NCBI GenBank assembly: GCA_965208575.1
Contig: CBDBOV010000002.1
Coordinates: 608,001-672,000 of the forward strand
DNA: 64,000 nucleotides
Direction of reading: 5' to 3'
Source of the DNA: Spirochaetia bacterium
GTDB taxonomy: Bacteria; Spirochaetota; Spirochaetia; SZUA-6; Bin103
Part shown: positions 1-64,000 of the stretch, in pieces
How the letters are laid out: each line of letters starts with the position of its first letter
How positions within the stretch are numbered: position 1 is the first letter of the stretch
Notes under the pieces: model-generated
Databases searched by the model: none
Told to the model about the DNA's origin: nothing
The model's input: only the letters and a program-made list of their open reading frames with translations
Translations under genes and position numbers: made by a program

Positions 1-90
1 CGCGAGTTCCTCGACGAGTGGTCCGATCAGCCGGTCCAGGTCAGGGATCTCGTCATTGAGCGTCAGGATGCGGTCGCGCCAGCGCTTTGA
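1..90 (+). CDS. 3' end of an unidentified gene running in from the left edge
   Basis: Open frame REFLDEWSDQPVQVRDLVIERQDAVAPAL ending TGA at 88-90, with host-like codon usage. Confidence 0.35.
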   Translation, partial: REFLDEWSDQPVQVRDLVIERQDAVAPAL

Positions 91-140
91 GCGCGATCTT
101 CGCCGAGGTAGTAACCGATTACAGAAAATGACCGAAATGA

Positions 141-905
141 TCAGCTCGAAAGACGTGCCGTAATCCTAAGCGAAGGCGCTGCGTACGCGGCGGCATGCGC
201 CAGAGTTCCAGGCGCAGCGCAAGAGTCACCTACCGGATATTCGGCACAATGCAGCACCACCATACCCAATCGGGACAGTTGTCCGACAACGCTTGATAGC
301 GAATGCATCCACTCGCGCGGACCGGGCTTCCTAATTATGCGATTTCCATCGGACCAGATCCATTTACGAATCGGCTTTCTCTCCGCTCCATCTTGAAATA
401 AGCTCCTCACAGAGTAGCCACGACCGTCCCAACTATCAACATCCAAGTTGGCTGCTCCCGGGTTTGCAAATTCCAAAACATACCAACCGCCGGGCTTAAG
501 CACATGTGCCACGCCACCGAACGACCTCCAGGGGTCCGGAACAAAATTGATGGACCACGCGTGCCAAACAAGGTTGAACGTATTCGCCGAAAACCGTTCA
601 AGCTCACGCATGTCCCCCAACTCTAGTTGAACATCGTATCCAAAGTGTAACGCCGCCTCCCGATCTCTCTCCAACTGATTCTCGGAAAAATCCAACACTG
701 TAACCCTGGATCCGAGTAGCCCGAACACAGCGCCATGCTGACCTCCTCCGCCGGCAAGGCAAAGCACGCTCGATCCTGTTACACACTCGTAAATATTTGC
801 CGTCCCATATATTTCCAAAGCACTGTCATATGTAAGCTCGAACCATGGCCTAGAGAAGCCAACACCAGCGGCGCTAAGAAGAAGCGATGGTCGTGGGCGT
901 TCCAA
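141..905 (-). CDS. Class I SAM-dependent methyltransferase (start uncertain)
   Basis: Motif I VLCLAGGGGQ, acidic VTVLDFS, GDM motif, LKPGG; visibly lower GC than the neighbouring nad DNA. Confidence 0.8.
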   Translation of the reverse strand: MERPRPSLLLSAAGVGFSRPWFELTYDSALEIYGTANIYECVTGSSVLCLAGGGGQHGAVFGLLGSRVTVLDFSENQLERDREAALHFGYDVQLELGDMRELERFSANTFNLVWHAWSINFVPDPWRSFGGVAHVLKPGGWYVLEFANPGAANLDVDSWDGRGYSVRSLFQDGAERKPIRKWIWSDGNRIIRKPGPREWMHSLSSVVGQLSRLGMVVLHCAEYPVGDSCAAPGTLAHAAAYAAPSLRITARLSS

Positions 906-955
906 GTGGTAACCGTGGGGATACGTATGGCAACTCTATAGGATACTTTAGTAAT

Positions 956-1513
956 AGCGACGTGTGCGTGACCTCGGCCAACGTGTACCGCATCATCGAG
1001 CGGCTGCCGCAGCGCGAGATCCTGTTCGTGCCCGACCGGCTGATGGCGGCCAACATCGCCCGCGAGATGGCGGCGCGCGGCATCGACAAGGTAATCCACA
1101 GCTCCGACGGCACCTGCCTGGTGCACGACCAGTTCACCGCCGGCGCCATCGAAGAGGCGCGCACACGGTTTCCGGGAGTCAAGGTGGTGAGCCACCCGGA
1201 GTGCACGCCGGAGGTGACCGCGGCCAGCGACTTCGTCGGCAGCACCGGCAAGATGATGGAGTACGTGCGCGACACCGACGCCACCTACTTCATGCTGCTC
1301 ACCGAGTGCGGCCTGGTGAGCCGGGTGGAGGTCGAGAACCCCGGCAAGCAGTTCGTCGGCTCCTGCCGCCTGTGCCCGCACATGAAGCGCAACAGCCTGC
1401 AGAAGATCCGCGACGTGCTGGTCGATCCGCAGCCGCACCAAATCATCGAGCTCGACGAGACGGTGCGGGTGGCGGCGCTGCGCTCCATCGACCGGATGTT
1501 CGAATTGACGTGA
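956..1513 (+). pseudogene. nadA: Quinolinate synthase NadA, C-terminal half only (5' truncated)
   Basis: DVCVTSAN, FVPD, GTCLVH, SHPEC, DFVGST, TECGL and CPHMK motifs; homology starts abruptly at 956 against AT-richer DNA. Confidence 0.85.
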
Positions 1514-1974
1514 TCCCGTTGTCGGCGCGGCGGGTCATCGAGACCGCCCTGGAGGAGGATCTGGGGCTGGGCGATGTCACCGGCAGCGCCGTGGTGCCGG
1601 CCGGCAGCGAGTGCCGGGTGGCGGTGGTGGCGCGCGAGGCGCTGGTGGTGTGCGGCGCCGAGATCGCCGCCGCCGTGTTCTGGCGCCTCGACGCCGACCT
1701 GAACGTGGAGCCGGCGCTCGCCGACGGCGCCGACGCCGGCCCCGGCGACCGCGTGCTGTACGTTTCGGGCGCCGCGCGGCCGATCCTGGCGGCAGAGCGC
1801 ACCGCCCTCAACCTGCTGCAGCACCTGTCCGGCATCGCCACCACGACCCGCGCCTATGCCGACCGGCTGCGCGGCACCGCGGCGGCGGTGTGCGACACGC
1901 GCAAGACCACGCCCGGCCTGCGCGAGCTGGAGAAGTACGCGGTGCGCTGCGGCGGCGGGCGCAACCACCGCGCC
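1510..1974 (+). pseudogene. nadC: Nicotinate-nucleotide pyrophosphorylase NadC, N-terminal part
   Basis: ALEEDLGLGDVT, ERTALNLLQHLSGIATTT, DTRKTTPGLRELEKYAVRCGGGRNHR; GTG overlaps the nadA stop. Confidence 0.88.
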
Positions 1975-2942
1975 GTGGACGCCATCGTGCGCGACGGGCC
2001 GCGCTTGGTGCGCGAGCTGCTGATCGACGACCTGCAGGTGGCGTTCGACCGCGACGCCGGCGGCGCGCTCCGCTTCACCCGCGAGGCGTCGCACTCCCGG
2101 CACCGCATCATCTACGCCAAGGACCATACCGGGCGCGCCATTCTGACCGCCCTGCACCGGCGGCTGGCGGAGCTGGCCGCGGCCGGCACCCTGCCCGGCG
2201 GCGGCAGCCTGACCGTGGCCACCGGCTGCTTCGCCGTCGACCTGCTCACCCTGTCGCACAGCTCGGTGGACTTCCTGGACCGCTACCGGCCGCTGAGCTG
2301 CATCGGCGCGCACGTACTGGACGTGGCCGCCGGCGAGGTGCGTCCGATCATGGCCAAGAAGACCGTCCTGGCCACCGGCGGCCTCGGCCAGGTCTACCTG
2401 CACAGCACCAACGACGCCGGCGCCTACGGCCACGGCGTGGCGATGGCCTACCGGGTCGGCGCGCGCGTCATCAACATGGAGTACGTGCAGTTCCATCCCA
2501 CCGTGTTCCACCGCCGCGGCGAGCGCCCGTTCCTGATCTCGGAGGCGGTGCGCGGCGAGGGCGGCGTGCTGATCAACCAGCAGGGCGAGGCCTTCATGGA
2601 GCGCTACCATCGCGACGGCTCGCTGGCGCCGCGCGACGTGATCTCCCGCTCCATCCACTCCGAGCTGCTGCGCGGGGCCAGCGACACCGTGTACATCGAC
2701 TTGGCCGGCGTCGACGCCGACTATGCGCGGCGCCGCTTCCCCACTATCAACGCCCGCCTGCTGGCCGCCGGCGTCGACATGACCCGCGAGCCGATCCCGG
2801 TGGTGCCGGCGGCGCACTACTCGTGCGGCGGCATCCACACCGACATGGCCGGCGACACCAACATCGCCCACCTGAGCGCCATTGGCGAGACCGCCTGCAC
2901 CGGCCTGCACGGCGCCAACCGGCTGGCCAGCACCACCGCGCC
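1964..2942 (+). repeat. 11-bp direct repeat ACCACCGCGCC at 1964-1974 and 2932-2942, flanking the nadB insert
   Basis: Identical 11-mer read at both junctions, 968 bp apart. Confidence 0.9.
1975..2934 (+). pseudogene. nadB: L-aspartate oxidase NadB, internal segment nested in nadC
   Basis: TREASHSRHRII, LATGG, NMEYVQFHPT, LISEAVRGEGG, LAPRDVISR, PVVPAAHYSCGGI, GETACTGLHGANRLAST; lacks the N-terminal FAD-binding GxGxxG. Confidence 0.88.
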
Positions 2943-3026
2943 TCGCTGGCCGACTGCGTCATGATCAAGGACAACCACATCGCGGTGGCCGGCGGCGTCG
3001 CCGCCGCGGTACGGCGCGCCCGCTGA
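2932..3026 (+). pseudogene. nadC: NadC continuation fragment
   Basis: HRASLADCVMIKDNHIAVAGGVAAAVRRAR, the canonical IKDNH motif that directly follows GGGxNHR in NadC. Confidence 0.85.
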
Positions 3027-3054
3027 GCGCGTAGGAGTCGCTCTTGAAGTCGGC
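3022..3054 (-). pseudogene. nadA: Tiny inverted NadA N-terminal fragment
   Basis: ADFKSDSYALS resembles the NadA ADFxGDS(Y/L)xLS motif. Confidence 0.55.
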
Positions 3055-3140
3055 GCAGCGCGCATGGCGGAGGCATGCCGCGTCCTGCGTGACGCGCTCG
3101 GTTGTTGACGCCGCGCGGCGACATCCTGATTCAGGTGCGG

Positions 3141-3453
3141 TCAGGGGCGCGGGCGGGTGCGGTCGAGGGAGTCGTTGCGGTAGTGGCAGCCGGCGCTGCG
3201 CGGGTTGCGCAAGGCGGCGTAGGTGATCAGCAGCGCGGTCTGCACGGCGTTGCGCAGCGCCAGCAGGCGCGGGGTGAGGGCGTTGTCGGCGTAGAAGCCG
3301 TCGATCTCGCTCTTCAGCTCGCGCAGCATGTTGCCGGCGCGGTCCAGGCGCTTGGCGGTGCGCACCAGCCCGACGTAGTGCCACATGGTGTTGCGGATCA
3401 CGCCCAGATCCTGGGTGATCAGTTCGTCGTCCGGCTCGGCGGACGCCATCTCT
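3141..3453 (-). pseudogene. nadB: NadB C-terminal helical domain, inverted
   Basis: IRNTMWHYVGLVRT, LRNAVQTALLITYAALRNPRSAGCHYR. Confidence 0.85.
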
Positions 3454-3746
3454 GCGCCGCGCAACCGATCGTCACCGGCATCATGGCAAACAACAACCAG
3501 AACCGTACGCTGAGTAATCGGCAACGTGGTCAACGCAACGAGCAAGCGCATGCGGAATCGCGGCTCGCCCAAGGTGAACGGGCAGACCCTTGTCGGCATT
3601 TCGAAACTCGTCCTTGGCTGAAACTTCGCTCCGTTCGGCTGACGCGAGAGCCGCATCTGTGGCACAGTGACAACTGAGAGTTCTCGTGAACATGTGTCGC
3701 AAACCAAGCCGATCTTGTCGGCAGGTGAACCACTCCGAGTAGTACC

Positions 3747-4154
3747 ATGCAAGTCGAGACTCTGCGGCGCAGACTCCGCGTGCTGGTCGCCAAGACCCCG
3801 GTGGTAGGCGTTGTCCTGTCCGTCGCCACCCTGTACGGACTGTGGCTGGTGGCGACCACGACAGCCGTCCCGGAGCTCATTTCGGCGACGGCGCAACCGT
3901 CGGACAACGGCGTGTTCTTCGCCGATTTCCCTACCACGCCCGGCACCTCCATAGTGCGCGTATCGATCGTCGACGGCAACGGAGAGAGATTCGAGGCGAA
4001 GCTGCTCCGTCGCGAGAGCACGACGGCACGAACCCAGATCTGGGCCCGCTCGGACGGCCGGATCGCAACACCGGGCGCCACTATGGAACTTGCCGTAGGT
4101 GAGCGATCTTTGCTCAGCTACGCCGTTGCGGTGCTGTTTCGGCGGGACGAATGA
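3747..4154 (+). CDS. Small membrane-anchored protein with HlyD/MFP-like C-terminus
   Basis: N-terminal TM helix; C-terminal PGATMELAVGERSLLSY resembles HlyD PGMxxxxEIxxGxRxxLSY; ATGA overlap with the next gene. Confidence 0.55.
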   Translation: MQVETLRRRLRVLVAKTPVVGVVLSVATLYGLWLVATTTAVPELISATAQPSDNGVFFADFPTTPGTSIVRVSIVDGNGERFEAKLLRRESTTARTQIWARSDGRIATPGATMELAVGERSLLSYAVAVLFRRDE

Positions 4155-5911
4155 GCTCGGATCTCGAGCCCGCCGACAGAGCGGAGTACCGAAGCCGCTT
4201 GGCGTTCGCCTGGTGGATAGCGCGCGGCGACCGCATGGCGTGGGTTACGTCGCTGGTCAACGCCCTGTTCACCCACTTCTTCCGTGCTCTGCTGCCCATC
4301 GTGTACGCGCTCGTCGTCGATCAGGTTATGACCCACCGCGATCTGTCGCTGGTCCCGGCGCTGGCGTTGTGCTTCGCGATGATGCTAGGCGCGAACGAAG
4401 GGTTGTTCGCCATCGGCCACGTCTCCTGGGTCTACAAGGTCACCGACTTCGACGCCAAGGTACGTCGGCGCATATTCCACCGCATTCTCTCGGCCAGGAG
4501 CGAGTCACTCGAACGCCGGAAGACCGGGGACTTGGCCGAGACGGTCGAGGCCGATGCGCAGCAGATCACTTGGTACGTCGACGTGTTCGGCATCTGGATA
4601 CCGGACGCGTTCATCGGTCTGGTCATCGCGTTGCTGTTCATGGGAGCCATCAGTCCGCTCCTGGCGCTCCTGGCCGCCATAGCGGCACCCCTTACCGCTT
4701 TCCTGTCCCATTTGATTGGACTGCGCGGGCGCCGCGTAGCCGACGCCTATCGCACTCGGTACGGCGGCTACTCAAGCTGGCTGTTCGAGATCATTCGCGG
4801 CGCGGCCGACCTTCAGCAGATGGGAGCCACCACCACCGTGGCGCGCTGGCTGGTGGCCCGACTGCGGGGGTTGATCCACCTCAAGGTGAGGCAGTCTCTG
4901 GTGGAGCTTTCCTCGGAGCGGGTTCGCGAACTGGTCGCGACAGTGCTGGAGATTGCCTTTTTCGTGGCGGTCAGTGCGCTGGTACTGTCCGACCGGCTGA
5001 CGATCGGCGGATACATCGCGGCGGCGACCTACTTCCTGACCGCCCGCGCCGAGCTCAGCGAGATCAGCGACGACCTGTTCGGGATGCGCATCTACTCGGT
5101 CGGGGTGGACCGAATCCGCGAGGTGTTGGATCTGCCGCCCGAGCACGACCGCGGTCCGGCCCTCGACGCTGCCCCGCGAGCGGTAGTCTTCGATGACGTC
5201 CGGTTTCGTTACCGCCGGGACGTTCCGGTGCTGGACGGCATCTCATTGCGGGTCGAGCCGGGAGAGCAGGTGGCGATCGTCGGCGGCAGCGGCGCCGGCA
5301 AGTCGTCGATTGTTACGCTGCTCGCACGGTTGCGTGACCCCGATACCGGCTCGGTCATGATCGGTGACCATGACATCGCACACTATTCCCGCACGTCGGT
5401 GCGCAGATGGTTCGGATTCGTGCAGCACGATCCGCTGATATTCAGCGACACGGTGCGCGCCAACCTCTGTCTGGAGCCGAGTGAGGATACCGGCGGTGTC
5501 GCCGACGAGTTGCTGTGGGAGGCCTGCCGGGTTGCGCAGATCAGTGACACCGTGCGCACCTTCGAGGACGGCCTGGACACGTCTATCGGATCCGAAGGGC
5601 GTACGCTTTCGGCGGGCGAGAAGCAGCGGCTGGAGCTGGCCCGGGTGCTGCTCCGGCAACCGACCGTGCTGGTGATCGACGAGGGGCTTTCCGCCGTCGA
5701 TCCCGACACCGAGCGCTCCATCTACCGCGGGCTGTTCGGTGCCGACCAGCGATGGTCGACCATCATCATCGCCCATCGGCTCAGTTCGATCATCGATTGT
5801 AAGCGCATCATGGTCCTGGACGGCGGGGTTATCGCCGCAACCGGTTCGCACCATACACTGATGCGTGGTTGCGCAGCCTATCAGCGGCTCTTCCGGGAGC
5901 AGACCGAGTGA
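4151..5911 (+). CDS. ABC exporter, fused TMD+NBD
   Basis: N-terminal TM domain, Walker A GGSGAGKS, LSAGEKQR signature, LVIDE, IAHR. Confidence 0.92.
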   Translation: MSSDLEPADRAEYRSRLAFAWWIARGDRMAWVTSLVNALFTHFFRALLPIVYALVVDQVMTHRDLSLVPALALCFAMMLGANEGLFAIGHVSWVYKVTDFDAKVRRRIFHRILSARSESLERRKTGDLAETVEADAQQITWYVDVFGIWIPDAFIGLVIALLFMGAISPLLALLAAIAAPLTAFLSHLIGLRGRRVADAYRTRYGGYSSWLFEIIRGAADLQQMGATTTVARWLVARLRGLIHLKVRQSLVELSSERVRELVATVLEIAFFVAVSALVLSDRLTIGGYIAAATYFLTARAELSEISDDLFGMRIYSVGVDRIREVLDLPPEHDRGPALDAAPRAVVFDDVRFRYRRDVPVLDGISLRVEPGEQVAIVGGSGAGKSSIVTLLARLRDPDTGSVMIGDHDIAHYSRTSVRRWFGFVQHDPLIFSDTVRANLCLEPSEDTGGVADELLWEACRVAQISDTVRTFEDGLDTSIGSEGRTLSAGEKQRLELARVLLRQPTVLVIDEGLSAVDPDTERSIYRGLFGADQRWSTIIIAHRLSSIIDCKRIMVLDGGVIAATGSHHTLMRGCAAYQRLFREQTE

Positions 5912-7638
5912 ATACCGGGGCTTCCGAACTCGCAGCGGACGTGGCCAAGGTGGCGCTGCGGCCCGCGCGTTCGTTGGCCGTGTTACTGGTGGTGCTGAAG
6001 GGCCTGCTGGTGGTCACCGCGTTGATCCCGCCGGCGCTGACCGGGCTGATCGTAGACGAGGTTCTGGTCGGCCGGAACGTGGATCGCCTCTGGCTGCTGC
6101 TCGGCACCTTCGTCGTCGTATACGTGGTCGAGACCGTATTCAAGGCGGGGGAGATCTGGGTGCAGAACCGCGCCGTCCACCGCGTGGTTTTCCGCCACAG
6201 GATGCACGTATTCCGTTCCATCCAGCGGCTCCCATGGCGCGAGCTGATGCATCATGCCCCCGGCGAGCTGCTCAAACGCGTGGAAGACGACACCGAAGAA
6301 CTGGGCGCGCTGCTGCTGCAGCGGATCGAGCGCATTTTCAACTGGTGTCTCATCGTGGTCGGGGGCGTGGTCTGCGTCGCCATGAGTTGGCAGCTTGCGC
6401 TGGCGGCCTCCGCGCTCACCGCCGGCCTCTGGCTGGTCGGACGGTGGATCAAACGGCAAGCCGGCGTTCGCAGCCGTGCGCACCGGGAAGCGATGGGAAG
6501 GTGGTCCGCTTGGTTGCACGAGTCGCTGCTCGGTTGGCGCGAGGTGCGCATGCTGGCGATCGAGAACGCACAGAGCGCGAAGATGGCGGCTTGGCTGCGC
6601 AGAATCAACCGGCTGCGCGGGGCCAGCCACACGTTCACCTACCTGCAACACGCCATCGGGCGCCTGCAGGAGCACTACGTGTCACAGGCAACGCTCTACT
6701 TTCTCGGCGGCGTACTGATCTTCGCCGGGTCACTGACCTTGGGCGGGTTGATTGCCTTCATGCGCTACTTCGTACGCGTCCTCGATGCGGCGGACCGCAT
6801 CAATGCACTGAACGCCGAGTTGGGTGACCTGCAGCCGCGCCTGCAGCGCTCCTTTGAGGTTGCCGAGTGGCAGCTGATTCCACCTCCGGGGGCGCGCATC
6901 GATCCGTCTCGCGTACCCGACATCGAATTGCGTGACGTGGCCCTCGGGTACGACGGTGCCGAGCCTGTTCTGCGGAGCGTCGACTGCTTTATCCCCGCCG
7001 GCAGCCGTGTGGCGATCGTCGGTGCGTCCGGCAGCGGCAAGTCCACCATCGCACGCATCGTTGCCGGGCAGCAGTTGCCCACTTCGGGCGAGTTACGAAT
7101 CGGCGGCCACCGGTTGCGCTCGGCCGACATCATGCGGGCGCTGGGGAACGCAATTCTGATTGGCCAGGACAGTGTCGTCTACAATATGTCGATCAGGGAC
7201 AATCTCCTGCTGGCGCGCCCGGGCAGCACAGACGGCGAGCTGATGGCGGTCTGCGCCGATGCCCGGCTCCGGGAACTCGTCGAGCGCCTGCCCGGAGGTC
7301 TGGACGCCGTCGTCGGCGAGCGCGGGCGCCAGCTCTCGGCCGGTGAACGGCAGCGGCTCATTCTCGCCCGTACCATGTTGCTCGATCGTCCGATTTTGGT
7401 TCTCGATGAAGCGATGTCGCAACTGGACGACGCCACCGCACGGTCCATCAATCAGAAACTGCTCTTCGAGCGCTACCGGGGAACGGTGATCGTCATCGCC
7501 CACCGGGTGAGCACGATCATCGATTTGCCACGGATATTGGTCCTCGACGGCGGCCGGTTCACAGCGGACGGGCGCCACGCCGAGTTGCTGCACACCAGCG
7601 AGGAATACCGCACCCTTTTTTCATCGGAACCCGAGTAA
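5908..7638 (+). CDS. ABC exporter, fused TMD+NBD (likely heterodimer partner)
   Basis: GASGSGKST, LSAGERQR, LVLDE, IAHR; GTG overlaps the upstream stop. Confidence 0.92.
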   Translation: MNTGASELAADVAKVALRPARSLAVLLVVLKGLLVVTALIPPALTGLIVDEVLVGRNVDRLWLLLGTFVVVYVVETVFKAGEIWVQNRAVHRVVFRHRMHVFRSIQRLPWRELMHHAPGELLKRVEDDTEELGALLLQRIERIFNWCLIVVGGVVCVAMSWQLALAASALTAGLWLVGRWIKRQAGVRSRAHREAMGRWSAWLHESLLGWREVRMLAIENAQSAKMAAWLRRINRLRGASHTFTYLQHAIGRLQEHYVSQATLYFLGGVLIFAGSLTLGGLIAFMRYFVRVLDAADRINALNAELGDLQPRLQRSFEVAEWQLIPPPGARIDPSRVPDIELRDVALGYDGAEPVLRSVDCFIPAGSRVAIVGASGSGKSTIARIVAGQQLPTSGELRIGGHRLRSADIMRALGNAILIGQDSVVYNMSIRDNLLLARPGSTDGELMAVCADARLRELVERLPGGLDAVVGERGRQLSAGERQRLILARTMLLDRPILVLDEAMSQLDDATARSINQKLLFERYRGTVIVIAHRVSTIIDLPRILVLDGGRFTADGRHAELLHTSEEYRTLFSSEPE

Positions 7639-7644
7639 GACACG

Positions 7645-8367
7645 CTACAGTCCTCGCAACCAGCCGCCGTCAACCGGGAGGTTGACCCCCGTGAGGTAGG
7701 AGCCCGCGGGGCTGCAAAGGAAAGAAACCACCTGCGCGACTTCGGCATGGGTGGCGGCGCGCGACAGGGGAATCTCGGCCGAGCGCCAGTTGCTGTTTGG
7801 GTCGAGCACCACCCACGGCAGTACCGAGTTGACGCGGATGCGGTCGGCTGCCAGCCGGCGCGCGAGCAGTTTGGTAAGCGCGCTTAACGCGGCGCGCATG
7901 GAGCCGCCGATAGGGAACATCAGGGTTGGTTCCAGCCCGTCCGCGGCCGAGATGTTGACGATCGCGCCGCCGCCGGCCTCGCGCAGCAGGGGTATCGCCG
8001 CGCGCGAGAGCCTCAAGACGCTCATGAACAACAACTCGAACGAGTCCAGCCACGCAGCGTCCGGCAGCGTCAGCGGATCGCCTTTGGGGGGGTCGCCGGC
8101 GTTGTTCACCAGGACGTCCAGTCGGCCCCAGCGCTCGCCCACCGCATCGATCAGGCGGGCGATGTCCGGCGGCCGCGTCAAGTCGCCTCGCAGCACCAAG
8201 CCGTCGACTTCCTTGGCTACGGCGTGCACCCGTTCGCTGCGGGCCATCAGGGCAACCTCATACCCTTCGGTGGCGAGTTGCTTGGCACAGGCCGCCCCGA
8301 TGCCGCGGCTCGCCGCCGTCACTATCGCAACCCTTTGGTGTCCACATTCATTTTCGTTCGCCATCAC
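7645..8367 (-). CDS. SDR family oxidoreductase (atypical active site)
   Basis: TAASRGIG, LVNNAG, SYLTGVNLPVDGG; no YxxxK. Confidence 0.88.
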   Translation of the reverse strand: MMANENECGHQRVAIVTAASRGIGAACAKQLATEGYEVALMARSERVHAVAKEVDGLVLRGDLTRPPDIARLIDAVGERWGRLDVLVNNAGDPPKGDPLTLPDAAWLDSFELLFMSVLRLSRAAIPLLREAGGGAIVNISAADGLEPTLMFPIGGSMRAALSALTKLLARRLAADRIRVNSVLPWVVLDPNSNWRSAEIPLSRAATHAEVAQVVSFLCSPAGSYLTGVNLPVDGGWLRGL

Positions 8368-9064
8368 TTCCTCCCAATCCTGGCAGTAGGGCTGGACGAG
8401 CCCGCAAGTTCGATCCTTATGCCGATCAGTTCCTCAGAGACGTGATACTAACTCAATTGAACTCACCAACTGATCCTCAGCATTAATCCGCCGCTGTAGC
8501 CCCAAACCGGCAACGACTCTGACCACAACGCGGCCCGGGAGCGGGAACTCAGAGACCAGCTTACTTGTTGAACGCTCCATCGATCCAGAGGGCGCATGTC
8601 GTCAATGTCGCCAAAATTGCCGTCCAATCGAGAGACTGATATCCTGTATGAGGCAGTGCGTTGTCCCCTTGTCCGCGGCGTGTTGTTCGGAGCTTTCCCG
8701 GTCGCGACGCTTCGGCTACGCGTACACGCGGGGATGGGGATAAAGAGGGGGCCGAGGGGCCGTCGTGGCGTGGCGGATTTACGGGTTGGACCGCAAGTAG
8801 CGGGGTCGCGAGTGGCCTACTAGCTACGGTCGGCAGTAGAAAGCGCCGAGCCCACAGCGGCGTGGCGGGATACCGGCGATTGGAGGACAACGGCAGGACG
8901 CGGCTACTCGTTTAGTCGCCATTGCGGTAGGTCATGTCCTTATAGGAAACTTCACGCTCGCTTACCAGGAGGCGCGTGATCTGTGTTGGTGCACGGTTGA
9001 GGCGCCGCGCAAGCCAATCTACGACCTCCGGTAACTGGGCGATATGTGTAGAAACGTAGAAAAC

Positions 9065-11452
9065 GTGACTAAGCTGTGGTACAAGGCGCCGGCGAGAGAG
9101 TGGCTGGAGGGGTTGCCGATTGGCACGGGTAGGTTGGCGGCGATGGTGCTCGGCGCCTTCCGGCGGGAGCGCGTCGCCCTGAATCACGAGTGCCTGTGGA
9201 AGGGGGTGAATCGCCGCCGGGACAACGAGGTGAGCCGGGGCGCGCTGCCGGAAGTGCGGCGCCTGCTGCTGGCGGGCAACTACGTGGACGGGACGCGCGC
9301 CGCCCGGGACGCGTTCGGCGGCGGTGGCGGCGGCAGCGGGCGCCCGCAGCGGGTGGACCCGTACCAGCCCGCCGGCGACCTGCACCTGGAGCTGCTAACC
9401 CCCGGTCCCATTGCCGATTACCGCAGGGAGCTGGATCTGGATACGGCCAGTGCGACGGTGTCGTATCTGGCCGGGGGCCGCCGGTTCACCCGCCAGTACG
9501 TCGCGCACCTGGTCGAGGACCTGGTCCTGGTGCGGCTGACCCACGACGGCGAGCCGTTCGACTGCGTGGCGTGGCTCGACCGCACCCACGATCACGACTG
9601 CGAACTCACCTTCACCACCGAGGCGCCGGCCATGGATGGCGCCGGCACCGGTGCCGGCGGCGGCGCCGCCGGTGCGGGCGAGGCGGACGCGGCGGCGTGC
9701 CTGACCATGACCGGGGACATTCGCGGCGGCGTGGATTTCCGGGTGCGCGGTGAGGTGTGGTGCCGGGGCGGGCGGCGGCGCGTCGTCGATGGGCGCAAGC
9801 TGCTGTGCGAAGGGGTCACCGAGGCGCTGTTCGCGGTCGACATCGGCGTGTCGGCGTTCGGCAGGTCCGCCGCCGACGAGTGCGGGGCGCGGCGGCTGCG
9901 CCCCGCACTTGCATCGGATGCGGGCGCCTGGGACGACCTGCTGCGGACTCACGTCAGCGAGCACGAGCGCCACTTCGGCAGCATGCGGCTCGACCTGGCG
10001 CTGCCGGACACCGACGTGGCCGGCCTGCCCACCGACGAGCGCATCCGGCGCGTGCGGGAGGGGCAGCCGGACCCCGGCCTGGCGCTGCTGTACTTCCACT
10101 ACGGGCGCTACCTGCTGTGCGCCTCCTCGGCCACCGCCGCGCTGCCGGCCAACCTGCAGGGCAAGTGGAACGAGGACCTGCAGCCGCCCTGGGAGAGCGA
10201 TTACCACCACGACATCAACCTGCAGATGAACTACTGGATCGCCGAGCCGGCCGGCATGCAGCGCTACGTGGAGGCGCTGCTGCAGCACATCGAACGCTTC
10301 GTGCCGCACGCCCGCAAGGCGGCCATGGACCTGTACGGCTGCCGCGGCGTCTGGTACCCGATCCAGACCGACGCCTGGGGCCGCTCGACGCCGGAATCGT
10401 ACGGCTGGGCGGTGTGGATCGGGGCCGCCCCGTGGCTGGCGCAGCACGTGTGGTGGCACTGGGAGTACGGGCACGACGCCTGCTTCCTGCGCACCCGCGC
10501 CTACCCCTTCTTCAAGGAGGTGGCGGCGTTCTACGAGGACTACCTGGTCGAAGATGACGCCGGCGTGTTGCAGATCGTGCCGTCGCAGTCGCCCGAGAAC
10601 CGCTTCGTCGGCGACGGCGGCCCGCCGGTGAGCATCTGCGTGTCGGCGACCATGGACGTGATCCTGGCCCGCGCGGCCTTCGACTACGCGGTCCGCTCGG
10701 CCGAGATCCTGGACGTCGACCCCGAGTTGCGCCGCCGCTGGCGCGGCATGGCGGCGCGCCTGCCGGACCTGCGGATCGGCCGCCACGGCCAGTTGCAGGA
10801 GTGGAACGAGGACTTCGACGAGGTGGAGCCATCGCACCGGCACGTCTCCCACCTGGTCGGGCTGCACCCCGGCGACCTGCTGGACCCGGAGCGCACTCCC
10901 GAGCTGTGGCGGGCGGCCGAGGTGAGCCTGGAGCGGCGGCTGGCCGCCGGCGGCGGCCACACCGGCTGGAGCCGGGCGTGGACCGCCTGCCTGTTCGCCC
11001 GGCTGGGCCGCGGCGAGGACGCCTGGGAACACCTGAACCACCTGATCACCGACTTCGCCACCGACTCGCTGCTGGACCTGCACCCGCCGCGCATCTTCCA
11101 GATCGACGGCAACCTGGGCGGTGCCGCGGCGGTGATCGAAATGCTGCTGCACAGCTACCGCGGCGAGCTCCACCTGCTGCCGGCCCTGCCGGCGGCGTGG
11201 CCGGAGGGCCGCGTGTCCGGCCTGCGGGCGCGCGGCGGCGTTACCGTAGCGATGGCGTGGCGCAACGGCGAGCTGGTCGAGGCGACGCTGGAAGGCTGCG
11301 TCGCCGGCCCCTGCACCATCCTGCACGCCCCCGTACACTGGCAGGTCACCGACACCGCCGGCCGCGCCGTGCCCATCATCCGCACCGGCCACCGCATCAC
11401 CTTCCCCCTCTCCCCAGGCAAACCCTGCCGCCTGCGAACAGTCGACGGCTGA
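9065..11452 (+). CDS. Glycoside hydrolase family 95 (alpha-L-fucosidase-like)
   Basis: W.EGLPIG.GRLAAM, YGRYLL, ANLQG.WN, DYH.DINLQMNYW, SPEN, HRHVSHL, TGWS, FQIDGN. Confidence 0.92.
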   Translation: MTKLWYKAPAREWLEGLPIGTGRLAAMVLGAFRRERVALNHECLWKGVNRRRDNEVSRGALPEVRRLLLAGNYVDGTRAARDAFGGGGGGSGRPQRVDPYQPAGDLHLELLTPGPIADYRRELDLDTASATVSYLAGGRRFTRQYVAHLVEDLVLVRLTHDGEPFDCVAWLDRTHDHDCELTFTTEAPAMDGAGTGAGGGAAGAGEADAAACLTMTGDIRGGVDFRVRGEVWCRGGRRRVVDGRKLLCEGVTEALFAVDIGVSAFGRSAADECGARRLRPALASDAGAWDDLLRTHVSEHERHFGSMRLDLALPDTDVAGLPTDERIRRVREGQPDPGLALLYFHYGRYLLCASSATAALPANLQGKWNEDLQPPWESDYHHDINLQMNYWIAEPAGMQRYVEALLQHIERFVPHARKAAMDLYGCRGVWYPIQTDAWGRSTPESYGWAVWIGAAPWLAQHVWWHWEYGHDACFLRTRAYPFFKEVAAFYEDYLVEDDAGVLQIVPSQSPENRFVGDGGPPVSICVSATMDVILARAAFDYAVRSAEILDVDPELRRRWRGMAARLPDLRIGRHGQLQEWNEDFDEVEPSHRHVSHLVGLHPGDLLDPERTPELWRAAEVSLERRLAAGGGHTGWSRAWTACLFARLGRGEDAWEHLNHLITDFATDSLLDLHPPRIFQIDGNLGGAAAVIEMLLHSYRGELHLLPALPAAWPEGRVSGLRARGGVTVAMAWRNGELVEATLEGCVAGPCTILHAPVHWQVTDTAGRAVPIIRTGHRITFPLSPGKPCRLRTVDG

Positions 11453-11499
11453 GCGCTTTACCGATTTTCATCCATTCCGGTTTTCTGTAACATGGAGTT

Positions 11500-11742
11500 G
11501 TGAGAACGGTCATCAACGTGACGAAGCGGGGAGTCATGACGCTCCCGGTGAGGTTACGGAAACAACTCGGCCTGACCGGCGACAACCTGGTGATCGCTGA
11601 ATCGACCCAGGACGGCGTGTTGCTGCGCCCGGCCGTTGCGCTGCCAATCGAGATCTACTCGGACGAGCGTGTGCGCGAGTTCAACGAGTCGGAGGCGGAG
11701 CTCGCGGCTGAACTTGATACCGGGATCAAGCGGCGCGAGTGA
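11500..11742 (+). CDS. AbrB/MazE-type antitoxin (VapB-like)
   Basis: VTKRGVMTLP..LRKQLGL...GVLLRP swapped-hairpin pattern; directly precedes a PIN gene. Confidence 0.85.
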   Translation: MRTVINVTKRGVMTLPVRLRKQLGLTGDNLVIAESTQDGVLLRPAVALPIEIYSDERVREFNESEAELAAELDTGIKRRE

Positions 11743-12150
11743 GTGCGGATATTCCTGGATGCGAATGTGCTGTTCTCCGCGGCCCAGACAGACGGTGCCG
11801 TGCGAAAGCTGATAGATCGGCTACGCGCAGCGGACCATCAGTTGACCGCCGATTCGTACGTATGGGAGGAAGCGAGAAGGAACCTTGTCGCACGATACCC
11901 GTCAGCACTTCCCGCGTTCGATGCGCTGGCCGGACGAATCAACATCCTCCCGCACCGTGGCGGGGCCCAGGAGTTGAAGAGTCTGCCGGTCGGTGACAAG
12001 GACAAGCCGGTCCTGGCGGCGGCGATATCCCTCAACTGCCGGGTACTGATTACCGGCGACCGCACCCACTTCGGTCACCTGTTCGGGACAGCAGTGCGCG
12101 GCGTCACGATCCACAGCCCGGCGCTCGCTGCGCGCTCTCTGCTGAGTTGA
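11743..12150 (+). CDS. PIN-domain toxin (VapC-like)
   Basis: IFLDANVLFSA, EE, KD.PVLAAA, LITGD.THF. Confidence 0.88.
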   Translation: MRIFLDANVLFSAAQTDGAVRKLIDRLRAADHQLTADSYVWEEARRNLVARYPSALPAFDALAGRINILPHRGGAQELKSLPVGDKDKPVLAAAISLNCRVLITGDRTHFGHLFGTAVRGVTIHSPALAARSLLS

Positions 12151-12223
12151 TTGGCGCCGCACTCGTGCGAGCGTGCGAGCGATGCTCGTTGACACAGTGC
12201 TGCCGGGGAACGACTCTGGTGCG

Positions 12224-14326
12224 ATGACGCCGATACGGAAACGGATCACACCCGCGGCGGGCGGCCTTGTGCACACGTGCGGTCCCTGGCGGGCGAGCGC
12301 ATTCGCCGAGCCGCAGGTGGAGCTTCTTTCGATCGTGCCGTGGGGACGGGATGGGTTGCGGGTCCGGGTGACGGTGGGGCCGCGCATCCTCGACACCGCC
12401 TGGGCGCTGACCGAGCCGGTGGGCGACGGCAGCGCGGCCGAGGTAACGGTCGGCGACAGCGCGGCGACGGTGCGCAATGGCAGGATCTCGGCGCGGCTGA
12501 CCGGCGTGACACGCGGGCGGGCGACGGCCCGGCTGGAGTTCTTTCGCCATCCGGGCGGGGAGGGCGGCGGTGGCGAGGCCGAGGCGGTGCCGATTCTGGC
12601 GGAGCACGACTACGTGGTGGGCTGCCACGATCCCGGCACCCGCATCTTCCAGCCGCGCACGGGGTCCGGCGAGGAGGGGCTGTACTACACGGAGCATCAC
12701 TTCGCCGCGCGGGCGGGGGAACGGTTCTACGGCATGGGGCTCAACGCCACCGGCGGGCTCGACCTGAAGGGGTGCGTGATCGACCTGTATCAGCGCCACT
12801 GCAAGCACGTGGTGCCGTTCGTGGTGTCCAGCGAGGGCTACGGGCTGCTGTGGAACAACCCGTCGCTCGGGCGGGTGGAGTTCGGCGCCAACATGACCCG
12901 CTGGGTGTCGCGCGGCTGCCGTCAGCTCGACTACTACCTCACCGCCGGCGACAGCTACGGCGACATCATGGCCAACTACGCCGGCGTCACCGGGCGCGCG
13001 CCGATGCTGCCCGAATGGGCGGCCGGTTTCTGGATGTGCAAGCTGCGCTACCGGACCCAGGACGAGTTCCTGGCCGCGGCGCGCGAGTTCAGGCGCCGCG
13101 GCCTGCCGCTGTCGGTGCTGGTGATCGACTACCGCCACTGGCGCCACTGGGGCGACTGGAAGCTCGACCCGGAGTTCTGGCCCGACCCGGCGGCCATGGT
13201 GCGCGAGATCGACGACATGGGCGCCCGCATCATGATCTCGCCCTGGGTGATGATGGAGGAGAGCAGCGACAACTTCCCCGAGTTCCACCGCCAGGGGCTC
13301 TACGTGAAGGGGCCCGGCGGCGAGGAAGCGTGGTGGCCGGCCGAACCGCCGCCGGCGAAGCCGCGCCATCCCGCCGACCGGCCGCGCGGGCGCGCGCTGC
13401 AGTACGATCCCACCCACCCCGACGCCGGCCCGTTCCTGTGGCAGCGCTGGAAGCGCAACTACGTGGACCTGGGCATCAGGACGTTCTGGCTCGACCCGTG
13501 CGACGACCTCAGCCAGATCGCCGACTACGACAGGGTGCGCTACCACGCCGGCCCCGGCGTCGAGGCCAACTGCTTCTACCCGGTGGCGCACCAGAAGGTG
13601 GTGTTCGACGGCCTGCGCGCGGCCGGCGAAGCGGAGGTGGTGACCATCTGCCGCAGTTCCTGGGCCGGCTCGCAGCGCTACGGCGCCTCGCCGGCGGCGC
13701 ACGACATCGCCTCCTCGTTCGCCCACCTGCGCGAGTACCTGGCGGCGGGCCTGAACCTGGCGATGGCCGGGATTCCCTGGGGCGCCGCCGAGATCGGCGG
13801 CTTCGTGACGCCGGCGGTGCAGGACGACGAGTTCCGCGAGCTGGTGGTGCGCTGGTACCAGTACGGGGTGTTCACGCCGATCTTCCGCACCCACGGCCAC
13901 CGCGACAACAACGAGCCGTGGACCTTCGGCGGCGACACCTACCCGCACATCCGCGCCGCCATCATGCTGCGCGAGCGGCTGCGCCCCTACGTGCTCGCCC
14001 AGATGAAGGCGGCGTCAGAGCGCGGCATCCCACCGATGCGCCCGCTGTTCTTCGACTTCCCGGACGACGAGCGCGCCGCGGCCGTGGAAGACCAGTTCCT
14101 GTTCGGGCCCGACCTGCTGGTGGCGCCGATCACCGAGCACCGGGCCCGGGAGCGCCGCGTCTACCTCCCGGCGGGCACCGAGTGGACCGACGCCTGGAAC
14201 GGCGACCGCGTACATGCCGGCGGCGCGGCCATCGACGCCCCCGCCCCGATCGAGCGCATCCCGGTCTTCATCCGCGGCCGCAACAGCGCCCTGGCCGCGC
14301 TCTTCCCGGGCTTGTACGAGAAATAG
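12224..14326 (+). CDS. Glycoside hydrolase family 31 (alpha-xylosidase/glucosidase-like)
   Basis: GYGLLWNNP, GFWMCKLRY, VIDY.HW, FWLD, EIGGF, RWYQYG.F.PIFRTHG, PPMRPLFFDFP, DQFLFGPDLLVAP. Confidence 0.92.
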   Translation: MTPIRKRITPAAGGLVHTCGPWRASAFAEPQVELLSIVPWGRDGLRVRVTVGPRILDTAWALTEPVGDGSAAEVTVGDSAATVRNGRISARLTGVTRGRATARLEFFRHPGGEGGGGEAEAVPILAEHDYVVGCHDPGTRIFQPRTGSGEEGLYYTEHHFAARAGERFYGMGLNATGGLDLKGCVIDLYQRHCKHVVPFVVSSEGYGLLWNNPSLGRVEFGANMTRWVSRGCRQLDYYLTAGDSYGDIMANYAGVTGRAPMLPEWAAGFWMCKLRYRTQDEFLAAAREFRRRGLPLSVLVIDYRHWRHWGDWKLDPEFWPDPAAMVREIDDMGARIMISPWVMMEESSDNFPEFHRQGLYVKGPGGEEAWWPAEPPPAKPRHPADRPRGRALQYDPTHPDAGPFLWQRWKRNYVDLGIRTFWLDPCDDLSQIADYDRVRYHAGPGVEANCFYPVAHQKVVFDGLRAAGEAEVVTICRSSWAGSQRYGASPAAHDIASSFAHLREYLAAGLNLAMAGIPWGAAEIGGFVTPAVQDDEFRELVVRWYQYGVFTPIFRTHGHRDNNEPWTFGGDTYPHIRAAIMLRERLRPYVLAQMKAASERGIPPMRPLFFDFPDDERAAAVEDQFLFGPDLLVAPITEHRARERRVYLPAGTEWTDAWNGDRVHAGGAAIDAPAPIERIPVFIRGRNSALAALFPGLYEK

Positions 14327-14349
14327 CTGCCGGGAGAAAGACTGGCGGA

Positions 14350-14368
14350 TTGCAACTTGAAGTTGCAA
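14350..14368. promoter_or_regulatory. Perfect palindrome TTGCAACTT-G-AAGTTGCAA, possible operator
   Basis: 9-bp arms around 1 nt, AT-rich, just upstream of the DUF4143 remnant. Confidence 0.5.
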
Positions 14369-14399
14369 CTTGCCACTCAGGATGTCCGATGCTATGCTA

Positions 14400-14900
14400 C
14401 ACACCACCGCAAGCGCCTGGATCTCCGTGCTGCAGGCGCTGTTCGTGGTGCACCTGCTGCCGCCGCATCACCGCAACTTTGCCAAGCGGGTGATCAAGAG
14501 CCCCAAGCTCTACTTTCTGGATACCGGCCTCCTGTGCAACCTGCTGCGCATACGCGAGCCTTCCCAGATCGCGTCGCATGCCAATCGCGGCGCGATATTC
14601 GAGACGTTCGTGGTGGCCGAGTACTTCAAGGAGTTCACCCACCGCGGCATCCGCTCGCCGTTATACTTCTGGCGCGACCGCACCGGTCACGAGGTGGATT
14701 TGCTGATCGACGACGGTACGCGCCTGCTGCCGGTGGAGATGAAGGCAGGCCTCACGCTCTGTGGCGGGTTGTAAGACGGCCTGGACTGGTTCTGTGCCCG
14801 CGGAGTTCCCGCGTCGCGCCACGGCGTGCTGGTGTACGGCGGCGACGAGTGGGGCCTGCGCCGCGGTCACCTCACGCGGCCGTGGCACGCATGTATCTGA
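14400..14900 (+). pseudogene. AAA+ ATPase/DUF4143 protein, C-terminal remnant with internal stop
   Basis: KSPKLYFLDTGL, GAIFE.FV, YFWRD..G.EVDLL, PVEMK; no N-terminal ATPase; in-frame TAA at 14772-14774 followed by a homologous GVLVYGG tail. Confidence 0.8.
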
Positions 14901-14907
14901 GCCGGAT

Positions 14908-15243
14908 TCAGACGTAGCCGCCACGTCTCTCCTCGGCGTCTCGCAGACCTCGCGCGATGCTCGTGTTCACCGGCTGGTTGGCGCGGATCTCCTGCATCTC
15001 GGATTCGTCGACATGCTTTGTTTGCTGGTTCATCCGTTCCCGGAGTGCGGCGTTGATCAGCGACTGGTAGCCGACCTTCCGGCTTCCCGCGAGCTTGCGA
15101 AAATACAGCACTACGTCATCGTCCAGGCGGATTGTGATCGACTTCTTCTTCGGCGTATAGAAGCGTCCGCGCACCGCCTCCTTCCCGGAGAAGTCGTACT
15201 CGTCCGGGAGTTCGTAGTCGTCCCAATCAGATCGATTCTTCAT
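14908..15243 (-). CDS. BrnA-family antitoxin
   Basis: EYDFS....RGRFY, KKSITIRLDDDVVLYF, GYQSLINAALR. Confidence 0.85.
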   Translation of the reverse strand: MKNRSDWDDYELPDEYDFSGKEAVRGRFYTPKKKSITIRLDDDVVLYFRKLAGSRKVGYQSLINAALRERMNQQTKHVDESEMQEIRANQPVNTSIARGLRDAEERRGGYV

Positions 15244-15325
15244 ATCGTCGCTTCTCCTTCGGGGTAGCCAGTCGGACACTGATCAATCGTACGACTGCTT
15301 CGCCGTTCTCGTCGAAGAATACCCG
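15227..15325 (-). pseudogene. BrnT toxin C-terminal remnant
   Basis: VRLISVRLATPKEKRRYE matches the BrnT RIISAR.AT..E...Y tail; overlaps the brnA start; 5' part missing. Confidence 0.7.
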
Positions 15326-16135
15326 CTACCAGCCGAACGTGGGCAGCTTGGGGACGGCGGCGTAGAGGCTGCGAGTGTAGTCGTGGCGCGGGTTGGTGGC
15401 CAGCTCGCGGGCGGCGGCCTCTTCCACCAGCCGCCCGCCCTGCATCACGCCGACGCGGTCGCAGAAGTAGGTGACCACGGCCAGGTCGTGGGAGATGAAC
15501 AGCAGGGTCAGGCCCAGTTCGCGGCGCAGGCGCTGCAGCAGGTCGAGGATCTGGCTGCGGATCGACACGTCCAGGGCGGACACGATCTCGTCGCAGATGA
15601 TGGTCTCCGGCTGCGCGACCAGGGCGCGGGCGATGGCGACGCGCTGGCGCTGGCCGCCGGAGAAGTCGGGCGGGCGGCGGCTCAGGTGGCGCGCGGCCAG
15701 TCCTACCGCCTCCAGGGCGGCCAGGGCGCGGGCGCGCCCGTCGTCGGCGCCGCGCCAGCTCGCGGTGTAGCGCAGGCCGGCGAGCAGGATCGACTCCACC
15801 CGCATGCGCGGGTTGAGCGAGCGCGCCGGGTCCTGGAACACGTACGCCAGCCGGGTGCGCAGGTCGCGGCGCGCGCGGGCGTTCGAGCGGCCCACCTCAT
15901 GCACGTCGCCGGCGCGGTCGCGGTAGGTGATCGTGCCGCCGTCGGGCCGGTACATGCCCACCGCCAGGCGCGCGGTGGTGGTCTTGCCGCTGCCCGACTC
16001 GCCGACCAGGCCGTAGGTCTCGCCCGCCTCGACGCGCAGGCTCACCTCGCGCACCGCGTACACGTGGCGGCGGGCGGCGGCGAAGTAGCCCGCCTTCAGC
16101 GCGAACCGCTTGCTGACCGCGTCCAGGGTCAGCAT
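15326..16135 (-). CDS. Opp/Dpp ABC importer ATP-binding subunit (OppF-like)
   Basis: GESGSGKTT, FSGGQRQR, ICDE, FISHD. Confidence 0.9.
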   Translation of the reverse strand: MLTLDAVSKRFALKAGYFAAARRHVYAVREVSLRVEAGETYGLVGESGSGKTTTARLAVGMYRPDGGTITYRDRAGDVHEVGRSNARARRDLRTRLAYVFQDPARSLNPRMRVESILLAGLRYTASWRGADDGRARALAALEAVGLAARHLSRRPPDFSGGQRQRVAIARALVAQPETIICDEIVSALDVSIRSQILDLLQRLRRELGLTLLFISHDLAVVTYFCDRVGVMQGGRLVEEAAARELATNPRHDYTRSLYAAVPKLPTFGW

Positions 16136-16334
16136 CGTGCTGCCTCCCGCGCCGCGCCGGCAGCGGGTCGCGGTTCGGCCGCGGTGCACAGGCCGCGATG
16201 ACGCGCGGCGCCGCAGGGACGGAGGTGGACCGGCGCGGCGCCGGCGCAGCGAGCCGCCCCGGAGGCCGCCACGGCCCCGGCGGCCGTGCGGACGTCTACC
16301 GTCAGAGCCGACTGCGTACTCGCGGCATTGGTAG

Positions 16335-17555
16335 TCAGCATGGGACACCCTCGGCCGGCGCGGCGGCCACGGCGCTCGCCTTCGCGCCCGGTAGCACGCA
16401 GCGGTGATGGATGGTGCCGCCCGTCCGCGGTGCGGCAACGGCTGCCGGCGCGGCACGATTGCCGCGGTCGGTATCGCTGCCAAGGCCCGGAACGGCGTCT
16501 GCCGCCGCGCGATCCATGCGGGCGGCATGTGTGTCCACCGGTTCGGAGACCAGCGGCGGTATGGCGCGGGTACAACGCGCTTCCGCTACCGCGCAGCGGG
16601 GGGCGAACGGGCAGCCGGGTTCCGGGTGCAGGGGGTCGGGCACGTTGCCGGGAATGGCGTGCAGCGGCTGCTCGCTGTAGTGCACGCCGAGCGGCAGGTG
16701 GGAGTCGAGCAGGGCGCGCGTGTAGGGGTGGCGCGGCGCGTGCAGGACGGCGGCGGCGGGGCCCTGCTCCATCACCAGTCCGCCGTACATCACCACCAGG
16801 CGGTCGGCGATCTGGCCGACCAGGGCCAAGTCGTGGCTGATGAACAGGATCGCCAGCCGGCGCGCCGCGCGCAGGCGCAGCAGCAGCTCCACCACCTGCG
16901 CCTGCACCGTGACGTCCAGCGCCGTGGTGGGCTCGTCGGCGACCAGCACCTCCGGGTCGGCGGCCAGGGCGTGGGCGATCATCACCCGCTGCAGCATGCC
17001 GCCGGAGAACTGGTGCGGGAAGCTGCCCAGGCGGCGCTCCGCCTCGGCGATGCCCACCTCTTCGAGCAGCGCCACCGAGCGCGCGTGCAGCCCGGCGGCG
17101 TCGAGCTCGGGGCGATGCGTATGCAGGGTCTCGGCCAGGGAATGCTCGATCGAGTAGATCGGATCGAACGAACGCGCCGGTTCCTGGAAGATCATCCCCA
17201 CGCGGCCGCCGCGCAGCCGTTGCAGCGCCGCCGGCCGCATGGTCATGACATCCTCACCGCGGAACAGCAGCCGCGGGGCGTTCACCCGGGCATGCGCCGG
17301 CAGCAGCCGCAGCAGCGCCTGCGCGGTTACGCTCTTGCCCGACCCGCTCTCTCCCACCAGCCCCACCACCGTACCGGGGTGGATCTCCAGGTCGACGCCG
17401 CGCACCGCGTGCAGCGGCCCGCGCTCGGTGGCGAACGTCACGGCAAGGCCGGTCACCCGGTACAGCGGTGCGGCGTGCGGGTCGGCCGCGGCGCCGCCCG
17501 TCGGGGCCGGCGCCGCCACTGCCTGGCGCCGCGGCGTTGCCTTGCGCTCAGCCAC
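16335..17555 (-). CDS. Opp/Dpp ABC importer ATP-binding subunit (OppD-like)
   Basis: GESGSGKS, FPHQFSGGMLQR, ADEPTTALD, HPYT, GCPFAPRC. Confidence 0.92.
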   Translation of the reverse strand: MAERKATPRRQAVAAPAPTGGAAADPHAAPLYRVTGLAVTFATERGPLHAVRGVDLEIHPGTVVGLVGESGSGKSVTAQALLRLLPAHARVNAPRLLFRGEDVMTMRPAALQRLRGGRVGMIFQEPARSFDPIYSIEHSLAETLHTHRPELDAAGLHARSVALLEEVGIAEAERRLGSFPHQFSGGMLQRVMIAHALAADPEVLVADEPTTALDVTVQAQVVELLLRLRAARRLAILFISHDLALVGQIADRLVVMYGGLVMEQGPAAAVLHAPRHPYTRALLDSHLPLGVHYSEQPLHAIPGNVPDPLHPEPGCPFAPRCAVAEARCTRAIPPLVSEPVDTHAARMDRAAADAVPGLGSDTDRGNRAAPAAVAAPRTGGTIHHRCVLPGAKASAVAAAPAEGVPC

Positions 17556-18723
17556 GCGCGCGCTCCTGGTGGTAGGGGTCGAACAGGTCGCGCAGCAGGT
17601 CGCCGAGGAAGTTGAACGCCAGGGTCACCAGCACCAGCGGCACCGCGGGATAGAGGAACCAGGGAAAGCTGCGCAGGTTGCTCAGTTGGGTGACGTTGCG
17701 GTTCAGCATCGAACCCCAGCTCACCGCCGGATCGGTAATGCCCAGGCCCAGGTAGGAGAGCGCCGTCTCGCCCAGGATGAAGCCGGGGATGCCGAGGGCG
17801 ACGCTGACGATCAGGATCGAGGCCATCTGCGGAATGATCTGGGTGAAGATGATCGCCAGCGGCGGGATGCCCTGCAGCCGGGCGGCCGCGATGAAGTCCT
17901 CGGTCTTGATGCTGTGCACCATGCCGCGGATCAGGCGCGCGGTGCCCGGCCATCCGACCAGCGACAGGATGATCGTTATCACCATGAACGACTGGCCGGG
18001 GTCCCACTCGTAGGACAGGATGGAGCGCAGGAACAGGATCAGGTACAGGCCCGGAATGACGATCAGGAGCTCGGCGGCGCGCATGATGGTCCAGTCGACC
18101 GCGCCGCCGTAGTAGCCCGCCAGCCCGCCGAGCAGGATCGCCAGCGTGAGCGAAATGGCAATGCCGATCGGGCCGATGGTCAAGGAGATGCGCGCGCCGT
18201 ACAGGATGCGCGAGAAGATGTCGCGGCCCAGGTGGTCCGACCCCAGCAGGAACACCGGATACGCCTGCCCGTTGCCCTGCCAGGGGTCGGCCCCGGCCGG
18301 CGCGCGCACGGTGGCCCCCTCATCGTCCACGTACGGCGCCGTGGTCCCGAACAGGTGCACGCGCATCGGCACCAGTCCCCACAGCCGGTACTCCGGTCCC
18401 TGCACGAACAGCCGCACCCGGTAGTGCTCGCCGCGGATACGCGCGTAGCGCCGGCTCACGTCGTCCACCAGCACGCGATGCTGCACCTGCGGCCCCAACC
18501 CCAGTTCGCGCGAGTAGAAGCCCAGGGTGGTCGGCTGGTGCGTGTGGAAGCGGAACGTGGTGGTGGGTTCGTAGGGCGCCAGGAACTCCGCAAAGAGCAT
18601 CGCCGTGTACAGCAGCGCCAGCACCAGCACCGATGCGGCCGCCACCGGCCGCGCGCGTAACCGCCGCCACAACACCGCGCCGCGTCGGACGTGGACCGGC
18701 GCATCGGACACCGCCTCAGCCAT
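17548..18723 (-). CDS. Opp/Dpp ABC permease (OppC-like)
   Basis: LGSD.LGRDIFSRILYGARISL, EAA-like loop, ETALSYLGLG. Confidence 0.92.
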   Translation of the reverse strand: MAEAVSDAPVHVRRGAVLWRRLRARPVAAASVLVLALLYTAMLFAEFLAPYEPTTTFRFHTHQPTTLGFYSRELGLGPQVQHRVLVDDVSRRYARIRGEHYRVRLFVQGPEYRLWGLVPMRVHLFGTTAPYVDDEGATVRAPAGADPWQGNGQAYPVFLLGSDHLGRDIFSRILYGARISLTIGPIGIAISLTLAILLGGLAGYYGGAVDWTIMRAAELLIVIPGLYLILFLRSILSYEWDPGQSFMVITIILSLVGWPGTARLIRGMVHSIKTEDFIAAARLQGIPPLAIIFTQIIPQMASILIVSVALGIPGFILGETALSYLGLGITDPAVSWGSMLNRNVTQLSNLRSFPWFLYPAVPLVLVTLAFNFLGDLLRDLFDPYHQERARG

Positions 18724-19840
18724 CGCCGCTGCCCGAATAGCGGATGCGCGGATCGATCACCGCCAGCAGCACGTCGGCGGCGATCATGCCGGCCAGAACG
18801 AGGAGGCTGGTGAACATGATCGCCGCCAACACCAGGTTGATGTCCTCCTGGCGCACCGCCTCGAACATCAGCCGTCCCAGCCCCGGGTAGGAGAAGATGA
18901 TTTCCAGGATCAACGATCCCGAGAACATGCCCGCGAACAGGTCGGCGCTGCTGGTGATGTAGGGGTTGAGCGTGTTGCGGAACGCGTGCACCACGTGTAT
19001 CCGCGTCTCGCTGATGCCGCGCGAGCGCAGCGCGGTCACGTAGGGCTGGCCGAGCTGATCCAGCATCGTGGCGCGGATGTAGCGCATGGTGCCGCCTACC
19101 GCGCCCAGGAACCCTGCTACCAGCGGCAGGGTGATGTGGTGCAGGTAGCTGAACGAGAACCGCAGCGGCGCCTCCCGGTAGGGGAAGTCGGGATAGGCGG
19201 TGATCGGGAACCAGCCGCTGACCGCGGCGAACAGTTGCAGCAGGATCAGCAGCAGGATGCCGGGAAAGGCGTGCAGCAGCAGCGCGGTGAAGGACGCCCC
19301 CAGGTCCACCCGGGTGCCCACCTTGGAGGAGAAGTAGAGGGCGGTGGAGAACGACGCCAGGGTAAGGAATACCAGCGAGATCAGGTTGAGAATGATCGTA
19401 TTGACCATGCGCGACTGGATCAGGAACAGGATCGGTGCGCGCGACACCAGCGACCGGCCCAGGTCGCGTTCCACCACCACCTGGTACAGCCAGCGGGCGT
19501 ACTGGGCGTAGAACGGCAGGTCGAGGCCCAGGCGCGCCTTGGCGGCCGCGATCTGCTCCTCGGTGTACACGTTGTCCGCCTGCCGGTCGGCGGACATCAG
19601 CAGTTGCGCCCTGATGTAGTTCTCGACCATGTCGCCCGGCGCCAGCTTCATCAGCCCGAACACCGCCAGGCCCAGCACCAGCAGGATGCCCACCAGCGAC
19701 GCCAGCCGGTTGGCCAGGAAATAGAGCAGCGGAAAGCGGCGCCGCCGGGTGGCGGCGGGCCGTGGACGGGCGCCGGCCGAGGCGGCGGCGACGGGCGTGC
19801 CGGCCGCCTCCGGCCGCGAGCGGTCAGCACTCACGGTCAC
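18716..19840 (-). CDS. Opp/Dpp ABC permease (OppB-like)
   Basis: LAPGD, LGLDLP, H.TLP, HAFRN, EIIFSYPGLG. Confidence 0.92.
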   Translation of the reverse strand: MTVSADRSRPEAAGTPVAAASAGARPRPAATRRRRFPLLYFLANRLASLVGILLVLGLAVFGLMKLAPGDMVENYIRAQLLMSADRQADNVYTEEQIAAAKARLGLDLPFYAQYARWLYQVVVERDLGRSLVSRAPILFLIQSRMVNTIILNLISLVFLTLASFSTALYFSSKVGTRVDLGASFTALLLHAFPGILLLILLQLFAAVSGWFPITAYPDFPYREAPLRFSFSYLHHITLPLVAGFLGAVGGTMRYIRATMLDQLGQPYVTALRSRGISETRIHVVHAFRNTLNPYITSSADLFAGMFSGSLILEIIFSYPGLGRLMFEAVRQEDINLVLAAIMFTSLLVLAGMIAADVLLAVIDPRIRYSGSGDG

Positions 19841-19965
19841 ACCGTAGAGCCACGGTCACCCCGTGCGTCGGCGCGGTCACTGCGTGACACCGGAGACGAC
19901 GAAGCGCACCCCGCCGGCGTCGCGAGTGTCTCATCGCCGGCCCGCTCCGCCGCCGCGCTCCGCCG

Positions 19966-21846
19966 CTACTCGCCGTCGGGCAGGTAGAGGTAGGTGGAGT
20001 CGAGGCCGTTCAGGGTGTCGTAGAACACGTTGGCCCACTTGTCGCGCACCGCCAGGAACGACAGCGGGTACACGACGTAGATCATCGGCGCCTGGTCGAG
20101 CAGCAGCCTCTGGTACTCGTCGTAGATCGCCTTCGCCTTCTCCTTGTCAATGGTGAACCGCCCCTCGTTGTAGAGGTGGTCGACGCGCGCCTCCCACTCG
20201 GTGTACGGCTCCTCCTGCAGCGGGTGCCACAGGTGGAAGTTGCCCTTCGACTGCCACACGTTGCTGCCCCCCTCCGGCCAGTAGTTGGAGCCGAGCGAGG
20301 CGGTGGCCACGTGCCAGTCGTAGGTGCTGGTGAGCATCTCGACCAGCTTCTGGAAGTCGATCGGGCGCACGTTGCCGGTGATGCCGATCTGCTTCAGTTC
20401 GTCGGAGAAGATGTTCATGATGTCCACGCCGACGTTGTTGGAAGCGCCGACGTGGATGTTGAACTCGATGTGGTTGCCGTCGGCGTCCTCCATCAGCCCC
20501 TCCGCGTTGGGCCGAATGCCGATCCCGGCCAGCAGTTCGCGCGCCCGGTCGGGGTCGTAGTCGAAGCGCTGCCGGATCGACTCGTCGAAGTAGGGGTTGG
20601 CGCGGGCGAAGAAGTGCAGCGCCGGCTCGGCCAGCCCGCGGTACACCTGGCTGGCGATGCGGTCGCGGTTGAGCACCGAGCTCATCGCCTGGCGGAACTC
20701 GGTCTGGCTGAACCAACGGTATACCAGCGGGTCCATGGTGTCGGGATTCTGGTTGAAGGCGACGAACGAAGACCCCAGCGTGGCGCCGCCGTTGTAGACG
20801 GTGTAGTCGGGATCCTCGGCGTCGAGCAGCTCGTCCAGGTCCTCGGGGCGCACCGAGTAGGCGTCCTTGTTGCCCTCCTTGAACAGCAGGAACTCGGTGT
20901 TGCGGTCGGGCACGATCTGGTAGACGGCGCGCTCGATGTAGGGCAGCGAGACGCCGGCCTCGTCCTTCTTCCAGTAGTGCGGGTTGCGCACCGCCACCAC
21001 GCGCACGCCGGGTTCGTACTCGGCGATGTAGTAGCCGCCGATGGAGGGGACGGTGGCGGGATCGGTGTCGATGCTGAACAGGTTGAGCACGCCCTCGGCG
21101 CCGCCTTCCTGCTTGGCCGGCTCGTAGAGGTAGCGCGGGCCGAAATCCATGTTGGTGGACAGGATCGGGTTGGCGACGATGCGCGGGTAGTGGAACGCGA
21201 CGGTACGGTCGTCGATCTTCTGCACCGCGATGCGCGCCTCGGAGCCGTCGGCCATCTCGATGAACTGGCCGGCGTAGCCCGGCTGCTGCAGCTCCTGGTC
21301 GCCCTCGATCTCGTCGTACCAGAACACGATGTCGTCGGAGGTCACCTTCACGCGCGTGTCGGGGTCGGCGAGGGTGGTCCAGTACAGGTCGTCACGCAGG
21401 GTGTAGATCACCGACAGCGTGTCGGCCGCCTCGTCCGCCACCACCTCGAAGCTGGCCAGGTTGGGCAGGAACTCGCGCGTGCACGGGTCGTAGTCGGCCA
21501 GGTAGTCGAACAGCACGCCGACCACCGCGCCGGTGTCGCCGTCGCGCGCGAGCATGGTGTTGAAGCTCTTGGGATCGTTGTTGATGGAGGTGAGCCAGGT
21601 GCCGCCGACCTTGCCCAGGGCGAACTCCTGGCAGCCGTGCCGCTCGGTGGTCTTGGCCAGGATCTCGGCGCGCGCCTTCTCGCGCTCGCTCATCGCCTCG
21701 CCTTCGGACATCTCCTCGTCCGCGGCGCCGGCCGCCCACAGCATGCCGGCGGGCAGCAGGATCATGGCCAGCACGGCCGGCACGGTTTGCCAGGTGGAGC
21801 GCGCGGCACGCCGGCCGCGGCGGGGGAACGGAAGCAGTTTGTACAT
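19966..21846 (-). CDS. Family 5 ABC substrate-binding protein
   Basis: Signal-like N-terminus, DPKSFN, LRDDLYW, DIVF, RNPHYW, FRQAMS..LNR. Confidence 0.9.
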   Translation of the reverse strand: MYKLLPFPRRGRRAARSTWQTVPAVLAMILLPAGMLWAAGAADEEMSEGEAMSEREKARAEILAKTTERHGCQEFALGKVGGTWLTSINNDPKSFNTMLARDGDTGAVVGVLFDYLADYDPCTREFLPNLASFEVVADEAADTLSVIYTLRDDLYWTTLADPDTRVKVTSDDIVFWYDEIEGDQELQQPGYAGQFIEMADGSEARIAVQKIDDRTVAFHYPRIVANPILSTNMDFGPRYLYEPAKQEGGAEGVLNLFSIDTDPATVPSIGGYYIAEYEPGVRVVAVRNPHYWKKDEAGVSLPYIERAVYQIVPDRNTEFLLFKEGNKDAYSVRPEDLDELLDAEDPDYTVYNGGATLGSSFVAFNQNPDTMDPLVYRWFSQTEFRQAMSSVLNRDRIASQVYRGLAEPALHFFARANPYFDESIRQRFDYDPDRARELLAGIGIRPNAEGLMEDADGNHIEFNIHVGASNNVGVDIMNIFSDELKQIGITGNVRPIDFQKLVEMLTSTYDWHVATASLGSNYWPEGGSNVWQSKGNFHLWHPLQEEPYTEWEARVDHLYNEGRFTIDKEKAKAIYDEYQRLLLDQAPMIYVVYPLSFLAVRDKWANVFYDTLNGLDSTYLYLPDGE

Positions 21847-22018
21847 GCCCACCAGTGTACCGCACAGAGCGCCTCTGCAATCAAACACCACGTTAATTAT
21901 CCGCAACCCCGGTATAATACGTGGCGGCGCCATGAGCGGACGGGCGAGCGGCGCACGGAGCAGGCCGTCCGCTTGCGCCAGTCGCGGTGACGATGCGGCG
22001 CAGCTTCAGGCGCCGCTG

Positions 22019-22405
22019 TCAGGCGGCCGCGGTGTCCGGCTGCATGAGGCCGAAGATGTTGCCCTCGGGGTCGTGGCAGTAGGCCAGCCAGCCCACCCCC
22101 TTGACCGCCAGCTTGGGTACCGCGACGGTGCCGCCGGCAGCGGTTGCGCTCGCCACGGAGCGGTCGAGGTCGTCCACCTGCACCGTGCACACGTAGCCGC
22201 TCACCGGCGCGCCGGCCGCCGGCGGGTCGCCCCGGCGCCGCAGGATGGCGCCGTCGATGCCGCGCTCCTCGGCGCGGCCGGTGGTGAGCAGCCAGTACTC
22301 CTCGCTGCCCCACCGCTGTGCGCTCCACCCGAACACCTGCTCGTAAAACCGTACCGCGCGCTCCGGTTCCTGCGCGTGAATCTCAAAGTGTACCACTCGT
22401 GGCAT
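22019..22405 (-). CDS. VOC/glyoxalase family protein
   Basis: VVHFEI..PERA..FY..VFGW; GVGWLAY..DPEGNIFGL. Confidence 0.9.
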   Translation of the reverse strand: MPRVVHFEIHAQEPERAVRFYEQVFGWSAQRWGSEEYWLLTTGRAEERGIDGAILRRRGDPPAAGAPVSGYVCTVQVDDLDRSVASATAAGGTVAVPKLAVKGVGWLAYCHDPEGNIFGLMQPDTAAA

Positions 22406-22408
22406 GGT

Positions 22409-23350
22409 TCAGGCTACCTGACCGCGTTTGATGTTCGCAAGATGCCGGTCGAGCGTGGTCTCGACTTGCGGCTTCCCCGCTATCGTGTCGTCGTAGAAAA
22501 TCACCCGATAGCCGCTGATGTCGAATGGCAAGTCACCACCGCGACGGGCCAGCAGGACCGTCGGTTTTTCGAGCGCATGAGCGTATCCAAGCTCGTAGAA
22601 CACGTTGGGATTGGGTGGTGTCACTTCGGCAATCACCAAGTCGGAGTCCAGCAATCCGTTGATGATATCCTGCAGGACTATTCCCGGACGAAAAACGTCG
22701 TCGGCACGCTGTACCTGGAAACCACTCTTTTCGCAGACCGGCCTGATCACCTCTCGATACAGGTTGTCGTACGTTTCTTCGAACTTCATCACCACGAATG
22801 CCTTGGGAGGGCTCCCGTCTACCGAAAAACCATCAAACCTGACTTCGCCGGATCCCGATGCGAACAAGCCGGTCTGAGCGCCGCTCGGCGGGTGTGGTAA
22901 TGCCTGGCTGATGACACGGATCCCGTCTACCGTCAGAGACACGTTCCTGCCTCGAAGCTGGACGTCGATATCATACCACCTGTCACTCTCGAGTTGATCT
23001 GCGCTCCCCTTCCGTGAGATTGACTCGTACCGCCTCTGGTCGGATTCGAATGCGTCGACGGTGTAGGCGGATTCATACCCACCGAGCCCGACTGAATAGT
23101 GGCGCTCGGACGCTGCATCGTAGCCAAGCAGGATACGCCCGATGCCGTTCCTCGGGTCGCTCAGGAGCACTCTCGCAGAGATGCGGCCGCTAGCCAAAGT
23201 GTCGGGTGCGAGCGCTATGCCAACCGCTTCATGTGAGGATCCATGGTACGTGGCGGAACGCCCCCTGAACGACCACTTGCCGTCCAAAGCCGCCCACCAC
23301 ATGCGCGCTCTTTCCTTGCTGTCCATTGCGAGCCGTTTCTTACCATGCAT
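22409..23350 (-). CDS. Beta-sandwich (DUF1080/ConA-like) plus C-terminal nucleoside 2-deoxyribosyltransferase-like domain protein
   Basis: C-terminal AFVVMKF, RADD, DLVIAEVT..NPNVFYELGYAHAL.KP, LPFDI; beta-rich N-domain with WYDIDV..RG..VSL.VDG and G.F......V.FD. Confidence 0.7.
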   Translation of the reverse strand: MHGKKRLAMDSKERARMWWAALDGKWSFRGRSATYHGSSHEAVGIALAPDTLASGRISARVLLSDPRNGIGRILLGYDAASERHYSVGLGGYESAYTVDAFESDQRRYESISRKGSADQLESDRWYDIDVQLRGRNVSLTVDGIRVISQALPHPPSGAQTGLFASGSGEVRFDGFSVDGSPPKAFVVMKFEETYDNLYREVIRPVCEKSGFQVQRADDVFRPGIVLQDIINGLLDSDLVIAEVTPPNPNVFYELGYAHALEKPTVLLARRGGDLPFDISGYRVIFYDDTIAGKPQVETTLDRHLANIKRGQVA

Positions 23351-24488
23351 CGCACCGCTCGCCCGGCGCAACGGCGAGGCGGGCGTAGCCCAGGTTGTCC
23401 AGGATTTGGTACACGCTGTCCGCGATCAGGGACACCTGGCGGTCGCGCAACTGGTCGAGCAGCGGGCCGAAGAACACGTTGGCGTCGCCGCGCCCGGCCG
23501 CGTCCGGGTACCGCGGTGCGCCGTGCGCCGCGAAGCCGGTGGGGTAGCCGCGCTCCGCGTCGTGGGCGCCGTGCATGGCCGCCGCTTCCGCAAGCAGGCG
23601 GCGGCCGATCTCCTGCGGGATATAGCTGAACGCGTTCATCGCGACCACGCCCAGTTCGCCAAGGCGGCGCTGCTCGGGTACCGCCAGCCGGCGCACCGAG
23701 CTGAAGCCGTGCACGACCAGCCGGTGGCCGGTACCGCGCGCCGCCAGCTCCTCCAGCACCCGCCACTGCACCCCCACCTGGCGCGCGGTCACCGACTCGG
23801 TGCCGATGTTGGGCACCACCAGTTCGAAGCCGGTGCGCGCGAGGTAGTCCGCGATCTGGTCGGGGCTGGAGGCCGCGCTCTCGTCCAGCCCCATGCCGCC
23901 GGCGGCAACTTCCTCCAGGCACCCTTCCATCACCTTCCTGCGGCCGGAATCCTCGACGAAGCGGCGGTACGCGATGGAACTGGCCACGTTGTCCGCAAAC
24001 GGGGAGTGAGTGTCGTCGAACATCACGCTCGAGAACAGGTCGATGAACTCCAGGTCGCGCAGCAGCTCGTCCCGGGAACGCACGCCGCCGGGCAGGGTGT
24101 GGTGGCCGTGGTCGTAGTGATGGGTTACGTGGACGGCGCCGTAGTCGGGGTCGGCGGCGTCGGTCAGGGTGGCCAGGAAGCCGGTGGCCAGCCGTGCGTT
24201 GCGCAGCAGCCGCTGCCGGTAAACCGCCGGGTCGTCGCCGCCGGAGGGCAGCCGGTGGCCGGCGTGCAGGTAGCGCGGCAGCATCTGGAAGATGTAGTGG
24301 CCGACCGTGCTGAACACGCCGAGCGGCAACTCGGCGATGCGGTGCTCGCGGGCGAAGCGGGCGGCGCCGTCCACGATGCCGAGCAGGTGATGCTGGTCGC
24401 TGTAGCCGATGCGCGCCATGGTGAGGCCGGCGCCGGCGCAGCGCCGGTACAGTGCCGCGGTAGGCTCGTAGTCGAGGATCAGCGGCAT
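23340..24488 (-). CDS. Divergent class II fructose-bisphosphate aldolase-family protein
   Basis: HYDHG, SSVMFD, EG.LEE, NIGTE, LVVHG. Confidence 0.75.
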   Translation of the reverse strand: MPLILDYEPTAALYRRCAGAGLTMARIGYSDQHHLLGIVDGAARFAREHRIAELPLGVFSTVGHYIFQMLPRYLHAGHRLPSGGDDPAVYRQRLLRNARLATGFLATLTDAADPDYGAVHVTHHYDHGHHTLPGGVRSRDELLRDLEFIDLFSSVMFDDTHSPFADNVASSIAYRRFVEDSGRRKVMEGCLEEVAAGGMGLDESAASSPDQIADYLARTGFELVVPNIGTESVTARQVGVQWRVLEELAARGTGHRLVVHGFSSVRRLAVPEQRRLGELGVVAMNAFSYIPQEIGRRLLAEAAAMHGAHDAERGYPTGFAAHGAPRYPDAAGRGDANVFFGPLLDQLRDRQVSLIADSVYQILDNLGYARLAVAPGERCDAW

Positions 24489-24794
24489 GGTGGTGGTGCC
24501 AGTGCGGTCAGGCCTGCAAGGAGCGACGATTCGTAGCGGCACAACGATAGGGTTTCGCTCGGGCACGATGCCACGACGAAACGGGCGGAAGTGTCCATGT
24601 CGCGATGGTAGTCGGTTGCGGCGGTTGGCGTCTCGCCGCCGGTCTGGTGGGCGATTACCGTCGTGGTCGGCGATGCAGGACCATGGATTAGCCGGGTCGG
24701 TCTGGCGGACGCATCATCAGAGACATAGGTTGGCCAGAGATGTTGAATGTGAATCGACCCATGACAACCGAGAGTTGTGCGATGATCAGAGGGT

Positions 24795-25742
24795 TCAACG
24801 ACCACGAATGGTACCTACCAACACATCGCCAGGATCTTGTTCACACTGAGTCAACAACTCGACTGCATCAGACAAATGACCTTTTTTCCCGTCTCCGTTG
24901 TGCTTGTCAAACTTCCAGGGTGCTTGGGTCAGTTCATTTGGTTTCCTGAAGTGCTTCCCACTTGGATGGATTTTGGTTCGGCTGATTATGTATCGCTTCC
25001 CGTCGCTTGACAATATAGGCTTGTCTATCCAGACTAAACGCGCGCGAAAGAGCCAATTCGCCGTATGTTCGACTAGTTGATACCAGTTCTTCAATTCACA
25101 TTCCTTACCATCAGAGAATCGAATGCGTGCTCCAGGTCTCCTGCCTAACCCTCTATTGTCCCAGTCGGACAACCTGAACCAGCCGTCGGTCGCTGGCGTT
25201 TTCGTGGTGGGCCAGAAACGCACATGACCAGCGGGTACTGGTGGAACAACTTTGAAATCGGGACGCCAGAGCTGTGAGAGTGCCAATGCGCATTCTCCCG
25301 TCTGAGAATCGGAGATCGATACTTCGAACACTTTTTGCTCTTGAGTGTCGTTCTCAGCGGCTCCAATACCGTGGTACAACCTCCAAAAGTCTCCATTTGT
25401 AAGGATATAGTGCTCCGTTCCGAATCTATTCTGCAGAGCTAAAGCGTCTGCTTTCAGCTTGCCGATGAAATTCCCGAGATCCTCGTTTAATCTCTTGGCC
25501 TCTATGCCTGCCAACGGCGTTCCATCCTCGCCCACCAGGACGTAGTCGAGCAGGTTGCTTCCACATTCGAATTCCAGTTTCACCTGAGACGGATCGGCAA
25601 CGTTCCATCCGAGAGCACGAAGCATCGGATCGATCAACGAAACGCGAGTGCGCGTTTCTTTTCCACGGACATAGTCACGGGTTTCTTCTGCGTTGATAAG
25701 GAGCCGTTGTCGCTCAATTTCTTTCTTCAATTGGTCGAACAT
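24795..25742 (-). CDS. Stand-alone HsdR-N-like PD-(D/E)XK nuclease with an extra C-terminal domain
   Basis: E..TR..LIDP.L.ALGW, DY.L, IEAK, ILTNG..W.LY; markedly lower GC. Confidence 0.75.
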   Translation of the reverse strand: MFDQLKKEIERQRLLINAEETRDYVRGKETRTRVSLIDPMLRALGWNVADPSQVKLEFECGSNLLDYVLVGEDGTPLAGIEAKRLNEDLGNFIGKLKADALALQNRFGTEHYILTNGDFWRLYHGIGAAENDTQEQKVFEVSISDSQTGECALALSQLWRPDFKVVPPVPAGHVRFWPTTKTPATDGWFRLSDWDNRGLGRRPGARIRFSDGKECELKNWYQLVEHTANWLFRARLVWIDKPILSSDGKRYIISRTKIHPSGKHFRKPNELTQAPWKFDKHNGDGKKGHLSDAVELLTQCEQDPGDVLVGTIRGR

Positions 25743-25805
25743 GACTTCGCCACCTTATGACGAAGTCCATTGTTGATCAAGCCGATAAGCTTAGGACCTC
25801 TCCGT

Positions 25806-26855
25806 TCAGGGAAAGGCGGGCTTTCGCAGGCCGGGGACACCCGCGGCGGGGACGGCGTGGCGCACCGCGTTACGGATCGCCTCGCTGACGCACGCCACCG
25901 CCTGCACGGCGACCAGGTCGAACGGCGCCTCGCGGGTGCCGGCGGCGAGGGCGTAGGCGGCGTCGCCGTCGTGGTCGGTGTGGGCCGGCAGCACCGCGCG
26001 CGCGATACCGTCGTGCGCACGCTGCGCCAGCCGGGCGGCCTGCGGCTTGTTCAGGGTGGCGTCGGTAAGCACCGCGGCCAGGGTGGTGTTGGTGCCGGGA
26101 AACAATTCGCGCCGCGGCAGCCAGCGCTCCGGCGTGGCCGCCGCCAGCCAGCGGCCGTCGGCATCGCGGGCGCCGGCCAGCACGCCGCCGTCCTTGGCCA
26201 CCACGTCGCCCACCGGGTTCGCCACCACCAGCGCGGCCACCCAGGCTCGCTGCGCCCACCGCTCGGCGTAGCCGACGCCGCCCTTCATCATCGCCGCCGG
26301 CCCGGCCCACTTGCCGACGCTCGCGCCGGCGCCGGCGCCGGCGTTGCCCTGCGCGGCCGGCGGCAGCGGCAGCGCGCGCGCCGCCCGGCACGCCGCGTAG
26401 CCCAGCTCCGCGTCGGGATGCGCCGCGCCGCCGGACAGCAGCAGGTCGTAGATCACGCTCGCCGCGACCAGGGGAATCGGCTTCACGGGGGTCGGATGGC
26501 CGACGCCGTGCTCCGCCAGGTAGCGCATCACGCCGTCCGCGGCGGCCAGGCCGAACGCGCTGCCGCCGGTGAACAGCAGCGCGTCCAGGCGGGCGATCGG
26601 CTTGTCCGGCGCCAGCAGATCCGTCTCCCGCGACCCGGGAGCCGGTCCGCGCACGTCCACCCCGGCCACGGTGCCGGGCGGACACAGGATGGCGGTGCAG
26701 CCGGTGTGGTGCTTGCGCCGCTCGGCATGGCCGACCAGGAAGCCGCTCGCGGTGATCGCCGGGACGTGAGGCAGTACGGTCGCCGCGCGACCGGGAAGAC
26801 GCTGGGAACCGATGTCCAGGCCTCGCCCGCCGGCCGGCTCTTGCGGATCAGGCAC
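25806..26855 (-). CDS. P1/S58 (DmpA-like) peptidase
   Basis: TGCT, VDVRG.APGSRETDLL, TGGSAFGL, NTTL, HT..DGD. Confidence 0.9.
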   Translation of the reverse strand: MPDPQEPAGGRGLDIGSQRLPGRAATVLPHVPAITASGFLVGHAERRKHHTGCTAILCPPGTVAGVDVRGPAPGSRETDLLAPDKPIARLDALLFTGGSAFGLAAADGVMRYLAEHGVGHPTPVKPIPLVAASVIYDLLLSGGAAHPDAELGYAACRAARALPLPPAAQGNAGAGAGASVGKWAGPAAMMKGGVGYAERWAQRAWVAALVVANPVGDVVAKDGGVLAGARDADGRWLAAATPERWLPRRELFPGTNTTLAAVLTDATLNKPQAARLAQRAHDGIARAVLPAHTDHDGDAAYALAAGTREAPFDLVAVQAVACVSEAIRNAVRHAVPAAGVPGLRKPAFP

Positions 26856-26867
26856 GATGGGCCTGGG

Positions 26868-27401
26868 TCAGGTGTGCGCGTTCAGCAGTCGCCGCAGGTA
26901 GGTGGCCTGGCCGGTGTGGGCGGCGGTGTCGAGCAGGAAGTGGTCCAGGAACCACCAGCCGGAGCACTCGCGGTCGTTCCAGTTGTAGTAGCGCTTGCCG
27001 GCCCACTGGTTGTGGTGATCTACCACGAACCCGCGCAACGCGTGCCAGGCGCGGTTGAGGTAGGCGACGTGGTCGGCGCCGGTGGGCCCCGGGCCGGCGG
27101 CGGCGCGGTCGAAGTCGAAGGTCAGGAAGCCCCAGCGGTAGGGGCGCCCGGTAGCCGGCTGGAACCCGTCGGGCACCGGAAAGCCGGATTCGTTGAGGTT
27201 TACCGGCACGCGGGCACCGGAGAGCTGTCCGAAACAGAACCAGAACTCGTCCGCGCAGTGACGCACCAACCATCCGATGCCGTTGCGGATGCCGGGCGGG
27301 GTCCACTGCAATTGGGCGGCGTCCAGGTTCGTCGCCTGGCGGGCGAGCCGGCGCTTGAACGACTCCGCTTCGCGTACATACTGAGCAACTCGTTCGTCCA
27401 T
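26868..27401 (-). CDS. DinB family protein
   Basis: N.IGWLVRH....E.W and H...DTA.H.GQ..YLRR. Confidence 0.75.
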   Translation of the reverse strand: MDERVAQYVREAESFKRRLARQATNLDAAQLQWTPPGIRNGIGWLVRHCADEFWFCFGQLSGARVPVNLNESGFPVPDGFQPATGRPYRWGFLTFDFDRAAAGPGPTGADHVAYLNRAWHALRGFVVDHHNQWAGKRYYNWNDRECSGWWFLDHFLLDTAAHTGQATYLRRLLNAHT

Positions 27402-27589
27402 GGCCAGACTGTACCGGGAGGCCGCGCCGGGAGTCACCCGCCTGCCGGCCCGTGGCGCCCGGGGCACCCGGCGGCTGCATGCAAGGTGCGAAACCGGGTT
27501 CCTCCAGGGGCCGTTGGCAACACTATCCACGAGCAAGTCGCCGCGCCAGTCGACACGGCGAAGCGCAAGTCCAGGGCACGGCAGACGGA

Positions 27590-27725
27590 AAAGCAGCGCC
27601 GCCGCGCCGCCGCCGGCGACGTCGCCAGCCTCGTGCAGCGCCAAGTCTCCGGCCACTCCCTCCGCATCGGCACCGCGCAGCGTCTCGCGGCCGCTGGTGC
27701 GAGCGTGCCGGAGCTGATGCAGGCC
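27590..27725 (+). pseudogene. Tyrosine recombinase C-terminal remnant (Cre-like)
   Basis: VSGHSLRIGTAQRLAAAGASVPELMQA (HxxR box); following GRW and catalytic Tyr absent. Confidence 0.65.
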
Positions 27726-27824
27726 ATTACCACGGAAACGACCGCCGCTGGTGGCACCGGCCGAGGGGCTCGCTTTGCCGGCGGGTGACCGGCGCGGGGC
27801 GCTGTGGCATGCTGCGGATACAAC

Positions 27825-28760
27825 ATGCAGCGGTACCTGGTTACCGGCGCGGCGGGCAACCTGGCGCGCCAACTCATGGAGGAACTCGGCAGCAGGGGCA
27901 AGGAGACGTTCGGCATCGACCTGGCGCCCGCCCCCAAGGGACACACGGGCCACTGGCGACAGCTCGACATCACCGACCGCGGCGGCCTGGCGCGGCCGCT
28001 GGAGGAGTTCCAGCCGGAGTGCATCCTGCACATGGCATCGCTGCTGTCGATGTCGTCGGCGGCCGATCCGCGGCGCGCGTGGGAGGTGAACGCCGGCGCG
28101 GCGGTGGCGCTCATGGAGCTGGCGGTGGCGCATGGCGTGCGGCGGTTCTTCTTCCCGAGCACCTCGGCGACCTACGGCGGCGCGCTGCCCGATCCGCTGC
28201 CCGAGGACCACCCGCAGTGGCCGGACAACATCTACGGCGCCACCAAGGTGGCGGTGGAGCGGATGGGCGCCTGCTTCGCCCTGAGCCGCCGCCTCGACTT
28301 CCGCTCCGTGCGCCTGCCGGTCGTGGCCTCGCCGTTCGCGCCTCCGGCCGCGGTCAGCGCCTACGCATCGCACGTGTTCGCCGCCGCCGCGCGCGGCGAG
28401 CCGTTCACCTTCCCGGTGGCGCCGGACGTCGCGGTATCGGTGATCTACGTGCGCGACGTGACCCTCGGCATCCTGAAGCTGGTGGAAGCGCCCGAGGAGC
28501 CGCTGACGCGGCGCGTCTACAATCTGCACGGGTTTGCGGCCAGCGCCGGCGACCTCGCGCAGGCGGCCGCGCAGCGGGTTCCCGGCTTCCGGTACCGCTT
28601 CGAGCCCGCCGACCTGCCCACCCGCATCCTGTCCGTGCAGCCCTCCGTCTACGCCGACGCCGGCGCCCGCCGCGACTGGGGCTGGCAACCCCGCTTCGAC
28701 CTCCCCGCCACCGCCGACGACCTGCTCGCGACTGCGATGGCCACGGCGCAGCCGTGTTGA
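27825..28760 (+). CDS. NAD-dependent epimerase/dehydratase (extended SDR, threonine dehydrogenase-like)
   Basis: LVTGAAGNL, HMAS, YGATK, DFRSVRLP. Confidence 0.88.
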   Translation: MQRYLVTGAAGNLARQLMEELGSRGKETFGIDLAPAPKGHTGHWRQLDITDRGGLARPLEEFQPECILHMASLLSMSSAADPRRAWEVNAGAAVALMELAVAHGVRRFFFPSTSATYGGALPDPLPEDHPQWPDNIYGATKVAVERMGACFALSRRLDFRSVRLPVVASPFAPPAAVSAYASHVFAAAARGEPFTFPVAPDVAVSVIYVRDVTLGILKLVEAPEEPLTRRVYNLHGFAASAGDLAQAAAQRVPGFRYRFEPADLPTRILSVQPSVYADAGARRDWGWQPRFDLPATADDLLATAMATAQPC

Positions 28761-28805
28761 CACGAGCCTTCTGGACAGATAGTACAATAATGGCCAGGAG
28801 GAAGT

Positions 28806-29012
28806 ATGGAACTCAGTGAACTCACCCGCAAGGCAGAGGCCGCAAAGGAACTGAAGGACCCGACGGCGCGGCGCATCGCGTTGCGGGCGATCTTCGCCGC
28901 ATTCACCGATTACCGGATCGGTGCGATCGAGGAGCGGCTCGGCATCACCCACGAGGGGATGGACGACCTGCAGCGGAGCCTCGGGGAGCTCAACGAGAGC
29001 TTCGACCACTGA
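28806..29012 (+). CDS. Small helical/coiled-coil hypothetical protein
   Basis: Strong AGGAGG RBS, upstream TTGACA/TACAAT-like elements, GC hairpin after the stop. Confidence 0.6.
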   Translation: MELSELTRKAEAAKELKDPTARRIALRAIFAAFTDYRIGAIEERLGITHEGMDDLQRSLGELNESFDH

Positions 29013-29274
29013 GCCGTGGGCGGGGCCGGCGTGCCGCCCCCGCCGCAAGAACGAACAGGAACAAGCGCCGCGTCGACGGGCGCTGCCGAGGTTTGCGGCA
29101 GGCGCAGTCCGCCGCAGCCGTAGCGAGGTTCTGCCTCCCAAGAGCGCATGGCGTGGCCGCACGTACCGGTGGCGCACCGACCGCGCCAACCGCGTGAGGC
29201 TGACCGGAGTGCATGTGCGTACGGTTGCGGTGCGCGCGGATGACAGCGCCGCCGCGGCCTTGCGACAATGACGC

Positions 29275-29631
29275 GTGCGCAAGTTCAATACCGAAGGCCC
29301 CATCCGCGCGGACCGGCACTACCACATCCCACCGCTGACACGCATCGACCTCGACGACGTACTCGGTCTCGTTCGCGATGAGAAGTACTTCGTGCTGCAC
29401 GCGCCGCGGCAGACCGGCAAGACCTCCGTGCTGCTGGCCCTGCGCGACCTGCTCAACTCCGGGCAGGCGGGCGACTTCCGCTGCGTGTACGCCAATGTCG
29501 AGGCCGGCCAGGCGATGCGGGAGAACATCGCCGAGGGCATCCGCACCGTGCTCGCCGAAATTGCGTTTCGGGCGAGCGTGACGCTGAACGACGACACCCT
29601 GAGCGTTGACCGCGGCCCCCGTTCAGGGTAG
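29275..29631 (+). pseudogene. AAA-like ATPase, N-terminal remnant
   Basis: RKFNTEGP....HY, YFVLHAPRQTGKTS Walker A; homology stops near 29600. Confidence 0.8.
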
Positions 29632-29635
29632 GAGT

Positions 29636-30277
29636 GTGAGCGTGGCTGCCGCGACCGAGCCGACCCCGGCGCCGCCGGGCACCCAGGAGGCGCTGTCCTC
29701 CCTGCTGTGCGACGTCCTGCCTCCCCAGGGTGCCTGGGGTGACCGGGAGTACCTGTGGCTGACCGACCAGACCAACCGCCTGATCGAGCTCGCCGGCGGC
29801 CACGTCCAGGAGTTGCCTATGCCGACCGATACCCACCAGGCGGTACTCCTGTTCCTGTACCTGCTGTTCCGTGACTACCTGGGGCAGCGCGGCGGCGTTG
29901 TCAGGGTCGCCGCGCTGCGCATGCGCGTCCGCGAGGGCACCTTCCGGGGGCCCGACGTGCTGCTCCTCCGCGACCGCGCCGACCCGCGCCGCCAGGATCG
30001 CTACTGGTTGGGTGCCGACCTGGTGGTGGAGGTCGTCAGCCCCGATGACCCGGATCGGGACCTGGTGGAGAAGCGCGCCGATTACGCCGCCGCCGGCATC
30101 CCCGAGTACTGGATCGCCGACCCGCGCCACGACACCATCACCGTGCTCACGCTCGCAGGTGACGCCTACGTCGAACACGGCACGTTCGCGCGCGGCGAGG
30201 CGGCCACGTCGCCATCCCTCAAAGGCTTCGCTGCCGACGTCGCGGCAGTCTTCGACGCCCCCGAATCCGGCGCGTAA
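29636..30277 (+). CDS. Uma2 family PD-(D/E)XK endonuclease
   Basis: IEL..G, P...HQ, PDV, ADLVVEVVSP, K..DYA.AGIPEYWI.DP. Confidence 0.9.
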   Translation: MSVAAATEPTPAPPGTQEALSSLLCDVLPPQGAWGDREYLWLTDQTNRLIELAGGHVQELPMPTDTHQAVLLFLYLLFRDYLGQRGGVVRVAALRMRVREGTFRGPDVLLLRDRADPRRQDRYWLGADLVVEVVSPDDPDRDLVEKRADYAAAGIPEYWIADPRHDTITVLTLAGDAYVEHGTFARGEAATSPSLKGFAADVAAVFDAPESGA

Positions 30278-30292
30278 GCACCGTCTGCCCGG

Positions 30293-31081
30293 TCAGCGGA
30301 ACAGGTCGGTTTCGAGGGGGCGGGGGATCATGGCGGCGGTGTGCGGGTCGGCGGATTGCACGGGGCCTGCGGCCGGCGGCGGCACGCCCTGGACCAGGGC
30401 GGCGGGGGTAAGCTCGGTCGATTCGCCCATGACCAGGACCGCGGCGGCGGCGATGGCGTCGGCGCGGTTGATCAGCGTGGCCTGCAGTTCGCGGCCGTAG
30501 AGGTCGCGGCTGCCGCGGCGGTCGTCGAGCACGGTGAGGCCGGCGGCGCCGATGGCGATGCCCACGGTGCCGAGCCGCCAGGGCCGGTTGCCGCTGTCGC
30601 TGATCAGCACGCCGACGCGGACGCCGGTGCGGGCGGCGATGGCGCGGCGCAGGCGCGCGGCGGTGGCGTCCGGCGCTTCCGGCAGCAGCAGGGCGGTGGC
30701 CGATCCGCCGTGATCGAGGTTGGACTGGTCGATGCCGGCGTTGGCGCACACCAGGCCGAGCCGGTTGCGGGTGATCAGCACGCCGGAAGCCTTGCGCACC
30801 ACCTCGGTGGACTGGTCGAGGATGAGTTGCACGAGGCGCGGGTCCTTGCCGGTCTCGGCGGCCAGCTCGACGGCAGCGGGGGAGGCTTCGACGCGGTCCA
30901 GTGCTACCTGCCGCCCCTCCGCCTTGGAGACGATCTTCTGGGTCACCACGAGCACGTCGCCGTCCACCGGATGCACGTCCGCCGCGGCCAGCGCCGCCAC
31001 CAGCAGCGCGGCGAGGTCGTCACCCGCCTGCACCAGCGGGATGCCGCGCAGCCCGGTGACGGTGAGGTGGGTGTCAGCCAT
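30293..31081 (-). CDS. cofE: Coenzyme F420-0:L-glutamate ligase
   Basis: [60 protein letters not shown] end. Confidence 0.93.
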
Positions 31082-31092
31082 GGGTCGGGTCG

Positions 31093-32016
31093 CTAGCCCT
31101 GGCCCACCAGCTTGATGCCGGCGTGGCTGATCGGGTGGCGGCGGTTGATCTGAATCAGCACGCTGGTCAGCGCCTCCGCGGCGGCGGCGTTGTCGATCGG
31201 GCCGGCGTGCCAGCCGGTCATGCCGGCCGCTCGTACCAGCTCGATCACCTTGTCGCGCGCCGCCTTCTTGTTGCCGGCCACCAGCACGTCGCACTCGATG
31301 TCGACTTCCTGCTGCAGCAGGTGGGCCGCGACGTTCTGGAACGCGGACACCACCATGACACCGTCGCCGAGAAACTCCTGCGCGCGCTTGCCGGCCGATC
31401 CCTCGGCGGGAAGCTGCACGGTGCCCACCCTGGGCGGCACCAGGGGAACCGTGACGTCGATCACGATCTTGCCGCCCAGGCTCGCCCGCACGCCGGCCAG
31501 GGTGGCGACCTGGTGCGCGGCCGGTACGGTGAGCACCACGATGTCGGCGGCCTCGGCGGCGGCCGCGTTGGTGGCCGCGCGGGCGGTGGTGTCGGGATGG
31601 CGCCGCCGCAGGTCGGCCAGCGCCGCCTGCGCCTTTGCCAGCGTGCGCGAGCCGATCACCACCGGGTAGCCGGCCCGCGACCAGCGCCCGGCCAGGCCGG
31701 TGCCCAGGTCGCCGGTGCCGCCGAGAATGGCGATGGACTCGCGGCGAGGCGATTCGGTTCCGGTGGGCGAATCGCGTGCAGCGGTGCCCAGGTCGCCGGT
31801 GCCGCCGAGAATGGCGATGGTTTCCCGGCGAGGCGATTCGGCTCCGGCCTGGGAGTCGCGCGGGGCGGTTTGCGCGGCCGCCGGCGTCCCGGCGTCACCA
31901 CCGTGCCCGCCGGCCCGCGAGTCCCCGCCGGCCGGCGCCGGCGAGCCGTCGTTCCCGCTCTTTCCGGAGACGGCCCGGCCGCGGGCCGGCCCGGTGAAGA
32001 TGCCTACCGCGCTCAT
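31093..32016 (-). CDS. npdG: F420H2:NADP+ oxidoreductase with duplicated N-terminal motif
   Basis: IAILGGTGDLG.GLA.R, IGSR, N..AA..ADIVVLTVP, DVTVPL, GSA, VVSAFQNV, E.LT.VLI.IN. Confidence 0.9.
   Translation of the reverse strand: MSAVGIFTGPARGRAVSGKSGNDGSPAPAGGDSRAGGHGGDAGTPAAAQTAPRDSQAGAESPRRETIAILGGTGDLGTAARDSPTGTESPRRESIAILGGTGDLGTGLAGRWSRAGYPVVIGSRTLAKAQAALADLRRRHPDTTARAATNAAAAEAADIVVLTVPAAHQVATLAGVRASLGGKIVIDVTVPLVPPRVGTVQLPAEGSAGKRAQEFLGDGVMVVSAFQNVAAHLLQQEVDIECDVLVAGNKKAARDKVIELVRAAGMTGWHAGPIDNAAAAEALTSVLIQINRRHPISHAGIKLVGQG
31698..31860 (-). repeat. 84-bp-period imperfect tandem duplication within npdG
   Basis: Copies begin at 31698 and 31782; RDS...ESPRRE.IAILGGTGDLGT occurs twice. 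Confidence 0.9.
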
Positions 32017-32411
32017 TGCGGAACGGCGGCGCGGATGCGGTCCGCCTCGGCGGCGAGCGCGTCGTCACCCGGGAAAGGGGTGACGTTGGCGAAGTCCATG
32101 TCGTGCATGCCGTCGATCGGGCTCACGTGGATGTGCACGTGCGGCACTTCCAGCCCGGCGATCAGCAGCCCCACCTTGGTCGGCCGGTACACCGCCTCCT
32201 GCGCGCGGGCTACGATGCGCGCCACCCGCATCAGCGCCGCAACGGTGTCGTCGTCGAGGTCGATCCAGTGATCCACCTCGACCCGCGGCACCACCAGGGT
32301 GTGCCCGGGACGCAGCGGTTCGCGCGCCATGAAGGCGACGCACGATTCGTCCTGCCATACGAAGTGGGCCGGCAGCTCGCCGGCGATGATACGGGTGAAC
32401 ACGCTTGCCAT
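32013..32411 (-). CDS. HIT family nucleotide hydrolase
   Basis: SVFTRII.GELP, PGHTLVVP, VPHVHIH triad. Confidence 0.92.
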   Translation of the reverse strand: MASVFTRIIAGELPAHFVWQDESCVAFMAREPLRPGHTLVVPRVEVDHWIDLDDDTVAALMRVARIVARAQEAVYRPTKVGLLIAGLEVPHVHIHVSPIDGMHDMDFANVTPFPGDDALAAEADRIRAAVPQ

Positions 32412-32475
32412 CGCCGGACAGTGTACATTGCCGGGCGCGGTAACCTGTATCGGTGGCGCGGGGAGGCCGAATGGG

Positions 32476-33420
32476 ATGATTGAACGACTCGAGGTGCGCA
32501 AGATCTGGAACCGGGCCGCGTACAACTCCTTCACCGACCTCATTCGGTTCCGCCGGCGCTGGTTTTGCGCGTTCCGGGAGGGAACCGGGCATCTCTCGCT
32601 TGACGGTGCGTTGCGAGTCATTTCGTCCGTGGACGGCGAGACCTGGAGCTCGGTTGCATCGATACCCTGTCCGGAGACGTTTCAGGATCTGCGCGATCCG
32701 CAACTGTCGATCACCCCCGACAACCGGCTGATGCTGAACGCGGCGGCGTTCCAACCGGTGTGCCAGTCGATGATGTGGCTGTCGGATGATGGTTGCGACT
32801 GGGGGACGCATCACCTGGTCGGCCCCCGTGGGAGCTGGCTGTGGCGCGCCGTCTGGCACCGCGGTGTCGCCTACAGCTTCGGGCGCCACGAACCCAAGGA
32901 TCACCTGCTGCAGTTGTACCGCAGCACCGACGGTGTCGAGTACCGGGCGCACGGCGAGCCGCGGGTCGGCGCCTGCCCATGCAATGAGTCGGACGTTCTG
33001 TTCCTGGACGATGCGACGTGCGTGAGCCTGACCCGTTGTGACGGCGGCAACGCCGTGCTCGGGAAAGCCGCTCCGCCGTACGACACCTGGACGTGGACCG
33101 ACCTGGGGGTACGCATCGGCGGTCCCGCCTTGTTGCGCCTGCCGGATGGACGCACGATCGCCGCGGTACGCCTGTACGAGCCCCGGCAGCGAACCGCGCT
33201 GTGCCGGCTCGACATCGAGAGCGCCGCGCTGACGGAGTTCCTGACGCTGCCCTCCGGCGGTGACACCAGCTATGCCGGCATGGTGTGGCACGACGGCCTG
33301 CTGTGGCTGAGCTACTACTCTTCCGACGACTACCTGGCCAGCATGAAGGGCGCAATCCGGGACCACCTCAAGACCAGCGTGTACCTGGCCAAGGTCCAAC
33401 TCCAGCCGCCGGCAGAGTAG
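32476..33420 (+). CDS. Asp-box/BNR beta-propeller (sialidase-like) protein
   Basis: SxDGxxW-type Asp boxes SVDGETW, SDDGCDW, STDGVEY; FTDL..F, LRDP, SGGDTSY. Confidence 0.75.
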   Translation: MIERLEVRKIWNRAAYNSFTDLIRFRRRWFCAFREGTGHLSLDGALRVISSVDGETWSSVASIPCPETFQDLRDPQLSITPDNRLMLNAAAFQPVCQSMMWLSDDGCDWGTHHLVGPRGSWLWRAVWHRGVAYSFGRHEPKDHLLQLYRSTDGVEYRAHGEPRVGACPCNESDVLFLDDATCVSLTRCDGGNAVLGKAAPPYDTWTWTDLGVRIGGPALLRLPDGRTIAAVRLYEPRQRTALCRLDIESAALTEFLTLPSGGDTSYAGMVWHDGLLWLSYYSSDDYLASMKGAIRDHLKTSVYLAKVQLQPPAE

Positions 33421-33581
33421 GCCGGTGGGCCGGGGTCGGCGACCGCAGGGCGGCCGGTGCGGGGCGCTCTCGCCGATCGTACGACGGCGAGCCGGCAGGT
33501 CGGGCACGACCGGGCCGTCCGACTGCACCAGCGCCGCGCGAGGCGCCGAGCCGCGCCGGGGCTGCCGCCGGTGGCCATGGA

Positions 33582-34061
33582 TCATTCGGCCAGCTTCGAT
33601 CCCTCCACCAGGCGGACACCCGCACCCGGCACCGCGCGGTCGCACGCGGGGCAGAAGTAGCCCACCCGGATCGGCGTTCCGCAGGCCTCGTGCACCAGCG
33701 CTCCGCGGTCGGACAGGTGCTTGCGGCCCCACACCGCGAGCGCGCCCGCCACCACGCCCAGCTCGTGCCCGCGCCGGGTCAGGGTGTACTCGGCGCGCGG
33801 CGGGTGCCGGCTGTAGAAGCGGCGCTCCACGATGCCGTGCCGTTCCAGCCGCTTGAGCCGGTGCGAGAGGATGTTGGGGGCGATTCCGGACACGCGCCGG
33901 CGCAACTCGGCGAAGCGCAGGAAGCCGCGCAGCAGCTCCAGCAGGATCAGCACCGTCCAGCGGTCGCCGACGATCTCCAGCGCCCGCGCCACGGGAGCGA
34001 GACGCCGGTCGCCGGTGGTTTCGACCCCCTCGACCTCTGCGGCTGCCGCGTGAGTTGACAT
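33582..34061 (-). CDS. HxlR family winged-helix regulator
   Basis: ALEIVGDRWT.LIL, RF.EL, L..RLK.L, EY.LT.RG; C-terminal H.ACG..CPAC. Confidence 0.9.
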   Translation of the reverse strand: MSTHAAAAEVEGVETTGDRRLAPVARALEIVGDRWTVLILLELLRGFLRFAELRRRVSGIAPNILSHRLKRLERHGIVERRFYSRHPPRAEYTLTRRGHELGVVAGALAVWGRKHLSDRGALVHEACGTPIRVGYFCPACDRAVPGAGVRLVEGSKLAE

Positions 34062-34121
34062 TCGCTACTTGGTTGCATTCTAATATCGACAGGCAGTTCC
34101 GTCCAGTGGCGGCGCCTCCGG

Positions 34122-34897
<776 letters not shown>

Positions 34898-34898
<1 letters not shown>

Positions 34899-35686
34899 TG
34901 CCGGCGGCCTGGCCACGCCCGCCGGCGCCGCCGGCGGCGGCGCTGCTGCCCACCGTAATCAGCCTGCTGCTGGTGGGCGTGGTGTGGGAAGCGTGGATCG
35001 CGCTGGCCGGAACCCCGGTCTACCTGGTGCCCGCCCCGTCGGCGGTGGCGGCGCGCATGGGCGTACAGCCCGGTTACTTCCTCGGGCAGGGTGCGATCAC
35101 CCTGGCGGAGGCGCTCGGCGGCTTCCTGCTCGGCACCGGCGTGGCGCTTGCCGCCGCCACGGCGATGGCCCACTCGCTGGCCCTGGAGCGCGCCCTGCTG
35201 CCGCTGGCGGTGCTGGTCAAGGTGACGCCGATCGTGGCGGTGGCGCCGCTGTTCGTGATCTGGTTCGGGTTCGGGGTGCTGCCCAAGGTGCTGATCGCGG
35301 CGCTGATCACCTTCTTTCCCGCGCTGGTGAACGGGGTCACCGGCCTGCGCGCGGTCAACCCGGGGGCGCTCGACTTCCTGCGCTCGGTGGCGGCGTCGCG
35401 GCGCGAGGTGTTCTTTACCCTGCGCGTGCCGAGCGCCCTGCCCTACCTGTTCGCGGCGTTTCGGGTGTCGATCCCGTTGTCGGTGATCGGCGCCGTGGTA
35501 GGGGAGTGGTTCAGCGCCGACCGCGGCCTGGGGGCGGTGATCATCGTCGCCCATGCGAATCTCGACACCCCGACCCTGTTCGGGGCGATCTTTACCCTGG
35601 CGGGGATGGGCATCGGCCTGAGCCTGGCCGTCTCCGCACTGGAACGGAGGATACTGTTTTGGCACGAATCGACTCTCATCGTGTGA
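34898..35686 (+). CDS. NitT/TauT-family ABC permease
   Basis: P.VA.APL..IWFGFG, FFP, P.ALPY.F, GAVVGEW. Confidence 0.9.
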
Positions 35687-36849
35687 CGCCCGGCCTGTCG
35701 GCCGGCCCGATCGTCGGCGCCGTCCGGCGAACTCCACGCATCGGTGGGCCCGGCGGTGGTCCGCGCGGGGCGACCAGGCGTGCCGGTTCGCGGAGCGGCC
35801 TGGTGAGCCGGGGACCAGCGGCGCGGCGGCGGCAAGCCGGGCGGCGGTGGGTGGCCCTGCTGCTGCTGGCGGCGCCCCTGCCCGCCGCTTACGCGGGCGG
35901 CGAAGTGGAGATAACGCCGCTGCCGCGGCCGGTGACCTTCATGGCGGGCTTCAAGCCGCAGGCCAACCTGCCGTTCGTGGCCGCCTACGTGGCGCAGGAG
36001 CAAGGCTATTTCGCCGAACAGGGGCTGGACGTGACCATCCACCACTCCACCGGCCAGCACCTGCAACTCCTGCTGTCCGGCGACGTCGACATCACCACCG
36101 CCGCGGCCGGATCGGTGCTGAAGCGGCGCGCCGATCCGGGCGTCCCGATCCGGGCGATCGCGCTGTTCGGGCAGCGCGGACAGCAGACCTTCATTGCCCT
36201 CTCCGACTCCGGCATCGACAGTCCGCGCGACTGGGAGGGCAGGACGGTCGGCTACCGCATCAGCCTGCCGCCCGAGTACCTGGCGATCGTGGATGCGGCC
36301 GGCGTCGACCGCGAGCAGGTGCAGGAGGTGCGGGTCGGCTTCGACCCCCGCATCCTGGTGCAGGGCAAGGTGGACGTGCTGGCGGTGTTCAAGTCGAACG
36401 AGCCCGACACCATTCGGGGGCTCGGCTTCGACGTGGTGCAGTTCGATCCGTCCGCGTTCGGCGTGCCGGCGCTCGGCCTGACCTACATCACGCGCGAGGA
36501 GCTGATCGCCGAGGAGCCCGAGTTGATCGGCCGCTTCCTGAAGGCCGCGCTGAAGGGGCTGGAGTTCTCCTTCTCCCACCCCAAGGAGACCCTGGACATC
36601 GTGCTGCGCTACGCCGACAAGGAAGACCGCGACCACATGCGCTTCATGCTCGAGGCGGAGCAGGCGGACGCGGTGTCGCCGGTGACCGACGAACACGGGT
36701 TGGGTTGGATGACGCTGCAGCAGTGGCGGGAGTTCCACGACCTGCTGGCCCACTACCAGGCGCTGGCGCGCGAGGTGGACGTGGCGCAGGCGTTCACCAC
36801 CCAGTTCCTGGAGGAAGCGTACGAAAACGGGCACCTGGTGTGGCCGTGA
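35683..36849 (+). CDS. SsuA/NMT1(THI5)-like substrate-binding protein (start may be 35803)
   Basis: YVAQEQGYFAEQGLDV, GI.SP.D.EG.TVG, FL.A.LKG. Confidence 0.85.
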   Translation: MTPGLSAGPIVGAVRRTPRIGGPGGGPRGATRRAGSRSGLVSRGPAARRRQAGRRWVALLLLAAPLPAAYAGGEVEITPLPRPVTFMAGFKPQANLPFVAAYVAQEQGYFAEQGLDVTIHHSTGQHLQLLLSGDVDITTAAAGSVLKRRADPGVPIRAIALFGQRGQQTFIALSDSGIDSPRDWEGRTVGYRISLPPEYLAIVDAAGVDREQVQEVRVGFDPRILVQGKVDVLAVFKSNEPDTIRGLGFDVVQFDPSAFGVPALGLTYITREELIAEEPELIGRFLKAALKGLEFSFSHPKETLDIVLRYADKEDRDHMRFMLEAEQADAVSPVTDEHGLGWMTLQQWREFHDLLAHYQALAREVDVAQAFTTQFLEEAYENGHLVWP

Positions 36850-36899
36850 CGCGGGCGGCGCGCCTGACGTAAGCTTGGCCGCCGCAGGGAGATGAGCCG

Positions 36900-37787
36900 A
36901 TGAAACTGGGAGTCGTGTTTCCGCAGATCGAGATGGGCGCCGACCCGGGCGCGGTGCGCGCCTACGGGCAGGCGGTGGAGCAGATCGGCTACCACCACAT
37001 CCTGGCCTACGAGCACGTGGTGGGCGCCAACACCGCCAGCCGGCCGAACTGGCGCGGGCCGTACGACATCGACTCGGTGTTCCACGAACCGTTCGTGCTG
37101 TTCGGGTTCCTGGCCGGCCTCACCGAGCGCATAGAGTTCGCCACCGGCATCGTGATCCTGCCGCAGCGCCAGACGGTGCTGGTGGCCAAGCAGGCGGCGG
37201 CGCTCGACGTGCTGTGCGGCGGGCGGCTGCGGCTCGGCATCGGTATCGGCTGGAACGCCGTCGAGTACGAGGCGCTCGGCACCGACTTTCACAACCGCGG
37301 GCGCCGCTGCGAGGAGCAGGTGGCGCTGCTGCGCGCGCTGTGGACCGAGCGCGCGGTGACCTTCGACGGCGCCTGGCACCGGGTCACCGACGCCGGCATC
37401 GAGCCGTTGCCGGTGCAGCGACCCATTCCGCTCTGGTTCGGCGGCGGCGAGGAGCGCGTGCTGCGCCGCATCGCCCGCCTGGCGGACGGCTGGATGCCGC
37501 AGTTCGAGCCGGACGCCGACGGCCGCGCACTGCTGGCGCGCATGCAGGGCTACGCACGCGAGCATGGCCGCGACCCGGCGGAAATCGGGCTCAATGGGCG
37601 CATGCCCGCCGACCCCGGTTCGGAGAGCGGCTGGGTCGACCGCGTGCGGGCGTGGCGGGAGATCGGCGGCACCCACCTGAGCATCGACACGATGCGCCTC
37701 GGCCTGCCGGACGTGGAGTCCCACGTCCGCCTGCTGGAGCGTTTCCACGCCGCCGCGGCTGAAGCGGCCGAGAGCGGCTCGGCCTGA
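36900..37787 (+). CDS. LLM-class (probable F420-dependent) oxidoreductase
   Basis: MKLGVVFPQ, EHV.G, EPFV..GFLAG.T, ILPQR....AKQAA.LD.L.GGRLRLG.G.GWN..EY. Confidence 0.88.
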   Translation: MKLGVVFPQIEMGADPGAVRAYGQAVEQIGYHHILAYEHVVGANTASRPNWRGPYDIDSVFHEPFVLFGFLAGLTERIEFATGIVILPQRQTVLVAKQAAALDVLCGGRLRLGIGIGWNAVEYEALGTDFHNRGRRCEEQVALLRALWTERAVTFDGAWHRVTDAGIEPLPVQRPIPLWFGGGEERVLRRIARLADGWMPQFEPDADGRALLARMQGYAREHGRDPAEIGLNGRMPADPGSESGWVDRVRAWREIGGTHLSIDTMRLGLPDVESHVRLLERFHAAAAEAAESGSA

Positions 37788-37960
37788 GCCCGCCAGGAGC
37801 CGGTCGGACAGCGCGGTACGCGCATGGCGGCGGACCGGCGGCGGGATCCTGGCAGAGGTACGGGCTTGCTGGTCAGTACGGCGAGAGGTGCGAGGCGGCG
37901 ACCGGAAGGCGAATCGGCGACGGCGGGCGCGATGCGGCGTGAACCGCCGCGCGGTGGGGA

Positions 37961-38044
37961 TGCCCGGAAGAGGACTCGAACCTCCACAGCCGTACGGCCA
38001 CTAGACCCTGAACCTAGCGTGTCTACCAATTTCACCATCCGGGC
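37961..38044 (-). tRNA. tRNA-Leu(CAG)
   Basis: GCCCGGA acceptor, TGGTAGAC D-arm, TTCAGGG anticodon loop, long variable arm, GTTCGAGTC T-arm. Confidence 0.95.
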
Positions 38045-38194
38045 AGGATGAGCCTCGACAAGGTACGGACGCGCCGCGATCCTGTCAATATCCCGACCCG
38101 CCTTGCGACCGCCTTGCGCCGCAAGTGTCGCCGGTGTTTCGGATGACCGGTTCGGCGGCGTCGTCGTTCGCTGATGTGCGTGCTCGGCTGGTGT

Positions 38195-38599
38195 CTATTG
38201 CCGGGGGCTGGCGGCGCCGGAGGCCGGCACGGGCTCCTGGCGCGTTTCACGCGCCGGCGGCGGCTCGGTGGGCGGCTCCGGGCGCCATGGCCCCAACACC
38301 GCCCCTTCGATGCGCGACAGGCGGCGGTCGATATCCGTCACGTCCCGCCTGAGGACGTCCAAGGTCGCCTCCACGCGGTCGAATCGCTGTTCAAATCGTT
38401 GTTCCATGCGGTCCATGCGCTGTTCCATGCGATCCATGCGCTGTTCCATCCGGTCCATGCGCTGATCCATCCGGTCCATGCGGGCATTCAGGGTAGCCAG
38501 TGTGGCGCGGTGCGCGCCCAGCAACGCGAATCCGAACGTCAGAACCGCGGCCAACAGCGTCACCCCGGCGCCCAGCACCGCGATGGTATCGCCGCTCAT
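38195..38599 (-). CDS. Membrane-anchored heptad-repeat coiled-coil protein
   Basis: N-terminal TM helix followed by 4x MDRM(D/E)QR. Confidence 0.75.
   Translation of the reverse strand: MSGDTIAVLGAGVTLLAAVLTFGFALLGAHRATLATLNARMDRMDQRMDRMEQRMDRMEQRMDRMEQRFEQRFDRVEATLDVLRRDVTDIDRRLSRIEGAVLGPWRPEPPTEPPPARETRQEPVPASGAASPRQ
38396..38479 (-). repeat. 21-bp coding tandem repeat x4
   Basis: ATGGAYCGSATGGAWCARCGM units. Confidence 0.9.
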
Positions 38600-38742
38600 G
38601 CCGTCATCACCTTGTCACCGGATGATCCCAGCATTCACCGGTTGAGAGGGTGGCGCCACCCACGCAGCCGCGTGTCCTCGCGTGTCCGCACGTCCCTGTC
38701 GCTTCCTCCATGCCGCTCGGTGCTATTATCTTGCGCACTACC

Positions 38743-40398
38743 ATGCGTCGAATACTCGTTACCAGCGCGTTGCCGTATGCCAACGGCGCCATCCATCTCG
38801 GCCACCTGTTCGAGCACATCCAGACCGACATCTGGGTGCGCTACCAGCGCATGGCCGGCAACGAGTGCATCTACGTGTGCGCCGACGACGCCCATGGCAC
38901 CGCCACCATGCTGCTCGCCGAGCAGACCGGCACCACCTCGGAGGAGTTGATCGAGCCGCTGCGCGCCGCCCACGCCGACGATTTCCGGCGCTTCCACATC
39001 AGCCACGACAACTACTACAGCACTCACTCGCCCGAGAACGAGCACTACGCGACCCTGATCTACCGCCGCCTGGCGGAGAAGGGATTGATCTTCACCGGCG
39101 AGGTGGAGCAGCTCTACGACCCGGAGCGCGGCCTGTTCCTGGCCGACCGGCACGTGCGCGGCACCTGCCCGCGCTGCGGCGCCGCCGAGCAGCCCGGAGA
39201 CAACTGCGACACCTGCGGCGCCACCTACGATGCCACCGAGCTCGGCGAGCCGCGCTCGCTGCTGTCCGACGCCGCCCCGGTGCGCAAGGCGTCGCTGCAC
39301 TACTTCTTCGACCTGCCGCGGTTCACCGGCTATCTGAAGGAGTGGACCGCCACCGACGCCGTGCAGCCGGAGGTGACCAACAAGCTCGCCGAGTGGCTCG
39401 GCGACGGCCTCAAGCCGTGGGACATCAGCCGCGACGCCCCCTACTTCGGCTTCCGCATCCCGGACACCGAGGACAAGTACTTCTACGTCTGGATGGACGC
39501 ACCGATCGGCTACATCGCCAGCTTCCGCAACTACTGCGATCGCACCGAGGGGCTCTCCTTCGACGACTTCTGGAGCCCCGGCAGCAGCGCCGAGGTGCAC
39601 CACTTCATCGGCAAGGACATCATCAACTTCCACGCCCTGTTCTGGCCGTCGGTGCTGTCCGGCGCAGACTTCCGCACCCCGACCAGGGTGCGCACGCACG
39701 GCTTCATTACCGTCGGCGGCACCCGCATGTCCAAGTCGCGCGGCACCTTCATCAACGCTTCCACCTATCTCGATCACCTCGACCCCGAGTACCTGCGCTA
39801 CTACTTCGCCACCAAGCTGGCGCCCAACACCGACGACGTCGACGTGAACCTGGACGACTTCGTGCAGCGGGTGAACTCCGACCTGGTGGGCAAGGTGGTC
39901 AACATCGCCTCCCGCTGCGCCGGCTTCATTGCAAAGCAGTTCGACGGCAGGCTCGCGGGGGCGATCCACGACCGGGAATTGTGGGGCGAGGTCTCCGGCG
40001 CCGGCGAGCGCATCGGCGAGTTGTACGAGAGCGGCGACGTGAGCCGGGCGGTGCGCGAGATCACCGCGCTCGCCGACCGCACCAACGCCTACATCGCCGA
40101 CCGCGAGCCGTGGAAGCACGCCAGGGATCCGGAGCGCCGCGAAGAGGTGCACGGCGTCTGCTCGCTCGGCATCAACGCCTTCCGCGCGCTCATGGGCTAC
40201 CTGAAGCCGATCCTGCCGGCCATGGCCGCCCGCGCGGAGGCGTTCCTGAACAGCGGCGAGCTGACCTGGGCCGACGCCGCCGAGCCGCTGCTCGACCACC
40301 CGATCGCCAGGTTCAAGCCGCTGATCACCCGCATGGACCGCAAGGAGATCGACAAGGTAGTCGAAGCCACCAAGGCCGAGCCCGACGTCCACCACTAG
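38743..40398 (+). CDS. metG: Methionine--tRNA ligase (no C-terminal tRNA-binding domain)
   Basis: ALPYANG.IHLGH, Zn knuckles CPRC/CDTC, WDISRDAPYFG, YVWMDAPIGY, FIGKDI, RMSKS. Confidence 0.95.
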   Translation: MRRILVTSALPYANGAIHLGHLFEHIQTDIWVRYQRMAGNECIYVCADDAHGTATMLLAEQTGTTSEELIEPLRAAHADDFRRFHISHDNYYSTHSPENEHYATLIYRRLAEKGLIFTGEVEQLYDPERGLFLADRHVRGTCPRCGAAEQPGDNCDTCGATYDATELGEPRSLLSDAAPVRKASLHYFFDLPRFTGYLKEWTATDAVQPEVTNKLAEWLGDGLKPWDISRDAPYFGFRIPDTEDKYFYVWMDAPIGYIASFRNYCDRTEGLSFDDFWSPGSSAEVHHFIGKDIINFHALFWPSVLSGADFRTPTRVRTHGFITVGGTRMSKSRGTFINASTYLDHLDPEYLRYYFATKLAPNTDDVDVNLDDFVQRVNSDLVGKVVNIASRCAGFIAKQFDGRLAGAIHDRELWGEVSGAGERIGELYESGDVSRAVREITALADRTNAYIADREPWKHARDPERREEVHGVCSLGINAFRALMGYLKPILPAMAARAEAFLNSGELTWADAAEPLLDHPIARFKPLITRMDRKEIDKVVEATKAEPDVHH

Positions 40399-40448
40399 CG
40401 CCCCGAGATCGCCGCCCGCGGCGGCGCTGCCGGCGCAACCAGCCTGCC

Positions 40449-40997
40449 TCAGGTCTCTTCGAGCAGGGCGGCGAGCCGGCGGACGGTGTTGTGGTTGCGG
40501 ATGGTGACCTGCTGGTAGATGGGGTGCGCCGGCAGCTTGACGAAGGCGGAGCGGGTGACACGCGTCTTCTCCGCTGACCAGAAGACTGCCCCGGGACCGG
40601 CTGCAACCGTTTCCAGCTCCTCCTTGATGGGTGGGATGCTTGCCAGCACTTGCGCCGGCGTCGTTCCGGCGAGGGTGAACAGGGCGTTGTGACGCCAGGC
40701 GGGATCCTTGCCCCAGGTGACCGGCGCGGCATTGAGGAGGGCGCGGTAGTCGGCGTATGACAGCACGACGGCGCGCGCCGCGTAGGCGAAGCGCTCGGAC
40801 AGGCCCGCTTCGACACGCGCGGTCAGTTGCTGCTTCTCCCCCGAGCGCGCCCGGAACACGATGTTCCCGCTTTGGATGTAGGTACGCACGTTGCTGAAGC
40901 CCAGGTCCTCGAAGCAGCGGCGCAGGTCGTCCTTGGCGATGATGTTGTTGCCGCCGACGTTGATGCCGCGCAGCAACGCGAGGTAGCGCTCGGCCAT
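40449..40997 (-). CDS. DUF1697 family protein
   Basis: YLALLRGINVGG.N, V.TYIQSGN, TIRN.NT. Confidence 0.9.
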   Translation of the reverse strand: MAERYLALLRGINVGGNNIIAKDDLRRCFEDLGFSNVRTYIQSGNIVFRARSGEKQQLTARVEAGLSERFAYAARAVVLSYADYRALLNAAPVTWGKDPAWRHNALFTLAGTTPAQVLASIPPIKEELETVAAGPGAVFWSAEKTRVTRSAFVKLPAHPIYQQVTIRNHNTVRRLAALLEET

Positions 40998-41094
40998 TGC
41001 TACCCGACCCGGGCCACACCGGCGACGCTCGGTCCGCCAGTAGCCACGCAGCCGCAGCCGGCGCCGGGGCAGTTCGGGACGATGACGCTGCTTC

Positions 41095-41466
41095 TCACCG
41101 CGTCTCCTGTTCCCTGGCCTTGGCCGCCGCCCAGATCCGCTTCGCGTCCTCCGTGGTCACCTCGGTGCCGTCGAACACGAACGGCTTGCGGCGCCGCATC
41201 TTGGCCACCACGCCGTCGAACACCTCGTGCGCTGCAAAGTGCCCGCTGCGTTCCGCCAGCAGCGCGCACATCACCACGTCCCACAGCAGGTCGCCCAACT
41301 CCTCCTTGAGGTTGTCGCGGTCCCCGTTGGCAATCGCGAGCAGCACCTCGTCCGCCTCCGAACGCAGTTCGCGAGCGTAGCGTTCCGCGGTCTGCGCCGT
41401 GGTCCACGGGCATCGTGCCAGCACCTTGCGCGCGGCGTCGGCAAGGCCGGCGAAGCTCTCCGTCAT
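41095..41466 (-). CDS. Single-domain MazG nucleotide pyrophosphohydrolase
   Basis: CPW..QT, E..E, EELGDLL, K.RRR.P.VF. Confidence 0.88.
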   Translation of the reverse strand: MTESFAGLADAARKVLARCPWTTAQTAERYARELRSEADEVLLAIANGDRDNLKEELGDLLWDVVMCALLAERSGHFAAHEVFDGVVAKMRRRKPFVFDGTEVTTEDAKRIWAAAKAREQETR

Positions 41467-41633
41467 CGCCGAGCAACCGGCGGTCCGAGGTGGTTCCATC
41501 ATCATGTGCCGAGCATCATAGCGGGCTTGCGGAAATCACTCACGGGTGTGCCCGCCAAGAGTCATCTGCCGGCGCGGGCTCGTTCGGTGGCTAGCGGCGT
41601 CCATCGCCTGCGGCGACAGAAGGGGCCGGTATC

Positions 41634-42431
41634 TCACCAGTCATCCTTGCGCGCGCGCGCCTCGTACAACAGGATCGCCGCCGCTGCCGCCACGTTCAGG
41701 GAGTCGGCGGCGCCGAGCATCGGAATCGCGACACGGCGAAAGCCCTGCTCCGTCCACGCCGGGGACAGGCCGAACCGCTCGCTGCCGAAGACCAACGCGG
41801 TGCGCCCTCGGACATCGAGCTGCCGGTAGTGCCCGCCGCCGCCGGGAGCAACGAGGTGGACAGCGCAGCCGTGCTCCCGGAGCCACGCAATCGCATCCTC
41901 CGCGCGGGTGAATTCGACCTGCGGTACCTTCAGGCTCATGCCGTGGCTGGCGCGGAACACCTGCGGGTGGCTCACACGTGCGCGCCCAGTCGTGATCATC
42001 ACCAGATCGACACCAGCGCCGTCCGCGGTGCGCAGCAGGGTGCCGAGATTGCCCGGGTTCTCCAGGCCGTCGGCAACCGCGATCAGCGCCCGTTCGCCGA
42101 CGCGCACCTCATCAAGCGACCATCGCGGCACGCGCACCACGGCAAGGAGCCCCTCGGGAGCGTCCCGCTCAGTGACGCGGTGCATACTCCTGGCCGATAG
42201 CTGATACGCGGACGCGGCGCGTTCGGCGGCCGCTGCCGCGCACGACCGCGCGCTGTCCGAGTGGATCAGTTCAGGACAGCAGAAGAACCGGTCGATCGGG
42301 GTCCCGAGTCGCAGCACCAGTTGCACGGCCCACAGCCCCTCGGCCGCCACCCGGCTGTCTACCGACGCCACGCTGCCGCGCCGGATGCGCAGCAGCTCCC
42401 TGAACGCCGGATGCCCTGCTCCGATCGCCAT
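41634..42431 (-). CDS. TrmH/SpoU family RNA methyltransferase
   Basis: NPGNLGTLLRTA.GAG, RAS.G, VFGSE..GL, IPM.G..DSLNVA. Confidence 0.92.
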   Translation of the reverse strand: MAIGAGHPAFRELLRIRRGSVASVDSRVAAEGLWAVQLVLRLGTPIDRFFCCPELIHSDSARSCAAAAAERAASAYQLSARSMHRVTERDAPEGLLAVVRVPRWSLDEVRVGERALIAVADGLENPGNLGTLLRTADGAGVDLVMITTGRARVSHPQVFRASHGMSLKVPQVEFTRAEDAIAWLREHGCAVHLVAPGGGGHYRQLDVRGRTALVFGSERFGLSPAWTEQGFRRVAIPMLGAADSLNVAAAAAILLYEARARKDDW

Positions 42432-42652
42432 GCCGAGCGGCCGGCCGTCACCACCGCTTGCGCGTGCCTCACCGCTCGGCGGCCACTCTCTCAGGGCCAC
42501 CGATCGCCACCCGCGATGGCACGACCGACCCCGGGTCGGCTCCCCAGGGGCGTCTCGGAAGCCGCTCGCTTCATCGTTCCGGTGTCACGGAGACCGGGCC
42601 GTGCGTGCCGCTTGGACGCCGCGCCGCCGGCGGCGGAAGGGATCGAAGGTAC

Positions 42653-43537
42653 CTACCGGCCACTACGGGCGCATACCTCGGTGAGCGCGGCGACGGTGGT
42701 TTCCAGGGTGCGCGAGCGGTCCACCGCCTCCTCCGGCTCGTCGGCGAACGGGGTGGCGGACAGCAGTTCGTACAGGGCGGCGGCGCCGCGGTGGAAGTCG
42801 CCCGGTACGCCGACAGATTCGAAGGTGGCGGCGATCTGGCGCATCTCCTCGATCCAGCGCGGCGCCTTGGCGGGCAGGCCGGGCAGGGAGCGCCGCATTG
42901 ATGCGTAGGTGGCGGCCTGGCTCTCGGCCAGCTCGGCGGCGAGCGCTTCGTCGACGCCGAGCCGGCTGGCGGCGGCGAGCTGGGCGAACTGCAGCGCCGA
43001 GGTGCCCTTGGTGACCGCGGCGTAGCACATCTTGAGGGCGGACGCACGCCCGATCGCGCCGCCGATGTCGCGCACCACGAGGCCGCCGCCCTCCAGCGGA
43101 GCAAGCAGGCGGGCGTCCGGGCCGCAGGCGTAGAAACGCGGACCGCGACCGTTGGCCGGCGGCCCGCCGATGATGCCGGCGTCGATGTACGGGGCGCGGG
43201 CGGCTCCGATCAGCTCCGCGATGCGTTCCGTGGTCGCGGGGGCGATCGCGTTGCAGTCGGCGTAGGGCGGGGTGGCGCCGGCCGCGGTCATCGCGGCCGC
43301 CACCTCCCGAGCGGCCGCCACGGCGGCGGCCGGCGGCATGATCGACAGCACCAGGTCGGCCTGCGCCACCAGCGCGGCGATGCTGCCGGTGTCGCGGATG
43401 CCGGCCCGTGCGGCCAGGCCGCGGGTGCGGGCCGACCGCCCGGCGAGCGAGGTAACCACGTCGAACCCGCGGCTGCCGAGCAGCCGCCCGACGGCGTGCC
43501 CCATGTTGCCGGGACTGACGATCGCTATGGTCTTCAA
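42653..43537 (-). CDS. NAD(P)-dependent oxidoreductase (6PGD/DUF1932-like)
   Basis: IAIVSPGNMG, DCNAIAP, DAGIIGGPP, ASALKMCYA..TKG, RWIEEM; TTG start with AGGAGG RBS. Confidence 0.85.
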   Translation of the reverse strand: MKTIAIVSPGNMGHAVGRLLGSRGFDVVTSLAGRSARTRGLAARAGIRDTGSIAALVAQADLVLSIMPPAAAVAAAREVAAAMTAAGATPPYADCNAIAPATTERIAELIGAARAPYIDAGIIGGPPANGRGPRFYACGPDARLLAPLEGGGLVVRDIGGAIGRASALKMCYAAVTKGTSALQFAQLAAASRLGVDEALAAELAESQAATYASMRRSLPGLPAKAPRWIEEMRQIAATFESVGVPGDFHRGAAALYELLSATPFADEPEEAVDRSRTLETTVAALTEVCARSGR

Positions 43538-43673
43538 GACGAGCCTCCTGGTAGCAGAACAAATGCGTTTCAACCGCCACCGCGCCGCCGGCACCGCGCC
43601 TACGGCGCCTGCGCTTCGGATCGTACGCGGCGCCGGCGGTTGCGTCACGCGCCGCGCTGCGGGCCGGGCGGCG

Positions 43674-44105
43674 TCAATCTTCGTCACCCGGTTGGCCGCG
43701 CCGGCGCTTTACGGCGGCGCGGCGCGCCTTGTCCTGCAGGCGCCGCTCGCGGGCGGCGCGGGTGGGGCGGGTCGCCTGCCGGGGCCTCGGTTCGGCGAGC
43801 GCCTGCCCGACGAGGGCCGCCAGCCGCTCGCGCGCATCGCGGCGGTTCGCCTCCTGGGTGCGAAACCGGCGCGCCGTGATCACCAGGATGCCGTCGGCGG
43901 TCACGCGCCTGCCCGCGATGCGCAGCAGGCGCGTGCGCACCTCCGGCGGCAGCGATGGCGAACCGGTCGCGTCGAAGCGGAGCTGCACCGTGGTGGCCAC
44001 CTTGTTCACGTTCTGGCCGCCCGGACCGCCGCTCTGGATGAACCGCTCCTCGAGTTCCTCCTCCGGGATGGCAACGCCCGGCGCAACCTGCACCATGGCT
44101 GTCAT
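43674..44105 (-). CDS. arfB: Alternative ribosome-rescue peptidyl-tRNA hydrolase ArfB
   Basis: SGGPGGQNVNKV, R.Q..NR, basic C-tail ATRPT. Confidence 0.93.
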   Translation of the reverse strand: MTAMVQVAPGVAIPEEELEERFIQSGGPGGQNVNKVATTVQLRFDATGSPSLPPEVRTRLLRIAGRRVTADGILVITARRFRTQEANRRDARERLAALVGQALAEPRPRQATRPTRAARERRLQDKARRAAVKRRRGQPGDED

Positions 44106-44155
44106 TGATTACCATCGGGCGCCCGCGCAGCAAGGGCGCGCAGTATATTCCCGCC

Positions 44156-45118
44156 ATGCCGAATCTGGTCGAAGCGAGCGGCCTGGTGAAGCGGTACCGG
44201 GAGGTCACCGCGCTGGACCGATTGGACCTGGCGGTGGCCGAGGGCTCGGTGCTGGGCCTGCTCGGTCCCAACGGGGCGGGCAAGACCACCGCGGTGTCGA
44301 TCCTGGCGACCCTGCTGGAGCCGGATGCCGGCAACGCGCACGTGGCGGGCGTGGACGTGGTGGCCAACCCGCGCGAGGTACGCCGGCGCATCGGGCTGTC
44401 CGGCCAGTTCGCGGCCGTGGATGAGCACCTCACCGGGTTCGAGAACCTGGTCATGGTCGGCCGGCTCTATCACCTGGGCCGGGGGCGCGCCCGCGACCGT
44501 GCAGCGGAGCTGCTGGAGCTGTTCGACCTGGCCGATGCCGGCGGGCGTCCGGTCAAGACCTGGTCCGGCGGCATGCGGCGCCGCCTCGACCTGGCCGGCG
44601 CCCTGGTGGCCGCGCCGCCGGTCCTGTTCCTGGACGAGCCCACCACCGGCCTCGATCCGTACGGCCGCCGCCAACTCTGGGAAGTGATCCGCGCCATGGT
44701 GGGCGGCGGCACCACGGTGCTGCTCACCACCCAGTACCTGGAGGAGGCGGACCAGCTCGCCGACCGCATCCTGGTGATCGACCACGGGAAGGCGATCGCC
44801 GAGGGCACCGCGGACGAGCTGAAGAGCCGGGTCGGCGCGGAACGGATCGAGGTCACCGTGTCGGACGCCGCGGTCCTGGAGCAGGCGCGGCGGGTGCTGG
44901 CCCGCTTCGCGGTGGGTGAGCAACGGGCCGACACCCGTTCGCGCTCGCTGATCACGCCGATCGCCGGCGGTGCGCCGGTGCTCACTGCGGCGTTGCACGA
45001 ACTGCAGCGGGCCCGGATAGCGGTGCGCGACGTCGGCCTGCGCCGGCCGACGCTCGACGACGTGTTCCTGACCCTGACCGGCCACGTGTCGGCCCCGGAG
45101 GAGGAGAGCGCCGAATGA
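44156..45118 (+). CDS. DrrA-like ABC-2 exporter ATPase
   Basis: GPNGAGKTT, SGGMRRRLDLA, FLDEPTTGLDP, LTTQYLEEAD. Confidence 0.92.
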   Translation: MPNLVEASGLVKRYREVTALDRLDLAVAEGSVLGLLGPNGAGKTTAVSILATLLEPDAGNAHVAGVDVVANPREVRRRIGLSGQFAAVDEHLTGFENLVMVGRLYHLGRGRARDRAAELLELFDLADAGGRPVKTWSGGMRRRLDLAGALVAAPPVLFLDEPTTGLDPYGRRQLWEVIRAMVGGGTTVLLTTQYLEEADQLADRILVIDHGKAIAEGTADELKSRVGAERIEVTVSDAAVLEQARRVLARFAVGEQRADTRSRSLITPIAGGAPVLTAALHELQRARIAVRDVGLRRPTLDDVFLTLTGHVSAPEEESAE

Positions 45119-46002
45119 GTCAGCACGGTCACTCCGTGACGCGGAAGAGGACGAACACCGACGCGCAGGCATCGTCAGCCGGCCGGCTCGTTCGGATCAG
45201 GGGCCTGGTGTACGCGGTCAACGATGCCGCGGTAATCGCCTGGCGCAACGTGATAAAGATCAAGCGGGTTCCCGACATGCTGGTGTACGTGGTGCTGTCG
45301 CCGATCATGTTCGTGCTGCTGTTCGCTTACGTGTTCGGTGGTTCCATCGCCATCCCCGGCGGCTCCTACCGCGAATTTCTGATCGCCGGGATCTTCGTGC
45401 AGACCGTCGTGTTCGGGGCGAGCCTCACCGGCGCCGGCCTGGCCGAGGACATTCAGAAGGGCATCATCAACCGCTTCCGGGCGCTGCCGATGTCGCGCGG
45501 TGCACTGCTGGTGGGGCGCACGGTGAGCGACGTGGTGTACAACGCGCTGTCGCTCTTGATCATGGCGCTGACCGGGCTGGTGGTCGGCTGGGGGATCAGC
45601 TCATCGGTGCTGGACGCCGCGGCAGGATTCGGGTTGCTGCTGCTGTTCGCGTACGCGTTCTCGTGGGTAATGGCCTATATCGGACTGCTGGTGCCGAGCG
45701 TCGAGGTGATCAGCAACGCCTCGTTCATGGTGATCATGCCGTTTACCTTCGTTGCCAACACGTTCGTGCCGGCCGAGAACCTGCCGCCGGTGCTGCGCAC
45801 CTTCGCACTGTGGAACCCGGTGTCCGCGGTCACCCAGGCCTCCCGCGAGTTGTTCGGCAACATCCCGCCCGGTAGCGCGCCGCCGGAGGCGTGGCCGCTG
45901 CAGCACCCGGTGCTCTACACGCTGCTGTGGACTGTGCTCCTGATCGTGGTGTTCGCCCCGCTGGCCGTGCACCGCTACCGCACCAGCGGCCGCCGCTCCT
46001 GA
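45115..46002 (+). CDS. DrrB-like ABC-2 permease
   Basis: PIMFVLLF.YVFGG, G...RFR.LPM, WNPVS. Confidence 0.9.
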   Translation: MSQHGHSVTRKRTNTDAQASSAGRLVRIRGLVYAVNDAAVIAWRNVIKIKRVPDMLVYVVLSPIMFVLLFAYVFGGSIAIPGGSYREFLIAGIFVQTVVFGASLTGAGLAEDIQKGIINRFRALPMSRGALLVGRTVSDVVYNALSLLIMALTGLVVGWGISSSVLDAAAGFGLLLLFAYAFSWVMAYIGLLVPSVEVISNASFMVIMPFTFVANTFVPAENLPPVLRTFALWNPVSAVTQASRELFGNIPPGSAPPEAWPLQHPVLYTLLWTVLLIVVFAPLAVHRYRTSGRRS

Positions 46003-46027
46003 GCCCTCGCGCCTGCGGCCGCTCGCC

Positions 46028-46435
46028 TCAGCGGCGCCGGCGCAGAAATTTCAGGGCTGACCAGTCGCGATCCACCGCGCACACCTTGACGTCGACGAAT
46101 TCGGTGCGCAGCCCGATCGCGCGCACGCCGTCCGCGGTCAGGTCGCCGGCCAGCGGCGAGCTCTTCTTCGGCCACGAGATCCACAGCATGCCGCCGTCGG
46201 CCACGTGGCCGGCAAGGGTGTCGAACCTCGCCGCCAATTCCGCCCGCGAGTCGGTGAAGAGGTGAAGGTAGTCGAACGTGCCGCGCAGGTCGGCGGTGAT
46301 GTCGAACCGCTCAACGCCGTCGAGCAGCGCGCGGAACCCGTCCGGCTCGTGCAGAAGGCAGACGCGCAGGCCCGGGCGCAGCCCGAGCTTGCGCACGAGC
46401 GGGGTGCCGGAGTATCCCGCCGAGCCCTTCGCCAT
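46028..46435 (-). CDS. DUF3052-like protein
   Basis: AGYSGTPL..KLG, W.SWPKK.S, VDVKVCAVD..WS.LKF. Confidence 0.8.
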   Translation of the reverse strand: MAKGSAGYSGTPLVRKLGLRPGLRVCLLHEPDGFRALLDGVERFDITADLRGTFDYLHLFTDSRAELAARFDTLAGHVADGGMLWISWPKKSSPLAGDLTADGVRAIGLRTEFVDVKVCAVDRDWSALKFLRRRR

Positions 46436-46447
46436 GCCGCGCACCCT

Positions 46448-47114
46448 TCAGTTGTCGCTGCGGATCTCGGCCTGCAGGTGGTCGACCGATCCGACGCTGG
46501 CGAACTCCGTGTAGCGGGGAGCGCCCCCCGTCATGCGCCCGCGCGGCCAGTGGATCAGCTCGCTGATGCTGGCGTTGGCGATCGGGAAATCGTGCAGCAC
46601 CGGGGTGCCGGGCGTGATGCCGATCGCCCACCGCATCGTGACGTCGATGGTGCCGGCATGGGAGACGATGGCCACCTGCTCACCGACATGACGGGCGACA
46701 ATCTCGTCGGTCACCGCCATCACCCGCTCGGCGAACTCCCGTATCGTCTCACCGTCGGAGGCCAGTTTGCGGTCCGGGTGCCACGCCAGCAGGTCGTCGC
46801 GCCGCTCGCGCAGTTGATCCATGGTGAGGTGAGGATCGGTAACGCTGCCGAAGCGGTACTCTATGAGGCGTGCGTCGATCGTCACCGGCAGTCCGGTGGC
46901 GGCGCCGACCTGGTTTGCGGTCTCGCGCGCCCGAGTCGCAGGGCTGGCGTAGATGGCGGCCGTTGCACGCGCGTGCGGCGCACGCGCGTGCAACGGCCGC
47001 GGCCTGCGCCTTGCCGGGCGCCGACAGCGGCGCGTCGTCGTAGCTGGTGCCCCGGGCATTGCGCGCCTGCGCGTGGCGCACCAGGAACAGCCGGATGCTG
47101 GGAAACTGGTTCAC
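46448..47114 (-). pseudogene. Histidine phosphatase family protein, frameshifted
   Basis: LFLVRHA...N and LS..G.AQA in one frame; IYASP..RA.ETA, E..FG, VSHAG in another; 667-bp span (3n+1). Confidence 0.82.
46956..47000. repeat. Perfect 21-bp inverted repeat with 3-nt loop
   Basis: GCGGCCGTTGCACGCGCGTGC-GGC-GCACGCGCGTGCAACGGCCGC. Confidence 0.95.
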
Positions 47115-47194
47115 GGCGCCGCGGATGATAGCAGGTGAACGCACCGCCGTGCACACCGTGGGCCGACCCGATGACTGTCGACCGCGACGACGGC

Positions 47195-48385
47195 CTACGA
47201 GAGCGAGGTGAGGGCGGCGCCGGCGGCGGCGCCGATCAGCACCACCAGCCACGGCGGCACCTTCCACCAGGCCAGCATCGCGAACGCGGCCAGAGCGAGC
47301 GCAAGGTCGGCGGGACGGACGATGGCGGATACCCATACCGGGTCATAGAGCGCCGCCAGCAGCAGGCCGACCACCGCGGCGTTGATGCCGGCCAGGGCGG
47401 CGCGGAACCGGTGGTCGGCGCGCAGCCGTTGCCACAGCGGAAGCACGCCGACCAGCAGCAGGAACGAGGGCAGAAAGATCGCCGCCAGCGCGTACACGCC
47501 GCCGGTCCAGCCGCTCGGCGGTCCGGCCATCACGGTGCCCAGGTAGGCGGAGAAGGTGAACAGCGGCCCCGGCACCGCCTGCGCCATGCCGTAGCCGGCG
47601 ATGAACTGGTCCCGCGTGACCCAGCCCGGCGGAACCACCTCCGCCTCCAGCAACGGCAGCACCACGTGCCCGCCGCCGAACACCAGCGCACCGGCGCGGT
47701 AGAAGCCGTCGAACACGCGCAGCCACTCGCTGTCGACCACCTGCCGGGCTACCGGCAGCCCGGCCAGCAGCAGGAAGAACCCGGCGAGCCCCACGACGGT
47801 GCCCAGCGCGCCGCCGCCGGCGGTGGTGCGCGGCGCCGCCGCGGCGGGCGTGCCCTCCGACAGCAGCAGCACGCCGGCCCCGCCGGCCGCGGCGATCACC
47901 AGCACCTGCGTCAGCGGGGTGCGCCAGAACAGCATGGCGCCGGCCGTGACGATGGCCAGCGACGCGCGCGTACGGTCGGGCGTCAGGTTGCGCGCCATGC
48001 CGTACACGGCGAACGCGACCACCGCCACGGCAACCGCCTTCAGCCCGCGCAGCCAGCCTCCGTCCGCCAGTCCGTCGAAGGCGGCCACGCCGTACCCGAA
48101 CGCGATCAGCAGCACGGCCGACGGCAGGGTGAAGCCGAGCCACGCCGCGACCCCGCCGGCGAAGCCGGCGCGGGTCATCCCCACCGCCATGCCGACCTGG
48201 CTGCTGGCCGGACCCGGCAGGAACTGGCACAGCGCGACCAGGTCCGCGTAGGCGCCGTCGGTCAGCCACTTGCGCCTGGCGACGTACTCGTCGCGGAAAT
48301 ACCCCAGGTGAGCCACCGGCCCGCCAAACGAGGTCAGTCCGAGCTTCAGGGCCACGAGCAGAACTTCCAACAAGCGTGCGATCAT
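47195..48385 (-). CDS. chrA: Chromate efflux transporter
   Basis: SFGGP.AH, QFLPGP.SSQ, FGGGHVVLP, AQAVPGPLF. Confidence 0.93.
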   Translation of the reverse strand: MIARLLEVLLVALKLGLTSFGGPVAHLGYFRDEYVARRKWLTDGAYADLVALCQFLPGPASSQVGMAVGMTRAGFAGGVAAWLGFTLPSAVLLIAFGYGVAAFDGLADGGWLRGLKAVAVAVVAFAVYGMARNLTPDRTRASLAIVTAGAMLFWRTPLTQVLVIAAAGGAGVLLLSEGTPAAAAPRTTAGGGALGTVVGLAGFFLLLAGLPVARQVVDSEWLRVFDGFYRAGALVFGGGHVVLPLLEAEVVPPGWVTRDQFIAGYGMAQAVPGPLFTFSAYLGTVMAGPPSGWTGGVYALAAIFLPSFLLLVGVLPLWQRLRADHRFRAALAGINAAVVGLLLAALYDPVWVSAIVRPADLALALAAFAMLAWWKVPPWLVVLIGAAAGAALTSLS

Positions 48386-48481
48386 GTGCGGCTGCCGGTT
48401 GCGCCCGACGGTAGCCGCCGCGGCGCACTCGGTCCAGCGGTCGCCTTCGATGAACGGCCTCTGTTATGGTAGGCGGGTACG

Positions 48482-49570
48482 ATGCGTATTCTGTTCATCG
48501 GCGAAATTGTGGGCAGCGCCGGAATCTACTGCGTAAAGGCACTGCTCCCGGAGCTCAAGCGCGAGCTGGGCATCGACCTCACCATTGCCGCCGCCGAGGG
48601 CGCCACCGGCGGATTCGGCATCGGCAAGGGCCATGCCGTATACCTGCACAAGCTCGGCGTGGATGTTATCACCGCCGGCGACTTCGCCTATTTCAAGCGC
48701 GACGCGGTAAGCTACTTCGGGCAGTCGCGTTATCTCTTGCGCCCGGCGAACTACCCGTACGGCAATCCCGGGCGCGGCTGGCTGGTGGCGCGCCCGAGGC
48801 CGGGCCATCCGCGCTCCGGGAAGGCGGCTCATCGCGCGGGAAAGCGCACCCCCGCCGCGGCCGCCGAGCAGCCTGCGACGGCCGCCCGCGAACCCGCAAC
48901 CGCCAATCCGGTCCCCGCAACCGCCACCGAAGAAGCCGTCTCCCGCGCGCCGCAACCTGCTGCATCCGCGGCATCCGCGGCGCCGAACGGCGGCACTACG
49001 CCCGCCGCCGCGGACAAGCAGTCCTCTCCGGGGGTCGGGATCATATCCCTGCTCGGCCAGGCGGGGTTCAGCCGCGTCCATCTGCGCAACCCGTTCGAGA
49101 TGGCAGGCGGACTGATCGAACGGGTCAAGCAGCAGACGCCGGTCGTGCTGGTCGACTTTCACGCCACCACCACCTCCGAGAAGGTGGCGATGAGCCTGTT
49201 TCTCGACGGCAAGGTCACGGCGCTGATCGGCACCCACGTGCGTACCCTGTCCGCCGACGCGCGCCTGCTGCCCGGCGGTACGGCGGCCATCACCCACAGC
49301 GGCCGCACCGGCAGCCTGAACTCGGTGGGCGGCCTCGATCCCGAGGTCGAGACGCGCAAGTTTCTTACCCAGGTCCACGAGCAGTCGCGCGACGCCTGGG
49401 GGCTGCTGGAGCTGCAGGCAGTGGTGCTGGACGTGGGGGCGGATGGCGCGGCGCGGAGCATCAGCACGCTGCGCCGCCAGACCACGGCTCCGGAAGCGGC
49501 CCGCAAGGCGGCGGAAGCGGCGCGCAACCGTGGCCCGGGGCGCACCCGGCGCGCTGGCGGGCGCCGCTGA
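48482..49570 (+). CDS. YmdB/TIGR00282-like metallophosphoesterase homologue with degenerate motifs and an Ala/Pro insert
   Basis: MRILFIGEIVG, LRPANYP, DFHA..TSEK, GTH; about 80-aa low-complexity insert. Confidence 0.85.
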   Translation: MRILFIGEIVGSAGIYCVKALLPELKRELGIDLTIAAAEGATGGFGIGKGHAVYLHKLGVDVITAGDFAYFKRDAVSYFGQSRYLLRPANYPYGNPGRGWLVARPRPGHPRSGKAAHRAGKRTPAAAAEQPATAAREPATANPVPATATEEAVSRAPQPAASAASAAPNGGTTPAAADKQSSPGVGIISLLGQAGFSRVHLRNPFEMAGGLIERVKQQTPVVLVDFHATTTSEKVAMSLFLDGKVTALIGTHVRTLSADARLLPGGTAAITHSGRTGSLNSVGGLDPEVETRKFLTQVHEQSRDAWGLLELQAVVLDVGADGAARSISTLRRQTTAPEAARKAAEAARNRGPGRTRRAGGRR

Positions 49571-49724
49571 GTACCGTCGGCGCGGCACCGGGGCGATGGC
49601 AGCGGAACCGATTTCGATGTTTCGCCACGGGCTGCCGGCGCGCCGGCGCATCGCACGCCGGGCGCCGCGGCGCGCGCGAGCCGTGCGCCCGGACGGTGCG
49701 GCGCAGACCGTTCCGGCGGGCGCC

Positions 49725-50339
49725 GTGAGCCGTACCGCCCCGGACGCCGGCCGCGCGGTCCGCCAGCGGCGGCGCGGCGGCGGCACCCCGGCGCTGCTGG
49801 CCGCGGCGCTCGCCGCGCTGCTCGGCGCGTGTACCTTCGACTACGGCGGCGACCCCGGCCCCGAGCAGCTCGCCGACGAAGTTCCGGAAACGGTGCTGAC
49901 CGGGGCCACCCACACGGTGGTGCGCAACGGCCGCGTGGTGGCCGAGATCCGGGCGCGCCGGATCGAGAACTTCCCCGGCGCCGGCCGCGCGGTGCTGAGT
50001 GACGTGCGCTACGTCGAATACGACGGCGGCGGCAGCGTGGCGGCCACCGGGCGCGCCGACCGCGCGGTATACTACCCCGAGAGCGAGGACGCCGAGGTGG
50101 CCGGTGCCGTCCAGTTGCGGTCGGTCTCGCAGCAGGCGTCACTGACCGCCGAGGAGTTGCACTGGGATCATGCCGGACGCCTGCTCAGTACGGGTCCCGA
50201 GCAGGTCGTGGCCGTTATCCGCGACGATGGGTCTCGCGTCCAGGGTGCCGGGTTCGAGGCGGAGTTGCGTGCCAAGACCATCCACTTCTCCGGGCCGGTG
50301 AGCGGGCGGCTGGTGGCCGAGACAGCCGCCGATGAGTGA
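49725..50339 (+). CDS. lptC: LptC-like lipoprotein (start may be 49596)
   Basis: Lipobox LLGAC, beta-jellyroll pattern, position before lptA/lptB. Confidence 0.7.
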   Translation: MSRTAPDAGRAVRQRRRGGGTPALLAAALAALLGACTFDYGGDPGPEQLADEVPETVLTGATHTVVRNGRVVAEIRARRIENFPGAGRAVLSDVRYVEYDGGGSVAATGRADRAVYYPESEDAEVAGAVQLRSVSQQASLTAEELHWDHAGRLLSTGPEQVVAVIRDDGSRVQGAGFEAELRAKTIHFSGPVSGRLVAETAADE

Positions 50340-51228
50340 CCGGACTCCGGTCCTGGCGCGCGTCTCCCGCGCGTCCCTGCGATCCGGCTGCGCGCTCGCG
50401 GGCGCGGTGGCGGCCGCGCTGATCGCGGCTGCCCCGCCGGCGGCCGCGCAAACGGATCAGTTTTCCTTCACCGCCGACCAGATGGAAACGGTGCTCGCCG
50501 AGGGCCGCGAGCGGACCGTGTTGAGCGGCACCGCGGCGCTTGCTTCGGACGACACCGAGATATTCGCCGACAGCATCGAGCTGTTCGGCGACGACCTTGC
50601 CTTCGCCCTGGCGCGCGGCGGCGTGCGCGTGGTGCAGGTCGGCGACGGGATCGAGCTCACCAGCGAGACGGTGTTCTACAACCGCCGCGACGGCATCGTG
50701 CGCGTGGAGGGAGATGCGCTGCTCATCGACCACGACAACGAGATGGTGATCAGGGGGGGCTTCCTGGAGCACTGGGAGGAGCGCAACGAAACCTCGATTC
50801 AGATTGGCGTGCAGATCCTGAGCGACGACCTGGTGGCCCGCGCCCAGCTCGTGCACTACGACCGCGGCGCGCAGACGCTGACGCTCAGCGGTCTGCCGGT
50901 GGTCACCTGGAAGGGCGACGAGTATCACGCATCGCGTATCTTCATCGACCTCGACCAGGAACGCATCGTGCTTTCCGGCGCCGTCAGCGGGCAGATAACC
51001 TCGTCGCCGGAGGATGGCGAAGGCGGCGGCGACGCTTCCGAAACCGAGTCGGACGCCACCGGCGGCGCCGCACCGGAGGCCGGCGGGCAGGACGGCGCGT
51101 CCGGCGCACCCCCCGGCACGGCGACGCGAGGCGCGCCGCAAGAAGCCGACGCCGCCGGTGCCGCCGGTGCCGCCGCTCCGGACGCCGCGGCAGACGGTCA
51201 GACGCGGGATGCGGAGGCAGGCCGGTGA
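50332..51228 (+). CDS. lptA: LptA/OstA family protein
   Basis: Signal peptide, F.ADQM, L.G.A, ADSIEL, G.PVV; acidic low-complexity tail. Confidence 0.75.
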   Translation: MSDRTPVLARVSRASLRSGCALAGAVAAALIAAAPPAAAQTDQFSFTADQMETVLAEGRERTVLSGTAALASDDTEIFADSIELFGDDLAFALARGGVRVVQVGDGIELTSETVFYNRRDGIVRVEGDALLIDHDNEMVIRGGFLEHWEERNETSIQIGVQILSDDLVARAQLVHYDRGAQTLTLSGLPVVTWKGDEYHASRIFIDLDQERIVLSGAVSGQITSSPEDGEGGGDASETESDATGGAAPEAGGQDGASGAPPGTATRGAPQEADAAGAAGAAAPDAAADGQTRDAEAGR

Positions 51229-51989
51229 CCCCTGCCCGCGGGCCGTCCGCCATCGCCGCCGCCGGCGCCACCCTCGCGGTCGAGGGGCTTACCAAGCGCT
51301 ACGCGCGCAAGTACGCCGCCCGCGACGTGACCTTCTCCATGGGGAGCGGCGAGGTGGTCGGCCTGCTTGGGCCCAACGGCGCCGGCAAGACGACGGTGTT
51401 CTACCTGATCGTGGGTTTCATACGGCCGACCGCGGGGCGCATCTTCCTCACCGGCGAAGAGATCACCCGCCTGCCGATGTTTCGCCGTGCGCGCGCCGGC
51501 ATCTCCTACCTGCCACAGGAGGCGTCGGTGTTCCGCAAGCTCACGGTGGAGCAGAACCTGCTGGCCGTGCTGGAGACCCGGCGCGGGCTGACGCGCAGCG
51601 CCCGGCGGCAGCGCTGCGACGAGATTCTGGATCAACTGGGGCTGGAGGACCTGCGCCGGCAGCGCGCATATTCGCTCTCCGGCGGCGAGCGGCGCCGCAC
51701 CGAGATCGGTCGCGCGCTCGCGATGCGGCCGAGCTTCCTGCTGCTCGACGAGCCGTTTGCCGGCATCGACCCGATCGCCGTCCAGGACATCAAGGGCATC
51801 GTCGCCCGCCTTGCGGAAACCGGCATCGGGGTGCTGATCACCGACCACAACGTTCGCGATACGCTTGAGATAACGCACCGCAGCTACATTCTCCGCGCCG
51901 GTGAGATCATGGTCAGCGGCACGCGCGGCGAACTGCTCGACAATCAGCTCGCGCGGCAGCTCTACCTGGGGCGCGACTTCCGCATGTAG
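51225..51989 (+). CDS. lptB: LPS export ABC ATPase LptB
   Basis: GLLGPNGAGKTT, YLPQEASVFRKLTV, LSGGERRR.EI, DEPFAGIDP, ITDHNVR, YLG..F. Confidence 0.95.
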   Translation: MTPARGPSAIAAAGATLAVEGLTKRYARKYAARDVTFSMGSGEVVGLLGPNGAGKTTVFYLIVGFIRPTAGRIFLTGEEITRLPMFRRARAGISYLPQEASVFRKLTVEQNLLAVLETRRGLTRSARRQRCDEILDQLGLEDLRRQRAYSLSGGERRRTEIGRALAMRPSFLLLDEPFAGIDPIAVQDIKGIVARLAETGIGVLITDHNVRDTLEITHRSYILRAGEIMVSGTRGELLDNQLARQLYLGRDFRM

Positions 51990-52079
51990 CGGGCGCACCG
52001 CCGCGCCGGGCCCGGCCAGGCTCGGCCTCTGCTCTCGTTGACAGAGGGGTGGACCGTCACCCACCATGAGAGGAGAGCC

Positions 52080-53495
52080 ATGCTGTCGCAGCAGCCCGTC
52101 CTCCGCCAGGAACAGCGCCTCAAGATGACGCCCCAGCTCTACCAGGCAATCCGCATCATGGCGATGCCGGTGCAGGAGCTGCAGGCTACCATCCAGCAGG
52201 AACTGGAGCGCAATCCGGCGCTGGAGGTGATGGAAGACAACTCTACCGCGTCGCTGGAAACCGAGCCGGCGGCCGGCGCCGAGGAGAGCGTATTCGCCGA
52301 GTCCTCCGATCCGGGGTACCTGAACGGCAGCCACGGCGCCGAGGCGGACGCCAAGCGCCAGTTCATCGAGGGTGCCCTCACGCGACCGGAGACGCTGCAG
52401 GAGCATCTGCTGTGGCAACTCCGCCTGCAGCCGCTCGCCGGGCCGGAGTTCGAGCTCGGCGAGATGCTGATCCGCAATCTGGACGACAATGGCTTCACGC
52501 TCGAGGAGCCCGATACCCTCGCCGAGGACGTGCCGCCGGAGCGCCTCGCCAAGGTTACCGCGATGATCCAGGCGTTCGATCCGCCCGGTTGCTGCACGCG
52601 TGACTACACCGACTCGCTGCTGGCGCAGATTCGCGTGCATCCGCGGGCACTGCCGGGCAGCGCCGAGCTGGTGCGCAGCCACCTGGAGCTGGCCGAACGC
52701 GGCAAGACGGCGGACATCGCGCGGGCCATGGCGATCCCGGAGCAGGAGGTACATGACCTCCTGGCATTCGTGCGCGAGCTCGATCCGATCCCGGGCCGCA
52801 ATTTCAGCGCCGAACAGGTGCGCTACGTGAGCCCCGATGTGATCGTGAAACAGATCGACGGCGAACTCGCGCTCGCGCTCAACGATCAGCAGATGCCGGT
52901 GCTCGGCGTGAGTCCGTTTTTCGAACAACTGAGCCGCGACAGCCGTGACCGCCGCGACCGCCGTGACAGCCGCGACAGGGAGCTGAAGAAGTTCGTCAAC
53001 CACAATCTGCAGGACGCGCGCTGGTTCATGCGCAGTATCGACGAACGCAACCGCTCGCTGCTGAAAGTCACCCGGGCGGTGGTCGACGCCCAGCGCGAAT
53101 TCTTCCGGCGCGGCGCCAAGTACCTGGTGCCGCTGACGCTGAAGGACGTGGCTGCCGACGTCGGCGTGCATGAAGCGACCGTGTCGCGGTTGGCCAACGG
53201 CAAGCACGTCCAGACCGAGTTCGGTATTTTTGAACTGCGCTACTTTTTTACCAATTCGATTTCCGGCGCGGGATCGAAGGGGTCGCGCTTCTCCAAGACC
53301 GCGGTCAAGGAGATGCTGCGCGAAATCATCGAGAATGCCGCCGTGGCCGGCCGCCATGATGGCGCGGCCGCGAAACCGCCGTCGGACAGCCGGCTCGCCG
53401 AGATCCTGGCGGAGAAGGGAGTGCGCATTGCACGGCGCACGGTGGCAAAGTATCGCAAGGAGCTGAATATCGACAGCTCGTATCGCCGCGCCTGA
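52080..53495 (+). CDS. rpoN: RNA polymerase sigma-54
   Basis: Q-rich region I, NP.LE, HEATVSR HTH, RpoN box ARRTVAKYR. Confidence 0.96.
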   Translation: MLSQQPVLRQEQRLKMTPQLYQAIRIMAMPVQELQATIQQELERNPALEVMEDNSTASLETEPAAGAEESVFAESSDPGYLNGSHGAEADAKRQFIEGALTRPETLQEHLLWQLRLQPLAGPEFELGEMLIRNLDDNGFTLEEPDTLAEDVPPERLAKVTAMIQAFDPPGCCTRDYTDSLLAQIRVHPRALPGSAELVRSHLELAERGKTADIARAMAIPEQEVHDLLAFVRELDPIPGRNFSAEQVRYVSPDVIVKQIDGELALALNDQQMPVLGVSPFFEQLSRDSRDRRDRRDSRDRELKKFVNHNLQDARWFMRSIDERNRSLLKVTRAVVDAQREFFRRGAKYLVPLTLKDVAADVGVHEATVSRLANGKHVQTEFGIFELRYFFTNSISGAGSKGSRFSKTAVKEMLREIIENAAVAGRHDGAAAKPPSDSRLAEILAEKGVRIARRTVAKYRKELNIDSSYRRA

Positions 53496-53520
53496 CCACA
53501 ACAACGAGGAGTATCTGCAC

Positions 53521-53847
53521 ATGCAACTGGACATCAAGGCGATTCATTTCTCGCTCAACGAAGTGCAGCGGGAGCACATCGACCGCCGCATCGAGCGATT
53601 CTCGTACGCGCGCGAATACCTGGTCGACCTGGGACTGACGCTGACCCGCGAGGGCAGCCAGTATCACGTCGACGCATCGCTTCACTTTCGCTGGGGTGCG
53701 ACCAACCACCTCAAGGTGAGCGGCTACGACCTGCTGGAGGCGTTCGACCGGCTGATGGACAAGATTCAGCACAAGGTCAGCAAGGAGAAGGAAAAGGTTA
53801 CGCGCGGTTCGCACGGCGCCCCGCACCGCGCCGCGTCGCGCGGCTGA
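53521..53847 (+). CDS. hpf: Ribosome hibernation factor (HPF/RaiA)
   Basis: S30AE pattern, DL..AFD.L.DK; position after rpoN. Confidence 0.8.
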   Translation: MQLDIKAIHFSLNEVQREHIDRRIERFSYAREYLVDLGLTLTREGSQYHVDASLHFRWGATNHLKVSGYDLLEAFDRLMDKIQHKVSKEKEKVTRGSHGAPHRAASRG

Positions 53848-53870
53848 AGCCTTACCCGACCGTACCGGGC

Positions 53871-54842
53871 ATGCCTGGCAAGGTGACCGTTCTCAACCTG
53901 CTGCAGCTCGAATTGAAGGAGCACGAAGCGCTGCAGTTGACCTGCGCCGCCGCGCGCCGCGGCCTCGCCGCGGAGTTGCACGTTCCCGAGTTGAACCGGC
54001 CCGGCCTGGCGCTCGGCGGGTTCTTCGACAGCTTCGCCTTTCAGCGCGTCCAGGTGTTCGGACGGGGAGAGAGCGCCTACCTGCGCAAGCTCGCCGAGGA
54101 ACGTGCCACCGAGTCGCTCGAACGGATGGTTGCCTATGACATCCCGTGCAGCGTGTTCACCCACGGCATCGAGCCGACCGAGGACTTTCTGCGCCTGTCG
54201 GAGGCGGCCGGGCGCGCCGTGCTGCGCACGCCGTTGACCACCGCGGAATTCACCGCCCGCGTGGAACGTATCCTGGCCCTGATGTTCGCCCCCTCCGAGC
54301 GCGTGCACGGGGTCATGCTCGAGGTGTTCGGCATGGGCGTGCTGATTCAGGGCCCGAGCGGCGTCGGCAAGAGCGAGGCCGCCCTGGCCCTGGTCGAGCG
54401 CGGCCACCGGCTGGTGGCGGACGACGTGGTGGAGGTACGCCTGGTGGACAACGTGCTGCACGGCAGCGGCATCCGCGAGGCCAGCCATCACATGGAAATC
54501 CGCGGCCTCGGCATCATCAATATCTCCTACCTGTTCGGTGTCGGGGCGATTCTCGACTCCAAGAACATCCAGTTGGTGGTGCGCCTTGAAGATTGGGACA
54601 ATTCCGCCGATTATGATCGAGTAGGGCTGGACGAGCGAACGGTGGACTTTCTCGGTGTCGGGGTCCGCGAGGTGCTGATCCCGGTGCGTCCGGGGCGGCC
54701 GATCTGGATCCTCATCGAGACCGCGGCCATGAACGAAAGGCTCAAGCACATGGGGTACTATTCGGCGGCGGAGTTCAGTCGAAACGTCACCCGGTGGCTC
54801 GACAGCCGAAGGCCGCGGGAAGTCACCGTAGAGGAGTGGTAA
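53871..54842 (+). CDS. hprK: HPr kinase/phosphorylase
   Basis: NRPGLAL.G, HG, GPSGVGKSE.AL.L..RGHRLVADD, MEIRGLGII. Confidence 0.95.
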   Translation: MPGKVTVLNLLQLELKEHEALQLTCAAARRGLAAELHVPELNRPGLALGGFFDSFAFQRVQVFGRGESAYLRKLAEERATESLERMVAYDIPCSVFTHGIEPTEDFLRLSEAAGRAVLRTPLTTAEFTARVERILALMFAPSERVHGVMLEVFGMGVLIQGPSGVGKSEAALALVERGHRLVADDVVEVRLVDNVLHGSGIREASHHMEIRGLGIINISYLFGVGAILDSKNIQLVVRLEDWDNSADYDRVGLDERTVDFLGVGVREVLIPVRPGRPIWILIETAAMNERLKHMGYYSAAEFSRNVTRWLDSRRPREVTVEEW

Positions 54843-55117
54843 CGCTGATCGTACGGGAAGTTCTCATCATCAACCGCGCTGGAATCCACGCCCGGCCCGC
54901 CGCCAAGCTGGTTCGAACCGCCGGTGCGTTCTCCTCCGACATCTTCCTGGAGAGCGGCGGAGAACGGGTCAACGGGAAGTCGATCATGGGCATCATCACG
55001 CTCGGCGCAACCTACAGGACCACGGTCAAGATCATCGCCGACGGCGCCGACGAAGAAGCTGCCGTGGAAGCGCTTGAGGACCTGTTTGCGCGCCGCTTCG
55101 AGGACGTCCAGATCTGA
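54836..55117 (+). CDS. ptsH: Phosphocarrier protein HPr
   Basis: GIHARPAA (His15), GKSIMG (Ser46). Confidence 0.93.
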   Translation: MVTLIVREVLIINRAGIHARPAAKLVRTAGAFSSDIFLESGGERVNGKSIMGIITLGATYRTTVKIIADGADEEAAVEALEDLFARRFEDVQI

Positions 55118-55241
55118 CCGGGCGGCGCGGCGGCGGTAGGCGTCGGTGGCGGCGGTAGGCGGCGGTTGTCGCGGCTGCGCCAGATCGGGATAATTGCACC
55201 CGGGGGCCGATGACGGACGCGATGGTACGGAGCGGGGTTGC

Positions 55242-55847
55242 GTGCGCGGGTTGACGGTGCGCCAGCGCGAGGTGCTGGATTTCATCAACGGCTACATTGA
55301 GCATCACCGTTACCCGCCCGCGATTCGTGAGCTTGCCGAGCACTTCTCCATTTCCATTCGAGGCGCATACGATCATCTGAAGGCGCTCCGGAAGAAAGGC
55401 TACGTGCGTTCGGCCGAAGGACGGCCGCGCTCGCTGGAGGTGCTCGACGACGGCTCGGACGAGCGCCGGCGCCGCCTGGTGCGCATCCCGCTGCTTGGAC
55501 CAGTCGCCGCCGGCGCGCCGGTGTTTGCCGAGGACAACGTCGTTGGCACCATCGCCGTATCGGACGAACTGCTGGGGTCCGGTACCTGCTTTGCCCTGCG
55601 CGTGCGCGGCGACAGCATGTGCGACGCCGGCATTCTCGACGGCGACGTCGCCATCGTTCGGCGCCAGGAGCACGCCGACAACGGCGACATCGTGGTGGCG
55701 ATGATCGAGGAGGAGGCGACCCTCAAGCGTTTCTTTCGCGAAAGCAACCGCATTCGGCTGCAGGCGGAGAACGCCGCCTATCCACCGATCTTTACCCGGG
55801 ATCTGCGCATTCTCGGCAAGCTGCGCGCCGTGCAGCGCACCTACTAG
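55242..55847 (+). CDS. lexA: SOS repressor LexA
   Basis: LT.RQ, YPP.IRE, VAAG cleavage site, GDSM, TLKR. Confidence 0.95.
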   Translation: MRGLTVRQREVLDFINGYIEHHRYPPAIRELAEHFSISIRGAYDHLKALRKKGYVRSAEGRPRSLEVLDDGSDERRRRLVRIPLLGPVAAGAPVFAEDNVVGTIAVSDELLGSGTCFALRVRGDSMCDAGILDGDVAIVRRQEHADNGDIVVAMIEEEATLKRFFRESNRIRLQAENAAYPPIFTRDLRILGKLRAVQRTY

Positions 55848-55864
55848 CGCGGGTCGGAACGCCA

Positions 55865-56950
55865 GTGGCCGCCACCGCCCGCCGGCGCTCCACCGGCGGC
55901 CGCCGCTCGGCAAACACGCAGCGGTCGACACCACCGCCGCCGCCGCGCGGTCTGGCGGGGGGCGTTCACCTGCTGCTCGGCCCGGAGCTCGGCCAGAAGA
56001 GCGATTTCGTGGCGCAGATCGTCGCCGCGGCGGAAGCCGCGCACGGCGACACCGAGGTGCAGCGCACCTTTCCGTACGACACCGACCTGATCGACCTGGT
56101 GGCGGCGCTGCGCACACCGGGGTTGTTCACCAGCCATCGCGTGGTCGTGCTGCAGGAGGTGCAGGATCTGCGCGCCGGCAACCAGTTGGACGCTCTGTTG
56201 GGATACGGCGCGGAGCCGTCGGCGGCCAGCACCCTGGTGCTGACCAGCGCCGGGATGGCGCGCGACCTGCCGGCCGCGCTGCCGCGCATGGTGCCGCGGG
56301 CGCGCACGCGGATTTTCTGGGAGATGTTCGAGAACCGGCGCGAGGGCGCGGTGCAGCGCGCCTTTCGCGCCCGCGGCGTCCGCATCGACGCGGAGGCGTG
56401 TGCGCTGATCCTGGAGCTGGCCCCCACCGACAGCGCCGCCCTGGAGGCGCTGTGCGGCAGCCTGGCCGGCTTCTTTGCGTCGGGCGCCTTCGTGGCGGTC
56501 GAGGACATCGAGCCGTACCTCTACCACGGCCGCGAGGAGACGGTGTTCTCGCTGTTCGATCGGGTGGTGGCGCGCGACCTGCAGGGTTGCCTGGAGACGC
56601 TGACCACCCTGCTGCTGGCGCGGCGCGGCGATGCGATACAGATCGTGGCGATGCTGCACAGCCAGTTTCAGCGCCTGCTCCGGTTCAAGGAGCTGCTGGC
56701 GGCGCGCACGGCGCCGGCGCAGGCGCTGGCGGAGTTGCGCATCACCGGCAAGCGCATGCAGCGCACCTTCCAGGAGGCGCACCGCCGCTACGCCGATGCC
56801 GAAATGGAGCCGATTCAGCGGTTGCTGGTGGAGTTCGACACGCGTGCGCGGCTGTTCAGTCAGGAGTTGACGGAACCGCTGCTGCAGCTTCTTCTGTACC
56901 ATATTGTTGCCCGAGGTGGGCAAGGAGCGTGGCGGCCGTTTCGCGTGTGA
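55865..56950 (+). CDS. holA: DNA polymerase III delta subunit
   Basis: LLLGPE.G.K, .GLF...RVV, IFWEMFE, EETVFSLF; follows lexA as in spirochaetes. Confidence 0.82.
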   Translation: MAATARRRSTGGRRSANTQRSTPPPPPRGLAGGVHLLLGPELGQKSDFVAQIVAAAEAAHGDTEVQRTFPYDTDLIDLVAALRTPGLFTSHRVVVLQEVQDLRAGNQLDALLGYGAEPSAASTLVLTSAGMARDLPAALPRMVPRARTRIFWEMFENRREGAVQRAFRARGVRIDAEACALILELAPTDSAALEALCGSLAGFFASGAFVAVEDIEPYLYHGREETVFSLFDRVVARDLQGCLETLTTLLLARRGDAIQIVAMLHSQFQRLLRFKELLAARTAPAQALAELRITGKRMQRTFQEAHRRYADAEMEPIQRLLVEFDTRARLFSQELTEPLLQLLLYHIVARGGQGAWRPFRV

Positions 56951-58967
56951 CGCCGGCACGGGCGGCGATCGTCTCCGGCGACGCGGCGAGCATCGCGGGC
57001 ACCGAGTCGAACGCCTCCAGCAGGCGGCGGCTGCGCACCCGTCCGATGCCGTGCACCGCCTCCAGCATCGACGTCGACACGCGCTTGCCGCGCAGCCGCC
57101 GGTTGAACGAGTTGGCGAACCGGTGCGACTCGTCGCGGGCGGCCTGCAGCAGGCGCAGCGCCGCCGAGCCCTCGGGCAGCGCAACCGGCGACGACCGGCC
57201 CGGCACGAACACCTCTTCGTTGCGCTTGGCCAGGCCGGCCACCGGCACGCTGTCCAGCTCCAGGGCGCGCAGGATCCTGGTGGCGGCGCTGACCTGTCCC
57301 TTGCCGCCGTCCACCAGCACCAGGTCGGGCAGCGCGCGGTTGTCGTTGACGGCGCGGGTGTAGCGCCGGGCCACCACCTCCCGCATCGCCGCATAGTCGT
57401 CCACCTTGCCGTCCAGGCTGCGCAGCCGGAAGTGGCGGTAGGACTGCTTCTCCGGGCGCCCGTCGGCGAACACTACCAGCGAGGCAACCGCGTCGCTGCC
57501 CTCCAGGTGGGAAATGTCGAATGCCTCGATACGGCGCGGCACGGCATCGAGGTGCAGCGCCGTGCGCAACTCCTCGAGCACCCGGAACTGGGCGTCGCGC
57601 CCGGCGCGCTTCTGCTCGCTGCTCTCCCACTCCACCTGCGCGTTGTGCTCCGCCATGCGCAGGAAGCGCACGTGCTTGCCGCGCTGCGGCACCCGCACCT
57701 CCAGCCGCGCCGGCCGCCGCCCGCGCGGCGCCGCCGGAGCCATGCCGTCTGCCGAGGCGGCCGCCGTAGCGCCAACCGCCGGCCCGCCGGCCGGGGCCGC
57801 GCCGGCTCCCGGTTCCGACCCCGCCCCGTGGGCCGCGGGAGCCCCGGCCACCGAGGCCGCCGCCGCGTCCCCAACCGCGGCGGCCGCACCCGCGTGAGGT
57901 TCCGCCGGCGCTGTGCCGGCGGCCGGTTCGGCATTCGCCGGATCCGCGCCGAGCGCGCGGTCGAGGGCATTCTGCAGTACCTCGGCCGCCGCCGGCGGCA
58001 GGCGCAGGAACACGGTGCGCGGGCGGGTCTGCACGCCGGCGTAGAACTGCAGCAGGAAGCTCGGCAGCACCTCTTCCGGCGGCGCCTCGTCGACCAGCCG
58101 AAAGCGCTCCTTGCCGACCAGTTGTCCGTGCCGGAACTGAAGGAGGGTGACCGTGTAATGGGAGCCGTCGCGATGGCAGCCCACGTAGTCGCGCGCCTCG
58201 CGCGAGAAGTCGACCACGTTCTGGTCGCTGTCGGACACCTCGCTGATGGCGCGCACCTGGTCGCGGAACAGCGCCGCCTTCTCGAAGCGCAACGCCTTCG
58301 CCTCCGCCTGCATGCGCGCGCGCAGCTCGCGCACCAGGTCGGCGCTCTTGCCGGTCAGCAGCTTGCGCACCGCCGCCACGCGCTCCTGGTACTCCGCGGC
58401 GCCGATGTTGCCCACGCACGGCGCCGCGCAGCGCCCGATGTGAAAGTTCAGGCACGGCTGGTCGCGTTCCTTGAACACCGCACCGCGCTTGCGCAGCGGG
58501 AACAGCTTGTCGATCAGCGTCAGGTAGATGTCGATCTGGTTCACCTTCGGGAACGGCCCGAAGTACTCGGATCCGTCCAGAACGATGGTGCGGGTGCGAA
58601 ACGCCTTCGGGAACCGCTCGTTGGTGAGGCGGATCACCGGGTACGACTTGCCGTCCTTGAGGTTGATGTTGTAGCGCGGCTTGCGGTCCTTGATGATCGT
58701 GTTCTCCAGCAGCAGCGCCTCGAACTCGCTGCGCGTCACGATCACCTCGAAGTCGGCCACCTTGCTCGCCAGCACTTCCGTCTTGATGTCGCGGTTCCAG
58801 CCCCTGCCGTCCTGAAAGTAGGTCGCCACCCGGGCGCGCAGGTTCTTGGACTTGCCCACGTACAGCACGGCGCCGCGGCGGTCCTTGAGCAGGTACACGC
58901 CGGGCGAGCGCGGCAACTCGCGCGCCAGGCGCGGCAGGTCGGCGGGCAACGGATCGGAAGCAGCCAT
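56856..58967 (-). CDS. uvrC: Excinuclease ABC subunit C
   Basis: PGVY, LYVGK..NLR.RV, P.YNI.LKD.K.YP, RIEAFDISH, LVDGGKGQ, RDE.HRFA, HhH. Confidence 0.96.
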   Translation of the reverse strand: MAASDPLPADLPRLARELPRSPGVYLLKDRRGAVLYVGKSKNLRARVATYFQDGRGWNRDIKTEVLASKVADFEVIVTRSEFEALLLENTIIKDRKPRYNINLKDGKSYPVIRLTNERFPKAFRTRTIVLDGSEYFGPFPKVNQIDIYLTLIDKLFPLRKRGAVFKERDQPCLNFHIGRCAAPCVGNIGAAEYQERVAAVRKLLTGKSADLVRELRARMQAEAKALRFEKAALFRDQVRAISEVSDSDQNVVDFSREARDYVGCHRDGSHYTVTLLQFRHGQLVGKERFRLVDEAPPEEVLPSFLLQFYAGVQTRPRTVFLRLPPAAAEVLQNALDRALGADPANAEPAAGTAPAEPHAGAAAAVGDAAAASVAGAPAAHGAGSEPGAGAAPAGGPAVGATAAASADGMAPAAPRGRRPARLEVRVPQRGKHVRFLRMAEHNAQVEWESSEQKRAGRDAQFRVLEELRTALHLDAVPRRIEAFDISHLEGSDAVASLVVFADGRPEKQSYRHFRLRSLDGKVDDYAAMREVVARRYTRAVNDNRALPDLVLVDGGKGQVSAATRILRALELDSVPVAGLAKRNEEVFVPGRSSPVALPEGSAALRLLQAARDESHRFANSFNRRLRGKRVSTSMLEAVHGIGRVRSRRLLEAFDSVPAMLAASPETIAARAGVTRETAATLLAHLGQQYGTEEAAAAVPSTPD

Positions 58968-59019
58968 CGGCACCTGCGAACATAGTAGTACGACCCGCCC
59001 CGCCGGCAAACAGCCGCCC

Positions 59020-59046
59020 GCGGTGGGAGCGGTGGGAGCGGTGGGA
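59020..59046 (+). repeat. GCGGTGGGA x3 tandem repeat
   Basis: Read directly in the uvrC/tRNA-Ala divergent intergenic region. Confidence 0.8.
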
Positions 59047-59117
59047 GTAGGCGCGGCCCGCGATTAGTGGCATATTGAGCCGGCCCGCGCCTGCCCGCAG
59101 GAGCGCGGCCCGCGACC

Positions 59118-59190
59118 GGGGGATTAGCTCAGGTGGTAGAGCGATTGGTTCGCAATCAATAGGTCAGGGGTTCGAGTCCCCTATCCTCCA
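59118..59190 (+). tRNA. tRNA-Ala(CGC)
   Basis: GGGGGAT/ATCCTCC acceptor with G3:U70, TTCGCAA loop, GTTCGAGTC T-arm. Confidence 0.95.
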
Positions 59191-59325
59191 TCGATTTCCC
59201 ATGACATCCATTTGCGCGCGACCGTCCGCCGCGGCTGGCGCGCCGCGTACCGATGCAACCGCGGCGTCCATTGGTCGCGGCGGAAGTGGACCGACACAAG
59301 TATTCGCGGTAGCCTGTTCGTCAGG

Positions 59326-60102
59326 ATGGCTGCCGCACCGAAGATCGACTCCCTGCAGGATCTGATCCGCGCGCTCGACGAGCACCCGGAGTGGGTGGAT
59401 GAGTTGCGGGCCCGGCTGCTGCCGCGAGAATTGCTGGAGCTGCCGCAGATACTCGCCGACTTCATCGCCGCGACGGACAAGCGCTTCGAGGCTATCGAAA
59501 CACGGCTCGACCGCCTGGAGGACGGGCAAGCCCGGATCCGGGAAGACATGGCGCTGCTGCAGGACGGGCAAGCCCGGCTACGGGATGACGTGGCGCTGCT
59601 GCAGGACGGGCAAGCCCGGCTACAGGATGACGTGACGCTGCTGAAGGACGGGCAAGCCCGAATACGGGATGACATGGCGCTGCTGAAGGGCGGGCACGCG
59701 AGAACCGTGGCCGAACGTCAGGCCGTCCTCATCGTCGAGGACTTGGGTCTGGAGTACGTGCGCACGCTGAACTTCGAAGACATCACGAACATGGTGCGCA
59801 CTCACGACACGAGCGGCCTCGGGGCGAACGACCTGCGCAGCTTCCGACTGGCGGACCTGATCCTGGAAGCGAAGGAACAGCCGGGTGCAACCTGTTACGT
59901 GGCGGTAGAGATCTCCTTCACGGTCAACGGCAGGGACACGAGGCGCGTGCTACGCAACGCGGAGTATCTGCGCAGGTTCACTGGCCAGCCAGCACATGCC
60001 GTGGTCGCCGGCGTGCACGTCGACGAGCGCATCCGCGAACCCATCGCCGCCAGCGAGGTATCCTGGTATCGGCTGGACCGCAACTCACTGGAAGTCGCCT
60101 AG
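59326..60102 (+). CDS. Heptad-repeat coiled-coil protein with PD-(D/E)XK-like C-terminal domain
   Basis: LDEHPEW..ELR..LL N-terminus, 14-aa repeats, ADLI...VAVEIS.T....D..R. Confidence 0.8.
   Translation: MAAAPKIDSLQDLIRALDEHPEWVDELRARLLPRELLELPQILADFIAATDKRFEAIETRLDRLEDGQARIREDMALLQDGQARLRDDVALLQDGQARLQDDVTLLKDGQARIRDDMALLKGGHARTVAERQAVLIVEDLGLEYVRTLNFEDITNMVRTHDTSGLGANDLRSFRLADLILEAKEQPGATCYVAVEISFTVNGRDTRRVLRNAEYLRRFTGQPAHAVVAGVHVDERIREPIAASEVSWYRLDRNSLEVA
59515..59691 (+). repeat. 42-bp coding tandem repeat, about 4.2 copies
   Basis: L(E/Q/K)DGQAR(I/L)(R/Q)(E/D)D(M/V)(A/T)L units. Confidence 0.92.
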
Positions 60103-60171
60103 CTGCCTACCCCGGCGGAACCGAGGATTTTTGCGAATCTTGACCAGGCATCGCTACCGCGGCCGCAGGGG

Positions 60172-60927
60172 TCAGAACCGGTAGCGTATGCCTAGCTCGA
60201 TGTGGTGGCCGAGCGCGAGGGCGACCTTGTTGTCGTTTTCGAAGGTGGCCTCGGTGGTGCCCGTCAGGCGGTAGCCGATACTGGTCGTCAGTCCGTCGAA
60301 GACGTAAAAGCCGACGCCGGCGGCCCCCTGGAAGGCCAGCGCCCACACCGAACCGGATAGGTCGTACGGGTCTATCCTGGGGTCTTCGATCACTGTGACG
60401 GAGATCTGCGACGCGCCGACGCCGGCGCCGATGTACGGGGTGACCAGCGTGCCGGTGTCGATGTCGTAGTAGACGGAGGCAACTACGTCCAGAAAGCTGA
60501 TGGAACTGTCGTCCCAGTCGACCTTCTCCAGTGCGTCATTGGCGGGCTTGAGGACGGCTTCTTCCGTAACGTCGAGGTATTTCGTGAGTGTGACGGAGGT
60601 GACCGGTGCTGTGCGGTAGCCGAACGACAACTCGGGGCGGAATCCCGAAATCGAGTACCCGGCTGCGAGCCGGCCCCCCAGGAGTCCCCAGTCGGTGCCG
60701 GCGTCGGCGTCGGTCTGGGTGTCGCCCGCCGCAGGAGCGTGGAAGGTTGTGGTGCCCGGCACCGCCAGCCCGTAGGTGGCGGCGACGTACATTCCGTCGG
60801 CGGTTGCCATCAAATCGTAGTAGTCCGATTGTCCTTCCGCGAACGCGGCGAGCGGTGCCAGCAGGAGCACAGCGCCGCAAAGAAGTCCCAAGCGTTTGAT
60901 CGTCCGTGTGATTGTCGTGATTGTCAT
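60172..60927 (-). CDS. Outer-membrane beta-barrel (opacity/OmpA-like) protein
   Basis: Signal peptide, YYDIDTG...TPYIGAGVG, AFQG.AG, C-terminal IRYRF. Confidence 0.85.
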   Translation of the reverse strand: MTITTITRTIKRLGLLCGAVLLLAPLAAFAEGQSDYYDLMATADGMYVAATYGLAVPGTTTFHAPAAGDTQTDADAGTDWGLLGGRLAAGYSISGFRPELSFGYRTAPVTSVTLTKYLDVTEEAVLKPANDALEKVDWDDSSISFLDVVASVYYDIDTGTLVTPYIGAGVGASQISVTVIEDPRIDPYDLSGSVWALAFQGAAGVGFYVFDGLTTSIGYRLTGTTEATFENDNKVALALGHHIELGIRYRF

Positions 60928-61018
60928 TGCGCCATCACCGTGCAACCTCTGCGCACCGGTGTCAAGGAGCTGCGCCGTATGGCGGGGGTCGCGGGTTTGC
61001 GGCTATCCTCCGCCTACC

Positions 61019-61576
61019 GTGATCGTATCGCGAGAGACCCTGCTGGAACTCATGGCGGCCGGCGAGGTGGTGGTGGAGCCGCTCCATCAGGAACACATGC
61101 AGCCCGCATCGATCGACCTGACCCTCGGCAGCCACTTCCTGAAGGTGGATGAAAACGCCATCGACCGGATTACGCTGGATTCGGAGTTGCGCTACCTCGA
61201 CCTGCACGCCGACAGCGAGACGGAGGAGATCGTGATCCCGCCGCTGTCGTTCCTGCTCGCCGTGACCCGCGAGCGCATCCGGCTGCCGGCCAACATGACC
61301 GCGTTCGTGGAGGGGCGCAGCTCGATCGGGCGCATCGGCCTGTTCATCCAGAACGCCGGCTGGGTCGACCCCGGCTTCGACGGCACCATCACCCTGGAGC
61401 TGTTCAACGCCAACCGCCTGCCGATCCGCCTGCGCGCCGGCCGCCGGATCTGCCAGATCGTGTTCGCACAACTCGACCGCAGCACCAGCCGCCCCTACCA
61501 GGGCAAGTACCAGCACCAGTCAGCCGCCGTCGGCAGCCTCATCCACCTCGACACGACCACGGGCCGGGAAGAGTGA
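61019..61576 (+). CDS. dcd: dCTP deaminase
   Basis: QPASIDLTLG, EGRSSIGRIG, AGWVDPGF.G.ITLE, ICQ, Y.GKYQ.Q. Confidence 0.95.
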   Translation: MIVSRETLLELMAAGEVVVEPLHQEHMQPASIDLTLGSHFLKVDENAIDRITLDSELRYLDLHADSETEEIVIPPLSFLLAVTRERIRLPANMTAFVEGRSSIGRIGLFIQNAGWVDPGFDGTITLELFNANRLPIRLRAGRRICQIVFAQLDRSTSRPYQGKYQHQSAAVGSLIHLDTTTGREE

Positions 61577-61836
61577 CATAGAAGTAGGTGGCGTACTTGC
61601 CACCACGCGCGCAACGGTGAGCAGTCCGGGCACCGCTAAATGCGATTCCTCAACTCTGAACTCTGGGTGTCGCTCGACAACGCGAACACGGTGCACCGTG
61701 CCGGTGGCGTCCTCTTGTTCCGCCTCCTTCGACCGCCTACGTGCCGGCTCCCCGCGACCCGCCCCCGGCGCGCTTTCCAACCATTGGGTGAGAAGGGCAG
61801 GAACGGCGCAAAGAATTGTGCGGGGGTGTATTTCGC

Positions 61837-62313
61837 TCACTGCTCCGCTTCCGCCTTCGTTGCAGCGTCCAGGGCGCGCATATACCGACCGCACCCGTTC
61901 CCCTCACTGGTGACTCGTCGCATCTTGTCGGTTTCGCCGTCCACCTCGGCGACGAGCCGGCAACGGTAGTTGTAAGTCGTTGTTCTGGTACCGTGCGTAG
62001 TTGATTGCCCCGTGTAGGTGTAGCTGTTGAACGTCTGCTGGTCGTACACCGTGCCCGTGTGGTATGTGGTGTTGGTGGAGGGAAGCGTTAAGTTGAAGTT
62101 GCCGGAGCGCTCCCATACGTACAGGGTCACGCCGTCCAAGTAGGCGATCGTCGCGGTCGGGTAGCCGATCGCGACGACCAGCGCAGTAACGCTACGCCCG
62201 TGGTAAGGGGCCAGCACCTCGGTGGCGGGGAGGGTGACGCACGCACCTAGCACACTAGCAGCCGCGAGTGTGACGAGCAGGCGGGAGGCCAAGCGGCGGT
62301 CATTCATGGTCAT
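61837..62313 (-). CDS. Putative lipoprotein
   Basis: Lipobox VLGAC; G.P, YVW, Thr-rich segment, C-terminal Cys pair. Confidence 0.7.
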   Translation of the reverse strand: MTMNDRRLASRLLVTLAAASVLGACVTLPATEVLAPYHGRSVTALVVAIGYPTATIAYLDGVTLYVWERSGNFNLTLPSTNTTYHTGTVYDQQTFNSYTYTGQSTTHGTRTTTYNYRCRLVAEVDGETDKMRRVTSEGNGCGRYMRALDAATKAEAEQ

Positions 62314-62318
62314 GTGCT

Positions 62319-62513
62319 CTATCCGGCCTTGCGCTCCGGTTCGGCCGCTCGTTCCGCAAGCTGGTATTGCTGCGCACGATCTCCAGGCAGCATAGCGCGA
62401 ATCGCGTTCAACTCGCCGCGCAACGTCAGCCTGTCCGTCAGTTCCGGCCACAGCGCGCATAGCGCGCCCCGTTCCTCGCCCGTCGCGCCCCTGTATAGCC
62501 TCGCATCGTTCAT
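62319..62513 (-). CDS. Small hypothetical protein
   Basis: ATG with GAGG-like RBS, fills the gap between two co-oriented lipoprotein genes. Confidence 0.4.
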   Translation of the reverse strand: MNDARLYRGATGEERGALCALWPELTDRLTLRGELNAIRAMLPGDRAQQYQLAERAAEPERKAG

Positions 62514-62568
62514 TTGCCGCCTCTCGATTTCCAGCGCCTGGCGGGGGGAACCCCGACGGGGTCGCTTA

Positions 62569-63378
62569 CTACAGGGCACTACACCGACGCACGTACTCGG
62601 TCCAAGCGGCACCGTCGTTGGGCTCTACGTCTACCACCCCGGTGCTGCCGTCAATGCTGAAGTGTAGATCCTCGTGGTGGCGGTGCAGCGTGGCGAAGCC
62701 ATTGGTCGCAACGTCCCGCATGTCCACCTTGCCAGTCATTCTGTTCACGTCGTGGAACAGTAAGGCCCAGTTCACCAGCACTGGTTCGGCATCATCATAC
62801 TCCCAGTGCTTGATCCACTTGAAGCGATCCGCGAGTCCGGCGACTTGGGCATCCACGCCAAACCCATACTCATCACCGGGATGATTGGCGAATCGTTCCT
62901 CAATGTAGGTGGTGGGATTGAAGTCGCCGGCGCGCAGGAGGTGGATGGTGATGCGCGTCGGTTCGTCGCACATGTGGGCCGCGTGGAACAAGCCCTCAAC
63001 CGTATTCCCGACGCCAGGCCCCCCTACGCAGTCGACAATGTGCCCCGTACCGTAGTCCCAATCAACGGCGAAGACGACGCACGCCCCGTACTCGCGCGCA
63101 TCGCGGAAACGGAAGTGCGTCAAATCGCTGAACCCTTCGGTGGCGCCGGCGCGCCGGCGCCCGCTGGCGTTGGCGAGCGGCTCGGCGACGGCGCCGTTCG
63201 GCAGGACCGACCACCGCTCCAGAAGCTCGGCCGCGCCGATCTCCCGGAATAACCGCTCCGGCTGGTTCGCCTCGGGCTGCTTCGGCGGCGGTTTGGTGGT
63301 GTCCACTACCTCATCGCAGCCGGCCAAAGCGACTATGGCGACCGTGGCCGCAACCAATGAGATGATCCTCGCCGTCAT
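62569..63378 (-). CDS. Putative lipoprotein
   Basis: Signal peptide with ALAGC lipobox, GGGGAG RBS. Confidence 0.7.
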   Translation of the reverse strand: MTARIISLVAATVAIVALAGCDEVVDTTKPPPKQPEANQPERLFREIGAAELLERWSVLPNGAVAEPLANASGRRRAGATEGFSDLTHFRFRDAREYGACVVFAVDWDYGTGHIVDCVGGPGVGNTVEGLFHAAHMCDEPTRITIHLLRAGDFNPTTYIEERFANHPGDEYGFGVDAQVAGLADRFKWIKHWEYDDAEPVLVNWALLFHDVNRMTGKVDMRDVATNGFATLHRHHEDLHFSIDGSTGVVDVEPNDGAAWTEYVRRCSAL

Positions 63379-64000
63379 TCATTCTCCCCGTGTGGCGCAG
63401 TTCTCGCGCCAGTGTGGTGCCGCAAACGTGCTCCGAAGTGCGCATCCTCGTCAGATACCCCTCGCACTGCGGCCAGAGATCCCCCACCTCCTTGGCAGGG
63501 TACTCTCCTGTGCCATCCTCTCAGTTCGCGAATACGAATATATCAGCTAGGATGGGGACAGATCGTGTAATTATAGTGTCACACTGTGGTTTTCCCGTGC
63601 ACCTTTTGTGAATAGCCAGTGCCGTGTGACAACTCCCAGCAGTGGCGAGCTACTCAAGGGTTCTGAGCGTCCGGCCAGCCGGGGGCAGGCTGTGAGGGAA
63701 GTGGCGAACAGCGGTTAAGTGCAACGGCGGTTACCGCGGTTACCGTGTCATATTCGAGGGACTGTTTCGTGGTTCCAGCTCAGAATGCAGGGGCTGGAGA
63801 ACACCGAGATCGCTCGGCTGACCAAGTGCGACCGCGCGCCCAACGTCCTGCGAGGGCTTCGTTCGCCTCCACCCCAGCCTACAATTCCTGCACTTGCCCG
63901 TCGGACAGTTCTGGATTCTGTCGCCCGTTACGGGTTCGCAACTTCCGGCCCGTCGTCGGTGTGGTCAACTACTTATGATACAGGGCGCTACCGCTGCTCC

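Follow-up and report, generated by a model that had tools for sequence, protein, structure and literature searches.

The window analyzed here is a stretch of 64,000 nucleotides (C2:608001-672000) from a 6.5-Mb genome (G000) that is 95% complete and assembled in six contigs; coordinates without a contig prefix are those of the window. Near its left end lies a scrambled copy of nadA, nadC, and nadB that consists of five source pieces, all derived from one locus of ~3.4 kb. Piece 1 (956-1974, plus strand, corresponding to C2:324138>323120 at 97% identity) is a natively contiguous segment from the 3' part of nadA into the 5' part of nadC. It carries nadA codons 156 to 340 (956-1513, plus strand) without codons 1 to 155, which include Cys119, presumably one of three iron-sulphur ligands, and nadC codons 1 to 155 (1510-1974, plus strand), which run in frame into the middle of nadB. 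Piece 2 (1971-2934, plus strand, 964 nt; aligned over 1962-2934 with C2:322509>321537 at 96% identity) comprises nadB codons 84 to 404 and sits inside nadC, which resumes in piece 3 (2932-3023, plus strand, equal to C2:323130>323039, 92 nt, 97% identity) with codons 152 to 182, out of frame with the fusion open reading frame (ORF). Piece 4 (3022-3054, minus strand, equal to C2:324370>324402, 33 nt, 97% identity) is an inverted segment of nadA codons 68 to 78. There follow the final 18 codons of a gene for a PemK/MazF-like toxin (3052-3108, plus strand), 82% like the genes downstream of nad in two relatives, G001 and G003, and, inverted, nadB from codon 439 to its stop (3141-3452, minus strand; aligned over 3139-3452 with C2:321122>321434 at 96% identity). 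The toxin gene end is probably the donor's natural neighbor of nadB, as in G003, and these two parts are therefore counted together as piece 5.

Alignment to the intact operon on C2 bore out the coordinates and strands given for the fragments in the initial annotation. That annotation had counted six fragments; there are five, since the natural order is nadA-nadC-nadB and the C-terminal half of nadA and the N-terminal part of nadC form one native piece. The pieces that are inverted are the short nadA motif and the nadB end, and not, as had been proposed, the nadA-nadC block. The matches are not due to chance: pieces of 92 to 1,019 nt align at 96 to 97% identity, and each of the six junction words is single in the genome (6/6).

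The window copy lacks nadA codons 1 to 67 and 79 to 155, nadC codons 183 to 279, and nadB codons 1 to 83 and 405 to 438. Pieces 1 and 2 are fused in frame into an open frame of 484 codons with QRPTase and FAD_binding_2 matches; however, this NadC(1-155)-NadB(84-404) fusion is without the GAGAAG motif at NadB residue 15, which we take to be the N-terminal FAD-binding motif, and without NadC from residue 156 on. All of the nad pieces in the window fall under the NCBIfam family cut-offs. No full-length NadA, NadB, or NadC is encoded by the window copy, which is thus not a functional de novo NAD operon, and from the sequence no piece is predicted to yield a working enzyme.

The pieces are embedded in a 9.7-kb island that lies between two copies of a GH95 glycosidase gene that are 98.6% alike, the left copy being outside the window (C2:604993-607353) and the right copy within it (9075-11435, plus strand). 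The island encodes a BrnT-like/CopG-like pair (below Pfam cut-offs), a methyltransferase, two ABC transporters, and an SDR protein. On the left, the nad pieces abut the gene for the S-adenosylmethionine-dependent methyltransferase (141-905, minus strand), the junction lying 50 nt past the ORF start. On the right is a remnant (3452-3500, minus strand) that is 84 to 86% like a stretch at C5:816815 and is read as the N-terminal part of an ABC-transporter-like gene; it is cut at the right junction and looks already decayed. The pieces had been described as sitting in lower-GC island DNA, which holds for the flanks (GC fractions of 0.54 and 0.58) but not for the pieces themselves, whose GC fraction (0.715) equals that of the intact operon (0.715).

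The two GH95 copies differ at 34 positions; the first 167 nt account for 20 of these and the final 32 nt for 9. Their outer flanks match the GH95 neighborhoods of relatives and their inner flanks do not, so the island was added with a host gene as a duplicated anchor. This layout is compatible with integration of circularized DNA or with related routes (PMC3240628, PMC3784515).

The intact operon and the origin of the scrambled allele

Family searches placed nad genes at three places in the genome. An intact nadA-nadC-nadB operon lies at C2:324603-321114, ~290 kb from the scrambled copy; its NadA and NadC score over the NCBIfam cut-offs, and its NadB scores 440 bits against a cut-off of 452.75 but spans model positions 3 to 487 of 489 and is full length. 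The initial annotation had suggested that de novo NAD synthesis was lost and had itself named an intact operon as the finding that would speak against this; since such an operon exists elsewhere in the genome, de novo NAD synthesis is not lost, and the genome has probably lost nothing through the scramble. The third place is a second nad copy at C2:308197-304957, which is closer to G003 (94% identity) than to the intact operon (84%). From the start of its nadA 75 codons are missing, its nadC is interrupted by a stop, and its nadB contains two frameshifts. Further nad 3' scraps lie at C2 positions 297415 and 295287. There are five group II intron reverse transcriptases in the genome, one of them within a nadB remnant.

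The order nadB-nadA-nadC, from which the scramble had been supposed to start, is not that of the intact operon or of its relatives, which read nadA-nadC-nadB. In 22 of 23 family relatives, that is, in all of those with a match, nadA lies ahead of nadC and colinear with it, and the operon aligns in one piece in all eight genus loci fetched. Downstream of nad, G001 and G003 carry PemK/MazF-like genes that are confirmed by Pfam, and in G003 a similar pemK-like remnant lies directly beside the nadB end. Of the 23 family relatives, G001 alone carries an additional nadB 3' scrap, which is colinear.

The pieces are 95.5 to 97% identical to the resident operon. The codon differences are mostly silent (57 silent versus 17 amino-acid-changing; pN/pS, 0.11), and the coding pieces contain no stops or frameshifts. 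At 75 differing sites the intact operons of four relatives were compared: among them, 25 sites showed the scrambled state alone, 21 the resident state alone, and 29 both states, and there was no site at which neither was present; the scrambled state was therefore found in relatives' intact operons at 54 of 75 sites and was private to the copy at none. The differences are standing variation that built up while the operon was functional. The silent bias and the absence of private sites (0/75) rule out decay of a duplicate of the resident operon. Furthermore, the scrambled nadB end adjoins a pemK-like gene, and not the mazE-doc pair that adjoins the resident nadB. Because the differences are mostly silent and are standing in relatives, and because the nadB neighbor is a different one, the pieces probably represent the allele of a sister strain that was recently scrambled. 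Instead of an operon rearranged in place, as had been thought, the window would therefore hold an extra allele. The view that the event was recent was upheld by the lack of stops and frameshifts in the coding pieces and of private differences among the 75.

Junctions of the scrambled copy

There are four internal junctions, J2 (1971-1974), J3 (2932-2934), J4 (3022/3023), and J5 (~3054), and two outer ones, J1 (955/956) and J6 (3452). Exact overlaps with respect to the resident sequence are 4 nt at J2, 3 nt at J3, 2 nt at J4, and 2 to 5 nt at J5, where the range depends on the donor allele; these overlaps were measured against a reference that differs from the donor by 3 to 4%. Microhomology is above chance, with a sum of at least 9 nt over J2 to J4 (P = 0.011), random joins within this GC-rich operon averaging 0.86 nt. 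J2 also shows a longer imperfect match of about 12 of 14 nt, as judged by eye. J1 has no left partner, and the 1-nt overlap at J6 was measured against a distant homologue. There are no non-templated bases at J2 to J4, and neither flank has nad homology that could have served as a long anchor at J1 or J6. The abruptness of the joins, recorded earlier as lacking insertion sequences or an integrase, was borne out: no transposase, integrase, or terminal repeats were found at the junctions in the flanking ORFs, in a Pfam scan of 12 proteins, or among the repeats listed. Of eight breakpoint windows scored for hairpins, four fall in the most stable fifth and four in the less stable half. Overlaps of 2 to 4 nt are also compatible with end-joining, for which Ku, a LigD-type ligase, and LigD polymerase domains are present, and in this respect they tell against a specific assignment to template switching.

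An 11-nt nadC word is present at both ends of the nadB insert, the first copy (1964-1974, plus strand) ending in the 4 nt of J2 microhomology and the second (2932-2942, plus strand) beginning with the 3 nt of J3 microhomology. These 11 nadC bases are thus used twice, at least four of them beyond the junction overlap with the resident sequence, and the path therefore exits nadC and returns 11 nt upstream of the exit. A staggered cut or two donor molecules could also yield such an 11-nt repeat, which is a further point counter to template switching. With several clustered junctions, microhomology, and reused bases, the locus retains the character of a complex rearrangement of the FoSTeS type that the initial annotation had ascribed to it.

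Read support and distribution

Read support was assessed on Logan contigs from four runs of one sample, and a junction was considered bridged when a contig reached at least 31 letters on each side. These four runs hold 67 to 89% of the words of the stretch and are probably the source of the assembly, and for that reason they are not independent evidence; the runs that contain part of the stretch are labeled sponge, coral-reef, or marine metagenome. Among the contigs listed, J1, J3, J4, and J5 were bridged in at least one run. J2 and J6 were crossed at a length under the 31-letter rule: J2 by a mismatch-free 56-nt contig in runs X19 (depth, 18.0) and X21 (depth, 18.6), with 26 letters on the short side, and J6 without mismatch at flank depth, with 30 letters on the short side. 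Junction contigs had depths of 18, 18, and 19.4 in X19, against 11.8 and 17.8 for the flanks, and of 18.6, 23.4, and 23.6 in X21, against 20.2 and 23.7. Flank contigs continued unbroken across J1 and J6. In X19 the nadB part of the scrambled allele had a depth of 17.9, equal to that of the J2 contig (18.0), and an intact copy of the scrambled allele is therefore not evident in the sample; other alleles of the nad genes are present in it.

Elsewhere, J2 and J4-J5 had no exact match in metagenome contigs, and J3 had none in genome contigs, a set from which near-identical genomes may be missing. In the two of 18 small-share runs that were examined at J2 (X1 and X2), only native continuations were seen among the contigs listed. 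No scrambled nad copy was found among the matches listed in 40 genomes of relatives or in the 23 family relatives, and the latter also yielded no partial form of the scramble. As far as searched, the scramble is private to the source population. It is a real, recent, and dead rearrangement.

Discussion

The explanation that we favor, with about even confidence that it is correct, is that the shuffled five-piece extra copy arose in one burst of microhomology-mediated template switching on the allele of a sister strain, leaving a copy for which no working enzyme is predicted. A DNA end in the island would have begun copying in the middle of nadA and continued into nadC. It would then have jumped 620 nt forward into nadB, where 964 nt were copied, and gone back into nadC no more than 11 nt from its exit point, where 92 nt were copied. 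A strand switch would have led to the copying of 33 nt of nadA, followed by a jump past the nadB end, the copying of ~400 nt backwards, and the rejoining of island DNA. We infer that this was a single event, that it involved copying rather than ligation, and that the DNA was of foreign origin. Copying is favored because the twice-used nadC bases are not explained by plain breakage of one molecule. The event may have affected DNA that was entering the present lineage, or it may have happened in the sister strain, prior to the transfer of the entire GH95-bracketed island.

The short runs (92 and 33 nt) and the paired strand switches match the repeated template switches seen in starving Escherichia coli (PMC3161906); it is a point against the parallel that junctions there have 3 to 30 nt of microhomology and mostly span tens of kilobases. 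Common to the two cases are several non-homologous microhomology junctions, direct and inverted switches, and the insertion of nearby sequence at the joint, as in microhomology-mediated break-induced replication (MMBIR) or long-distance template switching. Unlike the E. coli events of PMC3161906, the nad scramble is natural and fixed in a wild population, comprises five pieces from within 3.4 kb, has overlaps of 2 to 4 nt, involves a sister-strain allele and a distant island, and is not accompanied by amplification. A second process, SPDIR (10.1101/2023.11.22.568220), joins ectopic single strands at extended imperfect microhomologies that resemble J2; however, the patches given there range from 3 to ~100 bp, whereas the nadB insert measures 964 nt and is accompanied by a duplication.

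The most serious alternative is that fragments of sister-strain DNA were taken up and joined, in no set order or orientation, at a double-strand break in the island, either by Ku/LigD or by microhomology end-joining, which we regard as unlikely but deserving of attention. The genome encodes the competence proteins ComEC and two DprA proteins, an intact ku adjoining a LigD-type ligase gene (over the cut-off for TIGR02772; 218 versus 228 bits for TIGR02779), and two LigD polymerase domains, but the presence of genes is no proof that they acted here. Parts of the operon are missing, as they would be after loss of fragments, and other alleles of the nad genes occur in the same sample. In Sinorhizobium meliloti (PMC6379672), nonhomologous end-joining (NHEJ) captured foreign fragments at a break in both orientations, twice as tandem cassettes. 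Shared with that system are the insertion of foreign DNA without homology in either orientation and the Ku and ligase genes; there, however, one or two whole cassettes were inserted, whereas five interleaved pieces with reused bases are found here. Against ligation stands the position of the nadB piece within nadC, where bases are reused and the path comes back to the site that it had left. To yield five pieces, a 3.4-kb stretch would have to be broken at least nine times, with a staggered cut in addition; J2 to J4 have none of the added bases that end-joining might leave, and the source bases are not each used only once.

It has also to be considered that a spare copy acquired its present order gradually, through successive illegitimate recombinations (deletions, inversions, and homology-facilitated insertions), a course of events that we judge improbable. 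Further nad remnants do lie in the genome, namely, the second copy and the two 3' scraps described above, and patchwork islands are many. Repeat pairs of 600 bp or more that lie no further than 80 kb apart number 169 direct versus 31 inverted across the genome (unfiltered for insertion sequence copies). On the other hand, no intermediate was seen in the 23 family relatives, and the pieces are free of stops, frameshifts, and private mutations, so that five or six separate events would have had little time to occur. A single example cannot demonstrate one event, and the genome is full of layered islands, an observation that counts against template switching in a single burst. Routes that rely on homology are relevant to the frame of the island: homology-facilitated illegitimate recombination or single-crossover integration of circularized DNA (PMC3240628) and transformation-made merodiploids (PMC3784515) account for islands that lie between two copies of a host gene, as with the GH95 pair, and for the second nad copy. 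The GH95 pair could thus anchor the island as a whole. The internal shuffle is not explained by these routes, and J1 and J6 offer them no long anchor.

A broader proposal is that sister-strain DNA regularly undergoes cutting or pausing at fixed, sequence-directed sites and is restitched by templated insertion through Ku and the LigD polymerase, as a bacterial counterpart of chromoanasynthesis that builds the integrase-free islands of this sponge-associated lineage; we consider this quite improbable. It was suggested by three scramble breakpoints that lie within ~10 nt of unrelated nad-remnant breakpoints (operon positions 331/323, 3164/3154, and 3267 by a group II intron site at ~3275-3292). 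This coincidence is a lead only: it concerns three of seven comparators, was noticed post hoc, and draws on a set of which six of seven crowd the nadB 3' end, one is the intron site with an uncertainty of 13 nt, and two come from a weak 67-nt match. The 23 family genomes held no further nad remnants for this comparison.

Whole-genome amplification typically produces chimeras with local jumps and inversions within a few kilobases, and the library type of the sample is not on record. The scramble is, moreover, present only in the four runs of one sample and has no match in the other runs and contigs searched. An amplification or assembly chimera is nevertheless very unlikely, because the junction contigs match the flanks in depth and no flank contig breaks off at J1 or J6; the 75 differences from the resident allele also tell against it, as no intact copy of the scrambled allele is evident in the sample. 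That the in-frame fusion or the shuffled layout was selected or programmed can be practically dismissed, since its open 484-codon frame with two domain matches is offset by a one-in-three chance of an in-frame join, by the missing GAGAAG motif, NadC remainder, and NadA Cys119, by scores under the NCBIfam cut-offs, by its absence from every relative searched, and by the finding of no sigma-70-type promoter-like site in 600-3800 (0.2 expected, a weak test).

Chromothripsis and chromoanasynthesis in eukaryotes are marked by clustered junctions, shuffled order and orientation, and lost segments. The nad scramble has all of these in common with them; however, it is of kilobase scale and concerns an extra copy, the resident locus being unshattered, and its reuse of bases fits the copying type. 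In the open-access literature, as judged from titles and the beginnings of abstracts, we found no report of a natural scrambled housekeeping operon in bacteria. The locus is therefore of interest as an unusually clean natural multi-junction microhomology rearrangement with its parent operon in the same genome, of a kind known mainly from laboratory bacteria and eukaryotes, and it shows that an event of this type can become frequent in a natural population and can create in-frame fusions of housekeeping genes. The metabolism of the organism is unchanged by the scramble, and a single dead copy tests no open question; its weight would be greater if such scars were recurrent in the lineage and tied to Ku/LigD or DNA uptake.

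Other candidates were tried and set aside. The position of the nad pieces would suit DNA that filled in the joint when a circle bearing GH95 was closed, but this reading was dropped because the divergence at the foreign GH95 ends (20 differences in 167 nt) greatly exceeds that of the nad allele. Jumping by a reverse transcriptase was not adopted; the pieces lie on both strands and contain no intron sequence. A genome-wide habit of scrambling was likewise rejected, since 36 of the chains obtained from 270 locus pairs contain a back-jump or an inversion and only the nad copy has five pieces with both. Two of the other regions were inspected: the apparent inversion on C3 is a dispersed 48-nt repeat, and the case on C5 is layered paralogous island DNA.

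Second nad operon and further nadB remnant

A second, degraded nad operon lies 13 kb downstream of the intact nadA-nadC-nadB operon of the genome under study (G000:C2:324603-321114), at G000:C2:308197-304957 (locus L036), where it is cut at nadA codon 76. It is 84% identical to the resident copy and 94% identical to that of the relative G003; judged by its sequence, it is another species' allele. Its nadC carries one stop, and its nadB two frameshifts.

A further nadB 3' remnant (80%) is found at G000:C2:297415-295096 (L036 and L080); it is interrupted by a 2-kb group II intron-like reverse transcriptase (RT) element in antisense orientation, and approximately 13 nt of nadB are absent at the insertion. 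This element is present in five nearly identical copies in all.

The region on the nadB 3' side is variable in G000, G001, G003, and G005 (L037 and L055 to L057) and contains many toxin-antitoxin pairs. A 143-nt second copy of the nadB 3' end is located 1.5 kb downstream of the G001 operon (G001:C1:394312-394453). A relative of the BrnT-like/CopG-like gene pair of the 9.7-kb island that holds the scrambled nad pieces lies 7 to 13 kb beyond nad in five genomes of genus g2. In most genomes of this genus, the nadA-nadC match is interrupted by approximately 1 kb of other DNA (for example, G018:C1:4000906-4001869), which is probably an additional operon gene.

GH95 copies bracketing the island

Pairwise comparison of the two GH95 glycosidase genes that bracket the 9.7-kb island, at positions 9075-11435 of the window and at G000:C2:604993-607353, showed that their middle portions are 99.8% identical and that the differences fall mostly at the ends, with 20 within the first 167 nt and 9 within the last 32 nt. 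This distribution is as would be expected if a circle had been opened inside the GH95 gene and had integrated with gap repair. The GH95 gene of G001 (G001:C1:6719163-6720092; L073 and L076) has an internal deletion of 1.4 kb.

Patchwork islands and end-joining genes

Contig C5 carries a mosaic of island pieces (G000:C5:166300-172500), within which the middle of the gene at C5:187161-188105 sits 1.5 kb past that gene's joined ends. Two short dispersed repeat families occur in island DNA: one of approximately 85 nt (G000:C5:168437-168520), with dozens of copies, and one of approximately 48 nt (G000:C3:132084-132134), with at least approximately 20 copies among the matches listed.

Bearing on end joining as a rival explanation for the scrambled copy, C5 also encodes ku and a stand-alone LigD-type ligase (L078:1405-3546), with an open reading frame following them; a LigD polymerase domain lies approximately 4 kb further along.

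Follow-up and report, generated by a model that had tools for sequence, protein, structure and literature searches.

A scrambled and very probably dead spare copy of the nadA-nadC-nadB operon in a Spirochaetia bacterium

Introduction

The nadC gene examined here raises the question of how a segment of one gene comes to lie inside its neighbor, between two exact copies of an 11-bp sequence, and whether this arrangement serves any function. The gene is located near the start of the window, by which is meant the whole stretch of 64,000 nucleotides that was analyzed. A preliminary description of the locus proposed that nadB DNA had been inserted into nadC by templated copying and, more speculatively, that the segment is an excisable element. 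The analysis described below indicates that this insertion is one junction pair among at least four internal junctions, with a fifth junction joining a piece of another gene, and that window 956-3517 is patched together from at least six gene pieces, of which three are inverted. The patchwork is very probably a dead, scrambled spare copy of a nadA-nadC-nadB operon. It is best read as the product of microhomology-mediated illegitimate recombination in a recently inactivated spare operon.

Structure of the nad Patchwork

An intact, colinear nadA-nadC-nadB operon (P1) is located on the same contig (C2:324603->321114), 285 kb from the window copy, to which it is 96-97% identical. The pieces of the window copy can be mapped onto this operon as follows.

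108..955, no strand assigned: left flank of lower G+C content (0.53-0.58), with a methyltransferase-like ORF at 141-905 on the minus strand
956..1513, plus strand: nadA 3' fragment, approximately codons 163-340 plus stop; Pfam NadA 115-295 of 295
1510..1974, plus strand: nadC 5' part, residues 1-155, colinear with P1; TIGR00078 2-145 of 269, QRPTase_N, and QRPTase_C 1-46 of 169
1964..1974, plus strand: left ACCACCGCGCC copy, native nadC sequence, junction J1
1971..2934, plus strand: internal nadB segment (the insert), approximately 96.3-96.6% identical to P1 C2:322500->321537; TIGR00551 70-369 of 489
2932..2942, plus strand: right ACCACCGCGCC copy, native nadC sequence, junction J2
2932..3023, plus strand: nadC continuation of 92 bp, approximately residues 152-182, 96.7% identical to P1 C2:323130->323039; QRPTase_C 45-74 of 169
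3022..3054, minus strand: inverted nadA piece of 33 bp, approximately codons 75-85 (ADFKSDSYALS), 30/30 identical to P1 C2:324370-324399
3050..3452, minus strand: inverted nadB 3' end with its stop (3141-3452) and approximately 90 bp of native 3' flank (3050-3140)
3452..3517, minus strand: 66-bp fragment of an ABC-transporter gene, covering the first transmembrane helix, with a stop before it

Relative to P1, the five nad pieces are arranged in the order 2-4-3-(-1)-(-5). They share 95.5-97.1% identity with the intact operon, all are drawn from a 3.4-kb source interval, and two are inverted; approximately 1.07 kb of the operon is absent from the patchwork, as calculated by subtraction of match coordinates. 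The nad homology begins exactly at position 956 in comparisons with P1, P2 and genome G006, leaving a nadA fragment that lacks its 5' ~162 codons. From this point the match continues to position 1974 with 97.06% identity to P1 C2:324138->323120, and the GTG start codon of nadC overlaps the nadA stop. The nadB insert lacks the N-terminal ~90 residues as well as the C-terminal part of the protein, and the nadC continuation beyond it is broken off at junction J3, where 2 bp (GC) are shared. The inverted nadA piece that follows is 100% identical over 33 bp to genome G010, while the inverted nadB 3' end is 95.5% identical to P1 C2:321122-321434 and matches Pfam Succ_DH_flav_C.

No source for 3055-3138 was found within the same genome (G000) using 7-letter words. 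In G003 the flank at 3050-3140 matches the DNA directly past nadB (75%), and in G001 it matches a stretch close by (82%); 3055-3138 proved to be native nadB 3' flank, retained in these two genomes. The ABC-transporter fragment has 14 of 22 residues identical to a paralogue at G000 C5:816002-817063 (pairwise tblastn, E 2.6e-5), with 86% DNA identity across 49 bp. The nine neighboring proteins that were scanned (window 141-8367) comprise a methyltransferase, two ABC transporters, an SDR and the nad fragments.

The P1 operon is intact. P1 nadA scores 338.8 bits against a cut-off of 294, and P1 nadC covers positions 2-268 of 269 in TIGR00078 with 318.8 bits (cut-off 198.4). The full-length P1 nadB covers 3-487 of 489 in TIGR00551 with 440 bits, the cut-off being 452.75. 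In the window copy, the nadC part before the insert covers 2-145 of 269 in TIGR00078 (carboxylating nicotinate-nucleotide diphosphorylase) and, at 161.4 bits, falls below the cut-off of 198.4, and the part after the insert stops at 3026, leaving no full-length NadC in one frame. Nor is there a full-length NadB (TIGR00551, L-aspartate oxidase), as the C-terminal piece is inverted at 3141-3452. When the 968 bp are removed, nadC still ends at approximately residue 185 of 279 (3023-3026). The patchwork is a structure without function, and excision between the repeats restores nothing.

The Repeat Pair and the nadB Insert

The direct repeats reported initially are present: ACCACCGCGCC occurs on the plus strand at 1964-1974 and 2932-2942, and a third copy lies at 21521. 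Dinucleotide shuffles of the window give an expected 0.22 matches to this sequence, and three or more copies were reached in 0 of 100 shuffles. A repeated exact 11-mer is by itself not rare in this block of 75% G+C; 23 11-mers are present twice in 956-3452 versus 20 in an equally long control gene. The location of the ACCACCGCGCC copies exactly on both homology breakpoints is beyond chance, and at an offset of 968 this pair is the sole identity run of at least 11 across the entire window.

The identity of the insert as an internal nadB segment is borne out by its matches to NCBIfam TIGR00551 (70-369 of 489) and Pfam FAD_binding_2 (71-413 of 414). As anticipated, the left junction is in frame and produces a chimeric NadC-NadB frame at 1510-2964, and the right junction is out of frame, with nadC continuing in a different frame in an ORF that reads ...NHRASLADCVMIKDNHIAVAGG... 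and ends at 3026. The two parts of nadC abut in the profile, with Pfam QRPTase_C matched at positions 1-46 before the insert and at 45-74 after it. It was also suggested that removal of the insert would yield a contiguous nadC, and nucleotide comparison demonstrates that the product is exactly as in the intact paralogue, in which nadC reads ...GGGRNHRASLADCVMIKDNH... unbroken and the alignment runs straight over the insertion site.

The proposal that the insert is not a mobile element holds, as it consists of colinear nadB coding sequence approximately 96% identical to the native gene and contains no transposase. Its counterpart in P1 (322500->321537) begins approximately 0.5 kb downstream of the nadC break in the native operon. 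The idea of a templated insertion with target duplication survives in part: the DNA does come from a host gene, the operon's own nadB, but the 11-bp duplication is partly native microhomology. The nadB piece natively begins with CGCC, the final 4 bases of the left ACCACCGCGCC copy, and natively ends with ACC, the initial 3 bases of the right copy; at the J1 site, native nadB has CAACCCCGCCGCC where nadC has CAACCACCGCGCC. Consequently, the unambiguous duplication is 4 bases only (ACCG). A transposon with target-site duplication was also considered and rejected, as no transposase domain is present and the insert's other matches in the genome are only to the nadB of P1 and P2. The apparent 11-bp duplication flanking the insert resembles a transposon target-site duplication but, unlike one, native microhomology accounts for 7 of its 11 repeated bases.

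Microhomology at the Junctions

Short microhomologies are found between the joined partners at each of the internal junctions, with 4 bp at J1, 3 bp at J2, 2 bp at J3 and 2-5 bp at J4. The joint chance of microhomologies at least this long is estimated at approximately 2e-4, assuming that each base matches with a probability of 0.31. The similarity extends further at two of the junctions: at J1, 10 of 13 positions agree between the nadC site and the sequence with which the nadB piece natively begins, and at J2, a 6-bp TCGCTG natively follows both partners. Furthermore, there is an overlap of 4-11 bp between pieces 2 and 3, which adjoin each other in the native gene, a result that is possible by copying and impossible by a clean cut. 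The nadC breakpoint falls within a predicted hairpin (-21.7 kcal/mol, z -1.96), in its 3' arm. As 7 of 200 shuffles fold equally well, the predicted advantage of this hairpin over shuffled sequence is only marginal.

Divergence, Relatives, and Age

All 10 other genus genomes searched carry the operon in colinear order; matches to the patchwork break in them at the same points as those to P1, and none runs across any junction. Likewise, the J1 word (24 nt) and the J2 word (26 nt) gave 0 matches in metagenome_contigs and genome_contigs, collections from which records of this bacterium's own genome may be excluded. The left flank at 108-955 is unmatched in 10 of 10 genus genomes, with only 1-107 matching G007, and the right flank matches only from 3765/3775 on, in G003 and G007, at other chromosomal places. 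The search for an empty site in these relatives therefore yielded no pre-insertion site.

The window copy differs from P1 by 3-4% throughout, in every piece, and a phylogenetic tree places it as sister to the P1 operon of the same genome (support 97/97). Of the 31 polarized changes on the window branch, 24 are synonymous and none creates a stop. The window copy, or the allele that served as its template, was therefore functional for most of its divergence, and present-day P1 was not the template. The substitution pattern suggests that the scramble is young; almost no neutral changes appear to have followed inactivation, which would make the event very recent.

The genome is repeat-rich, with non-self matches (≥85% identity, ≥100 bp) covering 1.18 Mb of its 6.5 Mb. 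In a rough genome-wide scan, 29 of 74 low-copy clusters were flagged as non-colinear duplicates. Four of these 29 are the nad case seen from both sides, and most others seem to pair stretches that are close together on a single contig.

Proposed Mechanism and Alternatives

The likeliest mechanism for the recombination proposed above is serial template switching of the FoSTeS/MMBIR type, which as a specific copying mechanism has about even odds. DNA synthesis through nadC would stall at the hairpin-forming site, and the 3' end would re-pair with nadB approximately 0.5 kb further down the operon via the 4-bp match, itself inside the 10-of-13 match. Approximately 960 nt of nadB would then be copied before a return via the 3-bp match to a point a few bases behind that of departure. 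This return would re-copy 4-11 bases, leaving a direct repeat. The same process, presumably of low fidelity, would switch strands 92 nt later to copy 33 nt of nadA, proceed to the nadB 3' flank and 3' end, also on the other strand, and finally take up a piece of another gene.

Human copy-number variants are the setting in which FoSTeS/MMBIR was described, and instability of a related type has been reported in starving E. coli (PMC2583991, PMC3161906, PMC6902434). The nad junctions display the features by which such events are recognized, with microhomology at the junctions and repeated switching among neighboring templates, in part to the opposite strand. Further points of resemblance are the several junctions of mixed orientation within a few kb, the 2-5 bp of microhomology, the insertion templated from nearby, the short stretches copied between switches (33, 92, ~400 and ~960 nt) and the small duplication where synthesis comes back. 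In contrast to the described cases, the nad patchwork is a fixed scar in a spare operon of a natural bacterial genome, with joins that were presumably made by replication. Copying, as opposed to cutting, has a single sign in its favor, namely that pieces 2 and 3 overlap by 4-11 bp. However, a short duplication and short microhomologies would also result from a break that is staggered, filled in and then end-joined, and this genome encodes Ku.

A stronger form of this proposal, that all of the at least six pieces, the five joins and the two source loci derive from one catastrophic multi-template copying event, recent and in a sponge-associated host, is doubtful; we infer both the copying and the single event. 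A contig from run X4, which belongs to another study, joins 3072 to 3628 on opposite strands, and no inverted repeats at 3072 and 3627, which could make this inversion a switch, are among the 25 longest pairs listed of 63. This join points to at least one further rearrangement between related strains, which weakens the claim of one event.

The same dead copy could have formed by breakage and end joining, either Ku/LigD NHEJ or microhomology-mediated end joining, a route that is possible but rather unlikely. A spare or imported operon would have been fragmented, part of it lost, and the rest re-ligated in random order and orientation, with the 4-11 bp duplication arising where a staggered cut in nadC had both of its ends filled in. 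The Ku gene is located at C5:579317-579862 (151.8 bits, above the cut-off), and the order 2-4-3-(-1)-(-5), with approximately 1.07 kb lost, resembles shatter-and-rejoin. Microhomologies of 2-5 bp are within the usual range for bacterial end joining. The lower-G+C flanks and the unrelated gene piece that are also joined in would fit this route as well. The patchwork thus shares with bacterial NHEJ (Ku + LigD) an encoded Ku, short microhomologies, fragment loss and random order and orientation. In contrast to such repair, the overlap of the pieces needs the added assumption of a staggered cut and fill-in, and both this overlap and the extended imperfect matches, the 10-of-13 match at J1 and the 6-bp TCGCTG at J2, better fit the annealing of a primer end.

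A series of ordinary events is improbable. J2 would reflect a tandem duplication of a 1.6-kb stretch, from the nadC 11-mer to the end of the nadB piece, and J1 a subsequent deletion joining the nadC 11-mer to the imperfect match that it has in nadB, with unrelated deletions and inversions following later. Every step is a common bacterial event, the genome is repeat-rich, and the X4 contig shows that the locus kept rearranging in related strains. This series requires, however, that the duplication and the deletion have left ends coinciding by chance to within 4-11 bp, estimated at approximately 1-2% per 1-kb target, and no intermediate form is present among the 10 genus genomes.

It is very improbable that the junctions are an assembly or read chimera and absent from the cell. 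The assembly is of the metagenome type with 5.75% estimated contamination, two paralogous operons could confuse an assembler, and no contig bridging J1 is among the 32 contig pieces listed of 327. The preliminary description held that an absence of junction-spanning reads would mark the locus as an artefact; J2 to J5 are present in read-derived Logan contigs of run X19, which is possibly the source sample, its support concerning the assembler and not the library. These independent contigs match with 0 mismatches at 2824-2990 (J2), 2994-3187 (J3-J5), and both outer edges (500-985 and 3423-4500), at a depth of 18-26 versus 12-18 in the flanks. Moreover, the 3-4% divergence from P1 in every piece indicates that the window copy was not assembled from P1 reads, and 33-bp inverted pieces with microhomology are not produced by assemblers.

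The programmed, pointer-flanked excisable element that was initially proposed, by analogy to ciliate IES and skin elements, as restoring nadC is close to refuted and has the lowest probability of all. The insert does have exact 11-bp direct repeats at both ends, and its precise deletion regenerates native nadC sequence, as in the ciliate IES, Bacillus skin and cyanobacterial elements, where a gene is broken between short direct repeats and precise removal gives an uninterrupted sequence. Unlike these elements, the nad insert is a piece of a neighboring gene, no recombinase was found in it or among the nine neighboring proteins scanned (window 141-8367), the interrupted form is not conserved in the 10 other genus genomes, and an intact operon is already in the genome. 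Excision yields no complete gene, as the restored nadC ends at approximately residue 185 of 279 behind a nadA without ~162 codons, and nadB lies in two pieces, one inverted. The suggested search for an excised joint did return an X4 contig with the exact joint 1963->2932 (11 shared letters), but any intact paralogous nadC gives the same joint. P1-type variants occur in X4 over the full length of the stretch, and in runs X1, X3 and X4 a fraction of 0.21-0.35 of sampled words is present, with variants mostly of the P1 type.

Significance

Taken alone, the locus is a pseudogene scar, and nothing about it is regulated, mobile or functional. It also offers a warning for the interpretation of interrupted genes, as an intact paralogue automatically yields the signature of a frame restored by excision, even including reads with the excised junction. 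The value of the locus is as a clean natural specimen with short microhomology at 4 of 4 internal joins, in which all breakpoints can be resolved to single-base precision owing to the presence of the intact operon type in the same genome and in ten relatives. If the single copying event were true, the patchwork would be the bacterial equivalent of chromoanasynthesis, different arrangements of the same locus would be present in related strains from other sponge samples, and the process would be traceable in natural populations. Rearrangements of this kind are well studied in human disease loci, and the nad patchwork helps to calibrate how often complex copy-paste rearrangements shape bacterial genomes, especially those of repeat-rich symbionts.

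Structure of the scrambled nad operon

The nad genes of the window are 95.5–97.1% identical to an intact operon of the same genome, yet they are fragmented and reordered. A search of this genome placed the window at C2:608001–672000 and located two further nad copies on the same contig, C2. The first of these, P1 (C2:324603->321114, minus strand), retains nadA, nadC, and nadB intact and in colinear order, with stop codons that overlap the following start codons. Its genes score 338.8 bits for nadA (cut-off 294; profile positions 6–304 of 306), 318.8 bits for nadC (cut-off 198.4; 2–268 of 269), and 440 bits for nadB (cut-off 452.75; 3–487 of 489).

Table. Pieces of the window copy and their P1 counterparts.
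956–1974; P1 324138->323120; direct; 3' part of nadA and 5' part of nadC
1971–2934; P1 322500->321537; direct; middle of nadB
2932–3023; P1 323130->323039; direct; next 92 bp of nadC
3022–3054; P1 324370–324402; inverted; 33 bp of nadA, codons ~75–85
3050–3452; P1 321122–321434 plus flank; inverted; 3' end of nadB and ~90 bp of its native 3' flank
3452–3517; minus strand; 22 residues, first membrane helix of an ABC transporter

By subtraction of P1 coordinates, ~1.07 kb of the operon is absent from the window copy, comprising most of the 5' part of nadA, the 3' part of nadC with the 5' part of nadB, and 102 bp of nadB. The nadB 3' flank recurs in two other genomes of the genus, G003 (75%, immediately past nadB) and G001 (82%), and the transporter peptide matches a paralogue on contig C5 at 14 of 22 residues (E 2.6e-5, pairwise search). 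The G+C content is 0.70–0.76 inside the patchwork versus 0.53–0.58 at 1–900 and 0.58 at 3451–3750.

The surroundings of the patchwork have features of their own. A methyltransferase-like ORF on the minus strand at 141–905 (Methyltransf_11, E 6e-13; surrounding G+C 0.53–0.58) is probably foreign and finds no match in the genus's 10 other genomes. The whole ~9.7-kb mosaic is flanked by a 2349-bp direct repeat (98.7% identical; window 9075–11423 and C2:604993–607341), and homologous recombination between its copies could remove the mosaic region. The window copy of the repeat falls within an 802-aa ORF (9044–11452), which, from its motifs, we take to resemble a GH95-type glycoside hydrolase.

Reality of the assembled arrangement

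The arrangement has been compared with read-derived Logan contigs. Run X19, possibly the source sample itself, contains 0.91 of the sampled words and provides contigs with no mismatches over 2824–2990 (the nadB-to-nadC junction, J2) and 2994–3187 (from the next junction, J3, to where the inverted nadB end begins). Zero-mismatch contigs also cover the left (500–985) and right (3423–4500) outer edges, extending 30 letters on the nad side where a bridge is defined by 31. Depths of these contigs are 18–26 versus 12–18 in the flanks, and none of the 32 listed pieces (327 in all) spans J1, the nadC-to-nadB junction. Every piece is evenly 3–4% diverged from P1, which rules out that reads of P1 were assembled into a chimera.

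In X4, a run from another study, a contig of depth 16.5 (shorter side 118 letters) fuses 3072 to the opposite strand at 3628. An inversion of 3072–3627 in a related strain would explain this join; no inverted repeats lie at 3072 and 3627 among the 25 longest of 63 pairs.

Age of the rearrangement and other nad copies

In each of the 10 further genomes of the genus the operon is colinear: matches to the window copy break where those to P1 break, and none runs across any junction. In two public collections, the exact J1 and J2 words are likewise absent. A tree of the concatenated pieces places the window copy as sister to P1 (support 97/97), with branch lengths of 0.015 and 0.021, respectively. 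Differences between the two copies were polarised with the related genome G006, leaving aside 4 ambiguous sites and 3 indel columns. The window-copy branch carries 24 synonymous and 7 non-synonymous changes and the P1 branch 34 and 10, with no stops on either, a pattern indicating that most divergence arose in a working operon (the window copy or its template). Judged from these comparisons, the scrambling is recent, and the present-day P1 did not serve as its template.

Apart from P1, the remaining nad copies in the genome show decay as well. P2 (~C2:308197->304943; surrounding region C2:304943–310840) is 84–85% identical to the window copy, 94% to the operon of G003, and 84% to P1. Homology to nadA begins in P2 only at C2:308197, equivalent to P1 324378 and within the 33-bp nadA piece that the window carries in inverted orientation. 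In place of the 5' part of nadA stand ~2.4 kb of DNA with lower G+C (0.576) and a single-copy 336-aa ORF, and neither nadC nor nadB retains an unbroken reading frame. A fourth remnant (C2:295096–297295) holds a 192-bp nadB 3' end that resembles P2 (88.5% identical) and adjoins a 2.0-kb repeat, probably an insertion sequence, whose copies on C1, C2, C5, and C6 are 99.8–99.9% identical.

In G001, the stretch C1:386000–401000 (matches at 3609–3670 and 8307–8454) contains an extra 148-bp nadB 3' fragment 1.5 kb past the intact nadB. The fragment and the inverted nadB piece of the window share 96.6% identity, versus ~94% for the intact G001 nadB, and 4.6 kb past the fragment lies a 62-bp match to the window nadB flank. 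Leftovers of extra nad operons are thus present in another genome of the genus. Across the window's own genome, non-self matches (at least 85% identity, at least 100 bp) cover 1.18 of 6.50 Mb. A rough scan of 74 low-copy match clusters flagged 29 as non-colinear, 4 of the 29 being this nad case.

Junctions and the repeat around the nadB insert

The 11-mer ACCACCGCGCC occurs at window 1964–1974 and 2932–2942, as the preliminary description had it. Sequence up to the left copy belongs to nadC (TIGR00078, 2–145 of 269; QRPTase_N and QRPTase_C, 1–46 of 169), internal nadB sequence (TIGR00551, 70–369 of 489) separates the two copies, and past the right copy nadC resumes in another frame (QRPTase_C, 45–74 of 169). 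The reading frame is preserved across the left junction, giving a chimeric ORF that stops at 2964. The pair is the sole identity run of at least 11 at offset 968 across the window. Twofold 11-mers number 23 in the 75% G+C block (956–3452) versus 20 in an equal-length control gene; the repeat alone is unremarkable here, and the notable point is the placement of its copies exactly on both breakpoints.

Junctions were aligned to the native sequences, and letters fitting both partners were counted. Every internal junction has a few such letters: 4 at J1 (nadC to nadB, CGCC), 3 at J2 (nadB to nadC, ACC), 2 at J3 (nadC to inverted nadA, GC), and 2–5 at J4 (inverted nadA to inverted nadB flank). By our own estimate, the probability that all four joins show microhomologies this long or longer is ~2e-4, assuming a match probability of 0.31 per base at local composition. 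At J1, CGCC lies within a longer imperfect match (10/13 identical) between nadC CAACCACCGCGCC and native nadB CAACCCCGCCGCC; at J2, TCGCTG comes next natively in both partners. The last 4 bases of the left 11-mer and the first 3 of the right are also native to the nadB piece, so only ACCG is necessarily duplicated. The suggested target duplication with host-gene DNA stands as to the nadB origin of the insert, and of its 11 bp only these four must be duplicated.

The proposal of a pointer-flanked excisable element is not borne out. Removal of the 968 bp restores the P1 sequence, in which the uninterrupted nadC reads ...GGGRNHRASLADCVMIKDNH..., locally only, and nadC remains truncated at 3023–3026 (~residue 185 of 279). 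The preceding nadA lacks ~162 codons, nadB is in two pieces, one of them inverted, and the insert is nadB along its whole length, with no recombinase. The arrangement is not conserved in the 10 genomes or the two collections, and the intact P1 is already present. One X4 contig does join 1963 to 2932, with 11 letters common to both; as evidence of excision such a joint is confounded, because an intact paralogous nadC yields an identical one, and X4 has P1-type variants throughout the stretch. In the defining features tested, the insert differs from both transposon insertions and programmed intervening elements.

Origin of the patchwork

Three origins were considered, and on all of them window 956–3517 is very probably a functionless scar in a spare operon. 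The pattern is that of serial microhomology-mediated template switching (FoSTeS/MMBIR; PMC2583991, PMC3161906, PMC6902434), to which we give an even chance as the copying mechanism. Synthesis would leave nadC, copy nadB, and return to nadC with a 4–11 bp overlap, after which repeated switches, including to the opposite orientation, would assemble the remaining pieces. This reading draws on several joins in 2.6 kb, each with 2–5 bp of microhomology, an insert template just ~0.5 kb distant in the native arrangement of the operon, stretches of ~960, 92, 33, and ~400 nt between switches in both orientations, and the overlap of 4–11 bp at the return. The nadC breakpoint falls within the 3' arm of a predicted native hairpin (-21.7 kcal/mol, z -1.96; equalled by 7 of 200 shuffles), a weak hint of a possible stalling site.

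The main rival is breakage followed by end joining, which we consider rather unlikely; the genome encodes Ku, and a staggered break with fill-in also yields a short duplication. A stepwise history of tandem duplication, deletion, and later events is quite improbable, as two independent breakpoints must coincide within 4–11 bp.

The nad patchwork resembles products of replication-based repair, namely templated insertions and complex rearrangements. It represents no new mechanism but a clean specimen, which can be compared base by base with the intact gene order.
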